The notes under the pieces are model-generated. The model had not been told where the DNA came from. It did no database searches and saw only the letters and a program-made list of their open reading frames with translations. A program made the translations under genes and the position numbers. Shown here piece by piece: positions 1 through 64,000 of a stretch of 64,000 nt of DNA. The number at the start of each line of letters is the position of its first letter. Positions within the stretch are counted from its first letter, which is position 1. The DNA comes from an uncultured cyanobacterium (lineage in GTDB: Bacteria > Cyanobacteriota > Cyanobacteriia > PCC-6307 > Cyanobiaceae), in the NCBI GenBank assembly GCA_963765575.1, contig CAVXWZ010000001.1, positions 224,001-288,000 of the forward strand. Reading direction: 5' to 3'.

Positions 1-713
1 AAGTGGCTCACCGGCGCCGGGGCTTCCACCAGTCGGGCCGTGCGGGCGAAGAAGGTGTGGGAGCCGGTGGCGTAGACCAGGGCATCGGCCTCGCCGCGGC
101 GCAGGATCGACCCTGAGAGCACCGGATCGCCCCCCTGCCGCTCCACCGGCAGCGACTCGCCGGTGAGGGGAGACTGATCGACCTCGATCGCGTCCCCCGA
201 GAGCAGGCGGCAGTCGGCCGGGGCGATGTCGCCGATGCGCAGCCGGATCACATCGCCGGGCACCAGGTCCCGCGAGGGGACCACCACCCAGCTCCCGTCC
301 CGCAACACCAGGGCCTCCAGGGCCAGCTGGTCCTGGAGGGCAGCGATTTCGTTGCCCGCCTTGAACTCTTCCCAGAAGCCCACCAGGGCGTTGGCGCCGA
401 GCAGCACGAGGATCAGCGCCAGATCGTTCCAGTCGCGCAGCAGGGCCGAGAGCAGGGCCGCCAGCTCGATCATCCAGGCGATCGGACTCCACAGATGGCC
501 CAGCAGCAGCCGCCATGGCGCCACGGTGCGGCGGGGCAGCTCGTTGGGACCCCAGCGCCCCAGCCGCCGGGCGGCCTCCAGGGAGCTGAGACCCTGGGGG
601 CCGGTGCTCAGCCTTTGGATCAGATCCGCCAGCGCCAGGGTGGCCAGGTCAGCGTCGGGCCGCTCCTGCGGCTTTGCGGCAGGCGAAGCCCGGCTGCGGG
701 GCGCGGAGGGCAT
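1..713 (-). CDS. P-type ATPase, plasma-membrane H+-efflux type; N-terminal part, runs off the window
   Basis: Manual translation from ATG at 713 (not in the ORF track): GLSSLEAARRLGRWGPNEL, WSPIAWMIELAA, DLVPGDVIRLRIGDIAPAD, DQSPLTGESLPV (TGES actuator motif). Confidence 0.9.
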   Translation of the reverse strand, partial: MPSAPRSRASPAAKPQERPDADLATLALADLIQRLSTGPQGLSSLEAARRLGRWGPNELPRRTVAPWRLLLGHLWSPIAWMIELAALLSALLRDWNDLALILVLLGANALVGFWEEFKAGNEIAALQDQLALEALVLRDGSWVVVPSRDLVPGDVIRLRIGDIAPADCRLLSGDAIEVDQSPLTGESLPVERQGGDPVLSGSILRRGEADALVYATGSHTFFARTARLVEAPAPVSH

Positions 714-773
714 GGACTTCGGCAGGTCCAGGAATCATGCAGGCGGCCAGCGGCCCTGCTCGCGCTCGGGTGT

Positions 774-1205
774 TCAGATGTAGAACATCTGCAGCGGCTG
801 GGCCCGGGCCTGGCGCTCCTCGAGCAGCTGCTTGAGGGTGGTGGCGCTCAGGAGCCTGGCGCGGGCCTGCTCCAGCTCGCACTCCAGGGTGGCGATAACG
901 CTGAATTCCGGGGTGGAACGATCACCCTGACGCTGCCCATGTGCACTCCGCTGCAGGCAGGCGATCACCTCCGCCACGGTGATCTCGGCGGCGGGCCGGG
1001 CCAGCTGGTAGCCGCCGTGGGGGCCGCGGCTGCTGCGCAGCACCCCGGCCTTGCGCAGGCTGGTGAGCAGCTGCTCCAGGTAGCGGTCGGGGATGCCCTG
1101 GCGCCGGCAGATCTCGCCCACCTGGAGGGTGTGGCCCTGGGCCTGCACCGCGGCGAGCTCGATCAGGGCCACCAGGGCGTATTCGCTCTTGGCGCTGAAG
1201 GTCAT
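774..1205 (-). CDS. Rrf2 family transcriptional regulator
   Basis: MTFSAKSEYALVALIELA; IPDRYLEQLLTSLRKAGVLRSSRGPHGGYQLARP. Confidence 0.92.
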   Translation of the reverse strand: MTFSAKSEYALVALIELAAVQAQGHTLQVGEICRRQGIPDRYLEQLLTSLRKAGVLRSSRGPHGGYQLARPAAEITVAEVIACLQRSAHGQRQGDRSTPEFSVIATLECELEQARARLLSATTLKQLLEERQARAQPLQMFYI

Positions 1206-1352
1206 GGGCCCGCCGCCGGCCATCGCCGTCCCATCTTCTCAGCTGAACCCCGGTGGGCGGGTCGGGATTTTCTGGCGGGCGGGCCAGCGGCCGCTGGCGG
1301 CGCACCCAGGGATCCATCCATGGGAGGGTGAGTCCAGAGATCGACTGACCCC

Positions 1353-1799
1353 GTGCGCGCCGCCCTGGTGATCCTGCTGGTGATGGTGGCGCTGACGCTC
1401 TGCCTCAATCCCCGGCAAGCGGATTTCGCCTGGTTCCTGCGCCTGCGTCGCCCCGGCTGGCTCAGCTTTGAACCAGTGATCCCCCTGATCTGGTTGCTGA
1501 TCTACGGCTGTTTCTTCGTGTCGGCTCTGCTGGTGTGGAGGGCGAGCGGCCGTTGGGACCTGATGGCGGGCTACCTGCTGCTGCTGGTGCTGGTGCAGAG
1601 CTACACCTGGGTGATCTGTCGCACGCGCCGGCTGCGCCCCGGCACCGTTGTGGGTTTCCTCGGCTGGGTGTGGGGCATCGCTCTCACGATCGTGGTGGCC
1701 CGCGTGAGCGAACCAGGCTGGTTGCTTCTGATTCCCTATCTCCTCTGGAGCCCGGTGGGTACCTTCGTGACCTGGCAGATGCAGCGCCTCAACCGCTGA
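1353..1799 (+). CDS. TspO/MBR tryptophan-rich sensory protein
   Basis: Trp-rich multi-TM protein; LRRPGWL, LLLIPYLLW. Confidence 0.8.
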   Translation: MRAALVILLVMVALTLCLNPRQADFAWFLRLRRPGWLSFEPVIPLIWLLIYGCFFVSALLVWRASGRWDLMAGYLLLLVLVQSYTWVICRTRRLRPGTVVGFLGWVWGIALTIVVARVSEPGWLLLIPYLLWSPVGTFVTWQMQRLNR

Positions 1800-1895
1800 G
1801 GCCGGGAGCGATCAGCGCCGTCACGCTTTCGCCAAGCTGGACGTGATCGCCAGGTCCGTTGATTGGCTATGATCCGCATGTTGATGAATTGAACC

Positions 1896-2264
1896 ATGCT
1901 GACTGGACAGGAACTTCTCGCCCGGGTCAAAGAGCTCGGCGACGCTTCGAAATCGGAGCTCGTGCGCGAATGCGGTTACGTGAGCACCAAGAAAGACGGC
2001 AGTGAGCGGCTCAACTTCACGGCCTTCTACGAAGCCCTGCTGGAAGCCAAGGGCGTCAGCCTTGGCGATGGTGGCGGGCAGGGGCGTGGCAAAGGTGGCC
2101 GCAAGCTGAGCTACGTCACCAAGGTGCAGTTCAACGGCAATCTGCTGGTGGGCAAGGCCTACACCGCCCAGCTCGGCCTGCAGCCCGGTGATGAATTCGA
2201 GATCAAGCTGGGTCGCAAACAGATCAAGCTGATCCCGATCGGCGGCACCGACGAGGAGGAGTGA
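1896..2264 (+). CDS. Cyanobacterial AbrB-like transcriptional regulator
   Basis: LTGQELLARVKELGDASKSELVRECGY; GRKLSYVTKVQFNGNLLVGKAY; GDEFEIKLGRKQI. Confidence 0.9.
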   Translation: MLTGQELLARVKELGDASKSELVRECGYVSTKKDGSERLNFTAFYEALLEAKGVSLGDGGGQGRGKGGRKLSYVTKVQFNGNLLVGKAYTAQLGLQPGDEFEIKLGRKQIKLIPIGGTDEEE

Positions 2265-2605
2265 TCCCCTGCATCCCGATCCCGATGAATGGGATGACCT
2301 GCCCGGGGATCGTGGGCTCTCCCTGCCCATGCGCCTGTTGGCACTGTTGGGGGCGTTCGCTTTTGTGATGATCGGCCTCAGCAGTGTCGTGCCGCTGCTG
2401 AGGCCGCCGCCACCGCCACCGCTGCCGGGGCAGAACCGGGGCCCGATGGCCTGAGCTGGGGCGGCGCCCCTAGCCTGGGTGTGGCGCGCCGCGCTTCCCG
2501 AGATCCCCGCAACCGGTCAGACGCATCACCATCGGCATCCTTCTCAGCACTGTTTTCAACACCCGGCTCAATACCCTGCTGAGCTCCCTTGCGCCGCTGA
2601 TTTCG

Positions 2606-3430
2606 GTGCCGTCCCAGGTGTGTCCCTCGCTCACCTGCCCGGATCTTGAGCTGATCAGCCACGCCTGGGGCACACCGGCGCTGCTGCTCGACGCCCTGCT
2701 GGTGTTTGTGGTGATTCTGGCCCGGTATTTTCTGGCGGCTGGAGGATCCTGGTGGCTGCTGCGGCGCTGGAGCAGCAACGGCGCCCCAGCGCCATCCCCA
2801 CGCCAACGTCAGCGCTATGGCGAGGGGATCCGCCACGACATCCGGCTGTCGGTGTTGTCCGCCGCCGTGTTCGCGCTGTGTGCGGGCGCCGTGCTGGGGT
2901 TGCAGGCCCATGGCCTCACCCGTCTGTACGCCAGGCCTGATGCCTACGGCTGGTGGTTCATCGTGGTGAGCTATCTGGCGGTGCTGGTGCTGCAGGACAC
3001 CGTGTTCTATGCCACCCATCGCCTCTTTCACCATCCAGCGCTCTACCGCTGGTGCCACCACGGCCATCACCGCTCAGTCCATCCCACCCCCTGGACCTCC
3101 TTCGCCTTCGATCCCCCCGAGGCCCTGGTGCAGGCCCTGTTCCTGGTGCTGGTGGTGGTGCTGCTGCCGCTGCACCTGATCACCCTGCTGGCGGTGTTGA
3201 GCACCATGACGGTGTGGGCGATCGTGAACCATGTGGACCTCGACGATCTGCCGCGCCGCTTCCCCCACCATCTCTTTGGTCGCTGGCTGATTGGCCCGGC
3301 CCACCACAACCTGCACCACCAGCACCCGGACCGGCATTTCGGCCTCTACTTCACCTTCTGGGACTGGTGCTGCGGCACCGAGGATCCCGACTACGCCAGC
3401 GGTCTGCGGCGCGAGTCGACCGCTACTTGA
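2606..3430 (+). CDS. Sterol desaturase / fatty acid hydroxylase family protein
   Basis: His boxes HRLFH, HHGHH, HHNLHH; HFGLYFTFWD. Confidence 0.88.
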   Translation: MPSQVCPSLTCPDLELISHAWGTPALLLDALLVFVVILARYFLAAGGSWWLLRRWSSNGAPAPSPRQRQRYGEGIRHDIRLSVLSAAVFALCAGAVLGLQAHGLTRLYARPDAYGWWFIVVSYLAVLVLQDTVFYATHRLFHHPALYRWCHHGHHRSVHPTPWTSFAFDPPEALVQALFLVLVVVLLPLHLITLLAVLSTMTVWAIVNHVDLDDLPRRFPHHLFGRWLIGPAHHNLHHQHPDRHFGLYFTFWDWCCGTEDPDYASGLRRESTAT

Positions 3431-4109
3431 GCAGCTCCGGAAAGCTGGAGCGGAACTGCTGCAGCTTGGGCAGATCGTGGATCACCACATAGGGATGGCG
3501 CGGATTGCGGCGCACGAAATCCTGGTGGTAGGGCTCGGCGGGGAAAAAGCTGTCGCTGGCTTCGATCGTGGTGACGATCGGCTGCGCAAAGCTGCCGCTG
3601 GCCCCGAGCTGTTCGATGTAGGCGCGGGCCAGCTGCTGCAGCTGCGGGTCGGCGGTGAAGATCGCCGAGCGGTACTGCTCGCCCACGTCGGGGCCCTGGC
3701 GGTTGAGCTGGGTGGGGTCGTGGGCCACGGCAAAGAACACCTTCAGCAATTCCCCGTAGCTCACCTCAGCGGGGTCGTAGGTGATGCGGATGCCCTCGGC
3801 ATGGCCGCTGCGGCCCGTGCTCACCTGGGTGTAGTTGGCCGTCTCCCGGCTGCCGCCCGCGTAGCCCGTCTGCACCCGGCTGACGCCGCGAATCTCCTCG
3901 AAGATCGCCTCCAGCCCCCAGAAGCAGCCGCCGGCCAGCAGGGCGGTGCGCTCGGCGCCGGGCTGGCGGCCGGGATCGAGGGCCGGGTCGGGGAGCTCCG
4001 CGGCCCGGGCTGAGGCCCCGGGCGGGGGCAGCGGGTTGTGGCGCAGCACCGGCAGGGCCAGCAGTCCGGCCGCGGCGGCCAGCAGCGGAAGCAGCAGCTT
4101 GGGGCGCAT
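3423..4109 (-). CDS. msrA: Peptide methionine sulfoxide reductase A with N-terminal signal/anchor
   Basis: AGGCFWGLE, GYAGG, HDPTQLNRQGPDVGEQYRS, AEPYHQ. Confidence 0.95.
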   Translation of the reverse strand: MRPKLLLPLLAAAAGLLALPVLRHNPLPPPGASARAAELPDPALDPGRQPGAERTALLAGGCFWGLEAIFEEIRGVSRVQTGYAGGSRETANYTQVSTGRSGHAEGIRITYDPAEVSYGELLKVFFAVAHDPTQLNRQGPDVGEQYRSAIFTADPQLQQLARAYIEQLGASGSFAQPIVTTIEASDSFFPAEPYHQDFVRRNPRHPYVVIHDLPKLQQFRSSFPELLK

Positions 4110-4172
4110 GGTGAGGGGGCGCGTCTGCCTGTTCTACCGGCGGGCTGGCCGGATGGATGGCCGGGGTGGGGA

Positions 4173-5858
4173 TCAGGCCGCCGGCGCCACCCGCTCCAGG
4201 GCCTCCAGCCTGGAGCCCACCACCTCCACGGCCGGGTGGGCATCGAGCCCGAGGCGGTGCAGGCGGGCGACCTGGAGGGGATCGCGGGCGGCGATCCACA
4301 CCCGCCGCTGCTGGCGAGCGGCGTCCTGGCAGATCGCCTCGATCGCCAGTGAGGCGGTGACGCCCAGATGGGTGACGTTGGCGAAATCCAGAATCAAGGT
4401 GCCGTAGGCGCTGCTGCCGGTGAGCAGCTGGGTGAGGTAGCGGCTGGAGCCGAAACTCAGCGGTCCGGCGAAGGACAGCAGCAGCACGTCCTGGCCACCC
4501 CGATCCAGCAGCTCCTGCTCCAGGGGGCTGAGCTCGCCTGTGGGTGCGGCGCCGCCGCGCAGCTGGCGGCTGGTGCGGGCCAGGGCCTCGGCCTGGCCCT
4601 GGATGGTGAGCACATTGGCCACGAACACGCCGATCACCACGGCGGTGACCAGATCCCAGAACACCGTGAGCAGCAGCACCAGCCACATCAGGCCGGCGGT
4701 GCGCCAGGAGAGCAGCGGAGCCCGGGCGATGAAGGCCCAGTCGATGATCTCGATGCCCACGTGCAGCAGGATCCCGGCCAGCACCGCCAGCGGAATCGGG
4801 CTGGCCAGCCCGCCGGCTCCGAGGGTGAGCAGCAGCAGCACCAGGCTGTGGATCATCCCCGAGAGCGGCGTGCGGCCACCGGCCTGCACGTTGGTGACGG
4901 TGCGCATCGTGGCGCCGGCGCCCGGCAGGCCCCCCAGCAGGGCGGTGGCCATGTTGCCGATGCCCTGGCCGATCAGTTCCCGGTCGGACCTGTGCTGGGT
5001 GCGGGTGATGTTGTCGGCCACCAGGGAGGTGAGCAGGGAGTCGATCGAACCCAGCACCCCGAGGGTGAAGGCGTAGCCGCCGAGCAGGCGCAGGTCGTTG
5101 AAGGCCAGCTGGGGCCAGCGCAGGCTGGGCAGGCCCTGGGGGATGGCGCCGAGCCGGGGCAGGGCGGCGGCGGGCAGCAGCAGGCTGAGCAGGGTGAGCG
5201 CCAGCAGGGCCACCAGTGGGGCCGGCAGCAGGGTGCTCCAGCGGCGCGGGTAGAGGCGCACCAGGGCGAAGCTGGCGGCACCGAAGGCCAGGGCCCAGGC
5301 GCTCATCTGCCCCAGCGCCCCGGGCAGCGCCAGCAGGATCTGGGGCACCGAGCCCCGCAGGCTCAGACCCAGCAGGGCCGGCACCTGCAGCACCACGATG
5401 ATCGTGCCGATGCCGGACATGAAGCCGGAGATCACCGAGTAGGGCATCAGGGTGATGTATTGCCCCAGGCGCAGCACCCCGAACAGCACCTGCAAGCCGC
5501 CGGCCAGCAGGGCCACGGTGAAGGCCATCGCCAGCCCCGCCTCGGCGCCGTAGCGGGCGCCCAGCAGGGTGATGATGCCGGCCATGATCACGGTCATGGG
5601 CCCGGTGGGACCGGACACCTGGGCCGGCGTGCCACCCAGCGGTGCGGCGATCAGTCCGAGCACGATCGCGCCCCACAGGCCGGCGATGGCCCCGGCGCCG
5701 GAGGCCACACCGAAGGCCAGGGCCAGGGGCAGCGCCACCACGGCGGTGGTGACCCCGCCGCTGAGGTCGCCGCGCCAGTGCTCCAGCAGGGTTCGCCGCC
5801 AGGTGCGGCTGGTTTTCAGGCTGCGCGCCTGGGGCGGCTCACGGAAAGGGGAACGCAT
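4173..5858 (-). CDS. SulP family anion (BicA-like bicarbonate) transporter with STAS domain
   Basis: GDLSGGVTTAVVALPLALAFGVASG, QVSGPTGPM, GAGATMRT, C-terminal STAS-like region. Confidence 0.92.
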   Translation of the reverse strand: MRSPFREPPQARSLKTSRTWRRTLLEHWRGDLSGGVTTAVVALPLALAFGVASGAGAIAGLWGAIVLGLIAAPLGGTPAQVSGPTGPMTVIMAGIITLLGARYGAEAGLAMAFTVALLAGGLQVLFGVLRLGQYITLMPYSVISGFMSGIGTIIVVLQVPALLGLSLRGSVPQILLALPGALGQMSAWALAFGAASFALVRLYPRRWSTLLPAPLVALLALTLLSLLLPAAALPRLGAIPQGLPSLRWPQLAFNDLRLLGGYAFTLGVLGSIDSLLTSLVADNITRTQHRSDRELIGQGIGNMATALLGGLPGAGATMRTVTNVQAGGRTPLSGMIHSLVLLLLTLGAGGLASPIPLAVLAGILLHVGIEIIDWAFIARAPLLSWRTAGLMWLVLLLTVFWDLVTAVVIGVFVANVLTIQGQAEALARTSRQLRGGAAPTGELSPLEQELLDRGGQDVLLLSFAGPLSFGSSRYLTQLLTGSSAYGTLILDFANVTHLGVTASLAIEAICQDAARQQRRVWIAARDPLQVARLHRLGLDAHPAVEVVGSRLEALERVAPAA

Positions 5859-5920
5859 GCCGCGGGCACGACCTCAGGACGCCCACCATCGATAGGTGCG
5901 CGGGGCGCCGCTGCCAACCA

Positions 5921-6562
5921 ATGACGAACCGCGCCAGCGGCGCCAAGCCGCAGCCCCGGGGCGCCAGGGTGGGAGGCAGAGCCTTATCCCCCTCCAGAAC
6001 CGTGGCCGCCGTCGTCCCCGCCACCGCCGTCGAGGTGCTGCACTTCTGGTTTGCGCAGACCACCCCCCAGCAGTGGTTCGTGAAGGATCGGGCCTTCGAT
6101 GCCTTGGTGCGCGACCAGTTCATCGCCCTCACCCGCCAGGCCCTGGCCAGCGATCTGGGCGCCTGGGGCGCTACGGCGGCCGACGGCCTGGCGCTGGTGC
6201 TGGTGCTGGATCAGTTCCCCCGCCAGATCTGGCGCGACACGGCGATGGCCTTCGCCGGCGATGGCCAGGCCCTGGCCTTGAGCCAGGCGGCGCTGGAGCA
6301 GGGCTGGGTGGACAGCGAACCGCAGCAGGCGCGGCGGCAGTTTTGGTTGATGCCGCTGATGCACAGCGAGGATCTGGCCGTGCAGGAGGCGGCGATACCG
6401 CTGTTTGAGCGCTTCTGCGATCCCCGCAGCGCCGACTTCGCCCGCCGCCACCGGGATGTGATCGCCCGCTTCGGGCGCTTCCCCCACCGCAACGCCGTGC
6501 TGGGGCGGGTGTCGGGCGCCGAGGAACTGGCCTTCCTGCAGACCCCCAGCTCGCGTTTCTGA
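5921..6562 (+). CDS. DUF924 family protein
   Basis: VLHFWF, LDQFPRQIWR, MPLMHSE, IARFGRFPHRNAVLGR; start uncertain. Confidence 0.9.
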   Translation: MTNRASGAKPQPRGARVGGRALSPSRTVAAVVPATAVEVLHFWFAQTTPQQWFVKDRAFDALVRDQFIALTRQALASDLGAWGATAADGLALVLVLDQFPRQIWRDTAMAFAGDGQALALSQAALEQGWVDSEPQQARRQFWLMPLMHSEDLAVQEAAIPLFERFCDPRSADFARRHRDVIARFGRFPHRNAVLGRVSGAEELAFLQTPSSRF

Positions 6563-6639
6563 GCCCAGGGGCTCCGCAGCCAGCAGCCAGCAGCCTGTTG
6601 CCCGGTCCTGGTGATCAGGACGCACGGGCGTCTGCGCGG

Positions 6640-7068
6640 TCAGGAACTGACGGTTCGCCCCGCCAGCCAGCGGCGCGTGAGGCTGAAGCTGGCTGACATC
6701 AGCACCAGGCCAAGGAGCAGGGTGCTGAGCAGCACACCGAGACTTTGGGCGCGATGTCCCTGCTGCAGGGTCATGGTGAGCTGCAGCATCCAGGAGGAGA
6801 AGGTGGTGAGCGAGCCGCAGAAGCCGATGCCGGCCCACAGGAAGACCCGCTGATGCCGGGGCGGAAGTGCCAGCACCAGGCCCATCAGCAGGCAGCCGAG
6901 CATGTTGGCGGCGAAATCCCCCTCGATCACGCCGCGCAGGCCACCGCTGAGCCGCTCGCCCAGCAGCTCGCAACCCCAGCGGGTCAGGGCCCCCGGGATG
7001 GCTCCGAGGGCCACCAGGGTGAGATCGCGCACCTCCCGGCGCAGCAGGCCAAGGGATGGAGCGGTCAT
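6640..7068 (-). CDS. crcB: Fluoride channel Fluc/CrcB
   Basis: GAIPGALTRW, ANMLGC, GFCGSLTTFSS. Confidence 0.9.
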   Translation of the reverse strand: MTAPSLGLLRREVRDLTLVALGAIPGALTRWGCELLGERLSGGLRGVIEGDFAANMLGCLLMGLVLALPPRHQRVFLWAGIGFCGSLTTFSSWMLQLTMTLQQGHRAQSLGVLLSTLLLGLVLMSASFSLTRRWLAGRTVSS

Positions 7069-7508
7069 GGGGCCGCGCCCAGCCAGAGGCCCGCCGCCAC
7101 TGCCAGCAGCCCGAACAGGACCGAGCCTCCGGCGAGCAGGCCGGCCTGCCACCAGTTCTTCTGCAGGAGCACGACGCGCCACTCGCCGATGAAGCTGGAG
7201 AGGGTGCTGAAGCTGCCAAGAAAGCCCGTTCCCAGCAGCAGCAGCAACCTCCTGGACGCCTCGCCGCAGCTCTGCTCCAGGGCCACGATCAGCCCCAGCG
7301 CGAAACAGGCGATCACGTTGATGCCGAACGTGCCCCAGTGTTTGCGGGGGAGCATGGGCTGGAGATGGTCCACCACCCGGAAGCGCAACCAGGCGGCGGG
7401 CACGGCGCCGATGGCGATCAGCAGCGCGTCTGCAGAGGGTGCCAATGTCGCCAACCCTGATCGCCTGCTCTGCCCACCCAGTGTGCTGAGCTTCGGTGGC
7501 AACGCCAA
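7065..7508 (-). CDS. crcB: Fluoride channel Fluc/CrcB, second gene of the pair
   Basis: GAVPAAWLRF, GTFGINVIAC, GFLGSFSTLSS; 4-nt overlap with partner; start uncertain. Confidence 0.88.
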   Translation of the reverse strand: MALPPKLSTLGGQSRRSGLATLAPSADALLIAIGAVPAAWLRFRVVDHLQPMLPRKHWGTFGINVIACFALGLIVALEQSCGEASRRLLLLLGTGFLGSFSTLSSFIGEWRVVLLQKNWWQAGLLAGGSVLFGLLAVAAGLWLGAAP

Positions 7509-7567
7509 CCGATTGGCGCGGCCACGCTGCTGCAGCCAGGCGCGCCTGGGCAGCCCCAGAGCCCGAC

Positions 7568-8443
7568 CTAGAGCCGGCTCAACGCCGCATCCAGGCCCTC
7601 AGTGACAGCCGCCAGAAAGGGCAGATCGAGCGTGTCGATGGTGTCGCTCATCAGGTGGTAATTGGGATTGCGCATGAAGGAGGTGTCGGTGACCATCACG
7701 GCGTCGTAACCGGCATCCCAGAAGGGGCTGTGATCGGAGAGGCGTACATCGGGGATGGCGCGGCCGCCATCGGGCACCGGCAGCACCTTGGTCTTGACGT
7801 GCTGTCCCATGGGCCTGGCCAGCTGGGGCAGGGTGAGGGCGGCAGCGGCGTTGCCCACCACGGCGATGAAGTCGCCGACATCGCCATAGATCCGGCGCAA
7901 GGCCGGCAGCGGATAGTCCTGGGTGGGGCTGGTGTAACCGAGCATCTCCAGACTCACCATCAGCCGCAGCTGCAGGCCGGCCTGCCGGAGTTCCCGGGCC
8001 AGGGCCTTGCTGCCGAGCATGCCCCACTCCTCCTGATCGAAGGCCACCAGCCACACGGGCCGCCGCGGTGGTGACTGCCGCCAGCGGCTGGCCAGCTCCA
8101 GCAGGGCGGCGACACCGGTGGCGTTGTCGTCGGCGCCGATCGAGTGCAGGGGGCCGTCGTAGTGGGCGCCGATGAGCAGCGGCTCGAGCTCGGGGTGCTG
8201 GCCGGGGAGCTTGAGGACCAGGTTGGTGCCGGCCTCGAGGCCTTCCTGGAAGGGGTGCTCCTCCACCTCCCCCACGGCTTCGAGCTGATCATGGATGAAG
8301 GCGCGCACACTCATCAGACCCAGCCGGTCCCACTGGGCGTGGCGGGGCCGGGCGAGTTGCTCGAGGTGGCTGAGCAGGCGCTGCTGAAGGGTTTGGATCA
8401 AACGGGTGGTTGGGGTGAGTGTGTGGTGCTGAGGGGCCGCCAT
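7568..8443 (-). CDS. M28 family peptidase
   Basis: IGAHYD, GADDNATG, FDQEEWGMLGS, SDHSPFW, NPNYH. Confidence 0.92.
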   Translation of the reverse strand: MAAPQHHTLTPTTRLIQTLQQRLLSHLEQLARPRHAQWDRLGLMSVRAFIHDQLEAVGEVEEHPFQEGLEAGTNLVLKLPGQHPELEPLLIGAHYDGPLHSIGADDNATGVAALLELASRWRQSPPRRPVWLVAFDQEEWGMLGSKALARELRQAGLQLRLMVSLEMLGYTSPTQDYPLPALRRIYGDVGDFIAVVGNAAAALTLPQLARPMGQHVKTKVLPVPDGGRAIPDVRLSDHSPFWDAGYDAVMVTDTSFMRNPNYHLMSDTIDTLDLPFLAAVTEGLDAALSRL

Positions 8444-8582
8444 GGCCTGGCCATCGCCCCAGGTCGGGGCGCTGCCTCGTGTGGGCGAGCGTTGTGGCGG
8501 CTCGGAGCGCTCCTGCCCCCTTACAAGGTGAGCCAGGAACCAGGCGCTCCGAACGGCACCCGTGCCTGCCGCGACTGAGTGC

Positions 8583-8894
8583 TCAGCCCGCGCCAGCCGC
8601 CATGAACCGCACCGGCCCGGGGTAGGTCGCCAGCTGGGCCACCGCCAGGGCATGGCGGGCCTCGATCGGTAACTCCGCCCATCCCTCATCCAGCAGGGCC
8701 CGGCGCAGCACGGCGGGCTGCAGAGTGAAGTCAGGCCGCCCCAGGGCTTGCTTGATCACCAGCTCCCACAGGCTGGCGACGCTGAACACCGGGGTATTGA
8801 GCGGGTCTTCCAGCATCGGCGCCAGACCGGCGGGCAGCCGCTGGGGTGATCCCATCGCCCACACCAGCAGGTGTGTGTCCAGCAGCAGATGCAT
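8583..8894 (-). pseudogene. vapC: VapC/PIN toxin with apparent in-frame internal deletion
   Basis: LLLDTHLLVW and SVASLWELVIK present; the family's HxDPFDR segment is missing between AVAQL and ATYPGP. Confidence 0.7.
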
Positions 8895-8902
8895 GGCGCT
8901 GC

Positions 8903-9162
8903 TCAGTGGTGGTGCCGGGAACCTTCGAACAGATCCGCGATCTCGCCGGCGGCCATCCGATCGAAGTCGTCGGGCACCTGGCACTGGCCCTGCAGCAGGC
9001 CCAGGCGTCGTCGCGGCGCCGGTGCGGAGCTGGGGTCATCCAGGGCGGTGACGCGCACCATCGGCCGGCCGGCCTTGCAGATCACGAACCCCTCCCCCCC
9101 GCCGCCTCTTCCACCAGGCGGGAGAGGTGCGTCTTGGCTTCGTGCATGTTCACCTGACGCAT
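8903..9162 (-). CDS. Phd/YefM antitoxin, frameshifted in a G-run near 9095-9100
   Basis: MRQVNMHEAKTHLSRLVEEAA, then another frame gives FVICKAGRPMVRV...RRLGLLQGQCQVPDDFD. Confidence 0.82.
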
Positions 9163-9191
9163 GGCCGGCAGCCCAGGATGGCCTCGCTCAG

Positions 9192-9205
9192 CTTAGTCGA
9201 CCAAG
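9192..9205. promoter_or_regulatory. Candidate TA operator
   Basis: Imperfect palindrome CTTAGTCGACCAAG about 30 bp upstream of the antitoxin start, overlapping a minus-strand TAAGCT -10-like hexamer. Confidence 0.45.
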
Positions 9206-9416
9206 TCTTGGCCTCCGCAAGGCGTTGTGCCTGGCCGTGCCTCAGGCCGGGGAGGGTGCAGGCGTCCGGGAGCGCCTTCGATCGCAGCGATCCCAGGCTC
9301 GGCGTCGAGCACTCCGAGATCTCCCGCTGTCCCCTACCGCTGCAGCCGGGGAGCAGCTGCCATGTCGATCAACGACCAAGGGAGAATTCAGCCGGGCCTC
9401 CTGGAGGACATGCGCA

Positions 9417-9596
9417 TCAGCCCCCAAGCTTGCGATCCAGCAACTGCGTGATCACGTAGACACCGATAAACATCGGCAGGTAGGCAATCCACATGTTGGG
9501 AAGGTTCAGCTCTGAATTGTTGATCAGAACCAGCCCGCCGTAGCTGATGACCCCATAGATCAAGGCTCTGCGCAACGGTCCGGCAATCTTCTTCAC
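9417..9596 (-). CDS. Small two-TM hypothetical protein (59 aa)
   Basis: Manual translation from GTG: MKKIAGPLRRALIYGVISYGGLVLINNSELNLPNMWIAYLPMFIGVYVITQLLDRKLGG. Confidence 0.65.
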   Translation of the reverse strand: MKKIAGPLRRALIYGVISYGGLVLINNSELNLPNMWIAYLPMFIGVYVITQLLDRKLGG

Positions 9597-9688
9597 GGGA
9601 AATTCACCACTGGCGTCACTTCATCCTATCGGCGGTAGAACGATGAAGCCCCGGACAACTCTTCCTGGGCGCCCGGTCGGGGCCGAAC

Positions 9689-10726
9689 TCAGGCTTGAGC
9701 GTGCCTGGCGTTCTGTCGCTGCTCCGGCAGCGGCACCAGGCGCTGGGCGGCCCGATCCCAGAGCAGATAGCGCGCGCAGGGCAGCATGTCGCCCAACTTG
9801 AGGGTGGGCACATCACGCAGCAGGTGGGCGTTGGCCAGGTGCGCGGCGCGGAGGCGGTAGTTGGGAATGCGCTCGGAGAGATGGTGGATGTTGTGATAGC
9901 CGATGTCGGCGGTGAACCAGCGCAGCAGTGCCGGCATCTGCAGGTAACTGGTGCCTTCGAGGGCACCCTTGACGTTGCTCCAGCCCTCGGTGGGATGGGC
10001 GTAGGTTGCGCCAAAGATGTGCTGCACGAAGAAGATCCAGATGAAGAACATCGCCGCGAAGGCCAGCGTCACGCCGTAGATCCCCAGCACGACTCCGTAG
10101 CCCCACGCCTGGCCGGCGAAGGCCAGAATTGTGATCAAACAGACACTGTTCAGCAGCTGCTCCCAGAACTGGGCCGTGCGGGGGAGGGCCCGGGCCCGCA
10201 GGGCCGCCGTGATCTCCTGCAGCAGCTCCAGCCGCGGCTTGATGGCCAGATAGAAGAAACCACCGGGTAGGGCCATCAGCGGATGGCGCAGCAGCGCATA
10301 CATCCGCTGCTGCTTTGCGTCGAGCTGGGCAAATTCGTCTGTGGAAAGGAAGTCGGCCACACCCCGATAGCGCTCCCAATCACCATTGGTGCGGTGGTGG
10401 AAGGCGTGATCCGCCGACCAAGCCTGTTGGGGAATGGCGTTGATCAGCCCCAGCAGGAAGCCGCCGATCCGGTTCAGTCGGGGGCTGCGAAACAGCGACA
10501 GATGGCCGCAGTCGTGCATCAGCGAGAAGCAGCGCAGGGCGAACAGCACCATCAGCACCATGATCAGGGGCAGGGCCCAGATGGCCTGCTGGGCGGCCTG
10601 GATCGCCAGCGCCCAGAGCAGCAGGTAGGGCCCAACGGCGCTGAGGATCTGCAGGGCGCCGCGCCGATTGCTGCTGCGGGTGTAGGGAGCCAGAACGAAG
10701 TCGGCCCGCCGGTGGGCGGTGGTCAT
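9689..10726 (-). CDS. Membrane fatty acid desaturase
   Basis: His boxes HDCGH, HAFHH, HNIHH; IPNYRL. Confidence 0.92.
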   Translation of the reverse strand: MTTAHRRADFVLAPYTRSSNRRGALQILSAVGPYLLLWALAIQAAQQAIWALPLIMVLMVLFALRCFSLMHDCGHLSLFRSPRLNRIGGFLLGLINAIPQQAWSADHAFHHRTNGDWERYRGVADFLSTDEFAQLDAKQQRMYALLRHPLMALPGGFFYLAIKPRLELLQEITAALRARALPRTAQFWEQLLNSVCLITILAFAGQAWGYGVVLGIYGVTLAFAAMFFIWIFFVQHIFGATYAHPTEGWSNVKGALEGTSYLQMPALLRWFTADIGYHNIHHLSERIPNYRLRAAHLANAHLLRDVPTLKLGDMLPCARYLLWDRAAQRLVPLPEQRQNARHAQA

Positions 10727-10898
10727 GCAGGGGGACGAGGGGGGATGGAGAGGGTGCCCGCTCACCGTTCCCTCCAGGGTGTGGATCGCTGGAACTGGTC
10801 ACGCCATTCTGGACTGCAGCAGCCAGGTGCGGCGACCCGAGCGCCTCAGCGACAGCACCAGCCACACCCCGAGCACGTTCCCATGCCCGCCCGAGCCG

Positions 10899-11324
10899 AT
10901 GACCCTTGAAGTTGCCCTGGCGATGCTCCATCGCCAGGGCCGCTGGCTGATGCAGCTGCGCGACGACATCGACGGCATCGTGGCGCCGGGGTGCTGGGGG
11001 CTGTTCGGCGGCCACCTTGATCCCGGTGAAACCCCGGAGCAGGCCCTGCGGCGCGAACTGCTGGAGGAGATCGCCTGGCAGCCGGAGCAGGTGGGCACGG
11101 CGCTGCAGCAGCCCACCCACCGGCGCCTGGCCCATGTGTTCGTGGTGGAGCTCACGGTGCCCCTGGATCAACTGCAGCTGCTGGAGGGGCAGGACATGGC
11201 CCTGGTGTCCGGCTCAGAGCTGCTCAGTGGCGCCATCTGGAGCACCCGGCTGCAGCAGCACCGCCCCCTGGCCGAAGGTCTGGCGGAGTTGATGCGGCTG
11301 CTCGGCGGGGTGCTGAGCCCCTGA
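10899..11324 (+). CDS. NUDIX hydrolase
   Basis: Nudix box GGHLDPGETPEQALRRELLEE. Confidence 0.92.
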   Translation: MTLEVALAMLHRQGRWLMQLRDDIDGIVAPGCWGLFGGHLDPGETPEQALRRELLEEIAWQPEQVGTALQQPTHRRLAHVFVVELTVPLDQLQLLEGQDMALVSGSELLSGAIWSTRLQQHRPLAEGLAELMRLLGGVLSP

Positions 11325-11329
11325 CGCCT

Positions 11330-11605
11330 TCACCGCCAGAGCCACCAGCGGCGCCACCAGCGCTTGCGCGCCGGGGCGCGGTGGCTGCCGTCGCAGAGGG
11401 GGTAGCGCCGCGACCGGCCGCAGCCGCACATCTGCAGCGTGGCCGGTGCGCTCAGCCGCAGTTCGTAGGACACCCGGCCGCTGCCCAGGTGGGCGCCATC
11501 ACAGAGCCAGCCGTGGCGGCTGAGGCCGCAGCTGCAGAGCTGGTGCACGCCGGCGGGCAGATCCAGGGCCCGTGGGCCGGCAGCCGGGGGATCGGACTCG
11601 GGCAT
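11330..11605 (-). CDS. CDGSH iron-sulfur domain protein (two motifs)
   Basis: CSCGLSRHGWLCDGAH and CGCGRSRRYPLCDGSH. Confidence 0.88.
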   Translation of the reverse strand: MPESDPPAAGPRALDLPAGVHQLCSCGLSRHGWLCDGAHLGSGRVSYELRLSAPATLQMCGCGRSRRYPLCDGSHRAPARKRWWRRWWLWR

Positions 11606-11709
11606 CGCCGCTCCGGGCACAGGGGTTGGCCACACCACACTCTGGTGCCGCCCGTCCCCAGCTGAGCCAGTCCGTTACTGCCGCTTCGGTGCAGGTGCAC
11701 ACTGCACCG

Positions 11710-12354
11710 ATGCCCAGGGGCGCCCTACTGCATCTGGCCCTGCTGCTGGGGCTCACGGCACCGGTGGGTTGCGCCGCCCAGCCCCAGCGCGCCACCGTGC
11801 TCTCGATCGGTGATGGCGACACCATCCGCGTGCGCCAGGGCGGCCGGCGCATCACCGTGCGGCTGGCCTGCATCGACGCTCCGGAACTGGCCCAGCAGCC
11901 CCACGGCCAGCGGGCGAGGGACTATCTGCAACTGCGCGTGCCCGTGGGCACTTCGGTGCGGCTGGAGGTGAAAACCACCGACCGCTACGGGCGCACCGTG
12001 GCCGAGGTGATCACCGGCACCAACATCAACCTGGCGATGGTGGAGGACGGCCAGGGCTTCGCCTATCGCCGTTACCTGGGCGGCTGCGCTGGGCAGGAGT
12101 ACCTGGATGCCGAATTCAGGGCCAGCCGGCGGCGCCACGGCGTCTGGCAGGTGCCAGGCGGGATCACCCGCCCGTGGGACTTCCGGCGGGCTCGGCGCTC
12201 CGCCCCCATCCCGGACGGCACCACCCCTGGCGGCCGCCGCTACAGCTGCCGAGAGATCGGCTCCTATGCCCGCGCCCAGCAACTTCTGGGGCAGGGCCAC
12301 AGTTATCTCGATGGCAATGGTGATGGTGTGGCCTGCGAAAGCCTGCGGCGCTGA
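11710..12354 (+). CDS. Secreted thermonuclease (SNase) with C-terminal Excalibur-like Ca-binding motif
   Basis: Signal peptide; DGDT, RLACIDAPE, DRYGR; YLDGNGDGVACE. Confidence 0.9.
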   Translation: MPRGALLHLALLLGLTAPVGCAAQPQRATVLSIGDGDTIRVRQGGRRITVRLACIDAPELAQQPHGQRARDYLQLRVPVGTSVRLEVKTTDRYGRTVAEVITGTNINLAMVEDGQGFAYRRYLGGCAGQEYLDAEFRASRRRHGVWQVPGGITRPWDFRRARRSAPIPDGTTPGGRRYSCREIGSYARAQQLLGQGHSYLDGNGDGVACESLRR

Positions 12355-12411
12355 ACGCAGGCAGGCAGCCCCTGCCCTGTCTGGCTCCTGCTTGGAGCCC
12401 AGATTTTGGAG

Positions 12412-12635
12412 TCAGACCATCCCCAGGGTCTTCGCCTTGCAGTAGCCCGCCCCAACCTTGATCCAGCGTGAATCGCAGGGCTTGCCAGTAGTGGACTTCA
12501 CCGCGTCATTGCCGGAAAGCGCGGGAATCCCCTGTTGCGCCAATGCGGCGGCAGCGGCTACTAGCCCTGGCAGGGCCAGAAGGCAGTGGGCAGAAGGCAG
12601 TAGGGAGTAGGCAGAACCAGGGTCAGCTTCGGCAC
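12412..12635 (-). pseudogene. Degenerate paralog of the Cys-rich secreted protein at 15289-15549
   Basis: Starts MPKLTLVL, frameshifts at a short duplicated repeat, lacks the central segment, ends KPCDSRWIKVGAGYCKAKTLGMV. Confidence 0.7.
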
Positions 12636-12766
12636 CGAGCCAATCATCAACCCATCCCGCCCTCGGCATTGGTGATCGGTGTTGGTGATCGGCAGGATCA
12701 CTTGGAGGCCAACCCTGGCGGCCGGAACGCCCTTTTCCGGGCGGGGCGGTGTTGAGTCAGGCGGCT

Positions 12767-12806
12767 GCCGGATGTAAGCAGCGCGCAGCAGCTGCTTACA
12801 TCCGGC
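12767..12806. repeat. Perfect 16-bp inverted repeat (hairpin) overlapping a stop codon
   Basis: GCCGGATGTAAGCAGC - 8-nt loop - GCTGCTTACATCCGGC. Confidence 0.8.
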
Positions 12807-13041
12807 CGGCTTTGATGCCCTTCTCCACCTGTTCGATTGCCTCCTCAATCAACTCGATGGCCTTGCCACGGTGGCCACCCTTGCCCGTGTTGGCCTCCTC
12901 AAGATTCTCCTTGGCTTCGTTGAGGTTGACCAAGGCCGCCTTCATCTTGGGCTGATTGGCCTGGGCGGGCAACGGCACCATCAAGGCCGCAGCGGTGGTG
13001 ATGGCGGCCAGTGGCAGGGTGGCGAGGAGGCTGCGTTTCAT
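12796..13041 (-). CDS. Small secreted helical hypothetical protein
   Basis: Signal peptide ending AQA, then NQPKMKAAL...KGGHRGKAIELIEEAIEQVEKGI. Confidence 0.8.
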   Translation of the reverse strand: MKRSLLATLPLAAITTAAALMVPLPAQANQPKMKAALVNLNEAKENLEEANTGKGGHRGKAIELIEEAIEQVEKGIKAGRM

Positions 13042-13449
13042 TCTGTCGATGAAGCTGACTTGTGAATTTTACAGGTGCCCTGAGGCCTCAGCATCGATTC
13101 GTCCATCCCGAACACCGCGTGGCCACCGTGCATCAGCAGCCACGGCCCCCGCAGCGATCCCGATGCAAGGCGATACCCCCCTGATCTCGGCAGCCACGTG
13201 GGGCTCTGGTGGTGGTTTGATCCTGAGCGGCTGTCAGCTGTTGTCCACGAACGGCTGATCGATTCCATCAGCAAGGTGCAGGTGACCGCCTCTGGTCAGA
13301 TCACCATGGCCGACGTGCGGGCCCGACCCCATGGAATGGATCGGTTTGGACCCCGTGGTTGGGTCGACAACGTGGGCCGGAAGGAACACCAGCAGAAGCA
13401 GCAGGCCTGCTTGGCGGAGGAGTGCAGCGCCCAGATCTTGACGTTGGGA

Positions 13450-13725
13450 TTAGTTGAAGGGCAGTTCGCCACCAGGCCTGAAGTCACCCTGACCATCAGG
13501 GCCTGCCATCACAGACTCGTCATACTTATTGAGAGTTTTGGCGGCTCGCTTGGCTTGTTTTTCAGACTTGTATCTTGTGCTCAGGGTTTGACCAGTCTTG
13601 GTGTTTGTAACAGTGTAATGACCACCCACGAACTGGGCTGTCTTTTCAGCCTTCCATTCGGCAAGGGCTGGGGAGGCGGCAAAACTCAGCATCAGAGATG
13701 CCGTAACAGCAGTGAGTGTCTTCAT
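13450..13725 (-). CDS. Small secreted hypothetical protein, paralog of 13793-14143
   Basis: MKTLTAV...SPALA signal; C-terminal VMAGPDGQGDFRPGGELPFN; lower GC. Confidence 0.7.
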   Translation of the reverse strand: MKTLTAVTASLMLSFAASPALAEWKAEKTAQFVGGHYTVTNTKTGQTLSTRYKSEKQAKRAAKTLNKYDESVMAGPDGQGDFRPGGELPFN

Positions 13726-13792
13726 TCTGGATACTCTGTATGGAGTGTCAGTGAGGGAATTGAGAAGAAGAGCTGAATGAGCGTCTTTGATG

Positions 13793-14143
13793 TCACTTGG
13801 GCAGTGGTCCACCGGGGATGAAATCGCCCTCGCCGTCGGGACCTGCCATCACGCCTTTTTCAATAGCGTTCATTTTTCCTGCAGCTTTGGCTGCTTTCTT
13901 GCGATTTTTCTGATTCAATTCTACTTTATCCGTCCCGTTTGTAATTCCGTAGCGTGTCTTGTTGCTGGAAAGATCCTTGTATTCATAGGAGCTCCAGAGC
14001 GCGTGTGCAGGCAACACGCTGAAAATCACCCAGGCGATGGAGGCCAGTGCTACAGCAGTTGAGCGAGCCCATGGGCCCTTGAGATGGACGACAGGATGGG
14101 CCATGGCAACAGGAGATTGACTCTTCCCAGATATCACTAGCAT
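13793..14143 (-). CDS. Small secreted hypothetical protein, paralog of 13450-13725
   Basis: Hydrophobic signal ending AHA; C-terminal VMAGPDGEGDFIPGGPLPK; start uncertain. Confidence 0.7.
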   Translation of the reverse strand: MLVISGKSQSPVAMAHPVVHLKGPWARSTAVALASIAWVIFSVLPAHALWSSYEYKDLSSNKTRYGITNGTDKVELNQKNRKKAAKAAGKMNAIEKGVMAGPDGEGDFIPGGPLPK

Positions 14144-14245
14144 AGGCCATTCAGGTTTGCCAGGATTTTGGCAATACGCAAAGAAGGTGGGGCAGAGGAT
14201 TGGGGGCGGAAGATGCCACCGGCTTGCTGCTCACAGTGCCACCCA

Positions 14246-14809
14246 TCAGGGATTCAGTCGCTCCTCGTGCCAGCCGCGGTCTTGTCTCCAGCGACGTCGC
14301 TGGTGCGGATGATCCCTCAGCTCCAGCAACTCCACCTGGGCAAGCTCAATGCGCAGCAGCTGGAAATGCTCGGGCTGCGGGGTTTCGTCGGCAAGCTCGA
14401 CCGGGAAATCCTCAGAGGCATCAAAGGCTGCTCCCGGTTCGGGCCAGCCCCAGAGCGCACGGCCTGAAGGGGTGAGCTGGTGCCAGTGCCGTTGGCGCTC
14501 CTCCCTGCCCACGTCCGTGGGCAAGGTCAGAACGTTTCCGCGCAGGCGAAACTGACAGCGGGCTTTGGGCAGCAGCCAGCACAGTTCGACGGCGGGCTGC
14601 TGTTGGAGCTCAGCCGTTTTCGTGCTGCGGCCGTCGGTGAGCAGATCCAACGCGGCGCCAGCGACCCAGCCGCGGAACACCAGGGTGCGCACCCGTGGGC
14701 TGCCATCGGGGGCGACGGTGGCGAGCTGCAGCCAGCGGGCCGCTGGCGAGCGGCCTTCGCGTTTGCGAGCCCCGCGAAGCAACGATCGCCATGGCGGCAG
14801 CGCCGTCAC
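14246..14809 (-). CDS. Pyridoxamine 5'-phosphate oxidase-like FMN-binding protein
   Basis: WLQLATV...PRVRTLVFRGW, TDGRSTK, CQFRLRG, PHQRRRW. Confidence 0.88.
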   Translation of the reverse strand: MTALPPWRSLLRGARKREGRSPAARWLQLATVAPDGSPRVRTLVFRGWVAGAALDLLTDGRSTKTAELQQQPAVELCWLLPKARCQFRLRGNVLTLPTDVGREERQRHWHQLTPSGRALWGWPEPGAAFDASEDFPVELADETPQPEHFQLLRIELAQVELLELRDHPHQRRRWRQDRGWHEERLNP

Positions 14810-15051
14810 GTCGCCTGCGCTTGGCGTTGCTTGACGGCAATGGCCCCTGCGGCGATGGCGGCAAGGCCCAGGGCGCCGGAGGCGGCCAGAAACACCAGCG
14901 TTTGCAGGGCCAGCAGGAGCAATCCAAGCGCCGAAGCCGCCTTGATCTGGACCCGCGCCTTGATCAGCAGGGTGATCAGCAGCAGCACGGTGGCCTGCAG
15001 GCCGGCGATCTTCGCTGCGGTGAGCGGGCAGCAGGGAGTGAGCACGGGCAT
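14806..15051 (-). CDS. Small membrane hypothetical protein
   Basis: Very hydrophobic ORF whose stop overlaps the next start (GTGA). Confidence 0.55.
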   Translation of the reverse strand: MPVLTPCCPLTAAKIAGLQATVLLLITLLIKARVQIKAASALGLLLLALQTLVFLAASGALGLAAIAAGAIAVKQRQAQAT

Positions 15052-15288
15052 CGAGGAGAAGCGAGCCCCAATCCTGTCGAAGCTGACGACCTGTTGAGTC
15101 CGGTCGGTCAAAACCAAGCTGCTGCCGGTGCCCAATGGCCGCCGCGCCATCCGCGGTGGGCGCCTCTGCGATCACTGCCCATCGGCGATGACGCCGGGAT
15201 GGTCACCGTTACCTTCGTCGCAACAGCAGTTGGCGCCGAATCCAGATCTCCCCCAGGTGAACCGCTGCAGGGATCAGCTGTGCTGAAG

Positions 15289-15549
15289 TCAGAAGATTCC
15301 CAGGGTCTTCTTCTTGCAGTAGCCCGCCCCAACGTTCATCCAGCCCGAATCACAGGGCTTGCCGTTGGTGGGCTTCACCTCGTAATAGATCGGTGAATTG
15401 CAATGCTGCTTGAGGTCGTTCACATAACCCAGCGGACACTCGTCGTAGCCGGGGAGCTTGGGGATCCGCTTCTGAGCCAGTGCGGCGCCAGGAATCAGCG
15501 CTGGAAGGGTCAGAAGGCCGGCGGCCAGTACGAGGGTCAGCTTGGGCAC
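15289..15549 (-). CDS. Small secreted Cys-rich hypothetical protein
   Basis: Signal peptide ending ALA; CPLGYVN...CNSPIYY...KPCDSGWMNVGAGYC. Confidence 0.8.
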   Translation of the reverse strand: MPKLTLVLAAGLLTLPALIPGAALAQKRIPKLPGYDECPLGYVNDLKQHCNSPIYYEVKPTNGKPCDSGWMNVGAGYCKKKTLGIF

Positions 15550-15732
15550 TGGATCAGCAATTCAGTGGGGAGATCTTAGGCGTTGCCCATCGTCGCCACC
15601 ACTGGCTGGCCAGCCCTCGTTGCTGGGAGCGCCCTTCCCAGGGCTTGTGTGCTGTCTGGGGTCTACATCACACCTGCGAGCAGGAGTGGAATCTGGCCTG
15701 GTGAACAGGGGCCTTACCCACCAGAACGGATC

Positions 15733-16749
15733 TCAGCCCCCGAGCACTTCTGGCCCCTCGGGGCAGATCAGATCAGCGGCCTTGCGGGCATCGCTGAGCA
15801 CCTGCAGCAGCACGCGGGGCGATTCACGCAGCAGCTCCACCCAGTGGCCCAGATAGGCGGCGTGATTGGCCATGGCACTGCCGATCTCGAGCCGATCGCC
15901 CAGCAGCACCGCCCCCAGCTCGGCCACCAGCTCCTCACGGGCATAGGCCCTGCCGCCATCGCCGCCCTCGCCCATGCCGCCGGAAAGATCCCTGGCCAGC
16001 CGGGAGCTGTGGCCGGAGGAGTGGATCGCCTCATGGGCCCAGGTGGCATAGAGGGCCGCCGCTGAATGGAAGGCGGAGCGATCCGGTAGCCGGATGCGAT
16101 CGGGCACCGGCAGATAACAGGCCCGATCGCCCCCGAAGTGCACCGGCACCGGCCAGCAACTGAGGACGGCCTCAGCCGCCGCCAGCCGCTCGGGCTCGGG
16201 CCGCTGGATTACCCCCTCGGCCTGGCGGCGCTTCTGGATAAGCCCCTCCAGCGCCTCGCCCTCCAGATCGGCGGCATTGAAGACCGCCACCGGCCGGTAG
16301 CTCACCCAGCGGCGTCCAGCCGCAGCGACTTCTTCGCCAGCACCCCCACTCCCGCCCGTACCAGCCGCATCGGCCGGAGCCTCCTCGGCCAACGGGGCTT
16401 CGCCACGCTGATGCACCTGGGGCCGCAGCACGTGCACGGCCTTGCTCCCCTTGCGGGGGAAGATCCCGAGCGCCTTGGCCTCGGCAAAGCCGCACCAATA
16501 GGGCAGGGCTGAAGCGCGCAGGTGCATGCCCAGGGTGAGCAGCACCGGATTGGCACCGCGGTAGCGACGGCCGGAGAGCAGGTTGACGTGGTGCCCGCCA
16601 GCGGCGGCATCCCACTCGCGCCGCCAGGGGGTGGTACCCGCCTCCAGCAAGGCGACCAGGGAGGCCACCAGCTTCTCTTCTGGCGAGACCTTGGGGCCGG
16701 GAGTGCCTTTCGGTGTGGAGGTGGATCGTGATGTGGAAGCAACAGCCAC
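15733..16749 (-). CDS. ardC: ArdC-like ssDNA-binding antirestriction protein (DUF1738 plus zincin-like domain)
   Basis: LLEAGTTPWRREW, NLLSGRRYRGAN, RKGSKA, VFNA, YATWAHEAIHSSGH, YAREELVAELGA; start uncertain. Confidence 0.9.
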   Translation of the reverse strand: MAVASTSRSTSTPKGTPGPKVSPEEKLVASLVALLEAGTTPWRREWDAAAGGHHVNLLSGRRYRGANPVLLTLGMHLRASALPYWCGFAEAKALGIFPRKGSKAVHVLRPQVHQRGEAPLAEEAPADAAGTGGSGGAGEEVAAAGRRWVSYRPVAVFNAADLEGEALEGLIQKRRQAEGVIQRPEPERLAAAEAVLSCWPVPVHFGGDRACYLPVPDRIRLPDRSAFHSAAALYATWAHEAIHSSGHSSRLARDLSGGMGEGGDGGRAYAREELVAELGAVLLGDRLEIGSAMANHAAYLGHWVELLRESPRVLLQVLSDARKAADLICPEGPEVLGG

Positions 16750-17039
16750 GGGTGGAGAGCGCAGGACCGCAAGCGCCAGCGCGGCCAGCGACAAGGGCCG
16801 GCCGCAGCGCTCACAGAAACCAATGCCCCCAGGTGTCCCATCTCCTGCGGCGGGCCGGCTGGCGCCAGCCCTTGCGCGGCCGCGCAGGCTGAGGACTCCT
16901 GCGCGATACCACGCAGAACAGGAGATCGAATTCAGGGGGATAGCTCCGCAGGCTGGCTCTGCAGGAAACTCACCGGTTAAGAGGTCGATCAGCAGGAGAG
17001 GCCTGCTTGGTGATCGCGTCAGGGAAACGGCCTATCTGA

Positions 17040-17760
17040 TCAACCGCACAGAAGCGGCAAGTTGTTCAGCAACCGACGACGTTCTTCCCAATCTGGGAGG
17101 TGAGAATCCAGCAGGGCAATGAACTCCTCGCCATGCCTCGGCACGCGTAGATGGGCAAGCTCATGGAGGACGATATAATCAAGGCAGTCCTTTGGCTTCT
17201 GAGCCAGCTGAGTATTCAGGCGGATATTCCTTGATTTCGGATTACAGCTCCCCCATTGACGGGTCATCGCCTGAACAAAGAGTCGTTCGCCTGCACGTTC
17301 AGCTGTTGCTCCCATTTCTCGATCAGGATCGCAGCTTCCTTTCTGAGCTCATCGCGGTACCAGGCAGCGAGAATGCTCTGCCGCTTCTCTGCTGTTGCGC
17401 CTGGATCGAATAAACAGCACCAGTGTGTCTGGGATGCACTTCGATCCTGGGAGCCGCGTTCACTTCCTGGATCTGCAGCAGTAATCGGCGACCCCAGAGA
17501 TGATGGGATTCCCGTTCCACGACCTGCCTGGGGCTTTCCCTCTGCTGGCCGTCAAGCCGGGACTGTTGCTTACGAATCCAGCTGAGCTTGCCAATGGCAT
17601 AGGCCCTCACATGGTCTGGGCTCATCCGCTCCGGCGCTGAGATACGCACGGAGCCATGGGGTGGCACCACCGAAAGGTGCAGGTGCTTGATCGGCTTCAC
17701 GGTGACCTCCACCGACAAGGACCCGATCACAAGCTGATGGCTGGGAAAGGCCAGGGTCAT
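17040..17760 (-). CDS. YgjP/DUF45 (M48-like) metal-dependent hydrolase of type I R-M loci, frameshifted
   Basis: IKHLHLSVVPPHGSVRISAP; MTRQWGSCN; DYIVLHELAHL; start overlaps the hsdR stop. Confidence 0.88.
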
Positions 17761-20700
17761 CAGTATTCAGGCTGGGCCACGAGGATGGGGAACAGGCGCT
17801 CCACTTCTGCGGGGTCTTGCAGCACACCGAAGAGAGCCGCCTTGATCAGCTGCTCTTTGGCCTGGACACCACGCCAGCCATCGGGCCTGACCTGGCGAAC
17901 GGTGCTGTCGATGCGGAGCGCCAGCTCCAGATTGCCATTCAGGTTGTTCCAGAGTGCTCGTTTCCCAGGCGTATCCAGTTCGGTTGGCGTGTTGTCGTCT
18001 TGTCTGCTGGTTGAGCTGGCGAGCCAAATCGGCAACACGACGAAGGTACTCCTCGTAGGCCTCAGCCTGTTGTTTGCGGAAGTGGATGATTTCAGCAAGA
18101 ACCTGCGACATACGGTCGTAGAAGGCCGGATCATTGGCCCGCTCGCTGATGATCGTGCGGCGGATGTTGTTTTCGATTGTTTCGGCCACAGCCTTGCGGT
18201 TGCGAGGCCCCCTTGCCAAACTGCTGTCTGAATGGCTTCTGCAACGCCGGTCTTGATGATCAGCTCCAGCAGGCCGATGTCGTCAAAAGCTGAGATCTTT
18301 CTCGGCAGATCAGCCTCTATGTAGGAGTCAATCAGATAGCGCATGTCGGCCTCGTAGGCCTTGAGATCGAGGTTTTCGCCCGCCGCAAGGCGAATCACCT
18401 GCCTCCACTCCAGTGCCTTGTCCCGCTGTCGGGTGATCCGGTTGGCTTCTGAGGCGGAGTATCCCGCCTCTGAAAGCTCATTGGCCAAGGCTGCATAGGC
18501 CCGGGTGAGCTCGGCCACGGCCTTGTAGTAAGCCATCCGCAGGGGTTCACGCTCCTGCAGATCGTCCGGACACTCCGTGTTGCCGCAGAAGTGATGCAGA
18601 ACAGCCAGCTCATCCATCGGAGGCGGCACGGGCTCGGCGAGCAATGCCTCCTGCTCCAGGGCTTCCTCCAGCCGCTGCTTCGCCTTGGTGAGCCGGTCCT
18701 GGAGAAGCACATCGGGATCAGCCCCGCCTGCTGAGCGGTCCAGCTCATCGGTGGAGTACACGGCAATGGCGTTCTCGACTTTCTTGAACAGGTCTTTGTA
18801 ATCAACGATGCAGCCATAGGGCTTGTCGTCGCCATCGAGGCGATTGGTGCGGCAGATGGCCTGGAAGAGGCCGTGATCCTGCATCGACTTGTCGATGTAG
18901 AGCACACTGCAGGAGGGGGCATCGAAGCCGGTGAGGAGCTTGTCGACCACGATCAGCAGCTTCATCTGAGCCGGCTGATGTGATGAAGCATTGCTTGGCC
19001 TGCTCCTCATAGGCCTCGGTGCGGGTCATTCCCGGCTGGGCGGCAATGCCATCGAGAAGGGTGGTGTAGGTGTTGTAGATGAACTGCTTATCGGTTTCGG
19101 TGTTGGCACCCACTTCTTCCCTGGTCACGTCTGCTGCCTTGGGGTCATAGGAGGTGATCACGGCACATTTGCCCTTGAGTTCGCTCTGGTTGAACAGCTC
19201 GAAGTAGCGGCAGGCCTCGTAGATACTGGAGGCCACCAGGATGGCATTACCGCGCTGACTGGCCAAGCGGGGTTGCACGGAAAAGTCGAAGAGCACATCG
19301 GCCACGATCCGGTTCATCCGTGCCTTGGAGCTCAGCACGTTCTGCAGCGTTCCCCACTGACGCTTGAGCTCGCGTTGTTGCCAGGGATTGAGGCCGCCGT
19401 CTTGGCATCAAACCACTGGTCCACCTTCGTCCTGGGAGCTGAGGCGTTGATCGATGTCACGGGCTTCGTAGACCAGATCGAGCACCACCTGGTCTGCCAC
19501 GCCTTCGCTGAACTTGTAGGTATGGATGTAGCCGCCGAAGACCTCCAGGCTGGTGGCTTTGTCCTTCTTGAGGAGGGGAGTGCCGGTGAAGCCAATGAAG
19601 ACGGCATCGGGCAGCAGCGCCTTCATGACCCGGTGCAGCTTGCCGCTCTGGGTGCGGTGGCACTCGTCGACAAAGATGAACAGCTCACCGACGGCCGGGC
19701 TGGGTTGCGCCTGGAGCTGCTCGAGGAAGGCCTCGAAGTCGTCGACGCCGCGCACACCGAACTTGTGGACCAGGGAGCAGAGCAGCCGGGGTGTGGGCTG
19801 GCCCAGGGCCTGCATCAGATCCCGGCCGCTGCTGCTGCGCTGGATGGTTTCGCCCGCACCACCGAATACACCTTCGATCTGCTTGTCGAGCTCATCGCGG
19901 TCGGTGATGACGCACGACCCGGGCATTGGGGTTGTTGGCAAGGATCCAGCGGGCCAGCAGCACCATCACGATGCTCTTGCCGCTGCCCTGGGTGTGCCAG
20001 ATGATGCCGCCACGGCGCTCATGCACATGCTGCTGAGCGGCCTTGATGCCGAAGTATTGATGCACCCGGGGCAGCTTCTTGATGCCGGCATCGAAGAGAA
20101 CGAAGTCACGCAGCAGCTCGATCAGCCGTTCCTTGCGGCAGATCTTGATCAGGTACTTGTCGAGCTTGGGGCGGCTGTTGTCGGCTTCGTCTTCCTTCCA
20201 GGTGAGGAAGTATTTCTCCGGTGTGAGGATGGCGCCATAGCGCAGGCCCTCGGAGTCATTGCCGGCAAACACCAACTGGTTGGTGGCAAAGAACCAGGCG
20301 TTGAACTCGGGTTGCTGGTTGGAGAGGTTCTGGCGGATGCCATCACCGATGCTCACCCGGCTGCGCTTGAGCTCGATCACGCCGACGGCAATGCCGTTCA
20401 CGTAGAGCACCAGGTCAGGGCGGCGCTCCTTGGGGCCCTTCAGGGTGACCTCTTCGGCAATGGCGAAATCGTTGGCGTCGGGTGTGTGCCAGTCGATCAG
20501 GGCCACGGTGCTGGTGGGTTGATCAGCGGCAGCCTTCACCTGCACCCCATAGCGCAGCAGGGAGTAGACCCTGCGGTTGGCCTCATACAGCCCCACCTGG
20601 CTGATGTCGGCAGCCATCCGGAGCTGATAGAGGGCTCCGCTGATCTCCGAGGGGCTGTAGCCGCGACGCTGGAGGTAGCCGCTGAGGATCTCCTCCTCGA

Positions 20701-20809
20701 TGTTGCTGTTGCCAGCGCGGTCTTTCCAATCGCCCAGGTAGCGATAGTTCAGTTCCTCATGGAACAGCTTGACGATGCGGTTCTGGGTGACCCGTTCCGG
20801 CGTGCTCAT
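17760..20809 (-). CDS. hsdR: Type I restriction endonuclease subunit R, several frameshifts
   Basis: RPDLVLYVNGIAVGVIELK; IWHTQGSGKS; FVDECHR; GFTGTP; VVDKLLTGFDAP; QAICRTNR, spread over several frames. Confidence 0.95.
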
Positions 20810-20976
20810 GCAGCAGCTGGGGGCTGCGGGGCATCAGGCCCCTGCAGCTGGGCCTTGCCGTCCTGCCAGGTCACCACGTACTGGCCAAGACGGCGCTTGC
20901 GCTCCAGCTCGGCGGCCACGGCCTGCTGGAGCGCCACGAGGATCTGCTGATCACTGGGGGAGAGGGCGGGAGTCAT
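20806..20976 (-). CDS. Small hypothetical protein (56 aa), type often found after zeta-like AAA genes
   Basis: Manual: MTPALSPSDQQILVALQQAVAAELERKRRLGQYVVTWQDGKAQLQGPDAPQPPAAA; ATGA overlaps at both ends. Confidence 0.7.
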   Translation of the reverse strand: MTPALSPSDQQILVALQQAVAAELERKRRLGQYVVTWQDGKAQLQGPDAPQPPAAA

Positions 20977-21300
20977 CGGGCGAGCTCCAGGAGCTGGGCA
21001 TAGAGCGAGGGATCGAGAATGACGCGCTCGGCTCCGCTCTGGGAGAAGATCGGCGCCGGGTTGGGTCCGCCGTTCATGTTGCAGAGCACGTGGTTCACCG
21101 CTGGGGCGTAGGCGTTGAGCAGTAGCTGGAGGCTACGGGGAAAGCGGCGCCGCAGCACGGTTTCCGGCACGTTGTGCCCACCGTGGGCCACCCGCTCGGC
21201 CACGCGCAGGATCGAAAGCTCCAGGGAGGGGAGGGCGAGATAGATCAGCTCCACCCGCCAGCCGCAGGAGCGCAGGCGGTGGATGAGCGGCGGACAGGTA
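20973..21300 (-). pseudogene. C-terminal half of a zeta-toxin-like/COG4185 P-loop ATPase, joined to the upstream gene
   Basis: GWRVELIYLALPSLELSILRVAERVAHGGHNVPETVLRRRF; no N-terminal Walker A visible. Confidence 0.75.
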
Positions 21301-22420
21301 GCCGGTGCCGGTGCCGAGGCGTTCGATGTACTGGGTGAGGTAGAGGGGTTCGGCAAGCAGGGGATTGGCGGGGATGGAGCCATGGGGCTCGGCGTAGCTG
21401 GGCGAGGCTGAGGGAGGGTGGCAGGTTGCCGGGGTTCCACACCTCCACGCGATCGGCGAACACCATCACCTGCACGGAGCCGTTGCTGGTGTAATCGCGG
21501 TGGGCGACGGCGTTCACGATCGCCTCGCGGATCACTTCAGGCGGGATCTCGTAGGCGGCGGGGGCCTGGGTGGAGGCGGCGCGGGTGCCGACGGCAAAGC
21601 TGAGGCGGGCGAGCACGAAATCCACCGCCTGATCCACCAGCTCGAACACGGTGCCCTTGAACACCTGATAGGAGGGGATCGGCTTGGCCACGGCCGTGCC
21701 GTGGAAGTGGGCGGCCTTTACCTCGCTGCTGAGCAGGAAGCGCTGGGGCTGACGCCCGAAAAGGAGCACGGCGGCATTCACGGGCTGGCCGTTGTCGATC
21801 AGGTTGAGGTGGCTGAGCAGCTCGCCGGGAGAGGCGTTGGGCGGCAGGGGGAAGCCGCGCACCTGGCGGGCCCGGTCGATGAACCAGGCCATGCGCACGG
21901 CATCGAGATCCGCGAGGGAGGCCTGGGGGCAGGGGGAGGCGTCGAAGGGGCCGCTGCGGATCAGCTGGCGATCCTCGAGCCATTGCACCAGGGCGGCATA
22001 GAGGCCGGCGATCAACTCGGCGGTGGTGGCGAAGCGGCGCCGCACCAGGGAGGCCTCGGCCTGGCGGATCAGGGCGAGCATGCGCGGATCGCGGCTGGTG
22101 TCGTCGGCGGCCTTGAGAAAGATCAGGCGGGTCTTGCCGCGGTCGCCGGCCCGCTGGAATTCCCGCTCAGTTGGGGAGAGGCCTTCGGCATCGACGCTGC
22201 CGTACTCACTGCCGAAGAGGCCCACGTAGATCTCGCACCGGGCCACCAGATGCAGGTAGAGATCATCGGCGCGGCGGTCGCTGGCGGGGAGGTCCTCGAA
22301 AAGCACCGGCTCGAAGAAGCGCCGCAGCAAGGGATCTCCCTGGAGGAAGTCACGCAGGGCCAGCCGTTCGGTCGCGAACTCCTTCTGCACGCTGCTGAGA
22401 AAGATCGCGTGGAGGGTCAT
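21301..22420 (-). CDS. DUF4062 domain plus RecG-C/HATPase_c_4-like domain protein, frameshifted, C-terminus replaced
   Basis: IFLSSVQKEFATER, YVGLFGSEYG, SPTEREF; IREAIVNAVAHRDY, DRVEVWNPG, NPLLAEPLYLTQYIERLGTG. Confidence 0.82.
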
Positions 22421-24387
22421 GGAGCCAATGGCTCAAGGCTGAGGATCTCCCGCTCCACATAGGCCCGGAAGGCGGACGGCGAGGTGAAACAGCGGAACCC
22501 GGCGGCGCTGGCCAGGGCCAGGGTGGCGGGCTCTTCGTTGAGCAGCACGGCCACGGGCTGGCTGAGCTCCTCCTGGATGCCGGCGGGCCAGGCCAGGTCG
22601 AACACGGCGCGCTGCTCGCCGGTGGCCGGATCGGCGAAGTCGTAGGCGAGGGTGCCAAGGGGGAGGGACTGATCACCCATCCAGGCATTGAGACGGATCA
22701 GCTCGGCTTCTTCCTCCTCGCTGGTGATGCCGCCCACGGTTTCAGTGGCTGGATGAGGCACAGCGGCCGCGGGGCCGGACAGCCAGCGGGTGTCGCCATG
22801 GAGCAGCTCCTCCAGCCGGGCGTTCACTTCGGCTGCCAGCAGGGCCTTACGGGCCTCCAGGAAAGAGCGGAAGTTCTCGAGCTTCCAGAGCTCGGGATCC
22901 GGCGGGATCCACTGGGAGGCAAGGGCGCCGGGATGGGCAGCCTCGATCTCGGGGAAGTACGCCTCCGGCAGGCGATCGAGGATCTTGATGTTGGTGTCTT
23001 TGGTGAGGAAGCAGAAGTTGGCCAGGGCGTTGACCTCCGGTCTGCGGTACCCGGCCTTGTAGAGCTGGGCCTTCGGGAAGATGTGATGCACCTCCAGGCG
23101 GCTCATCTTGCCGAGCATGCCGGCCTTGAGCGGCAGTCCGGTGCCCCAGTCGCGGGCCTCGCCCATGCGGGTGAGCAGATAGAGCACGGGGTAGAAGCGG
23201 GCGCCGAGGCTCCAGCCGGTGAAGTGCCCGGGTTCAACCCGCAGCCCGCCATGCCAGAGGCGCAGCTGCTCCAGCAGGCGCTCCAGCCCGGCGCCTTCGC
23301 CTTCGAGGGCAGCGAGATCCTGATCGATGAAGGATTCGGTGGAGCCTGAGAAGCGACCCCACATGCCGGCCTGCACGAACCAGAACAGCAGCCGGTCGCG
23401 CTCCACCTCATCCATGGGGCCGCTGCGCTGATCGAGGTAGCGAACCATCACGGGGATGCCGAACCGCCCGAAGAACACCTGGTCGTGATCGAGGCCGAGA
23501 CGGCCGGCGATCAGGTTGAGGCAGGTGTCGATGTGCCTGGTGGCGCGCTTGAGGGCGTCCTGGATTTCGGGGGTGCTCTTGTCGTGCAGATAGAGGAACT
23601 TGGCCTCGCCGGTGAGCACCGTGTTCACCGAGCGCAGCAGCCAGTCGAGGTTGAAGCTGTAGCCGTGATCGCTCCACTCCTTGAGCTTGGCCTTCATCGC
23701 ATCACGGCCCTCCGGCCAGTCGGCGCAGATCTTGGCGAGGGCCAGGTCGCCCTTGGAGAGCTTGGTGCCGCCACTGTTGACGCGGTTGAAGATGTCCACC
23801 ACCACGTCGAGGGTCTTGTCGGCGCCGGTGACTTCTTCGATGTGGAGGTCAATCTCTCTGATGCCGAGGAGACTGGCTGAGATACGGCTGATGAATACTC
23901 TGACCTGGCGGCCAGCTGCCAATGCGCTCTATCCGCAACTCAAGGCTTCGATCAGCTGCTCGATGGCCGGCCTGCCCATGACTCAGCAGGTTGTCACATC
24001 GATCCAGAGGGGATCGTCCTTCATCTTCACCGGCTGGTAGAAGGCAAAAACCTCCTCTCCGAGATGGAAGCGGAGGCCGGTGAAGGCCTGGGCATTGCCA
24101 TCGAAGAACTTGGGAGGCTTGCCGCGCACCACGCCATAGAGGGAGGTCATGCGCTGCTGGCCATCGAGCAGCAGCTTCACCACACCAGCCGCCAGCGGGC
24201 CATCACCGCGATGGGTGGCGGTATGCGACTCTGTGGCCCAGACCAGCAGGCCGCCAACGGGATGGCGTTTGTAGAGCGAATCGAACAGCCCGCGCACCTG
24301 ATCGCGATTCCAGACGTAGCCCCGCTGGAACTCGGGCAGGGCCATGTGGCCGCTGTCGATGTGGTCGAGGATGGTGGAGATCTTCAT
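22417..24387 (-). CDS. DUF262 plus HNH-like (GmrSD-type) protein, frameshifted near 23900-24000
   Basis: LPEFQRGYVW, LLDGQQR, IFNRVNSGGTKLS; LEVHHIFPK...NALANFCFL. Confidence 0.88.
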
Positions 24388-25619
24388 GTCAGGCGGATCT
24401 TGCCGGTGAGGAGCTGTTGCATCATTCCTTGCTTGAGTGCACGATCTTTCTCGAGCCTTGAGCTTCAATGCGTCCAGCTCGGCATCCATTTCGGTAAGGA
24501 CTGCTGGCGATGGCATTTTGCTCGGTCGATTGATGGAACTGAATCTCAATCCGCTGAACGTCTTCTGTGATTGAAAGTGTTGACTAGTATCCTGCTGGCC
24601 GCATAGCTTGACAATGGCCTGCTGATGCGTCTAGCCAGTGAAATAAAGGTAAATTCGATCGACTAGGATCGCTGCTGGACGTATTCCAGTATTGCCTAGC
24701 TGTGCTGATTCACGTACTGCCAGGCTGCACTTTGCCAACGAGGCGACGATGCCGACATGATAGCTCGCCGGCGAAATCGTCTGCGGCGCAGCTCGTTAGC
24801 CGCTAAATCGACAGTCTTCGGCTGTAGTCGTCGGAAGATAAATTCGTCGCTTCGTCATGTCCGATTAGAAACCCATGGGATATCCCCTGCGAAATGTCGT
24901 CTGTCGCTAGTTGGCTTGGAGTGCCTCCGATTTAGCATTTTCTGCGACATCTCCCCAACCTCTTCACCTCCCACTCCCCCTCAAACCCCGGCAGCCGCCG
25001 CTTGCCGGTGAGCAGCTCCTGCATGGCGGCCTGCTTGATGTTCCGCTTCTTTGTGATCAGATTGATCAAGGTCGCTCGAGCAGCGAATCCACATCGCTTA
25101 GCGCCATCAGCTATTGAGCTCTGTTCCTTCGTGATTGGGGTGCGACGTATTGCGGCATCTTCGAAAAACTCTGTATTCACAAGTGAGTCTGGCTTACTGC
25201 CATCGTCAATGCTCACGAGAATGCGGTTTCAGGTTGCAGGATGCTAGAACAGATATTTCGGAGTTAGCTGCGATATCGTAATGCGCATACCCGTGTGGTT
25301 GACCGCGTAGCTATTCTCCGCTTCCACGAACTAGGCCTTGAGCTAACGGCGTTCGACCACTGGGAAGTCGCTCATCACCGTCAGAACAGTCACCTTCGCG
25401 TGCAGGCCTGAAGTCGCATCTGTGAATCACTGGCGGCACACTTCCCGCCAGTTGCAATGATACTTGGAGTTCACGCATCATATGCTTCCGTATCAGCAGA
25501 TGAATTGCTCGTGTGCTCTTCCACTAGCGACAAACGCAAGCTCTGCGAGGAGCTTCAACATCCCAATCCTCCGGGATCACCCCCACCTCCGTCTGCTTGT
25601 AGCCCGGCTTCAGTTCCAT
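24384..25619 (-). CDS. hsdS: Type I R-M specificity subunit S; TRDs heavily disrupted in this sequence
   Basis: MELKPGYKQTEVGVIPEDW; KKRNIKQAAMQELLTGKRRLPGFEGEW; C-terminal QQLLTGKIRLT. Confidence 0.9.
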
Positions 25620-28019
25620 GCGAACCCCATCCGCTCCAGGTGCCCGGCCACCCGCGCCTCTAGTTCCTCCACTCGTGCGCTGATCGCCGGTAGGGCCTCG
25701 CCGTAGCGCTCGCCCAGCTGTTTGAGGCGGCTGGTGAGGGCCTGGCTCACCCGTTCCACTTCGGCGGCCACCGCCTGCTCCAGGCTGGCCAGCCATTTGC
25801 CCTGCACCACCAGCTCGCGCACCTCGGCTTCCGTGAGGCTGTCGTAGCGGCCGTAGGCCTGGTCGTCGAGCTCGGCTTCGGCGGCCTTGAGGGCCTTCTT
25901 GGTGGCGGCCTCCTCGTCGCTCAGCTCCAGCCATTCCCGCAGCACGGCCAACTCCTCAGCGGCTTCGGGATCCTTCCTGATCTCCTTGATGCGGGCGTTC
26001 ACGGCGGCCTTGTTGACCTTGTCCAGCTCGCTGAAGGCGCCCTCCTCGCCGCCGTGCTCCTCCTCCAGCTCCGCCAGGCGGCTGCTGGCCTCCTCCAGCT
26101 GGGCGCGCAGGGCCTCGATCATCTCCAGATCACCGGCAAACAGCTGCCGCACCAGCAGCTCCTTGGGCACCAGGTCGCAGGCCCAGCCCTTGTCTTTGGT
26201 CTTGCCCTTCTTGTCGGTCTCCAGCACCCGGTAGGGCTCGGCGCGCCAGCCCTCGGCGCTGATCGCATACACGTCGTCCTGCATCGTCTCGGCCCACTGG
26301 TCGAGCAGCAGCTGGTACACGGCGTAGGCATCGATCAGGGGCTGGCCCTGGTAGTGGGCCAGCAGGCCCTCGCTCAGCTCGCGGATCACCGCCTTGGGGT
26401 GGCAGCCCGGCTCCAGGGCCAGCAGCTGGGCTGCCGCCTGCTGCCGCCAGGCCGCAAAGTGCTCGGCCATCCCCGCCAGGAAGCCGGCGAACTGGGGATG
26501 GGCGGTGATCGTGGCCTTCAGCTCCGCCGGCGGCACCGCCAGCTCCAGATAGCCGGGCCGCAGCGGCCGGAACAGGGCCTCGCGCAGCTGCGGGCACACC
26601 TGCCAGTAGGCCTCCAGGGCGTCGATGTCGCGCTCGGGGATGCCGCCGCGCAGGTGGGCCTCGATGTCCTGCAGGTCTTCCGCTTCGCTGAACTGTCGAT
26701 GTAGCGGGGCAGGTTGAGGTTGTAGTCGTGCCCGGCGATCTCCTCGTTGCGCACGAAGCGCGAATAGCCGGGCACCTCCAACTGGCGGGTGAACACATCC
26801 ACGATCTTGTGGATGTCGCGCTCGCGCAGGCGGTTCTTGGGGCCGTCCTTGATGAAGCCCTTGCTGGCATCCACCAGGAAGATGCCCTCGCGGCTGCCGG
26901 CGTCGCGCTTGTCGATCACCACGATGCAGGCGGGGATGCCGGTGCCATAGAAGAGGTTGGCCGGCAGGCCGATGATGCCCTTGATCAGCCCCCGCTGGAT
27001 CAGGTTCTTGCGGATCTCGGCTTCGGCGTTGCCGCGGAACAGCACGCCGTGGGGAAGGATGCAGCTGCCCCGGCCCGTGCTCTTGAGCGTGCGCACGATG
27101 TGCAGCAGGTAGGCATAGTCGCCCTGCTTGCTGGGCGGCATGCCAAAGCCCTCGAAGCTGCCGTAGTACTTCGTCGGCATCGAGGCCTGTGCTCCAGCGT
27201 TTGTCGGAGAAGGGCGGATTGGCGACCACGAAGTCGAACTGTTTGAGCTGATCGCCCTCCGTCAGCTTCGGGTCTGCAATGGTGTTCCCCTGCCAGATCG
27301 TGGCGGTGGGGTTGCCGTGCAGGATCATGTTCATCCGCGCCAGGCCGCTGGTGGCCGCATCCTTCTCCTGGCCGTAGAGCGTTACCGGCGTGCGCGCCTG
27401 GGCGGCCACTTTCAGCAGCAGCGAGCCAGATCCGCAGGTGGGGTCGCAGACCGTGGTGTCGGCGGAGGTGGCTTCCTTGTCGATCTCCAGCACCTGGGCC
27501 TTGATGCGGCTCACCTCAGCTGGCGTGTAGAACTGCCCTTTGCTCTTGCCGCTTTCGCTGGCGAAGTGGCGCATCAGGTATTCGTAGGCATCGCCGAGGA
27601 TGTCGTCGTCGTCAGCCCGGTTGCGTGAGAAGTTGAGCTCCGGCTTCTCGAAGATGGCGATCAGGTTGGTGAGCCGCTCCACCAGCTCCTTGCCGCTGCC
27701 GAGCTTGGCCTGGTCGTTGAAGTCGGGAAAGTCGCTCTGGCTGAGCTGCTGGTTGGCCGCCACCAGCGGGGCGATGATCTTCTTGTTGATGTCATCGCCG
27801 ATCTCCGCCTTGCCCTTGAGGGCCACCATGTCGGCAAAGCCGGCATCCCTCGGGGATCACCAGCGGCGCATAGGGCTGGCCGGCGTACTTGTCGCTGATG
27901 TACTTGAGGAACAGCAGCACCAGCACATAGTCCTTGTACTGGCTGGCATCCATGCCGCCGCGCAGTTCATCGCAGCTGGCCCAGAGGCTCGAATACAGCT
28001 CGGATTTACGGATCGCCAT
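25610..28019 (-). CDS. hsdM: Type I R-M methyltransferase subunit M, about three frameshifts
   Basis: LWASCDELRGGMDASQYKDY; GQFYTP; DPTCGSG (motif I); NPPF (motif IV); LPHGVLFRG. Confidence 0.95.
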
Positions 28020-28022
28020 GGT

Positions 28023-29872
28023 TCAGGCGGCCTCCCCTTGGGCGCTGGCCAGCAGGGCTGGGGGGATGTCCTCCAGCCAGCCCTGCTGTGACAGCTGCTC
28101 CAGCCGGCGGCTCAGTTCTTGGACCTCCAGGCTCAGGGCCACGCTCTCCTGCTCCAGGGCCTCGGCCCGATGGAGCTCGCTGGGGTGGGGGATCACGACG
28201 GGCAGGCTCTTCACTTCGCCCATGGGCAGAAAGGCCACTGCTGTTCCCTGACCTGCCTTATTCAACAGGGTCTGTCCCACGGCACTGCGGAGATACTGCA
28301 CCAGGGCGGCTGGGGTGAGCGGGGCATTGGGCCGCAGGCGGACCACGCAGAATGCCTGGCCGGGCACTGTGGGGTGCTGGAGGTCCTGAACCACGGCCAC
28401 CTTGCCGAGGCCGCCCTTGATCGACAAGAGCACATCTCCCGGCTCCAGCAGCTGCTGTCGTCCCTTGGCCAAGGCAGCCTCCGGCAGCCGGATCCGCTTG
28501 GAGCCTTGGCGGAGCTGGCCGGAGTCGTCAATGTCGCCCGGGAGTGACCTCCCGAACCTCGATGCCGTCGTCCTCCTGGCGGCCAAGGGAGGCCACAGGC
28601 CTTTTGATCTCGGCCAGATCACCCAGGTGCATCGTTGTCCGTGATTCCAGATAGCGCTGCAACATCCGGTCTTCTTCTGTGAGGAAGTAGCGGCTCACCT
28701 GGAAACTGAAGCCGTTTGCCTCCAGTTCCTCGGCCGGGATCAGACGGGCACATGAGCCTTCACCTCTCAGTTGAGGAGTTGGGCGAGTTCCTTGCACCCG
28801 GTTGGATTCCAGCTCTGCTTTGTATTTCTAGCCTTCGTCGGGGTTAGCAGATCGTGGGCCGAAATCATCTGAATGGGAGCGCCAACAGCGCGATCCTGCT
28901 TGAGGACCAACAGCAATCCCTCGAGGTTGGTTCCTGCATGGGCCCCAGAAGGCAGGGAAATCACGGCATCCAGCCAATTCTTCTTCAATAACTCCTCGCG
29001 GAAGTACTCCAGATCTTTGGAAGTCCGAAAGCCAATTCCTGGAGACATCAGGGCATAGGTGGTGCCACTGCAGCGCTGATGGGCGGCAAAAACCCTTCGC
29101 GCTTCGCTGTCTCTGATTGCCGAGGGGCAGTCGAGCGGTGATGGCGGCAGCCAAGGGTCGTCGATCAGCAGTTCACGCGTTCGCGCTCCCCAGGGTGGGG
29201 CGGCGATGGCAACAGGCCATTGGTCCTGATCCGCGATGGACTGCAGTTTCACCTCTTGCGGATAGAGGCTGAGCAATCCCAGAACCCAATGAGCCTGCGA
29301 CGGATTTGCTGAACTCAACAGCAGACCATGGTCCATCCCCAGGAAAGGGGCTGCTGCCACTCCCATGGGGAAGAGGCAGGCCACTGGAGCCCAGGATGAA
29401 TGGCCAGCAGGGCTTCCCAGAAGCCGCCCATGGAAGCAGAGCATTCCAGCTCCCCACCATGCCGATCGCTGGCTTTCAGCTCCGAGATCGCTTCGATCAC
29501 GGCCTTGCACTGCAAGCGGTCACCACTGTTCAACGCTCTCCCGACTGGCAACAGGGTGCTCCTGAGTCGCTCAAGAGATTCAGGCCCGAGTCGATCCGTC
29601 GCTGCTCCTGGAGGCCAAGACATTGCGGAACGTTCAGCGATGGTCTTATGGATGGAGTTCCATTCATTTGCGTTAGCCAAGCTGCGCATGGAATCGAAGT
29701 AACCGACTAGATCCCCATCGGAAGCTGGAACCCAGCGGGCCCAGAGCAGCACATCCAGCACGGCCTCCAGGGCCTGATCTGCAGGAAGGGCGCCTCGGAG
29801 CTCATCGCAGGCCTCCCAGATCGGCTTCTCAACGCTGGCCCGGCTGATTGCATTCGACGTCATGGTGGCCAT
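28023..29872 (-). CDS. HsdM-HsdS-like fusion with degenerate methyltransferase motifs, frameshifted
   Basis: IWEACDELRGAL; APPWG in place of NPPF; FREELLKKNWLDAVISLP; EELEANGFSFQVSRY; TRD-like LLEPGDVLLSIKGGLGKVAVV...VKSLPVVIP. Confidence 0.8.
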
Positions 29873-30132
29873 CAGTAGCGGTTGAAGCTGTCGAAGTCGT
29901 AGGCCGTGACCAAGGCGCCGCCGCACTCGACGACGATCACGCCGCCCTTGTCCATGGCCCTGATCAGCTCCTTGCGCTCGCGATCAAGCGCCTCCAGGAC
30001 CGTGCGGATCTGCTTGCGACCCAGCACCAGCTTGTCCCCATGGGGGATGCCGTGCTGTTGCGCGAGCTCGACGGTGGCTTCGCGGATGCCGCGCTGGGAG
30101 ACCCGAGCGCCGTAGTGGTTGGTTTTGGCCAT
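29872..30132 (-). CDS. Small basic protein, DUF4258/RelE-like RNase-fold candidate (86 aa)
   Basis: AGGAGG RBS; MAKTNHYGARVSQRGI...GVIVVECGGALVTAYD; TGATG overlap with the downstream gene. Confidence 0.7.
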   Translation of the reverse strand: MAKTNHYGARVSQRGIREATVELAQQHGIPHGDKLVLGRKQIRTVLEALDRERKELIRAMDKGGVIVVECGGALVTAYDFDSFNRY

Positions 30133-30486
30133 GCCCCTCCTGGGCTTGATATGCAGAGCATGGCAGGCAGCGAAGACCATGTCAAGTATCTGCAAACATG
30201 TCAGACACTGACAACAATGGGTGGCACCGTTTAATGTTTGGCGGAGGGCTGCTTCCGGCTTTTGGAGGGCCTGGCGATCAACGCCCTGCTTGTGCCACTA
30301 GAAGGCGAGACCGCTCTCAAGCGGCCCAACTGCGATGTAGTCGCGCGGGCCTGAATCCAGAGGCCCATGGGGTGATGGGAGCTGTGCGCTGGATCAGCCC
30401 CAGTTGGCTGGCGAGCGCCACCTTGGCGCCGATGGAGCCCAACGGACGATCAGGAAGGAACAAACCATCGGCCACATGGCCCGCCC

Positions 30487-31751
30487 TCAGCTCGGCAAGC
30501 CCTGCCGCACATAAGCGCACCGGCCTTGGGAGCTTGCGCACGCGGCCCTGCTCAACCAAACGCAGGCACCAGCGCTTGACCTCGGCTTTGGAGAACATCG
30601 AGCTGACCTCTGCCAATGCGTCGAGGCTGCAGGGGCTGCTCCAGGCAGCGCAGCACCAGGTCGTCGACAAAGGTGGCCAGTCAGCGGCAGGGGCATGATC
30701 CGATGGCTGCTGGGTGGGGAGGTGGCTCTATGAGGGCCGGCTCCAGCAGGGATCCCTGCTCCATCTCCGCCGGCGCTGTGGCGGGGCAGGAGCTGTGGTT
30801 GAGCAGCTCCGTTTCGCGGAGCAGAGCCTGGAGGGCTTCGGGTGTCTCCGGGTTGGGCCACGGCCGGGCGCCGATCTCCGCCAAGGCGGCCAGGCCAGCG
30901 CCGCCGCGTGGATCGCTGAGCACATGCAGCGGGCAGAACTGCAGCTTCTGCAGCTGCTCCGTGGCGCCGGCCCAGGTGCCGCCTTCCCCCTTGGCGGAGC
31001 TCACCACCAAGGCGGCATCGGCCAAGGCATAGATCAGCTTGTTGCGGGCCATGGCGCGCCACACCAGGAAGCGGGCGCTGGGGGTATCGCTGGAGAGCAA
31101 CAACAGACGGCCTTCCACCAGGGCCTGGCGCCAGATGGGCCGGGCACTGACCTTCTCCAGGCTGTCGGCCACCACGCCAATGGCGTGGCCTCCAGCGGCA
31201 AGGCTGCCCAACATGGCGGTTTCATCGACACCCTTGGCGGCGCCGGAGGCGATCACAACACCGGCTGCAGCCGCCAGCGCGCCCACTGCCTCGGCCTGCC
31301 TGAGCAGCGGCTGCGGTGTGCTGCGCGATCCCACCACGGCCAGGGCGGGGGCGCTGAGCAACTCAAGGTTGCCGCAGGCATAGAGCAGTGGCGGAGCGGC
31401 GTGCTTGAGGCGCTGCTTGAACCGACGGGGGTAGGCGGAGTCGGCACGACCGACCACGCTGATCGAGCGGTTGGCCCAGTGCTCCACCGCCTGGCTGAGC
31501 TGAAAGCCACGGGAGAGAAGGCGGTCGAGGCGCTCCGCCGCAAATTCGCTCGACAGGGAGCCCAGCAGCGACTCGCGGGAGCCATTGATCAGATCAGAGG
31601 GTTGATGCTGCTTTTTGTGCAGGACTGCAGCCAGCTGGGCGTATTCCACCGCCGTGAGCACAGGATCCTTGCCACTGCCCTTGCCGCCCTCCTGCAGGAG
31701 CGGGGAGGTGAGCAGCAGCACGGCCTGGGTGTTGGCGGATGGGGCGGTCAT
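30487..31751 (-). CDS. DprA/Smf-like protein with C-terminal wHTH (RqlI-like), frameshifts near the 3' end
   Basis: AYPRRFKQRL, PPLLYACGN, LAVVGSR, SGAAKGVD, AMARNKLIY, GGTWAGA; tail KRWCLRLVEQGRVRKLPRPVRY after frame repair. Confidence 0.88.
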
Positions 31752-31772
31752 CAGGGCTGAGGGGGCAGGGGC

Positions 31773-33855
31773 TCAGTCGCCCTGACCGCTCTGGGCCAGG
31801 GCCAGGGGGAACACCGGGCCAGAGCCATGCTCGCGCAGCAGCCAGGCCGCCACGGTGAAGGTCCAGCGGGAATCGACCATGTCGTCGATCAGCAGGCAGG
31901 GGCCCGTGGGGATGGGCTCGCGCACGACCAGGCTGCCGTCGAGGTTGCGGGCCTGCTGGCTGCTGTTCGCCATGTCCTTCTGCTCAGCCGTGTCGCAGCA
32001 CCTTCCCCAGCGCGGGCACAAAGGGCAGCCCAAGGGCAGCGGCCAGCCGTTCCGTGAAGGTCGGCACCAGCTCGGGATGGCGCCGGGAGGGAATGCAGGT
32101 GAGCCACTCCGGCGGCGGGGCCGGACGCCACTGCTGGATCAGCTGGACGCAGCCCTCCACCAAGGCTGCATCGAAACTGCCGGTGGTGTCCTTGCCGCGT
32201 TTGACCAATTCAGCCCAGCCGGCATCGGACCCGAAGCTCAGCGCCTTGCCGGGCTCCGCCTGGTGGTTCGCCGGGATGCGACCACGCAGGCCGTAGCTCG
32301 GCAGGCCACCGGCGGGCCACTGCTTGCGCGGCGTGATGGCGATGCGCAGGTGGCGCAGAAAGCTGGCGGCCTCGCGGGCCAGGTCGGCTGGCACCTCTGC
32401 CGGCAGTGGCGGCAGGGTGGGCGGCCCCACGGCACGGGGATCGCCATCGAGCGCCCCGATCAGAAAGGCCATGTGCTCTCCGAAGGGCAGATCCACATAG
32501 GCCTGCATCTGCTGGGCTTCCGCCTGGCGCAGCTGGGTGAGGCGCTCCACCCGCTCCCAGAAGCCGGGCTGGAGGGAGGCCGGCAGGCGCTGCCAGCGGC
32601 TGCCCTGCTTGCCGATCGGTGCCGGTGTCTCCAGCGAGAGGATCTTGAGGGCCTGCTGCAGCCGGCCCTTGGGCAGGTTGAGCTGGCCCAGCAGCTGGGC
32701 TTCGCTGCTGCCCTCGTCGGGGCCCTGCTCCAGGGCCTCCAGCAGGCCCTCGACCTGGCTGCGGGTGGGGAAGGCGCTGCGGATGAACCAGCTGTTGATC
32801 GCCTGCTCTTCCTCGCCGCTGAGCAACACGCCATAGGCGGACGGCAGGGCCCGGCCGGCACGACCCACCTGCTGGTAGTAGGCCACCACCGATCCCGGCA
32901 CCTGGTAGTGGATCACGAAGCCCAGATCGGGTTTGTCGTAGCCCATGCCCAGGGCGGTGGTGGCCACGAGGGCCTTGCACCGGTTGGCGATCAGGGCCGC
33001 CTCCAGCTGCTCACGATCGCCGTTGTCCATTGCTCCCGTGTACGCACGGGCGTCAAGGCCGCAGGTCTGCAGCCACTCCGCCACCAGGACGGCATCGCGG
33101 GTGGTGAGCGTGTAGACGATGCCGCTGCCCTCCAGCTCTGGCAGGGTCTGGGCGAGCCAGGCCAGGCGTGCCGGCTGGCTGGGGAGGCGGAGGCTCTGGA
33201 GGCTGAGCGAGGGGCGGTGCAGATCACCGCGCTGAATGCTGAGGTTGGGGCCGAGCTCGCGCTGCAGGTCGGCCATCACCCGGTCGCTGGCGGTGGCGGT
33301 GGTGGCCAGCAGGCTCACATTGGGCAGGGCCTGCACCAGCCGGCCGACGCTGCGGTAGTCGGGCCGGAAGTCGTGGCCCCAGTCGGAGATGCAGTGGGCC
33401 TCATCGATCACCACCAGGCTGGGGTTGAGGTCAGCCAGGGGGCCGCGGATGAACTCCGGGGCGTTGAGGCGCTCTGGCGAAATCAGCAGGATGTCGACCT
33501 GGCCCTCGCTCACCTGCTGCTCCACCGCCCGCCATTGCTCGGCGTTGGTGGAGTTCACCGTGCGGGCCACCAGGCCCATGCGCTCGGCGGCGGCGATCTG
33601 GTTGCGCATCAACGCCAGCAGCGGGGAGATCAGCAGCGCCGGGCCACGGCCGGCATCGCGCAGCAGCCGGCAGGCGATGAAATACACAAAGCTCTTGCCC
33701 CAGCCGGTCTTCTGCACCACCAGCAGCCGGCTGCCGAGCTCACAGACGGCCTCGATGGCCTGCAGCTGGCCTTTGCGGAAGTGGGCACCGGGGTTGGCGG
33801 AGCCCTGGCGGAGCAGGGCCAGGGCCCGGGCGGCATCGAAGACGGCAGGGTCCAT
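31773..33855 (-). CDS. RecQ-family helicase with C-terminal ComF/PRTase domain (RqlH-like), one frameshift near 32000
   Basis: QKTGWGKS, DEAHCISDWGHDFRPDY, TTATA, ALGMGYDK, YYQQVGRAGR; PRTase loop LLIDDMVDSRWT. Confidence 0.92.
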
Positions 33856-33985
33856 CAGCACAAGCAGGATCTGTTCAGGGACTGCCCAGCGGCAGCGCGG
33901 GGGGGAGGCGACAACCCAGGTGGGCTGGGTCGTGTTGGGAGGCCGGCCAAATCGGCCTGCACCACCACGGCGCCGCGGCACAGGC

Positions 33986-34747
33986 TCATGCGGGCAGAAG
34001 GGAATCCAGGAAACTCAGCGGTCGCGCCATCGACTCGGAGAAACCCAAAATCCCGCGGTCGCGGTGCTGGTGGATGAGGCTGTCGTCCGCATCCACAAGG
34101 AATGTGCCTCCCCGTTGCGTGAGGTAGTCGTCGAGCGGCACATAGGTGCGCCAGTGCCTCAGCACCTCTCCCATGTTGCGCAGCCGAATCGTCGCCAGCT
34201 CGAACGGTCGCTGGAAGCCCCTGCCGCCGGCACGGGCAAACAGCGCACCGCGAAGCGGCGGCAATGGTGGCGCCTCAATCAGCTCATCGTCGCCGATCCG
34301 CTGCGGAGCACTGCGATCTCCCGTGTACCCCCGCAGCACTTCCGCCAGGGTGCCCGGCGATCCAATCCCGGCGCACATCAACAGCAGGTTTCCCCATGGC
34401 CCGATCGGCAGCTGCAGACCCCCGTACAACCCCAGCTGGCGATGCAGTTCCGGGCTCCCTTCCACCCACAGGCGCTCGATCGGAAAGCCCGTGTAGGAGC
34501 AAAAGCGCTCTCGCCCCGCCCCATTGCCGATCCCGATCGCGGCGATGGCCACACCCGCCTCCTCAAGCCGCGGCAGCCATGGCACCAGGGCCTGGGCGTA
34601 CTCAAGGCTGTCGAAATCTCCCAGCTGGCCCCACACCACCAGCAGCCGGCGCTGTCCCGATTCCATCCCGGGCATGGTCCACAGCCGCTCCAGCAACAGC
34701 TGGGGTGCTCGCACCCACGGCGCCAGGTCAACAGCCTCGTTTGGCAT
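33986..34747 (-). CDS. AhpC/TSA-like thioredoxin-fold family protein
   Basis: WGQLGDFDSLEYAQAL; CAGIGSPGTLAEVLRGY; QRPFELAT; TQRGGTF. Confidence 0.8.
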   Translation of the reverse strand: MPNEAVDLAPWVRAPQLLLERLWTMPGMESGQRRLLVVWGQLGDFDSLEYAQALVPWLPRLEEAGVAIAAIGIGNGAGRERFCSYTGFPIERLWVEGSPELHRQLGLYGGLQLPIGPWGNLLLMCAGIGSPGTLAEVLRGYTGDRSAPQRIGDDELIEAPPLPPLRGALFARAGGRGFQRPFELATIRLRNMGEVLRHWRTYVPLDDYLTQRGGTFLVDADDSLIHQHRDRGILGFSESMARPLSFLDSLLPA

Positions 34748-34862
34748 GCAGGGGAGGGCTCAGGGCAGTTGGACGCCAGCATGGCTGGATCGGCCTGCTC
34801 GCGTCAGCTGCCCGGGGCCGCTCGAGCTGCACGCCAAGGAAGGACCCTGCCTCGACAGATCC

Positions 34863-34880
34863 GTCACAGACTGTTACAGT
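34863..34880 (+). promoter_or_regulatory. HLR1-like (RpaB) direct repeat overlapping the -10 of the hli cluster
   Basis: GTCACAGA-ct-GTTACAGT, containing TACAGT, 23 bp upstream of the hli start. Confidence 0.6.
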
Positions 34881-34903
34881 CTTCGCAACACCACTTCACA
34901 CTC

Positions 34904-35047
34904 ATGTCCGACACCACCTCCCGCTTCGGTTTCAGCGCCTTCGCCGAAACCTGGAATGGCCGCCTGGCCATGCTCGGCTTCGTGATCGGCCTCGGCACCG
35001 AGCTGCTCACCGGCCAGGGCATCCTCTCCCAGATCGGCCTGGGTTGA
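34904..35047 (+). CDS. hli: High-light-inducible protein (HLIP)
   Basis: FGFSAFAETWNGRLAMLGF...ELLTGQGIL. Confidence 0.95.
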   Translation: MSDTTSRFGFSAFAETWNGRLAMLGFVIGLGTELLTGQGILSQIGLG

Positions 35048-35052
35048 TCGCC

Positions 35053-35172
35053 ATGGGTACCGACTACTCCGCAGCCATCGCCGGCGTCACCGGCCTGGTC
35101 ATCATCCTCACGGCGATGGTGGCTTTTGTTCTCAGTCGCCCCAGCGACCTCGCCCCGCACAACAGCCGATGA
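35053..35172 (+). CDS. Single-TM microprotein (39 aa) between hli genes
   Basis: MGTDYSAAIAGVTGLVIILTAMVAFVLSRPSDLAPHNSR; stop overlaps the next ATG. Confidence 0.65.
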   Translation: MGTDYSAAIAGVTGLVIILTAMVAFVLSRPSDLAPHNSR

Positions 35173-35405
35173 CCAACACCCCCAGCAGCAACCAGTGGCT
35201 CGAAGAGCGCGCCACCCAGGACGCGCACATGGAGCAGCTCAAGCGAGCTGAACGCTTCAACGGCCGCGCGGCGATGCTGGGCATCGTCATCGGTGTGGTG
35301 GTGGAAGGGCTCACGGGCTTCGGCATTGCCCACCAGATCGGCCTCGGCCCGCTGGTGGATGGCTACGCCGCCTGCCGCACCCAGTTCCTGCCCTTCTGCT
35401 TCTGA
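35169..35405 (+). CDS. hli: HLIP-family protein with Cys-containing tail
   Basis: AERFNGRAAMLG...EGLTGFGI; tail YAACRTQFLPFCF. Confidence 0.88.
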   Translation: MTNTPSSNQWLEERATQDAHMEQLKRAERFNGRAAMLGIVIGVVVEGLTGFGIAHQIGLGPLVDGYAACRTQFLPFCF

Positions 35406-35496
35406 GGCTCTCGCAAGACGAGAGTCCCTTCATCCCCCGGGCCCTACGGCTGAGCACAATCCTGTTATGCTGCTATCGGCATACCGCTGAGTCACC

Positions 35497-35985
35497 GTGC
35501 AGCCTCCTATCCGTTTCGAGCCCTGGGCTCGCCGCTTCCGCCAGGGCTGCACTGCAGCTCTGGCGGCTTTGCTTGTTGTCCTGGTGCTTGTGGCCCCGGC
35601 CATGGCCGAGGAGCGCTGGTCGCTCAGTGATGAGGCCGGGCAACGCTTCCAGGCCTCGGTGTTCGAGCAGCCCTATCCCGACTATCCAAGTGGTTGGCGC
35701 CTGCGCCTGAATGCCCTTGGGGCCGGCACCGAGCTCGACCATGCCGATGCGCTACAGCTCAACGACGCCACGGGTCAGACCTGGAATCTGCGCAACCGCA
35801 GCGAGGAGATCGTGCCACCCGATGGCACGCCCGTGCCGGCGGGTTCCGCCCAGTTCGACCTCGATGAGCTCACCCCCCGCCCCAGCGAGGCCCTGCCCCT
35901 GCAGCTCACCTTCACCAGCGCCGCTGGGCCGGTGCGCATTGACCTCACGCCCGAGCAGACCCTGACGCTGCACGACCTGGCCTGA
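35497..35985 (+). CDS. Secreted DUF3122-like protein
   Basis: Signal peptide; WSLSDEAGQRFQASVF, GWRLRL, AQFDL. Confidence 0.65.
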   Translation: MQPPIRFEPWARRFRQGCTAALAALLVVLVLVAPAMAEERWSLSDEAGQRFQASVFEQPYPDYPSGWRLRLNALGAGTELDHADALQLNDATGQTWNLRNRSEEIVPPDGTPVPAGSAQFDLDELTPRPSEALPLQLTFTSAAGPVRIDLTPEQTLTLHDLA

Positions 35986-36342
35986 GCCTGGCCGCAGCAC
36001 TCGGATCCAACCTTTTCCACAGGTTTACCCCAGGCTCGATCGGCCTGATCCCTGGCCCCGTGCCGAGGGTCGGCCGCGAATGGGGAGAACGTTCAACGCT
36101 GGGCAGAGCTCTGAAATCTGTGGCGATGGTTACCGACTTGCCGCCCATGGGCCCCAGATCGATTGCCGCGCAGCGGGTCTCGCTGTGAGCAAGCCAGATC
36201 CCATGGTGAGTCCGTCTCGCGGCGTCTTCGCTGGCCCTTGGGGCTGAAGGCGGTGGCCCCGGGTTTGAGCAAAGCCCGCCGCTGGCTGAAGCCGTGGCCC
36301 TCCCCCTGGATGTGGAAAACCAGGCCAGAGCAGGCGGCCAGC

Positions 36343-36366
36343 AAAAAGCCGCCCCGCGGGGCGGCT
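36343..36366 (-). terminator. Rho-independent terminator of rbp
   Basis: Minus strand AGCCGCCCCGCGGGGCGGC followed by TTTTT. Confidence 0.8.
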
Positions 36367-36404
36367 GAGCAGGGCACCCGTGGGGCCCTGGCCTGGGACT
36401 GGAT

Positions 36405-36704
36405 TTACCAGCGGGAACGGCCACCACCGCCACCGCCGCCACCACCGCCTGCACCAGCGGCGGGACGAGGCTCGGCTTTGTTGACGCGGATGTTGCGTCC
36501 CATCCACTCCACATTCTGGAGATCTTCGATGGCCTTGGTTTCGTCGGCGGCGTTAGCCATTTCGACAAAGGCAAAGCCACGCTTGCGACCGGTGTCGCGA
36601 TCGAGGGGCAGGGTGCACTTGCGCACTTCGCCGTACTCGGCGAACAGGTGCTGGAGGTCCTCCACTTCGGCGTCGAAGGAGAGGTTGCCTACGTAAATGG
36701 TCAT
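36405..36704 (-). CDS. rbp: RRM RNA-binding protein with Gly-rich tail
   Basis: RNP2 IYVGNL, RNP1 RGFAFVEM. Confidence 0.95.
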   Translation of the reverse strand: MTIYVGNLSFDAEVEDLQHLFAEYGEVRKCTLPLDRDTGRKRGFAFVEMANAADETKAIEDLQNVEWMGRNIRVNKAEPRPAAGAGGGGGGGGGGRSRW

Positions 36705-36947
36705 GAACTGGGATGAAAGTATGAACCTGATTCGTCGAAAGCCCTGAAGAAAGTTGCTGGCCTGGTGGAGAAATTCTGTGGAACTCGCCGCGCTGGGGAG
36801 AAACCTGCTGAAGACTGATCTCTGAATCGATTCAAGCTTACAGCACCCCCGTGGACGATCCCCTGATTGACCCCCGACGGGGGGCGCTGGCTCTGCCGCC
36901 CGTTGGGGCGCTGCGGCCAGACTGCTGCCCTTTGCTGCCTTGACCCG

Positions 36948-37322
36948 ATGGCCGTGCCCACCGCCAGCCCGTCGCTGCTGAACCGGATCGCCCGGGTGCT
37001 GCTCTGCCTGGTGTTCATCCAGTCGCTGATCGGCAAGCTCACGGGCTTTGACGGACCCGCCGCTGCCATTGCCGCCAGGGGCCTGCCGCTGGCACCGGCT
37101 CTGCTGGTGATGGCCATGGCGCTGATGGCCGTTGGCTCAGCCCTGGTGATCAGCGGCTGGAAGGCTCGGCTGGGGGCGGTGTTGCTGCTGGTGTTCCTGG
37201 TGCCCACCAGCGTCCTGTTCCATGGCGAGGTGACCGATCCCGGCGAGCGGATCCAGTTGCTCAAGAACCTGGCGATCGTGGGCGGTCTGCTGCTGGTGGT
37301 GGACCAGGACAGCAGGCCCTGA
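36948..37322 (+). CDS. DoxX family membrane protein
   Basis: RIARVLLCLVF, LLLVFLVPTSVLFH, KNLAIVGGLL. Confidence 0.88.
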   Translation: MAVPTASPSLLNRIARVLLCLVFIQSLIGKLTGFDGPAAAIAARGLPLAPALLVMAMALMAVGSALVISGWKARLGAVLLLVFLVPTSVLFHGEVTDPGERIQLLKNLAIVGGLLLVVDQDSRP

Positions 37323-37702
37323 AGGACTGACAGCAGAGGCTGCGCCGGACTTCGGGGCCGGGTGGGGCCTCCAGGACCTCAGGCTGCCCGTGGTCCCGGC
37401 GGACCCCAGGGACAAGAGGCCGGCGGTGGGAGTGCTTGTATCGCTCCCATATGTTGTTCAGAACAGCAACGAACCCGGGGTTGATGATCGGGATGGTGCA
37501 CGCCTGGACGGCTGATGGGATGGCCATGGCGGCCGATGTGTTGCCGATCACCTGTCACCTGAATTCCATTCCGGTCGTTGCCCGTGAGAGAGAGGTATGA
37601 ACCCCGATCGAACGGCTGAGAGGGCTGAATCTTGCAAGCCTTGACGTTGCTCTCCAACCATGGCTAGCAATAGGGAAACCTGAAAGGTTGAGAGATCATC
37701 CC

Positions 37703-38908
37703 ATGAGTACTTCACACGACTTTGTACTTCTGAGAGATCTGAGCCTCGGCCGCCGGACCACCGGACTTTCCACCCCTTCTCTGCCCTATCCCGGTCTTGG
37801 CAGCTACGGCGCCACATCTGCTGTGGAGTTGCCTCCCGAGCCCTCGATCGCGGTGGAGCGCCTGGATGCCGCTGACCTGCGAGAGGCGGCCCGCGATCCC
37901 AATGTCCTGGGGGTGGCACGCTCCATGCCCACCCGTCTGATCACCCCCTCCAGCGGCGATGCCGCTGCGGTTGCCACCGGTGACACCTGGGGAGTGCGCG
38001 CGGTGGGGGCGGACCGCAGCTCCTTCGATGGAGCCGGGGTCGTGGTGGCGGTGCTGGACACCGGAATCGACCAGGCCCACCCCGCCTTTGCGGGGGTGAC
38101 GATCACCGAGAAGGATTTCTCCGGTTCGGGCCCCGGAGACGCCAACGGCCATGGCACCCATTGCGCCGGCACGATCTTCGGCCGGGATGTGGACGGCACG
38201 CGGATCGGTGTGGCCCGGGGGGTGACCAGCGCCCTGATCGGCAAGGTGCTGGGCGATGACGGCGGCGGCAGCTCGGAGATGTTGTTCAACGGCATGGAGT
38301 GGGCCTCGCGTCTCAATGCCCAGGTGCTGTCGATGTCGCTCGGGTTCGACTTCCCCGGCATGTCGGCCCGGCTGGTGGCCGGGGGCTGGCCCACCGAGCT
38401 CGCCACCAGTGCCGCCCTGGAGAGTTACCGGATGAACCTGCGCATGTTCGACCGGTTGCTGGCGATGATTGAAGCCCGCGCCGCCTTCAATGGCGGCACG
38501 GTGGTGGTAGCCGCCAGCGGCAATGAGTCCCGTCGTCCCGACTACGAACTGTCGGCGTCGGTCCCGGCGGCGGCCCTGGGGGTGATTTCCGTGGGTGCCC
38601 TGGGAGAGGACCCGGCGGGTTTCACGGTGGCACCCTTCTCCAACACCAACCCCGTGCTGGCGGCCCCGGGGGTGAATGTGGTCTCGGCCGCGACCGGTGG
38701 TGGCCTGGTGGCCCTGAGCGGCACCAGCATGGCCACGCCCCATGTGGCGGGTGTGGCGGCGCTGTGGTGGCAGGCCATCGGCGATGGTCGGATCCCCGTC
38801 AATGCCGCCGCCGTCAATGCACGGCTGCGGGCCTCATGCACCCGGGAGGGACTGGCGCCAGGGCTCGATGTGCTCGACCGTGGCGATGGTCTGGTGCAGG
38901 TTCCCTGA
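37703..38908 (+). CDS. S8 subtilisin-like serine peptidase
   Basis: Catalytic triad motifs VAVLDTG, HGTHCAG, SGTSMATPHVAG. Confidence 0.93.
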   Translation: MSTSHDFVLLRDLSLGRRTTGLSTPSLPYPGLGSYGATSAVELPPEPSIAVERLDAADLREAARDPNVLGVARSMPTRLITPSSGDAAAVATGDTWGVRAVGADRSSFDGAGVVVAVLDTGIDQAHPAFAGVTITEKDFSGSGPGDANGHGTHCAGTIFGRDVDGTRIGVARGVTSALIGKVLGDDGGGSSEMLFNGMEWASRLNAQVLSMSLGFDFPGMSARLVAGGWPTELATSAALESYRMNLRMFDRLLAMIEARAAFNGGTVVVAASGNESRRPDYELSASVPAAALGVISVGALGEDPAGFTVAPFSNTNPVLAAPGVNVVSAATGGGLVALSGTSMATPHVAGVAALWWQAIGDGRIPVNAAAVNARLRASCTREGLAPGLDVLDRGDGLVQVP

Positions 38909-38958
38909 GCTGGGCGCGAGCTGATGGCTGGGGGCAGGCGCGAGTCGCTGTCCAGGAA

Positions 38959-39043
38959 CGGAGGGGGTGGGATTCGAACCCACGGACCCTTGCGGGTCGC
39001 CGGTTTTCAAGACCGGAGCCATCAACCACTCGACCACCCCTCC
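38959..39043 (-). tRNA. tRNA-Ser(TGA)
   Basis: GGAGGGG acceptor stem, anticodon arm CCGGT-CTTGAAA-ACCGG, long variable arm, GGTTCGAATCC. Confidence 0.97.
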
Positions 39044-39187
39044 AGGCGTCGGCGGCCCCCGCAGGAGCTGGGGCAAGTCTCCCACGGGCGAGGCTGGCGG
39101 GTCTGGTGATCCCTACCGGCACCGCCCTTCGCCATCACAAAGCCACTGCATAGGGTTGTTGGACACCTGCCACCATCACCACGATTC

Positions 39188-39505
39188 ATGGAGCCCATCC
39201 AGCCCATTCCCGACGCCATCAGTCACCGCCAGCTGGCCCAGTTGCTGGACAGTGCCGCGGTTGAGTCCGGCACCCCTGAGGTGAACGACGGCCGTGAAGC
39301 TGGCGCCGATCGCCAGCGAGAACTGGAGGCTCTGCTGCAGGCCTACGGCCGGCTGAGCGTGCAGCTGCTTAAGGCCTTGGAGGGCAACACCCAGGAGCTG
39401 GCGCGGGGCCGCAGCCCCCGTCAGTTGATGGCGATGGGCGCCCTGCGGGCCCATGCCCAGATGGCTTTGCAGGCCCTCAACGCACATCGGGATAGAGGCG
39501 CCTGA
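39188..39505 (+). CDS. Hypothetical protein
   Basis: Helical 105-aa ORF with plausible codon usage. Confidence 0.65.
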   Translation: MEPIQPIPDAISHRQLAQLLDSAAVESGTPEVNDGREAGADRQRELEALLQAYGRLSVQLLKALEGNTQELARGRSPRQLMAMGALRAHAQMALQALNAHRDRGA

Positions 39506-40226
39506 GACGTTGCGGTGGCACCCCCAGGCCCCAGAGCACCCCGATCCAGAGGTAGAGCGCCGTGGCTTTCCAGGGGCCCCACTGGCGCACCCGCCGGTCG
39601 GAGCTGATCACCACCCGCTGGATCAGGGCGATGCGGCCCAGCTTCGCCAGGCGCAGGCAGAGGTCGCCGTCCTCCAGCACGGGCAGTTCGGGGTTGAACC
39701 CGCCGCAGCGCTCGAAACTGAGGCGGCGCATCACCATCACCTGATCGCCAAACAACAGCCGCAGGCCGCGCAAGAACAGGTGGGGGCGAAACAGCAGCGG
39801 CGCCATGGAGGTCTTGGCGGTATTGAGGGCCGAGATCAGCCAGCGGGTGTTGGCTTCGCCGCACATCAGCGACACAAAGCCGGCTGCGGCCACACCGGGA
39901 TCGGCGAGGGTGTGGGCCGTGACCGCCACCAGGTCGTGGGGCACCAGGGTGTCGGCGTGCAGAAAGCAGAGCAGGTCGCCGCTGGCCCGGGCGGCGCCCA
40001 GGTTCATCTGGGCCGCCCGGCCCCGGCGGGATGCGCGCAGCACGGTGGCCCCGGCGGCGGCGGCGATGGCGATGGTGCCATCGCTGCTGCCCCCATCCAC
40101 CACCAGCACTTCGAGGGGCGGCGGATCGAGCACCTGCAGCTGCCGCAGGGTGCGTCCCAGCCAGGCCTCCTCGTTGAGGGCGGGAATGATGATCGAGAGC
40201 GAGGGTGCCGGCGGCGGCAGGCTCAC
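39477..40226 (-). CDS. GT2 glycosyltransferase (TIGR04283-like)
   Basis: SIIIPALNEE, VVDGGSSDGT, GRAAQMNLGA, FLHADT, FGDQ, SSDRR. Confidence 0.9.
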   Translation of the reverse strand: MSLPPPAPSLSIIIPALNEEAWLGRTLRQLQVLDPPPLEVLVVDGGSSDGTIAIAAAAGATVLRASRRGRAAQMNLGAARASGDLLCFLHADTLVPHDLVAVTAHTLADPGVAAAGFVSLMCGEANTRWLISALNTAKTSMAPLLFRPHLFLRGLRLLFGDQVMVMRRLSFERCGGFNPELPVLEDGDLCLRLAKLGRIALIQRVVISSDRRVRQWGPWKATALYLWIGVLWGLGVPPQRLRRLYPDVR

Positions 40227-40888
40227 CAGGGCAGCTCCTCGCCGTTGGCATGGCGGAAGCGGCCGCTGTCCTCCAGGGAGAGGGCATCGATGCGCTGCAG
40301 CAACCCCTGCACCGAGGTGCGTGGCGTGATGCCGCTGGAGCTGAAGCCGGTCATGCGGGTGCTGACCAGGCCCGGATGCAGGATCGCCACGGCGATGCCG
40401 CGGGGTGCCAGGTCGATCGCCAGCGACTTGCCGGCCATGCACAGGGCCGTCTTCGACATCCGGTAGCCGTAATAGCTGCCGGAATCGTTGTCGGCGATCG
40501 AGCCCATGCGGCTGGTGATCAGCACCACCTTGGCCCCCCGTCTGAGCGCGGGCAGCAGGGCGCGGGTGAGCATCAGGGGCGCGACCGCATTCACCTCGAA
40601 CTGGCGGCGCAGACCGTCAGCGCTCACACTCTCGAGGCTGTCGGCCTCCAGCCGGCCGGCGTTGTGGATCAGGCCATCAAGGCCCTGATCCCCCAGCCGT
40701 CGCTGCAGCTCCGGGCCGGTGTCGGCGGCGGTGATGTCGAGGCCGGCCTCGATGCGCACCCCCAGCTGCTCCAGCTCCGGTGAGGAGCTGCGGCACACCG
40801 CCAGCACCGTCTCGCCGCGGTCCCGCAGCTGGCGGCACAGTTCCAGGCCGATGCCGCGGTTGGCGCCGGTGATCAGCAGCGTGCTCAT
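40223..40888 (-). CDS. SDR oxidoreductase (CsgA-like)
   Basis: TGANRGIG, HNAG, YRMSK, LHPGLVST. Confidence 0.92.
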   Translation of the reverse strand: MSTLLITGANRGIGLELCRQLRDRGETVLAVCRSSSPELEQLGVRIEAGLDITAADTGPELQRRLGDQGLDGLIHNAGRLEADSLESVSADGLRRQFEVNAVAPLMLTRALLPALRRGAKVVLITSRMGSIADNDSGSYYGYRMSKTALCMAGKSLAIDLAPRGIAVAILHPGLVSTRMTGFSSSGITPRTSVQGLLQRIDALSLEDSGRFRHANGEELPW

Positions 40889-41280
40889 GGCCTGGGGAGG
40901 GGGCTGAAGGTCACGGGCTCGTACTTGGCGATCGACGCCGTCCAGGCCTTTGAAGCCAGGCCCTGGAGTGCCTGCAGCACCTGCTCGGTGTCGCCCCCGG
41001 CGATCCACTGGGCCTTGAGTTTGGGCAGCTGCTCGTTCATCACCTCCAGCGGCATCACCAGCAGCAACAGGCTGGCGGCGCCGGCGGCCTGGCGCAGGGG
41101 CCCTGCAGCGCTGCGTTGCCAGATGCGCAGCAGCAGCTCCAGGGTCAGCGCGCGGCCGTCCTCACCCGGATCGTTGGCAGCGGCGGCCTCAGGGCCCAGG
41201 GATTTGCCGTTGAGCGGCAGGGCCCGCCCGCCGTCCTGCTCCAGGAAGCCGAGGGCGATCAGGTAGGGCGCTTCCGCCAT
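40885..41280 (-). CDS. Conserved hypothetical protein
   Basis: Overlaps the SDR start (ATGA); YLIALG...RALPLNGKS...LELLLRIWQRS. Confidence 0.7.
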   Translation of the reverse strand: MAEAPYLIALGFLEQDGGRALPLNGKSLGPEAAAANDPGEDGRALTLELLLRIWQRSAAGPLRQAAGAASLLLLVMPLEVMNEQLPKLKAQWIAGGDTEQVLQALQGLASKAWTASIAKYEPVTFSPLPRP

Positions 41281-41514
41281 GGCGAAGGGAGCAGGGAGGC
41301 CCCCACCCTGGCGGATCGCTTCAGGGCTGCACTGGTTGCCGGGGCTCGAGCGCCCTGCACCAGCTGGCGCCAGTCACCAGGTGCTCCTGTCGAGCGGGGG
41401 CCGCCGTTCAGCGGGTTGGCCTTTCAGCAGGGGCCTGCCATTCACCAACAACTGTGATCGCTTGCCCAAGCGGGAGCGCCAACGCTGAGGATTGGCACGA
41501 AGGCGTCCGCACCC

Positions 41515-42468
41515 ATGCTGTTTCACGTTCGCCATGCCCTGCGGTATGCCTACGAGCGGCCGGTGTTCCTCGAACCCACCACCGTGAGGCTCACCCCCCG
41601 CAGCGATCCGGCCCAGCGGCTGCTGCATCACAACCTGGAGCTCAGCCCTCAGCCGAGCGGCAGCAGTCGGGTGCTGGAGGCGGACGGCACCGAGGCGGTG
41701 GTGCTGTGGTTTGCGCCGCTGCAGGAGGCGCTCAGCATCGAGGTGGACATGGTGGTGCGCACCCTGCGCCAGAACCCCTTCGATTGGATCATCACCCACC
41801 CGCCGGCCCTGACCCTGCCGGCCGCCTACCCGCCGGGAGACACCCGATCCCTGGCCCCCTACCTGGAGGATCCCCAGCTGCCCATCGCCGAGCCGGTGCG
41901 GCAGTGGGCGGGGGAGCTGGCCGCGGTGGTCCAAGGGTCCACCGCCGACTTCCTGATGCGTCTGGTGGACACGATCCACCACGGCTTTCACCACATCGGC
42001 CGGCCGGACGGCGAGCCGATGGCTGCCGCCGACACCCTCAGCAGCCGCACCGGCGCCTGCCGCGACACCGCCATGCTGACCGTGGAGGCCTGCCGCAGCC
42101 AGGGGCTCGCCGCCCGCTTCGTGAGCGGGTATTCGATGCACCACCCGGAGGAGGTGAGCGAGCACGAACTGCATGCCTGGGCCGAGGTGTATCTGCCCGG
42201 GGCCGGTTGGCGCGGCTATGACCCCAGCCTCGGTCTGGCGGTGGCCGACGGACACCTGGTGCTGGCGGCCGCCCCCGATCACCTGCTGGCGGCGCCGGTG
42301 AGCGGCCGCTACCGGGGCACGGGGGTGGGATCTGAGATGCGCTACGCGGTGGAGGTGCGCACCGCCGAGAGCCTCGAAGCCCTTCAGGCCCTTGAACGCG
42401 AGCGGCCCCTGGCCATGCCGGCGCCGGAGCGCTGGCTCAGCGGCGAGGGCACGGTGGGCAGCGCCTGA
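41515..42468 (+). CDS. Transglutaminase-like family protein
   Basis: GACRD, ARFVSGY, LHAWAEVYLPGAGWRGYDP. Confidence 0.92.
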   Translation: MLFHVRHALRYAYERPVFLEPTTVRLTPRSDPAQRLLHHNLELSPQPSGSSRVLEADGTEAVVLWFAPLQEALSIEVDMVVRTLRQNPFDWIITHPPALTLPAAYPPGDTRSLAPYLEDPQLPIAEPVRQWAGELAAVVQGSTADFLMRLVDTIHHGFHHIGRPDGEPMAAADTLSSRTGACRDTAMLTVEACRSQGLAARFVSGYSMHHPEEVSEHELHAWAEVYLPGAGWRGYDPSLGLAVADGHLVLAAAPDHLLAAPVSGRYRGTGVGSEMRYAVEVRTAESLEALQALERERPLAMPAPERWLSGEGTVGSA

Positions 42469-42626
42469 GCAGGCTGCGGGCATCGGCGCGATCCGAACGG
42501 GCAGGGTGCCGACCCACAGCGCGGCGGTGGTGGCGCTGTGTCCTGGAACACTTTGGGCCTGTTTCCCATGGCACCAGCCGCCAGGAAGGGGCCAGAAACA
42601 ATGGGGCAGGACGCCCATTCTTCAGC

Positions 42627-44225
42627 GTGAAGCCAACCATCAAGCCGATTTCCAGTCTGCAGCTGGAGAACGGCGCAGAAATCACGGCCTTCAGCCAACG
42701 CAGCAACCGTGCTTTTGTGGTCAGTGGTGGTGAAACTTTAGACGTTGTTCGCTACAAGAACTTCAAGAATCCAAAGCTTCTCGAAAGCCTGTCGCTGCAG
42801 GGATCAGCCAACAGCGTGGCTGTGAATGACGACGGCTTGGTCGCTGTCGCCACCGCCGCGGGGCGCAACAACCGTGGACGGATCGAATTCTTCCAGATCC
42901 GCAAGGACCGCAGCATCAGGAGCAAGGGCAGTGTGCGGGTTGGCAACCTTCCCGATTCCATTGCGTTCACCCCTGATGGCCGCAAGCTGGTCGTCGCCAA
43001 CGAGGGGGAGCCCAACCCGTTCTATGGCACCGAGGACGGCAGGGATCCGGCCGGTTCGATCTCCATCCTCCGGATTGATGATCGCAACCCGCATGAATCC
43101 AGGGTCACCAATCTCGATTTCAAAGACTTTTCCGCCAAAAATCTGCGCAACAGGGGTGTGCGTATCAGTGGCCTCAAGGGAACCAAGCCAGCCACCGACA
43201 TTGAGCCTGAGTATGTGACGGTGTCGCCCGATGGCAAGACCGCCTTCGTGACCCTGCAGGAAAACAACGCCATCGCCGAGGTGAATTTGCAGAGCCGCAA
43301 GATCCGCCGGGTCTTTTCGGCTGGCGTGCAGAACTACAAGACAGCCGGCAAGTTTGATACCTCCGATGAAGATGATGGCTTCAGGCCTGGAAACCGAGAC
43401 TTCAGAGGCTTGCGCATGCCCGATGGTGCTGACAGCTTCGATCGCAAAGGCAAAACTTTCATCATCACCGCCAACGAAGGCGATGGTCGCGTGCGTCCCG
43501 ATGATGTGAACTTCGAAGCTCCAGCCGACGGCACCTACTTCTATGGCACCAAGAAACGCGGCACGGTCTTTGAACGCTTCGAGGATCCTCTCACTGGCAG
43601 GATGGTGTTCATCACCGACCAGGAGCGGGGATCCAGGGGGGCATTCGATGCTGAAGCGGAGGATGAGTTTTTTATTACCCTCAAGTATGGCGCCTCAGCG
43701 GATGACGGTTTCTTCAGTGATGAGATCCGTGCCGGTGATCTCAGCAACCCCAGTGCCAACAAGATTGTCTCGGGCTCCAAGGAAGGGCGCCTGAAAACCA
43801 TCGCCGATGCCAACACCCGCAAGACGCTCGTGGGGTTCGGGGGGCGATCCTTCAGCATCTATGACAGCGTCACCGGTGAGCTGGTGTACGACTCCGGTGA
43901 TCGCCTCGACCGCATCGTCAACAGGGCTGGCCTCTTTGACGATGGCCGCAGCGACGACAAGAGCATCGAGCCCGAAGCGGTGACGACCGCCCGGCTGGGG
44001 AAACGCACCTATGCCTTCATCGGTCTGGAGCGCCCCACCGGATCCATGGTCCCCGTCTTCGACGTGTCCAACCCGGAGCGGCCCAAGCTCGAAGCGCTCT
44101 TCCAGAGTCCGAGCTCCCTCAGCCCCGAGGGCCTCACCTTCGTCAAGAACGGTCGCAAGTCAGGGGTGTTGCTGGTGGCCAACGAGGTGTCGGGCACGCT
44201 CGACAGCTTTGCGTTCAGCGGCTGA
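42627..44225 (+). CDS. Choice-of-anchor I / alkaline-phosphatase-associated beta-propeller protein
   Basis: VANEGEP, IEPEY, VTLQENNA, TANEGD, FGGRSFSI, DGRSDDKSIEPE, VANEVSG. Confidence 0.8.
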   Translation: MKPTIKPISSLQLENGAEITAFSQRSNRAFVVSGGETLDVVRYKNFKNPKLLESLSLQGSANSVAVNDDGLVAVATAAGRNNRGRIEFFQIRKDRSIRSKGSVRVGNLPDSIAFTPDGRKLVVANEGEPNPFYGTEDGRDPAGSISILRIDDRNPHESRVTNLDFKDFSAKNLRNRGVRISGLKGTKPATDIEPEYVTVSPDGKTAFVTLQENNAIAEVNLQSRKIRRVFSAGVQNYKTAGKFDTSDEDDGFRPGNRDFRGLRMPDGADSFDRKGKTFIITANEGDGRVRPDDVNFEAPADGTYFYGTKKRGTVFERFEDPLTGRMVFITDQERGSRGAFDAEAEDEFFITLKYGASADDGFFSDEIRAGDLSNPSANKIVSGSKEGRLKTIADANTRKTLVGFGGRSFSIYDSVTGELVYDSGDRLDRIVNRAGLFDDGRSDDKSIEPEAVTTARLGKRTYAFIGLERPTGSMVPVFDVSNPERPKLEALFQSPSSLSPEGLTFVKNGRKSGVLLVANEVSGTLDSFAFSG

Positions 44226-44227
44226 TC

Positions 44228-44620
44228 TCAGCGGCACCACCGGCAACTGGTGCCACAGGGCCTGGCGGGGGTGGAAGGGCACGGCACCCACCCGCGCGGC
44301 CACATCCGCCACACCCGGGTAGGCCCGCCACATCTTGGCGTGGGCGAGGCCGTAGACCTGCCGCTCGGTGCCGTAGCGCCGCACCCAGTCCACCAGGAAC
44401 ATGGGCAGATCGGGGCTCGCCAGGCCGCCGTTGTGGGAGCCCACCAGCAGCATCTGCCCCTGGCTGGGCATGTGCTCCCAGCCGCTGGTGCGCACCCGGA
44501 AGTAGTGGCGGTAGAACCACTCCCACACCGGCATCAGGCGTTGAATCAGGCGCGGATCGCGGCGGTTCGCCGGCAGGGGCAGGCGGGGAAAGGGCTGGCT
44601 GGCGTGGATGGGGGGCGCGG
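44228..44620 (-). pseudogene. Truncated lysophospholipid/glycerol acyltransferase
   Basis: RDPRLIQRLMPVWEWFYRHYFRV, VGSHNGG; the YPGG segment and C-terminus are missing. Confidence 0.72.
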
Positions 44621-44650
44621 TGCCGGTGGGCAGCGGGTGAGCACGGTGGT

Positions 44651-45586
44651 TCAGGTGGTGAGCAGCCGCACGATGGTGTCGATCTTGCGCTTGTTGGTGC
44701 GGATGAGCAGTTTGGCTTCGTGCACCAGATTCTCGATGTTGCCAGTGGTGACGTTGTCCATGTCATCGGAGGCGGTGGTGAGATCGGTCTGCAGGCGGAT
44801 GTAGTTGTCACCCAGCAGCGTTCTCATCTGGTAGTCGGCCGCATCGGCGACGCCATCGAACATGCAGCTGAGCAGCGGCAGGGCCCACCCCAGCCGGCCC
44901 CAGTCCTTGGCCTCGCGGTGCCGAATGGGCCGCACCAGTTCGCCGGTGCCGATCGACACCACCACAATGTCGTTGTCATCGGGAAACAGCCGGCGCGCTT
45001 CGGCGTAGGCCGACACCACCGGGCTGTTGATGAACACGCCGCCATCCACCAGGGCCTTTGTGGCCCCGTCCACGGCCACCAGCGCCGGCTCGAAAAAGGT
45101 GGGTGCGGCGGATGTGGCACGGGCGGCGTGGCGCATCAGCACCGAGCGGTGACTTGGTTTCCAGCTCTTGAAGAACAGCGGCTGACGGTTCTCGATGTCG
45201 TAGCTGGTGATCAGGGTTCGGGTGAGGCAGGAGCCCAGCGGCTCATCGCCGAAATAGTCCTCCAGCACCCCCTCCAGGCCGGTGTGGGCATAGAGCTCAT
45301 CGCCGAAGCCACCCACCGATGACACCCCTTTCCAGAGGGAACGGGAAAAGATGTCCTTGCCGCGCTTGCGGTAGATCACAGCCAGGTCGCTGGCGGAGTA
45401 GCGGGGGCTGCCGGTGCCATCGTCCCGGCTGAATCCCAGCGCCAGGATCCCGCCGGTGGAGGTGCCGGCGATCAGATCGAAACACTCGGCCACCGCCTTG
45501 CCGGTCTTGGTTTCGATCGCAGCCAGCACCAGGCTGGGGATCAGGCCGCGGATGCCGCCGCCATCGATGCTGAGGATGCGCTTCAT
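44651..45586 (-). CDS. Patatin-like phospholipase
   Basis: ILSIDGGGIRG, GTSTG, ATSAAP, DGG. Confidence 0.93.
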   Translation of the reverse strand: MKRILSIDGGGIRGLIPSLVLAAIETKTGKAVAECFDLIAGTSTGGILALGFSRDDGTGSPRYSASDLAVIYRKRGKDIFSRSLWKGVSSVGGFGDELYAHTGLEGVLEDYFGDEPLGSCLTRTLITSYDIENRQPLFFKSWKPSHRSVLMRHAARATSAAPTFFEPALVAVDGATKALVDGGVFINSPVVSAYAEARRLFPDDNDIVVVSIGTGELVRPIRHREAKDWGRLGWALPLLSCMFDGVADAADYQMRTLLGDNYIRLQTDLTTASDDMDNVTTGNIENLVHEAKLLIRTNKRKIDTIVRLLTT

Positions 45587-45796
45587 GGCCTGGCCAGCAC
45601 GGGCAGCCTCAACGCTGGCGGGAGTGGGGTGGAGGGGCCATCAGCTGACACACCTGGGAACAACCATCGCCACCCCCGCACCGCTTCGCTGCGGCCGGCA
45701 GCACCGCGGCCCCAGCGCAACTCCAGTTGAATGGCCAGCCCCCATCCGCCGCCCTTGCGGCCCATCCTGCAGGGATGCTTCCCCATGCGTGACCCC

Positions 45797-46381
45797 ATGA
45801 CAGACACTCCCACGCCTGCCGCCGGCGATGAGGCCACCTGGTTCAAGGTGCTGCTGGCGGTGCGCTGGCCCGTGGCCGTGGTGGCCTCTGCGGGCGTGCT
45901 CGGTGGCGTGCTGCTGCACGTGCTCAGCCGCCCGATTCCGATCCGGTTGGCCATGCCCCTGGATCAGCCCCTGGCGGTGAAGGCCCAGGTGGCCGAACTG
46001 GCCGAGCCGATCCAGGTGGATCAGCTCGACTCAGCCATCGGCATCGCCCTGAAGGAATCGGTCACCGTGAGAGGCAGCGTTGCGCTCGATACCCCCAGGC
46101 CGATTCCGATCAGCGGTGAGCCCCGCGTGGTGGTGACCAGCCCGGTGGAAGTGAAGCACAGCTCAGCGGTGCCGGTGCGGGGCGCTGTGGACGTCACCGC
46201 CGCCAAGCCGCTGCCGGTGCAGGGGGCGGTGGATGTGACCGCCGGTCAGCCGCTGCCGGTGCAGGGCGCGGTGGAGGTGTCGAGTCCTGAACCCATCCGG
46301 GTGGACTCCGATGTGACCTTGGACACCGAGGACAAGCCCGTGCAGATTGAGTTTAAAGGCGGGCTGATGGGGATTTTCTGA
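45797..46381 (+). CDS. Membrane-anchored hypothetical protein with 14-aa repeats
   Basis: N-terminal TM; GAVDVTAAKPLPVQ GAVDVTAGQPLPVQ GAVEV. Confidence 0.75.
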   Translation: MTDTPTPAAGDEATWFKVLLAVRWPVAVVASAGVLGGVLLHVLSRPIPIRLAMPLDQPLAVKAQVAELAEPIQVDQLDSAIGIALKESVTVRGSVALDTPRPIPISGEPRVVVTSPVEVKHSSAVPVRGAVDVTAAKPLPVQGAVDVTAGQPLPVQGAVEVSSPEPIRVDSDVTLDTEDKPVQIEFKGGLMGIF

Positions 46382-46400
46382 GGGGGTCCGGGGTTGCCGA

Positions 46401-47131
46401 TCAGCTGCGCAGATCGAAGATGTAGAGGCGTGCTTCTTTGTCCTGACATGTAGAGACGTGCTTCTGTCCACACATCTCCTTTTTTCCTCCCTCCCCAACG
46501 AGCCTCCTTTGTCGCTGATGATCCAGAGGCAGTCTCGCTGGCGGTCGTGGCAGAGGGCGGAGAAGTCGATCTCATCGGGCTTCAGCTCGGCATCCACAAA
46601 CCCTTGGCTGTCGTCGAGCACGCGGTGGCTGAGGATGGTCTGGAGATCCGCCGACACTTCGATCAGCAAGCCGGGCTGGCCCTCCTTGAGGGCCAACAAC
46701 GTTTCTGAGCTGCTGTTCCAGCTGAGGCCCTCAAGGCCCTTGTTTGAGCTGCCGGCGGAGACGTAGGGCGCGATCGCGGCAAAGCCCACCATCGCGTCGA
46801 GCCGTGTCCTGATGGTGATGGTCTGCGTGCTGATCTCAGCTTTGATGAAGACATTGCCGTCTTCGACCACGGCGAGCACATGCTCGCCAGCGGGGTCCAG
46901 GGTGATTCCCTCCAGCCCCGTGTCGCTGATCGCAAAGGACCTGGCCGGCAGGATCTTGCCTTTGAGGCTGATCTGGAAGATCCGCTTCGTGTCATCACTC
47001 ACCACCCACAGGGCCTTGCCACCCTCCGCGAGGGTCAGGCCCGATGGTTCAAGCAAGCCCTGGCGCTTGTCCTTGATGTCGTGGCGATCCAGGTAGGTGA
47101 GGCTGAACCGCTGCTGTGCCGGCACGGCCAT
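46401..47131 (-). CDS. SdiA-regulated/YjiK-like beta-propeller protein, garbled near 46440-46510
   Basis: EPSGL, LWVVSD, LEGIT, NKGLEGL, WIISDK; natural end DKEARLYIFDLRS* sits in another frame. Confidence 0.75.
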
Positions 47132-47147
47132 GGCTCCGGGCCTCGAC

Positions 47148-47309
47148 TCAGGGCCTGGGGAGGGGCTGCTCCAGCTCCTGGGCCAGGAGGTCTTGGGCGA
47201 GCAACAGCAGGGCGACACCCATCAGCGCCAGGGCGGTGCCGCGCTGGCCATCACCGCTCAGCTCGAGCATGCGGGCGGTCTGGAGATGCTCAGGCCAGCC
47301 GAGTCGCAT
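47148..47309 (-). CDS. Possible small hypothetical protein (53 aa)
   Basis: MRLGWPEHLQTARMLELSGDGQRGTALALMGVALLLLAQDLLAQELEQPLPRP. Confidence 0.35.
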   Translation of the reverse strand: MRLGWPEHLQTARMLELSGDGQRGTALALMGVALLLLAQDLLAQELEQPLPRP

Positions 47310-47468
47310 GTCTAGACACTGCTTTTGGATGATTCTGGTTTGAAGCGCTGCTCTCCGTGAGCTCCTTTACAACACGAAACACTGACAAGGGCGCCCACCG
47401 GGTAGCCCTTGCTACGCCCATTCGGTATCGGGCCGATACCGTTTCGCCATCCCTCGGCTGCAGAACCC

Positions 47469-47687
47469 ATGGGCGAGTCCATCGAGATCAGTGTGAGCCA
47501 GCGCTTCGAGATCGAGCGCTTCAGCCGTGCCATCGATGGCACCGCCGATCCCGCGGCCCTGCGCCACATTGCCAAGCAGCTGCTGCAGGCCTGGCAGACC
47601 CAGAAGGCCGCCACCACCTGGGCGATCAGCCAGCAGATGGGTCCATGGCCTGCGCCAGACTCGCGGTCGTCTGAACCGATGGCCTGA
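47469..47687 (+). CDS. NblA-like small protein
   Basis: IEISVSQRFEIERF...IAKQLLQAWQTQKAATTWAI, similar to the NblA helix-loop-helix pattern. Confidence 0.55.
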   Translation: MGESIEISVSQRFEIERFSRAIDGTADPAALRHIAKQLLQAWQTQKAATTWAISQQMGPWPAPDSRSSEPMA

Positions 47688-47861
47688 GTGGACCCGATCT
47701 GGATGCTGGTTCCCTGGGCGATCCTCTCGTTGGCGGTGGGTTTGAAGTTCTGGCGCTTTACCCGGCTGGTGCGCCAACACGTGCCTGGACTGTCCTCGGA
47801 GCTGGAGCGGGCCAGGGCCTCGCTGGAGCAGCGCTGGCAGAAAGATCAGCTGGGCACCTGA
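47688..47861 (+). CDS. Small single-TM hypothetical protein (57 aa)
   Basis: Manual from GTG right after the previous stop: MDPIWMLVPWAILSLAVGLKFWRFTRL...LEQRWQKDQLGT. Confidence 0.65.
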   Translation: MDPIWMLVPWAILSLAVGLKFWRFTRLVRQHVPGLSSELERARASLEQRWQKDQLGT

Positions 47862-47898
47862 CCCACGCTGCCGTCACAGAACTTCATAGAGTGTTGGC

Positions 47899-47937
47899 GG
47901 TCATCGAGCGGTTCCTGGACGGGTCCGCTTTTTTTTT
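47899..47937 (+). ncRNA. Candidate sRNA, copy 1
   Basis: -10-like TAGAGT (47887-47892), 6-nt spacer, GGTCATCG, hairpin AGCGGTTCC-TGGAC-GGGTCCGCT, T-run. Confidence 0.6.
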
Positions 47938-47954
47938 GGCCTTTGGCGGCGGCT

Positions 47955-48128
47955 CTAGCGGCTGAGGGTCTTCCAGATCCACCAGGCGGCAACGGCGACC
48001 AGCACCCAGGGCAGCAAGCCTCTGAACAGCAGCAGCACCGCCAACACCACCAGGGCTGACACCGCCGCTCTCCTGGTGAGTGCCTTGGCCTCATCGGTCA
48101 TGTAGCGCCAGCGAGGGACGAGCGGCAT
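47955..48128 (-). CDS. Small hydrophobic protein (57 aa), copy A
   Basis: MPLVPRWRYMTDEAKALTRRAAVSALVVLAVLLLFRGLLPWVLVAVAAWWIWKTLSR. Confidence 0.78.
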   Translation of the reverse strand: MPLVPRWRYMTDEAKALTRRAAVSALVVLAVLLLFRGLLPWVLVAVAAWWIWKTLSR

Positions 48129-48166
48129 GGGCGGAGGGGCGTCACAGAACTTCATAGATTGTGGTC

Positions 48167-48204
48167 GGTCATCGAGCGGGTCCTGGACGGGTCCGCTTTT
48201 TTTT
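48167..48204 (+). ncRNA. Candidate sRNA, copy 2
   Basis: -10-like TAGATT (48155-48160), 6-nt spacer, GGTCATCG, hairpin AGCGGGTCC-TGGAC-GGGTCCGCT, T-run. Confidence 0.6.
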
Positions 48205-48220
48205 GGCCTTCTGGGCGTGT

Positions 48221-48394
48221 CTACCTGCTGATCGCTTTCCAGATCCACCAGGCAGCAACGGCAACCAGCACCCAGGGCAGCAAGCCTCGGAATAGCAGCA
48301 GCACCAGCAACACCACCAGGGCGGAGACAGCAGTTCTCCTTGTGAGTGCCTTGGCCTCATCGGTCATGTAGCGCCAGCGCGGGACGAGTGGCAT
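48221..48394 (-). CDS. Small hydrophobic protein (57 aa), copy B
   Basis: Manual: MPLVPRWRYMTDEAKALTRRTAVSALVVLLVLLLFRGLLPWVLVAVAAWWIWKAISR; most DNA differences from copy A are synonymous. Confidence 0.78.
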   Translation of the reverse strand: MPLVPRWRYMTDEAKALTRRTAVSALVVLLVLLLFRGLLPWVLVAVAAWWIWKAISR

Positions 48395-49033
48395 TGGCGG
48401 AGGGTCTGGTTGGGCTCAGGGGAACCCGCAGCCTAGAAACCTGGCTTGCCGCTTGAGCTCGGAATCGGGTCGGCTCGCCTTGCAGGCGGCGTCTCTGGAC
48501 CTGCTCCTTCATCTTCCGTCAGGGGTGTGATTGGTTGGCTTTCAGCATCTGGACCTGACAGCAGAGCGGTGACGTTCACACCGAAAACATCAAGGTCTTA
48601 GAAATGAGCGCCCACCTGTTCTTGATGGATCCCGGCTGCGGCGACCTCGGCGGACTGGCTCCACTAGAGCGTCACCTGCCCCTGGGTGCCGAGGCGGGTC
48701 TGCACGTCTGCGCCCAGGTGACACCGAGGACAAGGATGCGTTTGCTCTGGTTGCCGTCATTGCCGGTGGCAGACCCAGGATCGGGTGACGTGCGCAGAAG
48801 CTGAGCCCTGCCCAGAGCAGGTTCAGTTCATTCACTCTTGGTCGCTTGCTTCAAGGCCGAGGTCTGCACGTCAGCGCCAGAACCCAGCGTTGAACGGTCC
48901 GTCCGTCCAATGTTGAGTTGGAATGGTTGTCTATCGGTGGCCGGCCTTGAATTTCAGCAGATCTGATCACTTAGGAGGAGCAAGTGCCTCTGGAATCAGA
49001 GGTCTTAGAGTGCAGTAATAGGAGTGGCAGGAA

Positions 49034-49519
49034 TCACTTACAGCCCATGACCGAGATCTTGTAGCTGAATCCTGTTGCATTCGCGTTGAGGCCAGAGCCC
49101 ACCTTCACATTCACCTGCGTTACAAGTTTTTCGGCTGGAGGTGTGAAGAGGCCGTACTCCTTCGCCTGCCCAGGGCTGGCGTCGAGTGTTTCGTTAACAA
49201 TCTGCAGGTTGGTTTCATCGCTGAATTTGAAGAAGGCCAGGATGGGGTAGGGGCCTGGTTTTTTGGAAGTAGACTCAAATTTGAGCAGATAGTTGCGATA
49301 CTGCGTGTCTACCGAAAAGTCGGTGTTGAAGTTGGTGCGCCCGAATGGAAACACAAGAGGACCATCAAGTTGGATCGTCTTGCTGACAACAGTGCCACCG
49401 CCAATGGCTTGCAGTGGTGTGCAGGACTGTGCTCGGACTTGCTCCGCGACCACTATCCCAGAGAATAGACTTGAGACTGCCAAAATGGCGAGAACCTTGG
49501 CCGTTCGGAGCTTTGACAT
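49034..49519 (-). CDS. Secreted hypothetical protein
   Basis: Signal peptide ending VRA; GRTNFNTDF, QVNVKVG, GFSYKISVMGC; low GC. Confidence 0.75.
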   Translation of the reverse strand: MSKLRTAKVLAILAVSSLFSGIVVAEQVRAQSCTPLQAIGGGTVVSKTIQLDGPLVFPFGRTNFNTDFSVDTQYRNYLLKFESTSKKPGPYPILAFFKFSDETNLQIVNETLDASPGQAKEYGLFTPPAEKLVTQVNVKVGSGLNANATGFSYKISVMGCK

Positions 49520-49716
49520 GATTGCGTGAATGCTGTGACCTCATCTTAGGATGCAATCGTTCCTCGATCCTTTCCACAGCCCACTCACACTCCAGCCTGC
49601 CTTCTCGGAAGCACTCCTGCTGTCCATGCACTGAACTTGAGAACGACTATTACAGCTTCCGTCTGCTGTCGTAGGGCACACCTCGACCAGTTGCTTCACA
49701 GATCCTTGAACCGCAC

Positions 49717-52072
49717 TCAACCCGCTGGCTTCGCCAGCGGCAGCAGGCACTTGTCCGAATCACAGCCGGCGGGGCCCGCCTCCATCAGTTCGCCGCCGTC
49801 GTAGCGGGCCAGGGCTTCGAAGAAGTCCGCCTTGGAGCGGCGGGTTTCCACCTCCTGGTGCAGCTGCTGGTAGGTGGCCTTGTCGATCGGCTCAAACGGC
49901 AGCCGGGGGAAGGTGGCGTTGGCATCAAAGCGGGCCAGCAGCGCCGCTGAGATGTAGCCGAGACCCTCATCGACCGCAGCGTGGATGCGCTGGGCCAGCG
50001 GTTCGATCTCGTTCTCGCGGAACTCAATCGTGGCGCTGGTGTTGTGCGCGGTGTAGTGCTGCTGCACCTGCATGTAGAAATCAAACTGCGCCAGCGCTGA
50101 GAAGTTGTTGATCTCCACCGTGTCGGCACCGGGCAGGTTCGCCCAGCTCACCTCCGTGGGGATCTCCACCAGCCACTCGCTGCAGCGCGGATCGAAGGGA
50201 TCATCCAGCAGTCGCCCCTGTTCGTCCTTGTCGCTCTGGCTCGGCACGATCGTGTAGCCGTAGTCCATGCAGGCCAGCGCCACCGGATCGTTCTTGCGGA
50301 AGGTGATGCGGCGGATGAAGCGCTGCGCCTTGGGCGGATGCCAGCCGGGGCTGGCGCCGGTGAGCAGGCTCTTGGTGCCGGCCGGTTGCACCGTGGTGCA
50401 ACGGTTGGGGCGGCGGATGCCGTGGCGGTCGCAGTATTCAGCCACCGCTTCGTGCACGATGCGTTTCCAGCGCTGCAGGTAATCGGCCTCCCGCGCCTTG
50501 AACGCCCGGCCCTCCTCGGAATCGGGCCGGCCGGCCTCCCACCAGCGCAGCCAGGGCGTGCCGAAGGCATGCACGAAGAAGTCGAACAAACCCGTGAAGC
50601 TCACCCCCACGATCGGATCCCAGGCCCGGCTCTGGCGGTAGCGCTCCACCTCAAACTGATGGTTCAGCAGGCAGGCCACGGCGATCGCGGCGGCGCGGAA
50701 GGCCTCCTCCTGGGCCTGGAAGTCGGTGGGGTGGATCTGGTTGAGGTGGATCTCCGCCAGGTTGCAGTGGAAGTCGGCGCCGAGGATCTCGCCGCAGGGA
50801 TTGAGCCCGTAGCGGCTCAGGCGGTGCTCCAGCTCATCGCTCTCCAGGCCCGGGTGGTGCAGCAGCAGCCACTGGGCCGCCTGCTCGCGGCCCTGGTCGC
50901 AGTAGATGCCCACAAACTCCTCGCGCAGCTCGGCGGTGCTCAGCAGGTCGGCATTGGAGCGGGCGATCGCCTCGGGGGCGAACTGGATCGCCCCCTCGCC
51001 GCTCTGGAACTGCTTGGTCACCGCCTCCAGCACCGTCTGGTAGCTGGGCCTGGTGTGGAACACGCGCGTGTGGTTTGCCATCCGCAGCGAGTCGCGCTCC
51101 GGATCGATCCGCCAGTTGCCCTGCGCGTCCTGCTGCCAGAGGTTGTCCTTGGCGCCGGCCGCGGCCGTGTCCTCGGCCATGAACTGGCGCATGCCGGCGC
51201 TGCGGCGGATGTTGCCCGCCACGATCGTCACGGCGGCCTCATCGATCAGCAGGCAGCACTCCACCGAGGTCAGTTGTCGCCCCTGGGCCTTGTTGAGGAT
51301 CTGGGCCACGCGGGCGTAGAGGTCCTTGAGCTTCACCGGGTTGGCCATGCCGCCGAAGCCCTTGAGGGTTTCGCCCACCGGCCGCACATCGGAGAGATCC
51401 ACGCTCACCCGGATCGGCGCGCCGGCCTCAAAGCGCTCGTCGCTGCTCAGCTCCAGCAGCTGCTGGTAGCTGTCCACCCAGCCGCGGCGGGTGTCGCCCA
51501 CCTTGATCGCCACGCGCTGGCCGTCGATCGTGTGGGTGGTGTGCTGCTGGCGTTGGCCGGCCGGGGTGGCGCCGATGTCGGCCACGCCGGTGATTTCCAG
51601 GCGATTGCGCACCGCCGGCAGCCTCGAGATCAGCCGTGGCTCGATGATGGCGCCGGTGCCGCAGCCCATCATCGCCAGATCCATCATCAGCCCGAAGGCC
51701 TCCCAGTCCACCAGGTTGGTGGAGGTGCAGTTGTAGGCGCCGCTGAAGTTCTCCTGCTGCTCGATCCAGGGGGTGCCGCCGATCCACAGCCAGCGGCCCG
51801 AGGGCAACGACTTCTGCTGCAGCTGCATCCGCCGCAGCAGCTCCACCTCGGCCTCGCTGAGGTGGCCGAGCTGACGCAGGCCCTGCCAGGTTGCGCTCCA
51901 CCACCTGGTGCCAGCTTTCGCGGCCCGCCTCCTGGCGGCGGGAATAGGTGCGATAGAAGACGGGGTTGGCGGCTGGTGCCGTGGCCGGGAAATCGCCCCG
52001 CGCCGGGGCTGCGAAACCCTGTTCAGCGGTGGCGCGGGCCGCGACGGCGGGGGGCGTTGCGGAGAGGGTCAC
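49717..52072 (-). CDS. nrdJ: Class II (adenosylcobalamin-dependent) ribonucleotide reductase, one frameshift near 51885
   Basis: NPVFYRTYSR; SGRWLW, AYNC, GNIRRSA, NPCGE, CNLAE, TTVQPAGT, C-terminal GCDSDKC. Confidence 0.95.
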
Positions 52073-52105
52073 GAGGGGAAATGGCCTTCGGTGGGCCGCA
52101 CCCTA

Positions 52106-52121
52106 ACGCCACTTGTGGTGT
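52106..52121. promoter_or_regulatory. NrdR-box-like palindrome
   Basis: ACGCCACTTGTGGTGT, 33 bp upstream of nrdJ. Confidence 0.55.
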
Positions 52122-52228
52122 GTGCAAGGCGGCCCTGCCACCATGCCCAGCGTGGAGCGGGCTCCCTAAAGTTTTGCCGCCACCCCGCCTGCAGCGCTTC
52201 GGCCACCCGCCGGTCCTGCCCCGAGCCT

Positions 52229-52813
52229 GTGGAGTTCGCCACCATCCCGGAAATCGCCCGCTGGCCGGCCCTGTTCCTGCTGGCTGTGCTGGCCTGGACG
52301 GCTCTGGGCTATGGCATTCACCGCCTGGCCCACCACGGCGCCGGCTGGAATCCGCTGGCGCGCCTCCACTGCGCCCACCACGCCCCCCGCTACCTCAGCG
52401 AGCCCCGTCCGCTGCGCTGGCATCACCTGCTGTTCTGGTTCGACACCAGGGAAGAAACGCTGGATGTGTGGTTCACCCTCACCCTGCCGGCCCTGCTGAT
52501 CGCAGCCCTGCTGCCCGCCCAGGGACCAGCCCTGCTGGGACTGCATTATCTCTACGAAGTTCTACTGAGTGACGGTCGTTTCGATCACAACCCCGCCATC
52601 ACTGGCCCGATCACCCGTGTGCTGGCCTGCGGCACCTACCACCTCGAACACCACCGCGACCCACGCCGGCACTTCGGATTGATCGTCACGCTCTGGGACC
52701 ACATCTTCGGCACCACCTCGCCGTCGTTGTTGTCGTCCGCCCCCGCTCCCCTCAGCGGCCTGCCGCAACGGGCGCAACCCCAGCCGGTGGACGGAACTGA
52801 CCCTTCCGTTTAA
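52229..52813 (+). CDS. Sterol desaturase / fatty acid hydroxylase family protein
   Basis: HRLAH, HCAHH, HLEHH, HFG...WDHIFGT. Confidence 0.82.
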   Translation: MEFATIPEIARWPALFLLAVLAWTALGYGIHRLAHHGAGWNPLARLHCAHHAPRYLSEPRPLRWHHLLFWFDTREETLDVWFTLTLPALLIAALLPAQGPALLGLHYLYEVLLSDGRFDHNPAITGPITRVLACGTYHLEHHRDPRRHFGLIVTLWDHIFGTTSPSLLSSAPAPLSGLPQRAQPQPVDGTDPSV

Positions 52814-52845
52814 CTTCACGGCGAAGGCAACGAATTGATTCCGCC

Positions 52846-54635
52846 ATGGTCGTGGTTCGCCAAGGCGTTTCGGTGCAAAGCCAAGAGCACAACCCTCCGG
52901 TCTGGCGCTTGCCGCGGTGGCAGCCGGGTCGATGGCGTGTCGCCCCCACCCTGGCCCTGATTTTCACCGTGACGGTAACAACCGCTACGGCGATCAATGG
53001 TGCGATGGTGATCTCCCAAAGCATGGATATCGCCAGGCAGAACACCACCAAGCGCCTGCAGGAGATCACCCGCTCCCTGGCGGCCAAGATCGATGCCGAT
53101 GGTCTCGCCACCCTGCAGGACTCCTCCCAGAGCGCTGACCCGATTTATCTGCGCACCCACGCGCTGCTGAAGCAGACCCGCTTCCAGGTGGAAGGGGTGG
53201 GGTTCGTGTACACGCTGCGCAAGGTGAAGGGAACCCCCGCGGACGAGTTCTCCCGTTACAGCTTCGTTGTGGACGGCACCCCCTACGGCAGTGAGGACTA
53301 CGAGCCGATCGGGGCGGTCATGACCACCAGTTCCAGCACCGACTCGCTGCATCGGGTGTGGGAGACGGGTCAGTTTGAGGCCGACCGCAGCTTCGTGACC
53401 GACGAATGGGGCACCTGGCTGTCGGGCTACTACCCCCTGTTTCGGCGCGACGGCAGCTTCGAGGTTGTGCTGGGGGTCGACATCATCTCCGACCATGTCA
53501 TCGACGAGCGCCAGCGCATCCTGTAACCCTCTCCCAGGGGTATCTGCTCAGCCTGCTGATCCTCTTGCCCACAGCTGCCTTCCTGGGGCGCCGCATCAGC
53601 AGTCCGCTGCGCCGCATCAATGGGCGCCTGCTGGCGATCTCCCAGCTCGACTTCGATCCCGACAGATCACCACCGCCGATCACCGGCCGCTGGGTCCATG
53701 AGATCCACGAGATATCCGATTCGATGGAGCGTGTGGAGAGCGCGCTGGTGGATTTCAAACGTTATGTTCCCGCCAAGCTGGTGCGCAAGTTGGTGCTCAA
53801 CAGCGACCAGATATGTCTCGATGGCGAGGTGCGCAAACTGGCGATCCTGTTCACCGACATCATCGGCTTCACCCGGATCACCGAAGCTCTGGATCCCCAG
53901 CTGACCCTTAATGCCCTCAACGACTACTTCACCATCATCAACGACGCCGCTGAAGCCACCCAGGGTGTGGTCGACAAGTACATGGGCGACTCGGCGTTGT
54001 TGTTCTGGGGGGCGCCCGATGCCATCGACCATCCCGCCCGCTCCGCGGTGGATGCCGCGCTGGACTGCCATCGGCGCCTGGAGGAGCTCAATGAGCGCTG
54101 GCAGCGGCAGGGCACACAGCTGAACTTCTCCACCGGCTTCGGGCTCGACTTCGGCTCGGTGGTGGTGGGAAATATGGGCTCGGAAAGCCGGGTCAACTAC
54201 ACGATCGTGGGCGACCGGGTGAACCTCTGCAGCCGGGTGGAAACCGTGAATCGCCGCTACGGCACCCGCATCCTCGCCACGCGATCACTGGTCGAGGCGC
54301 TCGGCCCGAGCCGGGAGCGCTACTTGATCGTCAAGATCGACGAAGCCCATCTGCGTGGCATCACCCAGCCGGTGGAACTGTTCGAAATCCGCGGCGTCCG
54401 CGACGAGCTCGATCCGGCCGAGCTGGCCTTCGCCGCCAGCTTCGAGGCCGCCAGAGCCACGGCCCAGGCGGGACGCCGCGCCGATGCCATCGCGATGCTG
54501 CAGGCGCTGCCCGAACGCTTCGGCAGTCTGCCCTACGTGCTCCAGGCGCTGCATGCCTGGGAGCGCGGCGACGAACACCACCGCGCCCCGGCTCCCCTGC
54601 CGGGTCTGCCCTCCCGCCGGGATCCCGAACCCTGA
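52846..54635 (+). CDS. Membrane class III adenylate/guanylate cyclase (sensor, HAMP, cyclase), frameshift near 53523
   Basis: [11 protein letters not shown]...[41 protein letters not shown]. Confidence 0.9.
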
Positions 54636-55063
54636 TGGGGCTACAAATTCCGCACCGGATCGCTGCCAGCCCCATCCACGGCCAGGGGGTGTTCAGCCTC
54701 TTGCGGCTCGAGCCCGGCGCCCTGCTCTGGCGCTACGAGCCCGGCCTCGACCGAGCCGTGTGCCTGGCGGGACTGCCCGAGCGACAATGCCTCGATCTGC
54801 TCCACTACGGCTACACCAATCCCCGCCGGCCGGGCTGGGTGGTGGTGTGCGGCGATGCCGCCAGCTTCTGGAACTTTCCGCCCCCCGGCGATCCCGCCAA
54901 TGCGGTGCTTTCCCCCCGCACCGCCCACGGGGAGCATCTGGTGATCGCCGCCCGCCGGATCGAAACGGGCGAAGAGCTGCTGATCGAGCCCGCCTCCGAC
55001 CCCGACTACGCCCGCAAGCTCATGCACCTGCTGGCCCAGCCGGCGGGCCAGGCGGTGACATGA
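54635..55063 (+). CDS. SET-domain-like protein
   Basis: [21 protein letters not shown]. Confidence 0.75.
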
Positions 55064-56721
55064 CCAGCAATCCCGCCACGGCCGTCAGCCGCGAGTTGGG
55101 AGACCTCGACGTGGGCCTGCTGCGTCAGGAGGTGGAAAAACGTCGCAACTTCGCGATCATTTCCCACCCTGACGCCGGCAAAACGACGCTCACTGAAAAA
55201 CTTCTGCTCTATGGCGGCGCCATCCAGCAGGCCGGAGCGGTCAAGGCCAAGGGCGAGCAGCGCAAGGTGACCTCCGACTGGATGGAGCTCGAGAAGCAAC
55301 GCGGCATCTCGATCACCTCCACCGTGCTGCAGTTCGACTACCACGGCAACACGGTCAACCTGCTTGACACCCCCGGTCACCAGGACTTCTCGGAAGACAC
55401 CTACCGCACCCTGGCGGCGGCCGATAACGCCGTGATGCTCGAGGACGCTGCCAAGGGCCTCGAACCCCAGACCCGCAAGTTGTTTGAGGTGTGCCGCCTG
55501 CGGCGCATTCCGATCTTCACCTTCATCAACAAGATGGACCGGCCGGGGCGCGAACCTCTGGCGCTGATCGATGAGATCGAGCAGGAGCTGAACCTGGCCT
55601 GCTGGCCGGTGAACTGGCCGATCGGCAGCGGCGACCGCTTCCGCGGTGTCATCGATCGCCGCAGCCATCAGCTGATCCTCTTCGACCGCGCCGACCGCGG
55701 CAAGCAGGCCGCCGAGCGCAGCCTCTCGGTGGCCGCGGCCCGCGCCAGCGGTGCCGTGGAGAGCGAGCTGCTCGACCAGGCCCTCGAAGAGCTGGAGCTG
55801 CTGGAGGGCGCTGGCGCTGAGCTGGATCTCGAGCAGGTGCGCGCCGGTGAGCTCAGCCCGGTGTTCTTCGGTTCGGCGATGACCAACTTCGGTGTGCGGC
55901 CCTTCCTCGATGCCTTCCTGGAGCTGGCCCAGAAGCCCGTGGCCCGCACCAGCAGCGCCGGCCCGGTGGATCCGGTGGGACCGGGCTTCAGCGGCTTTGT
56001 GTTCAAGCTCCAGGCCAACATGGACCCGCGCCACCGCGACCGGGTGGCCTTCGTGCGGGTGTGCTCCGGCCGGTTCGAAAAAGACATGAGCGTGCAGCAC
56101 GCCCGCACCGGCCGCACGATCCGGCTCTCCCGGCCCCAGAAGCTCTTCGGCCAGGACCGCGAGGTGGTGGAGGACGCCTACCCCGGCGATGTGATCGGCC
56201 TCAACAATCCCGGTGTGTTCGCCATCGGCGACACCCTCTACCTCGGCCCGAAGGTGGAATACGAGGGCATCCCCTGCTTCAGCCCCGAGATCTTTGCCTG
56301 GCTGCGCAACCCCAACCCCTCGGCCTTCAAGACCTTTCGCAAAGGCGTCAACGAGCTGCGCGAGGAGGGGGCGGTGCAGATCCTCTACGACACCGACGAG
56401 AGCAAGCGCGACCCGATTCTGGCGGCGGTGGGCCAGCTGCAGCTCGAGGTGGTGCAATACCGGCTGGAGCACGAATACGGCGTTCAGACCCGCCTCGAGC
56501 CCCTCGGCTTCACGGTGGCCCGCTGGGTGGTGGGCGGCTGGCCGGCCTTGGAGCAGGTGGGCCGCATCTTCAACTGCAAAACCGTGCGCGATGCCTGGAA
56601 CCGGCCGGTGCTGCTGTTTCGCAACGACTGGAACCTGGACCAGCTGCACGGGGAGCAGCCCGATCTCGAGCTCAGCGCCGTGGCGCCGGTGGTGAGTGGG
56701 GTGGAGCCGATCGGGCTCTGA
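55060..56721 (+). CDS. prfC: Peptide chain release factor 3
   Basis: [47 protein letters not shown]. Confidence 0.97.
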
Positions 56722-56795
56722 CCAGGGCTCGAATTCGCCGCCCCACGCTGGCCCCCGCAGCGCGCCAGACTGAGATGTAACAAACCGTCAAGACG

Positions 56796-57041
56796 ATGCC
56801 GGATCCGGTCTGGCTGGTGCGCCCCCGAGCCGATGGGGGCTGGGATTACGTCAGTTTTCAGAGCCAGTCCGGCGGGGAGCCCACAACCCTGCTCAGCGTC
56901 GAGATGCTGGAGGGCAGCCACCTGCCCCCCCAGATGCCGCTGCTCAAGCGCCGCCATCACCTCGACCCCGCCGAGGCCGAGCGCCAGCGCCAGCTGCTGC
57001 AGCGCGAGGGTGGATTCCGTTGCAGCAAGCCCCTGTTCTGA
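56796..57041 (+). CDS. Small hypothetical protein (DUF1651-like)
   Basis: MPLLKRRHHL...GGFRCSKPLF. Confidence 0.6.
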   Translation: MPDPVWLVRPRADGGWDYVSFQSQSGGEPTTLLSVEMLEGSHLPPQMPLLKRRHHLDPAEAERQRQLLQREGGFRCSKPLF

Positions 57042-57104
57042 GGTTGGCTCGATACGCTCTATGCAGGCAGAGTCAGTCCCCCGCCGCCCCGGTCGCCCCC
57101 GCCG

Positions 57105-57800
57105 ATGTCCGATCTCCTCGAGCCGCCCTCCGATTCCGGATCGGGCTCCGGTCCCGACCCTGGGGCAGGCCCCTATGAGCGGTTGGGGCTGACGCCCGAT
57201 GCCAGCTTCGATGAGGTGCAGGCCGCCCGTCAGGCCCGCCTCAACGACGTCGGCGATGACCCCATGGCCCGCGCCCGGGTGGAGTCGGCCTACGACTCCG
57301 TGCTCATGGATCGCCTCAAGGAGCGCCAGCAGGGACGGGTGAGCACCGCCGCTCGCACGGCCTCGGCCCGTGAGCAGGTGGCACCGCCGCCGCCGCGCCC
57401 GTCGCTGCCCTCCCTGCCCAAGGTGTCCCTGCCCCGGGTGGCCACCCCCAACCTCGCGGCTCCCAACCTGGCGATGGCCGAGGGCGACGACCGCTTGCTG
57501 GCCCTGGGCGGTTTCGGGGCGCTGGCGACCCTGCTGCTGCTGGTTCCCAGTGCCCCCGCCGAACTGCTGCTGGCCCTCGGCACCGGCCTGTGTGTGGTGG
57601 TGCTGCAGCGCCGCCGTCGCCGCTTCCTGGCCGCTGTGGGCTGGAGTTTCGGCCTGCTCAGCCTCGGCCTGCTGATCGGCGGGCTGCTGGCCAGCGGCGC
57701 CGCCGCTTCCGTCGCCCTGGGCTTTCCGCTCAACCTGGCCCAGGTGCAGAGCGCCCCGGCCCTGCTGCTGCTGCTGCTCGGCGCCCTGCTGGTGGCCTGA
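57105..57800 (+). CDS. CPP1-like (DUF3353) J-like membrane protein
   Basis: PYERLGLTPDASFDEVQAAR...VESAYDSVLMDRLKERQQG, followed by TMs. Confidence 0.85.
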   Translation: MSDLLEPPSDSGSGSGPDPGAGPYERLGLTPDASFDEVQAARQARLNDVGDDPMARARVESAYDSVLMDRLKERQQGRVSTAARTASAREQVAPPPPRPSLPSLPKVSLPRVATPNLAAPNLAMAEGDDRLLALGGFGALATLLLLVPSAPAELLLALGTGLCVVVLQRRRRRFLAAVGWSFGLLSLGLLIGGLLASGAAASVALGFPLNLAQVQSAPALLLLLLGALLVA

Positions 57801-57826
57801 GCCGCCAGAGAGGGCCCAGAGGCTGC

Positions 57827-58750
57827 TCAGCGGGCCACCGGTGTCAGGGTGTCGATCAGCTCCCGCAGCTCGCCGGCATCGACCCGATACACCGCCGAGC
57901 AGAAGTGACAGGTGAGTTCGGCCTGGCCGTCCTCCTCCAGCATGTTGCTGAGCTCGTCACGGCCCAGCAGTTGCAGGGCGCCGAGGCTGCGCTCACGGCT
58001 GCAGCGGCAGGCGAACCGCACTGGCGTGGCGGCGCTGCCGGCGATCCCCAGCGGTTGGGGATCGAGGTCGGGAAAGATGTCCTCCAGCAGGCTCTGCAGC
58101 TGGCCCTCGCAGGCCGCCAGCCGCTGGGGGAAGCCCGTGACCTCGCGGCAGCGCTGCTCCAGCAGTGCCACCAGGGCCGGCTCCTCGGCGGCCTTCGGCA
58201 ACACCTGCACCAGCACCCCGCCGCTGCACTGGATGCCCTCGCTGTCGATCTGCTCGCCCACGAACACCGCCGACGGCGTCTGCTCCGAGTGCAGCAGATA
58301 GGAGGCGAGGTCATCGCCGATGCCACCACTCACCAGCTCCACCGTGGAGCTGTAGGGCTCGCCCTCGCCCAGGTCGCGCACCACATGCAGGTAGCCGGTG
58401 CCGGTGGCGGTGCGGAAGTCGAAGTGGTGGCCGCCGCCTGCTTCCGCCACCAGATCCAGCTCCAGGGCGGGGTTGCCCACGTAGCCGCGCACGCTGCCGT
58501 CGCGCCCGGCATCCACCATCAGGCCCCGCAGGGGGCCGTCGGAGGCGATGCGCAGGTTCACCCGGCCGTGGGCCACCTTCATCGAGCTCGCCAGCAGCAG
58601 GCCGGCGGTCATCGCCCGCCCCAGCAGGGCGGAGGCCAGAAACGACAGCTGGTGCCGCCGGGCCGCCTCGCGACTGGTGGCGCTCGTGCTCACGGCCACC
58701 AGGCGGATGCCACCTCCGGCGGCTGTGGCCCGCAGCAGCTGGTCGGTCAT
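57827..58750 (-). CDS. hslO: Hsp33 redox chaperone
   Basis: [23 protein letters not shown]...CHFC. Confidence 0.96.
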
Positions 58751-59418
58751 GCAGGGCGTTCGGTTGCGGGCATGGTACGGAGCGTCTCCGGGGCCATGGG
58801 GCTCAGTCGCCCCTGCTCCAGCCGCCAGCTCAGCGGCTCCAGCGCCCTGAACAGCTCCGGCTCGTGGGTCACCACCAGCACCACCCGCTCCTTGGCCAGA
58901 TCGCCCAGCAGCGCCACCACATCACTGCGCACCGCCCAGTCGAGGCCGGCGGTGGGCTCATCCAGCAGCAGCACCTGCGCATCGCGCAGCAGCTGCACCG
59001 CCAGCGCCAGCCGCCGTTGCTGGCCGCCGCTGAGCCGCTCGGGCTGTTGCTGGAGCGAAAGCTGGCCCAGACCCACCCGCTCCAGCGCCCGCTCCAGCTG
59101 CCCGGCCTCCAGGCGCCGGTGACCCAGGCGCAGCTCCTGCGCCACCGTGAGGCCGAGGAAATGGCGTTCAGGAAACTGGAACACCAGTCCGCACAGCCAG
59201 CGGCGCTGGCGGCCGCTGAGCGGCTCGTCGTTCCAGCGGATGCGGCCCCGCTCCGGTTCGGCCAGCCCGCTGATCACCTCCATCAGGGTGGTCTTGCCGC
59301 CACCGCTGGGGCCCGCCACCAGCCCCAGGCGACCGGGACCCAGCTGCAGATTCACGTCCTCAAGCACCGGCCGGGCCGCCGTGGCCGGCTGGTAGCGCAC
59401 CCCGCGGAGTTCCAGCAT
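58747..59418 (-). CDS. ABC transporter ATP-binding protein
   Basis: [27 protein letters not shown]. Confidence 0.93.
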
Positions 59419-59519
59419 CACCCCAGCATGGCCCGCCAGCAGCAGGCCCTGGCCGGGGGGCAGCGTGGGCTGGTGTGGGATCGTGAGGCCCCTGCCCCAC
59501 CGCCCCCGAGGCCGTTTCC

Positions 59520-59975
59520 ATGGAGGTCCGCTTCCGCGAGATCGACCCCTTCAACTGCTGGATCTGGCTGCGTTTTCCCCATCCCCCCGGCCAGGGGGAG
59601 CGGGGCTATGTGGAAACCGTCTTCGACAGCTGGTTCTTTCTCGGCAAGCTGGGCGGCTTCAACGCCGAGAACCTGCAGGCCCATGAGGCCGATGGCGGCG
59701 AGCTGGGCTGGCTGGCCTACGACGGCGAAGAGGCCGAAACCGCCCAGCGGGCGCTGATGCACACCATGGGCCGCCTGGAATACCAGGGCGCCTGGGCCCG
59801 CTGCTGGGTGGACCTGGGCCTCAGTGACGCCCTGGCGGTCGACGTGCTGATCAACACCTTCAACCAGCTCAACCGCGATGTGGTGGAGATCGATGAACTG
59901 GTGATCGGTGGTGTCAACGAAGACTGGCCGGTCGAGGAGCAGCCCGAGGAGTTGCTGCCCTTCGCCGGCAGCTGA
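59520..59975 (+). CDS. DUF3531 family protein
   Basis: MEVRFREIDPFNCWIW, SWFFLGKLGGFNAENLQ, WARCWVDLG. Confidence 0.88.
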   Translation: MEVRFREIDPFNCWIWLRFPHPPGQGERGYVETVFDSWFFLGKLGGFNAENLQAHEADGGELGWLAYDGEEAETAQRALMHTMGRLEYQGAWARCWVDLGLSDALAVDVLINTFNQLNRDVVEIDELVIGGVNEDWPVEEQPEELLPFAGS

Positions 59976-59986
59976 GCGGGGCGGCG

Positions 59987-60832
59987 GTGGCGCGGGAGTG
60001 GCGACGGTTGCTGGTGCCCCCCGAGCGGCTGGCTGCCGCCTCAGCGGGGCCGCGGCAGGGCAGCGGAGCGGCGTTGGCGCTGGAGCCGTCCGAACTGCAC
60101 TACCTGCGCCGGGTGCTGCGGCTGCGCCCCGGTCAACGCCTGGCGCTGGTGGATGGGGCCGGCCATCTCTGGAGTGCCACCCTGGCTGCCGCTGAAGGGG
60201 CCGCTGGCCATCGCGGTGGCGCCGTGCTCGAGCAGCCGCTGCAGCGGCCCCTGCTCAGCGAGCCTCCCCCCGCCCCTGCCCTGCAGCTGGCGGTGGCCCT
60301 GCCCCGCCAGGACGCCGATGTGCTGCTGCGCATGGCCTGCGAGCTGGGCATCGATCGCTTCACGCCCCTGAAGGCGGCGCGCAGCGCCGCGGCCGAACCG
60401 CTGCGACCCCAGCGTCAGAGCGCGATCCTGCGGGAGGCGCTGGAGCAGTGCGAGCGGCTGTGGCTGCCCCGCCTCGACGCTGTCCAGGCCGCCGTTGCGG
60501 TGCTGGCGCCGCCAGCGCCAGGGGCCAGCGCCGCCGCGCAGTTGCGGCTGCTGGCCACCACCCGCCGGGCCGGTCTGCCGTCCCTGGAGCAGTGCCTGCA
60601 GGCGAGCCCGCCAGAGCTGCGGGCGGGCACGGTGGTGGTGGCGATCGGCCCTGAGGGTGGCTGGACCCCCGAGGAGGAGCAGGCGGCCGAAACGGCGGGC
60701 TGGCGGCCGGTGCATCTGGGGGGGGCGATCCTGCGCACCTCCACCGCCGCCATAACCGCCGCCGCCCTGCTGAGCGCCTGGCGCCGGGGGCTGGCCGTCA
60801 GCTGCGGAACATCTCGTCCACCATCCCCTTGA
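59987..60832 (+). CDS. rsmE: 16S rRNA m3U1498 methyltransferase
   Basis: HYLRRVLRL, EALEQCER, IGPEGGW, LGGAILRTSTA. Confidence 0.93.
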   Translation: MAREWRRLLVPPERLAAASAGPRQGSGAALALEPSELHYLRRVLRLRPGQRLALVDGAGHLWSATLAAAEGAAGHRGGAVLEQPLQRPLLSEPPPAPALQLAVALPRQDADVLLRMACELGIDRFTPLKAARSAAAEPLRPQRQSAILREALEQCERLWLPRLDAVQAAVAVLAPPAPGASAAAQLRLLATTRRAGLPSLEQCLQASPPELRAGTVVVAIGPEGGWTPEEEQAAETAGWRPVHLGGAILRTSTAAITAAALLSAWRRGLAVSCGTSRPPSP

Positions 60833-61271
60833 ACAGGCCCAGGTTGGCGCCGGCGCGGCGGCGGCTGGTGGGCACCGCATTGGCTGGATTGAGGCAGTCC
60901 GGCGCGAAGGTGACCGTGCTGGGAGTGGGTTGGGCCTCCTGGGCCGCCCGCAGCTCGGCGGCCATCGCCTCGGCGGTGGTGAGCGCCGGCTGAGCGCCGG
61001 AGGCTGCTGCTGCCACGGCAACTGCCGCTGCCACGGCAACTGGCGCTGCGGCCGGCTCGCTCGTGGTCGCGGGTTGCTGAGCGGCGGCGGGCGGCATGGC
61101 CTCGGGCTGGGCCGGCGGCTGGCTGGGAGCGGCCGCTGGCTTGCTCTCTGGGGACGGACTCTGGGGGGGCTTGCTCGCCAGGGGGTCAGCCTCGGCGGGT
61201 TTGCCGCCGGCGTTGCTGAGGTCGAGGAAGAAGGGGCTCTTGCGCTTGAAGATCATCGACACCACCAACAC
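60798..61271 (-). CDS. Pro/Ala-rich hypothetical protein
   Basis: IFKRKSPFFLDL; VTFAPDCL...RRRAGANLGLFKGMV; start uncertain. Confidence 0.6.
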   Translation of the reverse strand: MLVVSMIFKRKSPFFLDLSNAGGKPAEADPLASKPPQSPSPESKPAAAPSQPPAQPEAMPPAAAQQPATTSEPAAAPVAVAAAVAVAAAASGAQPALTTAEAMAAELRAAQEAQPTPSTVTFAPDCLNPANAVPTSRRRAGANLGLFKGMVDEMFRS

Positions 61272-61355
61272 GTGGGGCGATTATCCGCCGTCACGGGGCC
61301 CCATCGAACCCGCGCTTACGGGTGTGCAACACACTGGGGCCCCGCCGCTGCCGCC

Positions 61356-62177
61356 GTGCTGCCCCTGCTCCCCGCTGCCTTCGCCCTCGCTGGCTTCAGT
61401 CCGGCGGCCCTGCCGGCACCCCAGCAGCCGCTGGCCTGGCTGATCGCCCTGGCGCTCAACGCCGTGCTGATCGGCCTGGCCCAGCGCCTGCCCCTGCTCA
61501 CCCCCGCCGGCTGGGTGCATGCCGGCATCCTCGGCACCGTGCTCTGGGGCTGTCTGGGCCCGCGCGGCTGGCTGGCGGTGGTGGGCTATCTGCTGCTCGG
61601 CTCGCTGGTCACCCGGCTGGGACTGCGCCGCAAGCGCGAGCAGGGGCTGGCCGAGGCCCGTGGTGGCCGCCGCGGGCCGGAGAACGTCTGGGGCTCGGCC
61701 GCCACCGGCGCCCTGCTGGCGATGGCCATCCCCCTGGCGCCGCCGGCCTGGACGCCCCTGCTGCTGGTGGGCTTCATCGCCAGCTTCGCCGCCAAGCTGG
61801 CGGACACCTGCGGCAGCGAGATCGGCAAGCGCTGGGGCCGTCACACCGTGCTGATCACCAACCTGCGGCCGGTGCCGCCCGGCACCGAGGGGGCGATCAG
61901 CCTGGAGGGCACCCTCGCCAGCCTGGTGGGCAGCGTGGTGATGGTGCTGCTGGCCCTGGCCCTGGGTCTGCTGCCCGGTCCCCCGCCCGCGCTCACCGCG
62001 GCCGCCGCCGCGCTGGTCGCCGGGGTGGGCCTGGTGGCCACGCTGCTGGAGAGCGTGATCGGCGCCACGGCCCAGAACCGCTTCAGCTGGCTCAGCAACG
62101 AGCTGGTGAACGCCCTTCAGACCGCCGTTGCCGCGCTGCTGGCGATGCTGGTCTGGAGCGCGCTGGCGCTGGCCTGA
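61356..62177 (+). CDS. DUF92/TIGR00297 membrane protein
   Basis: RRGPENVWGS, KLADTCGSEIG, VPPGTEGAISLEGT, SNELVN. Confidence 0.92.
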   Translation: MLPLLPAAFALAGFSPAALPAPQQPLAWLIALALNAVLIGLAQRLPLLTPAGWVHAGILGTVLWGCLGPRGWLAVVGYLLLGSLVTRLGLRRKREQGLAEARGGRRGPENVWGSAATGALLAMAIPLAPPAWTPLLLVGFIASFAAKLADTCGSEIGKRWGRHTVLITNLRPVPPGTEGAISLEGTLASLVGSVVMVLLALALGLLPGPPPALTAAAAALVAGVGLVATLLESVIGATAQNRFSWLSNELVNALQTAVAALLAMLVWSALALA

Positions 62178-63046
62178 TCCCCGGGGGCGGCGTCCCGCAG
62201 TGCCCTCAGCAGCGCCTCGGCCCGCCGCCGACACTCGGCGGCGGCGCAGTCCTGCTGCAGGCCGAGCTCCCGCCAGCTCAGGCCATCGATCCAGCGGCCC
62301 TCCAGCAGCTCCCGCTCTGCCGGAGTGAGCCGCCGCAGCTGGCGCTGCAGCCAGCCGCGCTGGGGATCGCAGTTCCCGGCGCCGCCCGGTTGGCAGGGGG
62401 CGACGAGCCGATCCAGCCGCGTCAGCGCGCTGTCGTCGCCGCTGCCCGGGGCGGGTTGATCGAGGCTGCTGACGCCCAGCGCCACCTTCACTCGGCCCGC
62501 CTCCTCCAGCCGCTCCAGGCTGCAGCCCAGGGCAGCGGCCAGCTCGGCGGCGCTGAGGGCGCTCAGGCCCGCGCCCCGCCGTTGCTCCGTCAGCTTCTCG
62601 GCACGGCGCTGCAGCTCCCGCAGCCGCCTGGGGGTGTGCAGGGGCTGGTCGCGATCGCGTTGCTCCTGGAGCATGGCGCCGCGGATGTAGGGCACCGCAA
62701 AGGTGCTCAGCGCCACGCCGCGGCCGGCATCAAAGCCCTCCACCGCCCGGATCAAGCCCAGGCAGCCGTTGGCGAAGAGTTCATCGAAGGGCCTGCCGGT
62801 GCGCTGGCTCTCGCGGTTCGCCACCAGCCGCACCAGGGCCAGGTTGCTCACCACCAGCGCATTGCGCCAGTGCAGCCGCGCGTCGCAGGCGTGGCTGCGG
62901 CCCAGGCGTTGCAGCAGCAGGCGGTTGCGTTGGTGGTGCCCGTCCACCGTGGTGGCGGGGACGCGGCGGCCAGGACGGTGAGGTGGGTGCGGGAGCTGGC
63001 TTGCACTTGTGCTGGTCTGGTCGGAGCGGCAACGTGAGGCGGTCAT
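62117..63046 (-). CDS. Alternative sigma-70 factor (SigF-like)
   Basis: RNALVVSNLALVRLVA, GCLGLIRAVEGFD, STFAVPYIRG, SSLD; start uncertain. Confidence 0.88.
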   Translation of the reverse strand: MTASRCRSDQTSTSASQLPHPPHRPGRRVPATTVDGHHQRNRLLLQRLGRSHACDARLHWRNALVVSNLALVRLVANRESQRTGRPFDELFANGCLGLIRAVEGFDAGRGVALSTFAVPYIRGAMLQEQRDRDQPLHTPRRLRELQRRAEKLTEQRRGAGLSALSAAELAAALGCSLERLEEAGRVKVALGVSSLDQPAPGSGDDSALTRLDRLVAPCQPGGAGNCDPQRGWLQRQLRRLTPAERELLEGRWIDGLSWRELGLQQDCAAAECRRRAEALLRALRDAAPGDQASASALQTSIASSAATAV

Positions 63047-63183
63047 GGCCGAATGACGATGGGGATCGTCTCCTCACCGTTCTCCTGTCCATCAGCCGTT
63101 GCGTCACCGCCGCCGGTGGGATCGTTCACCCGATTGGGTGATGACTGCTCAGCGCCAGCCCTCAGTTCAGCGCGGGGTTCAGT

Positions 63184-63909
63184 TCAGCGCGGGGTTTTCA
63201 GCGCAGTGGTGAGCTGCAGGGGGTGGAGATCGGCCCACTCCAGCAGCGCCGGCCACTGGCGCACCCGCTCGTACACCTGGCGGTGCCCCTCACTGTTGAG
63301 GTGTAGGCCGTCGCCGCAGAGCCAGTCGGGCCAGTGGGGATCGGCGAGCAGGTCTTCGAGCAGGGGCAGGAAGGGCGCACCGGCCTCCAGGCAGGCCTCC
63401 TCCAGCAGCCGCTCGTAGCGGCGCACCTGCTCGAGGCCATACCAGAGCACCTCGGCGAAGGGCATGGCCTCCTCCAGCACCGGCGTCAGCCCCAGCACCA
63501 GCACCGGCGCCGTGCTCAGCGCCCGCTCCAGCACCCGCTCAAGACCGAACAGAAAACCCTCCGGCTCCAGCTGGGGGCGGCCATCGGGGTGCCCCACCCG
63601 GGCGCTGTCGTTGAGGCCCGTCGCCAGCAGGATTCCCTGGGGCTGCTGGCGGCGCAGCTCACCGCGACAGGCCACCTCCGCCTGCAGCCGGGCCGCCACC
63701 CGCTCCAGGCCATCGCCGCGCACCCCCAGCGGGTAGAGCACCGGCGCCACCGGCAGGCCCATCCAGTGGCGCCGCAACCGTTCGCACCAGCCCCCCTCCA
63801 GCGGATCGCCCCAGCCGTACACACCGCTGTCGCCCAGCACGATCAGCTTGCGGGGCACGGCGGCGGGCATCGGCGCGGCAGCGGGCAGGGTCACGGCCCG
63901 ATCCTGCAT
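63184..63909 (-). CDS. GDSL/SGNH hydrolase
   Basis: LGDSGVYGWGD, GLND, DGLHLN. Confidence 0.92.
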   Translation of the reverse strand: MQDRAVTLPAAAPMPAAVPRKLIVLGDSGVYGWGDPLEGGWCERLRRHWMGLPVAPVLYPLGVRGDGLERVAARLQAEVACRGELRRQQPQGILLATGLNDSARVGHPDGRPQLEPEGFLFGLERVLERALSTAPVLVLGLTPVLEEAMPFAEVLWYGLEQVRRYERLLEEACLEAGAPFLPLLEDLLADPHWPDWLCGDGLHLNSEGHRQVYERVRQWPALLEWADLHPLQLTTALKTPR

Positions 63910-64000
63910 CAGCCATGCCCCGGCCGTCTGTTGGCCAGCCGGGCAGCATGGCCCCATGGTGAGGGCAACGGCACTGGCACTGGCACTGGCAACGGCAATG

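Follow-up and report, generated by a model that had tools for sequence, protein, structure and literature searches.

The window analysed here, 64,000 nt of DNA from an uncultured cyanobacterium, contains at 47873..48394 a tandemly duplicated unit whose plus strand very probably holds the free-standing gene of a small RNA of 36–39 nt, which would act in trans and belongs to a conserved family. The RNA looks, from its promoter and its first ten bases, built to switch on in strong light and to cover the psaA start codon. The best reading, to which we give a probability of roughly 0.6, is that it would be an independently evolved analogue of the high-light feed-forward loop that RpaB and PsrR1 form in Synechocystis PCC 6803, as the available text of three reports presents it (PMC6525291, PMC6596454, PMC13421787), turning photosystem I down in high light.

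What does the duplicated unit look like? The element consists, in order, of an 18-bp box, a −10 hexamer, a free spacer of 6–7 nt, GGUCAUCGAG, a hairpin and a U run. In the window, the two copies of the element start 268 nt apart and the minus-strand ORF copies lie 266 nt apart, in agreement with the two ~268-bp units described in an earlier, sequence-only reading of this DNA. The unit anatomy given there is likewise present in both copies: GTCACAGAACTTCA, a TAnnnT hexamer, a 6-nt spacer that differs between copies (GTTGGC in copy 1 and GTGGTC in copy 2, two differences), the invariant GGTCATCGAG, a hairpin and a T run (T9 in copy 1, T8 in copy 2). A spacer that is free while both of its flanks are fixed is the pattern of a transcription start.

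Table. Features of the duplicated unit, with positions in the window
Feature	Position	Strand	Remark
CCACG, weakly conserved −35-region motif, RNA copy 1	47863..47867	+	about −36 to −32; missing in copy 2
18-bp 8-2-8 direct-repeat box GTCACAGA-AC-TTCATAGA, HLR1 (RpaB)-like, overlaps −10	47873..47890	+	predicted position −26 to −9
−10 hexamer TAGAGT, copy 1 (putative)	47887..47892	+	
Predicted small RNA, copy 1	47899..47937	+	5' seed GGUCAUCGAG at 47899-47908; stem-loop 47907-47929; U run
57-aa membrane microprotein gene, copy 1	47955..48128	-	start 12 nt from box 2
HLR1-like box, copy 2, identical to copy 1	48141..48158	+	left end of duplicated unit
−10 hexamer TAGATT, copy 2 (putative)	48155..48160	+	
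Predicted small RNA, copy 2, family consensus form	48167..48204	+	
57-aa membrane microprotein gene, copy 2	48221..48394	-	native upstream region kept

Between the two ORF copies, 4 of 57 residues and 20 bases are changed, the latter distributed 6/1/13 over the three codon positions. Twelve codons differ synonymously and four non-synonymously (pS 0.31, pN 0.048; Fisher p 2e-5), so the claim that divergence is mostly synonymous holds, and the pattern indicates purifying selection on the ORF copies. The claim of selection on the unit needs one caveat. The distance between the two ORF copies (20 nt) is about the distance from them to the nearest alleles in other species (20–26 nt); since the copies are no closer to each other than to foreign alleles, the signal may predate the tandem arrangement, which would reflect either an old duplication or the joining of two alleles. 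The duplication is seen only in the present genome (2.7 Mb, 69% GC), where a whole-genome check found no further copies; all other carriers examined have one copy. Proteins encoded in the present genome match Cyanobium entries. Unit 2 starts at the promoter box and thus is without the CCACG of unit 1, and ORF copy 1, starting so close to box 2, has lost its own upstream region. A local duplication would have doubled the RNA gene, with the 57-aa gene carried along as a frequent neighbour. Two copies would give a higher dose of the RNA, but promoter 2 may be the weaker one.

The RNA gene has a restricted and patchy range. A covariance model of the RNA part gave strong matches in 22 of the 151 genomes of the picocyanobacterial family and none in 113 genomes of other cyanobacterial families. 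Within the genus, 15 of 32 genomes carry the RNA, leaving about half without it. A pattern scan of 185,579 species genomes returned 47 loci, 34 of them with the whole element, all in cyanobacterial records, mostly of Cyanobium, Synechococcus and Vulcanococcus; the other 13 are chance matches without the hairpin. The predicted gene occurs in many freshwater picocyanobacteria. A relaxed pattern of seed, −10 and T run, applied to the 151 family genomes, recovered the same carriers and no divergent members, and its extra matches are hairpin-less, lie mostly in small genomes and occur at a level like that of a reversed control. Viral contigs gave no match to the promoter pattern; a seed pattern had 17 matches there, all of which lacked both the promoter box and the stem of the family. 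A search of sequencing runs listed no RNA holder, a result without bearing on expression. Twelve weak covariance-model matches (33.8 bits or less) were dropped because they were without seed or promoter, and a loose pattern, GGTCATCG-GCGG, was uninformative, as it matched every genome. A 33.8-bit match at locus L112 (G012:C1:665083-665123) starts with GGTCATCAG and has a different hairpin and a T run, without box or −10; this element may be decayed or unrelated. The RNA family is new with respect to the literature covered (titles and abstract starts, few subscription journals), which holds no description of it or of a psaA-targeting sRNA in Cyanobium. Picocyanobacterial sRNA or start-site tables could list the RNA unnamed.

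Since the first pattern contained the promoter, the promoter was tested with a promoter-blind query. A metagenome scan with seed and stem only gave at least 120 matches, 97 of them distinct and with enough flank. Among the matches listed, TAnnnT stands 6–7 nt before the first G in 89 of these 97 copies, against a background of 0.46%, and a T run is present in 95. Similarly, all 17 copies with divergent boxes that were found by the RNA-only model have TAnnnT 6–7 nt upstream. CCAC of the −35 region is found in 93 of 137 distinct upstream regions. A sigma-70 consensus scan called no promoter, because there is no TTGACA-like −35. Taken across the family, the conserved −10, box, seed and T run support the proposed gene for an RNA of ~39 nt, transcribed from a promoter of its own. 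A comparison with Rfam, of interest because the RNA might have belonged to a described Yfr family, gave no match on the element (cmscan of 44000-52000, E up to 1). Covariation offered no help: the stem is conserved, with no compensatory change, and the hairpin alone folds no better than shuffles (z −0.1 to −1.4). Nucleotides 1–8 of the RNA are predicted to be accessible, at an opening cost of 1.3 kcal/mol, while seed bases 9–10 lie in the stem (5.9 kcal/mol).

What would control this promoter? The box is an imperfect 8-2-8 repeat like HLR1, for which the available part of one report gives (G/T)TTACA(T/A)(T/A) twice (10.1101/443713). The boxes differ from this consensus at 2–7 of 16 positions (5 in the present genome), mostly in the half that doubles as the −10, and the first half is a perfect GTTACAAA in 4 of 28 box types. 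The psaA promoters carry GTTACAAAGGTTCAAT on the reverse strand (40 loci), and this sequence differs from the RNA box about as little as RNA boxes differ among themselves. In all 44 loci where it was found, the psaA box lies 29–31 nt from TAnnnT, with its centre at about −51. The box of the RNA gene lies over the −10 with its centre at about −17, counting from start sites predicted from the −10 elements. According to the available text of one report, RpaB activates from −66 to −45 and represses from −38 to +23 (PMC6525291). Thus, the position at the RNA gene matches the repressing window and that at psaA the activating window. A matrix built from the 28 RNA boxes alone, run over 2676 upstream regions, ranks an RpaB-family regulator (named by NCBIfam) 2nd and psaA 4th. 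Also ranked high are genes that, by recognition of their sequences, we take to be apcA (7th), hli (10th and 24th), psaI (15th) and psbE (19th). We infer that the regulator is SrrA from the presence of a second, more typical RpaB. With a 14-column matrix of the RNA boxes, a preset list of 28 photosynthesis and high-light genes, fixed by motifs before scoring, had a mean percentile of 0.78 versus 0.57 +/- 0.06 for permuted matrices, and 0 of 200 permutations reached as high; a whole-genome scan with 16 columns gave no excess over permuted matrices. The gene classes that the box matrix enriches are known targets of RpaB. By motif, the box groups with photosynthesis promoters (psaA, hli and others), and control of the RNA gene by RpaB is likely.

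The candidate target is found at the other end of the predicted RNA. Its first ten bases are the exact reverse complement of CUCG-AUG-ACC at the start codon of psaA, a gene identified by NCBIfam TIGR01335. The CTCG-ATG-ACC 10-mer occurs 24 times in the genome, only once at a called gene start, and psaA is the only one of 2681 called starts (our own simple gene calls on one genome) with ten of ten Watson–Crick pairs. Among the carriers, 21 of 21 have the site intact. For a shuffled seed, the chance of a match is p 5e-5 with a given gene and p 0.005 with a set of 100 photosynthesis genes, or 0.017 if CAT keeps its place. Since about 2.5 genes with CTCG-ATG-ACC are expected by chance, one perfect match is not rare in itself; only its identity is. 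At full length, the RNA is predicted to continue the duplex over the Shine-Dalgarno sequence and over one more block upstream (net −22.6 and −17.4 kcal/mol). Ranked by whole-RNA energy among the 2681 genes, psaA comes 2nd and 11th; once accessibility is included, over 217 prefiltered genes, it is 3rd with copy 1 and falls below the top ten with copy 2.

Conservation of the psaA site has to be read with care. Non-carriers keep it equally (18 of 20), and CTCGATGACC is present in 66 of 74 psaA loci, so that co-evolution does not account for its conservation. The only variant of the seed, C7U, still forms a G-U pair with unchanged psaA. There is no RNA/psaA covariation, cognate RNA/UTR pairs scoring no better than swapped pairs (p 0.45). 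Compared with random loops, UGGAC, the majority loop, gives better pairing with the psaA leader (p 0.01–0.14; 7 of 18 distinct pairs <0.1); the minority loops pair no better than random ones. As a separate observation, the psaA leaders (L120-L189) hardly vary family-wide over the 30 nt ahead of the start, and this includes small AT-rich genomes without the RNA. The psaA leader can fold a short hairpin beside the Shine-Dalgarno sequence, and other conserved control may act there.

The same evidence bears on the possibility that the RNA is RpaB-controlled but has its main targets elsewhere, or acts on many AUG-ACC/GCC mRNAs, with the psaA match minor or incidental. Almost all of the top-ranked predicted duplexes cover an AUG and stop at +6, 173 of 1895 ATG genes have ACC as their second codon, psbA keeps six pairs in 3 of 5 carriers, hemE keeps a 6-nt run in 4 of 5, and the best score in the present genome belongs to hemN. 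However, an invariant 10-nt seed needs an invariant site, and no rival tested keeps one. Six rivals were tested across genomes. hemN was rejected as a conserved target, as ATGACC is present in 2 of the 12 carriers in which its start was seen, and five further high-scoring candidates lose pairing in relatives, none reaching 10 pairs in the five carriers tested. Broader or different targeting is therefore unlikely, while still carrying some weight. psaA is singled out, among the predicted duplexes, by the persistence of its site, unlike hemN and the five other high scorers, and it is probably a main target.

How would an RpaB-controlled RNA aimed at psaA act? In low light, RpaB bound to the box over the −10 would repress the RNA gene, while RpaB bound near −51 would activate psaAB. 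Upon a shift to high light, RpaB would leave, psaAB transcription would fall and the RNA would be made. Its unpaired 5' end, GGUCAU, would bind AUGACC and then extend over CUCG; the duplex could go on to the Shine-Dalgarno sequence (UCC/GGA) and further upstream (GGACGG/CCGUCC). Pairing would block initiation on existing psaA mRNA, giving less new photosystem I. This would be a coherent feed-forward loop like that of RpaB and PsrR1, with an unrelated RNA in place of PsrR1. The RNA may also pair, more weakly and over 6 nt, with other starts that read AUG-ACC, such as those of psbA and hemE. The antisense strand of the RNA reads like the psaA initiation region (AGGA, 8 nt, AUG-ACC), and thus the RNA may descend from an inverted copy of that region that came to lie behind an HLR1 promoter. 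The sequence-only reading had offered a light-regulated sRNA/microprotein cassette as one option; its hint of light regulation fits the predicted RpaB/HLR1-like box, and the probable target, psaA, had escaped it.

How does this RNA compare with known ones? PsrR1 (SyR1) shares with it an HLR1 over the promoter, de-repression in high light, a block on initiation of photosystem I mRNA and activation of the targets by RpaB, according to the available text of the same reports (PMC6525291, PMC6596454, PMC13421787). For the present RNA, the HLR1 over the sRNA promoter is a motif match with the consensus mismatches given above, and the pairing with the initiation region of a photosystem I gene that has an activating HLR1 is predicted. 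PsrR1 is about 131 nt long, whereas the present RNA is 36–39 nt, matches psaA and is found in one picocyanobacterial family only; length and range are what set it apart as a putative family distinct from PsrR1. Yfr1, Yfr10 and Yfr2 are, like it, short free-standing picocyanobacterial sRNAs in which a conserved motif is single-stranded and a hairpin serves as terminator. In Yfr1 and Yfr10, however, as far as the available text goes, the motif contains UCCU and lies between stems or in a loop, and these two RNAs occur in nearly all cyanobacteria (PMC6778093). The present RNA is set apart from these descriptions by its 5' seed, its patchy range and its lack of an Rfam match. NsiR1 of Nostoc is also a very short sRNA in repeated units, each with its own promoter motif, in the available account (PMC6596454), but it is controlled by NtcA/HetR and arrayed as a rule, whereas the present RNA is single in all other carriers examined.

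What would such a loop mean? The accessible part of one report gives PsrR1 as absent or undetectable in alpha-cyanobacteria, which would leave post-transcriptional control of photosystem I open in this abundant group of primary producers (PMC6596454); the RNA is a named candidate for that role, with a regulator, a target site and exact bases. If the reading is true, carriers and non-carriers within one genus should lower photosystem I synthesis at different speeds when light is high, and the absence of the RNA from about half of the genus provides a natural comparison. Confirmation would mean convergent evolution of a whole regulatory loop and a very short RNA aimed at a reaction-centre gene. 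The near-invariance of the target site in the family would also make the RNA a candidate 38-nt tool with which to tune photosystem I. A fuller and more tentative proposal, somewhat less probable than not, is that freshwater picocyanobacteria, independently of PsrR1, evolved a minimal (36–39 nt) RpaB-repressed RNA that shuts off PsaA translation, that this RNA may be an inverted copy of the psaA region, and that the read-through 3' end of the microprotein mRNA could be a sponge.

What is the role of the 57-aa gene facing the RNA? The protein is small and hydrophobic, with a predicted transmembrane helix (19-residue Kyte-Doolittle values up to 2.7) and a net charge of +6; the pattern is conserved. 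It is a real, conserved microprotein, as the sequence-only reading had supposed, with at least 361 relatives, in addition to the selection seen between its copies. The family is confined to picocyanobacteria in the genomes searched. No named family was found in Pfam, NCBIfam, PHROGs, the ESM Atlas or a 50%-cluster library, only small hypothetical relatives. Searches of 50,697 phage records and 72,556 plasmid records were also negative, as were those against the toxin families of Pfam, NCBIfam and PHROGs. The ORF occurs in 90 of the 151 family genomes: 18 have both parts and 72 the ORF only, including the complete or near-complete G002, G012 and G019, while 4 genomes have the RNA only. An obligate RNA/microprotein cassette is not supported. 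The conservation and mostly low copy number of the microprotein fit an ordinary membrane accessory protein, probably only a neighbour and not a toxin. Many small genomes without the RNA (G069, G075, G105, G110 and others) have two to four copies of the 57-aa family.

Could the RNA instead be a cis-antisense regulator of a non-toxic 57-aa gene, via a read-through 3' UTR, or the 3' UTR be a sponge? Convergent adjacency recurs in several genera, and so may be the ancestral arrangement. The ORF faces the RNA in 22 of 54 other distinct genomic copies (3 are back to back and 29 have no ORF in the locus), in 33 of the 97 metagenomic copies among the matches listed, and in 11 of 17 other family-sample genomes holding both parts. 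The ORF stop lies 46–92 nt from the RNA +1; the coding sequence does not overlap the RNA, so that overlap would need 10–50 nt of read-through, and between ORF and element no terminator on the minus strand was found. Moreover, ORF copy 1 is without an upstream region of its own, so its mRNA, if expressed, would cross RNA gene 2. Yet most RNA copies are without such a neighbour while the seed is invariant, and in many genomes the ORF stands without the RNA. The two strands of a cis pair match with any sequence, which would leave the seed free to change; synteny thus cannot explain the invariant seed, and cis regulation as the main function is improbable.

A further alternative is that there is no RNA gene at all, the element serving only to end transcription of the genes before it, or else holding on its minus strand a mini-ORF of six codons with a ribosome site. 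Copy 1 does follow two plus-strand ORFs, and its hairpin is without covariation. The minus strand reads AGGA-N8-ATG-ACC, with a 6-aa frame in 100 of 137 copies. However, copy 2 is without a plus-strand gene upstream, and a terminator needs no −10 at fixed spacing, no 18-bp box and no invariant 5' tail, which argues against the terminator-only possibility that the sequence-only reading had raised. The 6-aa peptide varies freely in its middle and is lost in 37 of 137 copies. Both versions are very improbable.

The type I loci BsrG/SR4 and TxpA/RatA and the cyanobacterial candidate MsoT1/MsoA1 share with the present locus a small hydrophobic ORF facing a small-RNA gene, and the layout of TxpA/RatA is convergent; here, however, the parts are not co-inherited, the ORF is absent from the phages and plasmids searched and the conserved seed matches a different mRNA. 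The toxin-antitoxin reading, one of the two offered initially, with the hydrophobic, basic peptide as toxin and the RNA as 3'-overlapping antitoxin, can draw on the tandem copies and on a convergent layout like that of BsrG/SR4, for which the available text describes 3'-UTR pairing (PMC12390103), but it appears strongly disfavoured by its distribution (72 of 90 ORF carriers without the RNA, 4 of 22 RNA carriers without an ORF match), by poor seed pairing with the ORF 5' region and coding sequence (−10 kcal/mol, split) and by a promoter box that groups with photosynthesis genes, and it has very little left to recommend it.

A second microprotein of 57 aa (47688-47861, plus strand) is hydrophobic over a stretch at its N terminus and is without a family. 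In relatives it turns up again close to the RNA gene or to the convergent ORF, which suggests a small-gene island that reshuffles. Before it lies a 72-aa ORF (47469-47687, plus strand) that presumably resembles NblA-like proteins, with no Pfam or NCBIfam match and a weak match to phrog_27081. Upstream of this ORF are an NtcA-type palindrome, GTA-N8-TAC (47402-47415), and a perfect 9-bp inverted repeat (47423-47441). A 62-aa paralogue at G000 C11:713864 (minus strand; locus L212) matches phrog_27081 with E 1e-5 and has an HLR1-like box ~27 nt upstream. Finally, a 216-aa ORF without a Pfam match (45731-46381, plus strand) contains three 42-nt (14-residue) tandem repeats at 46167-46292.
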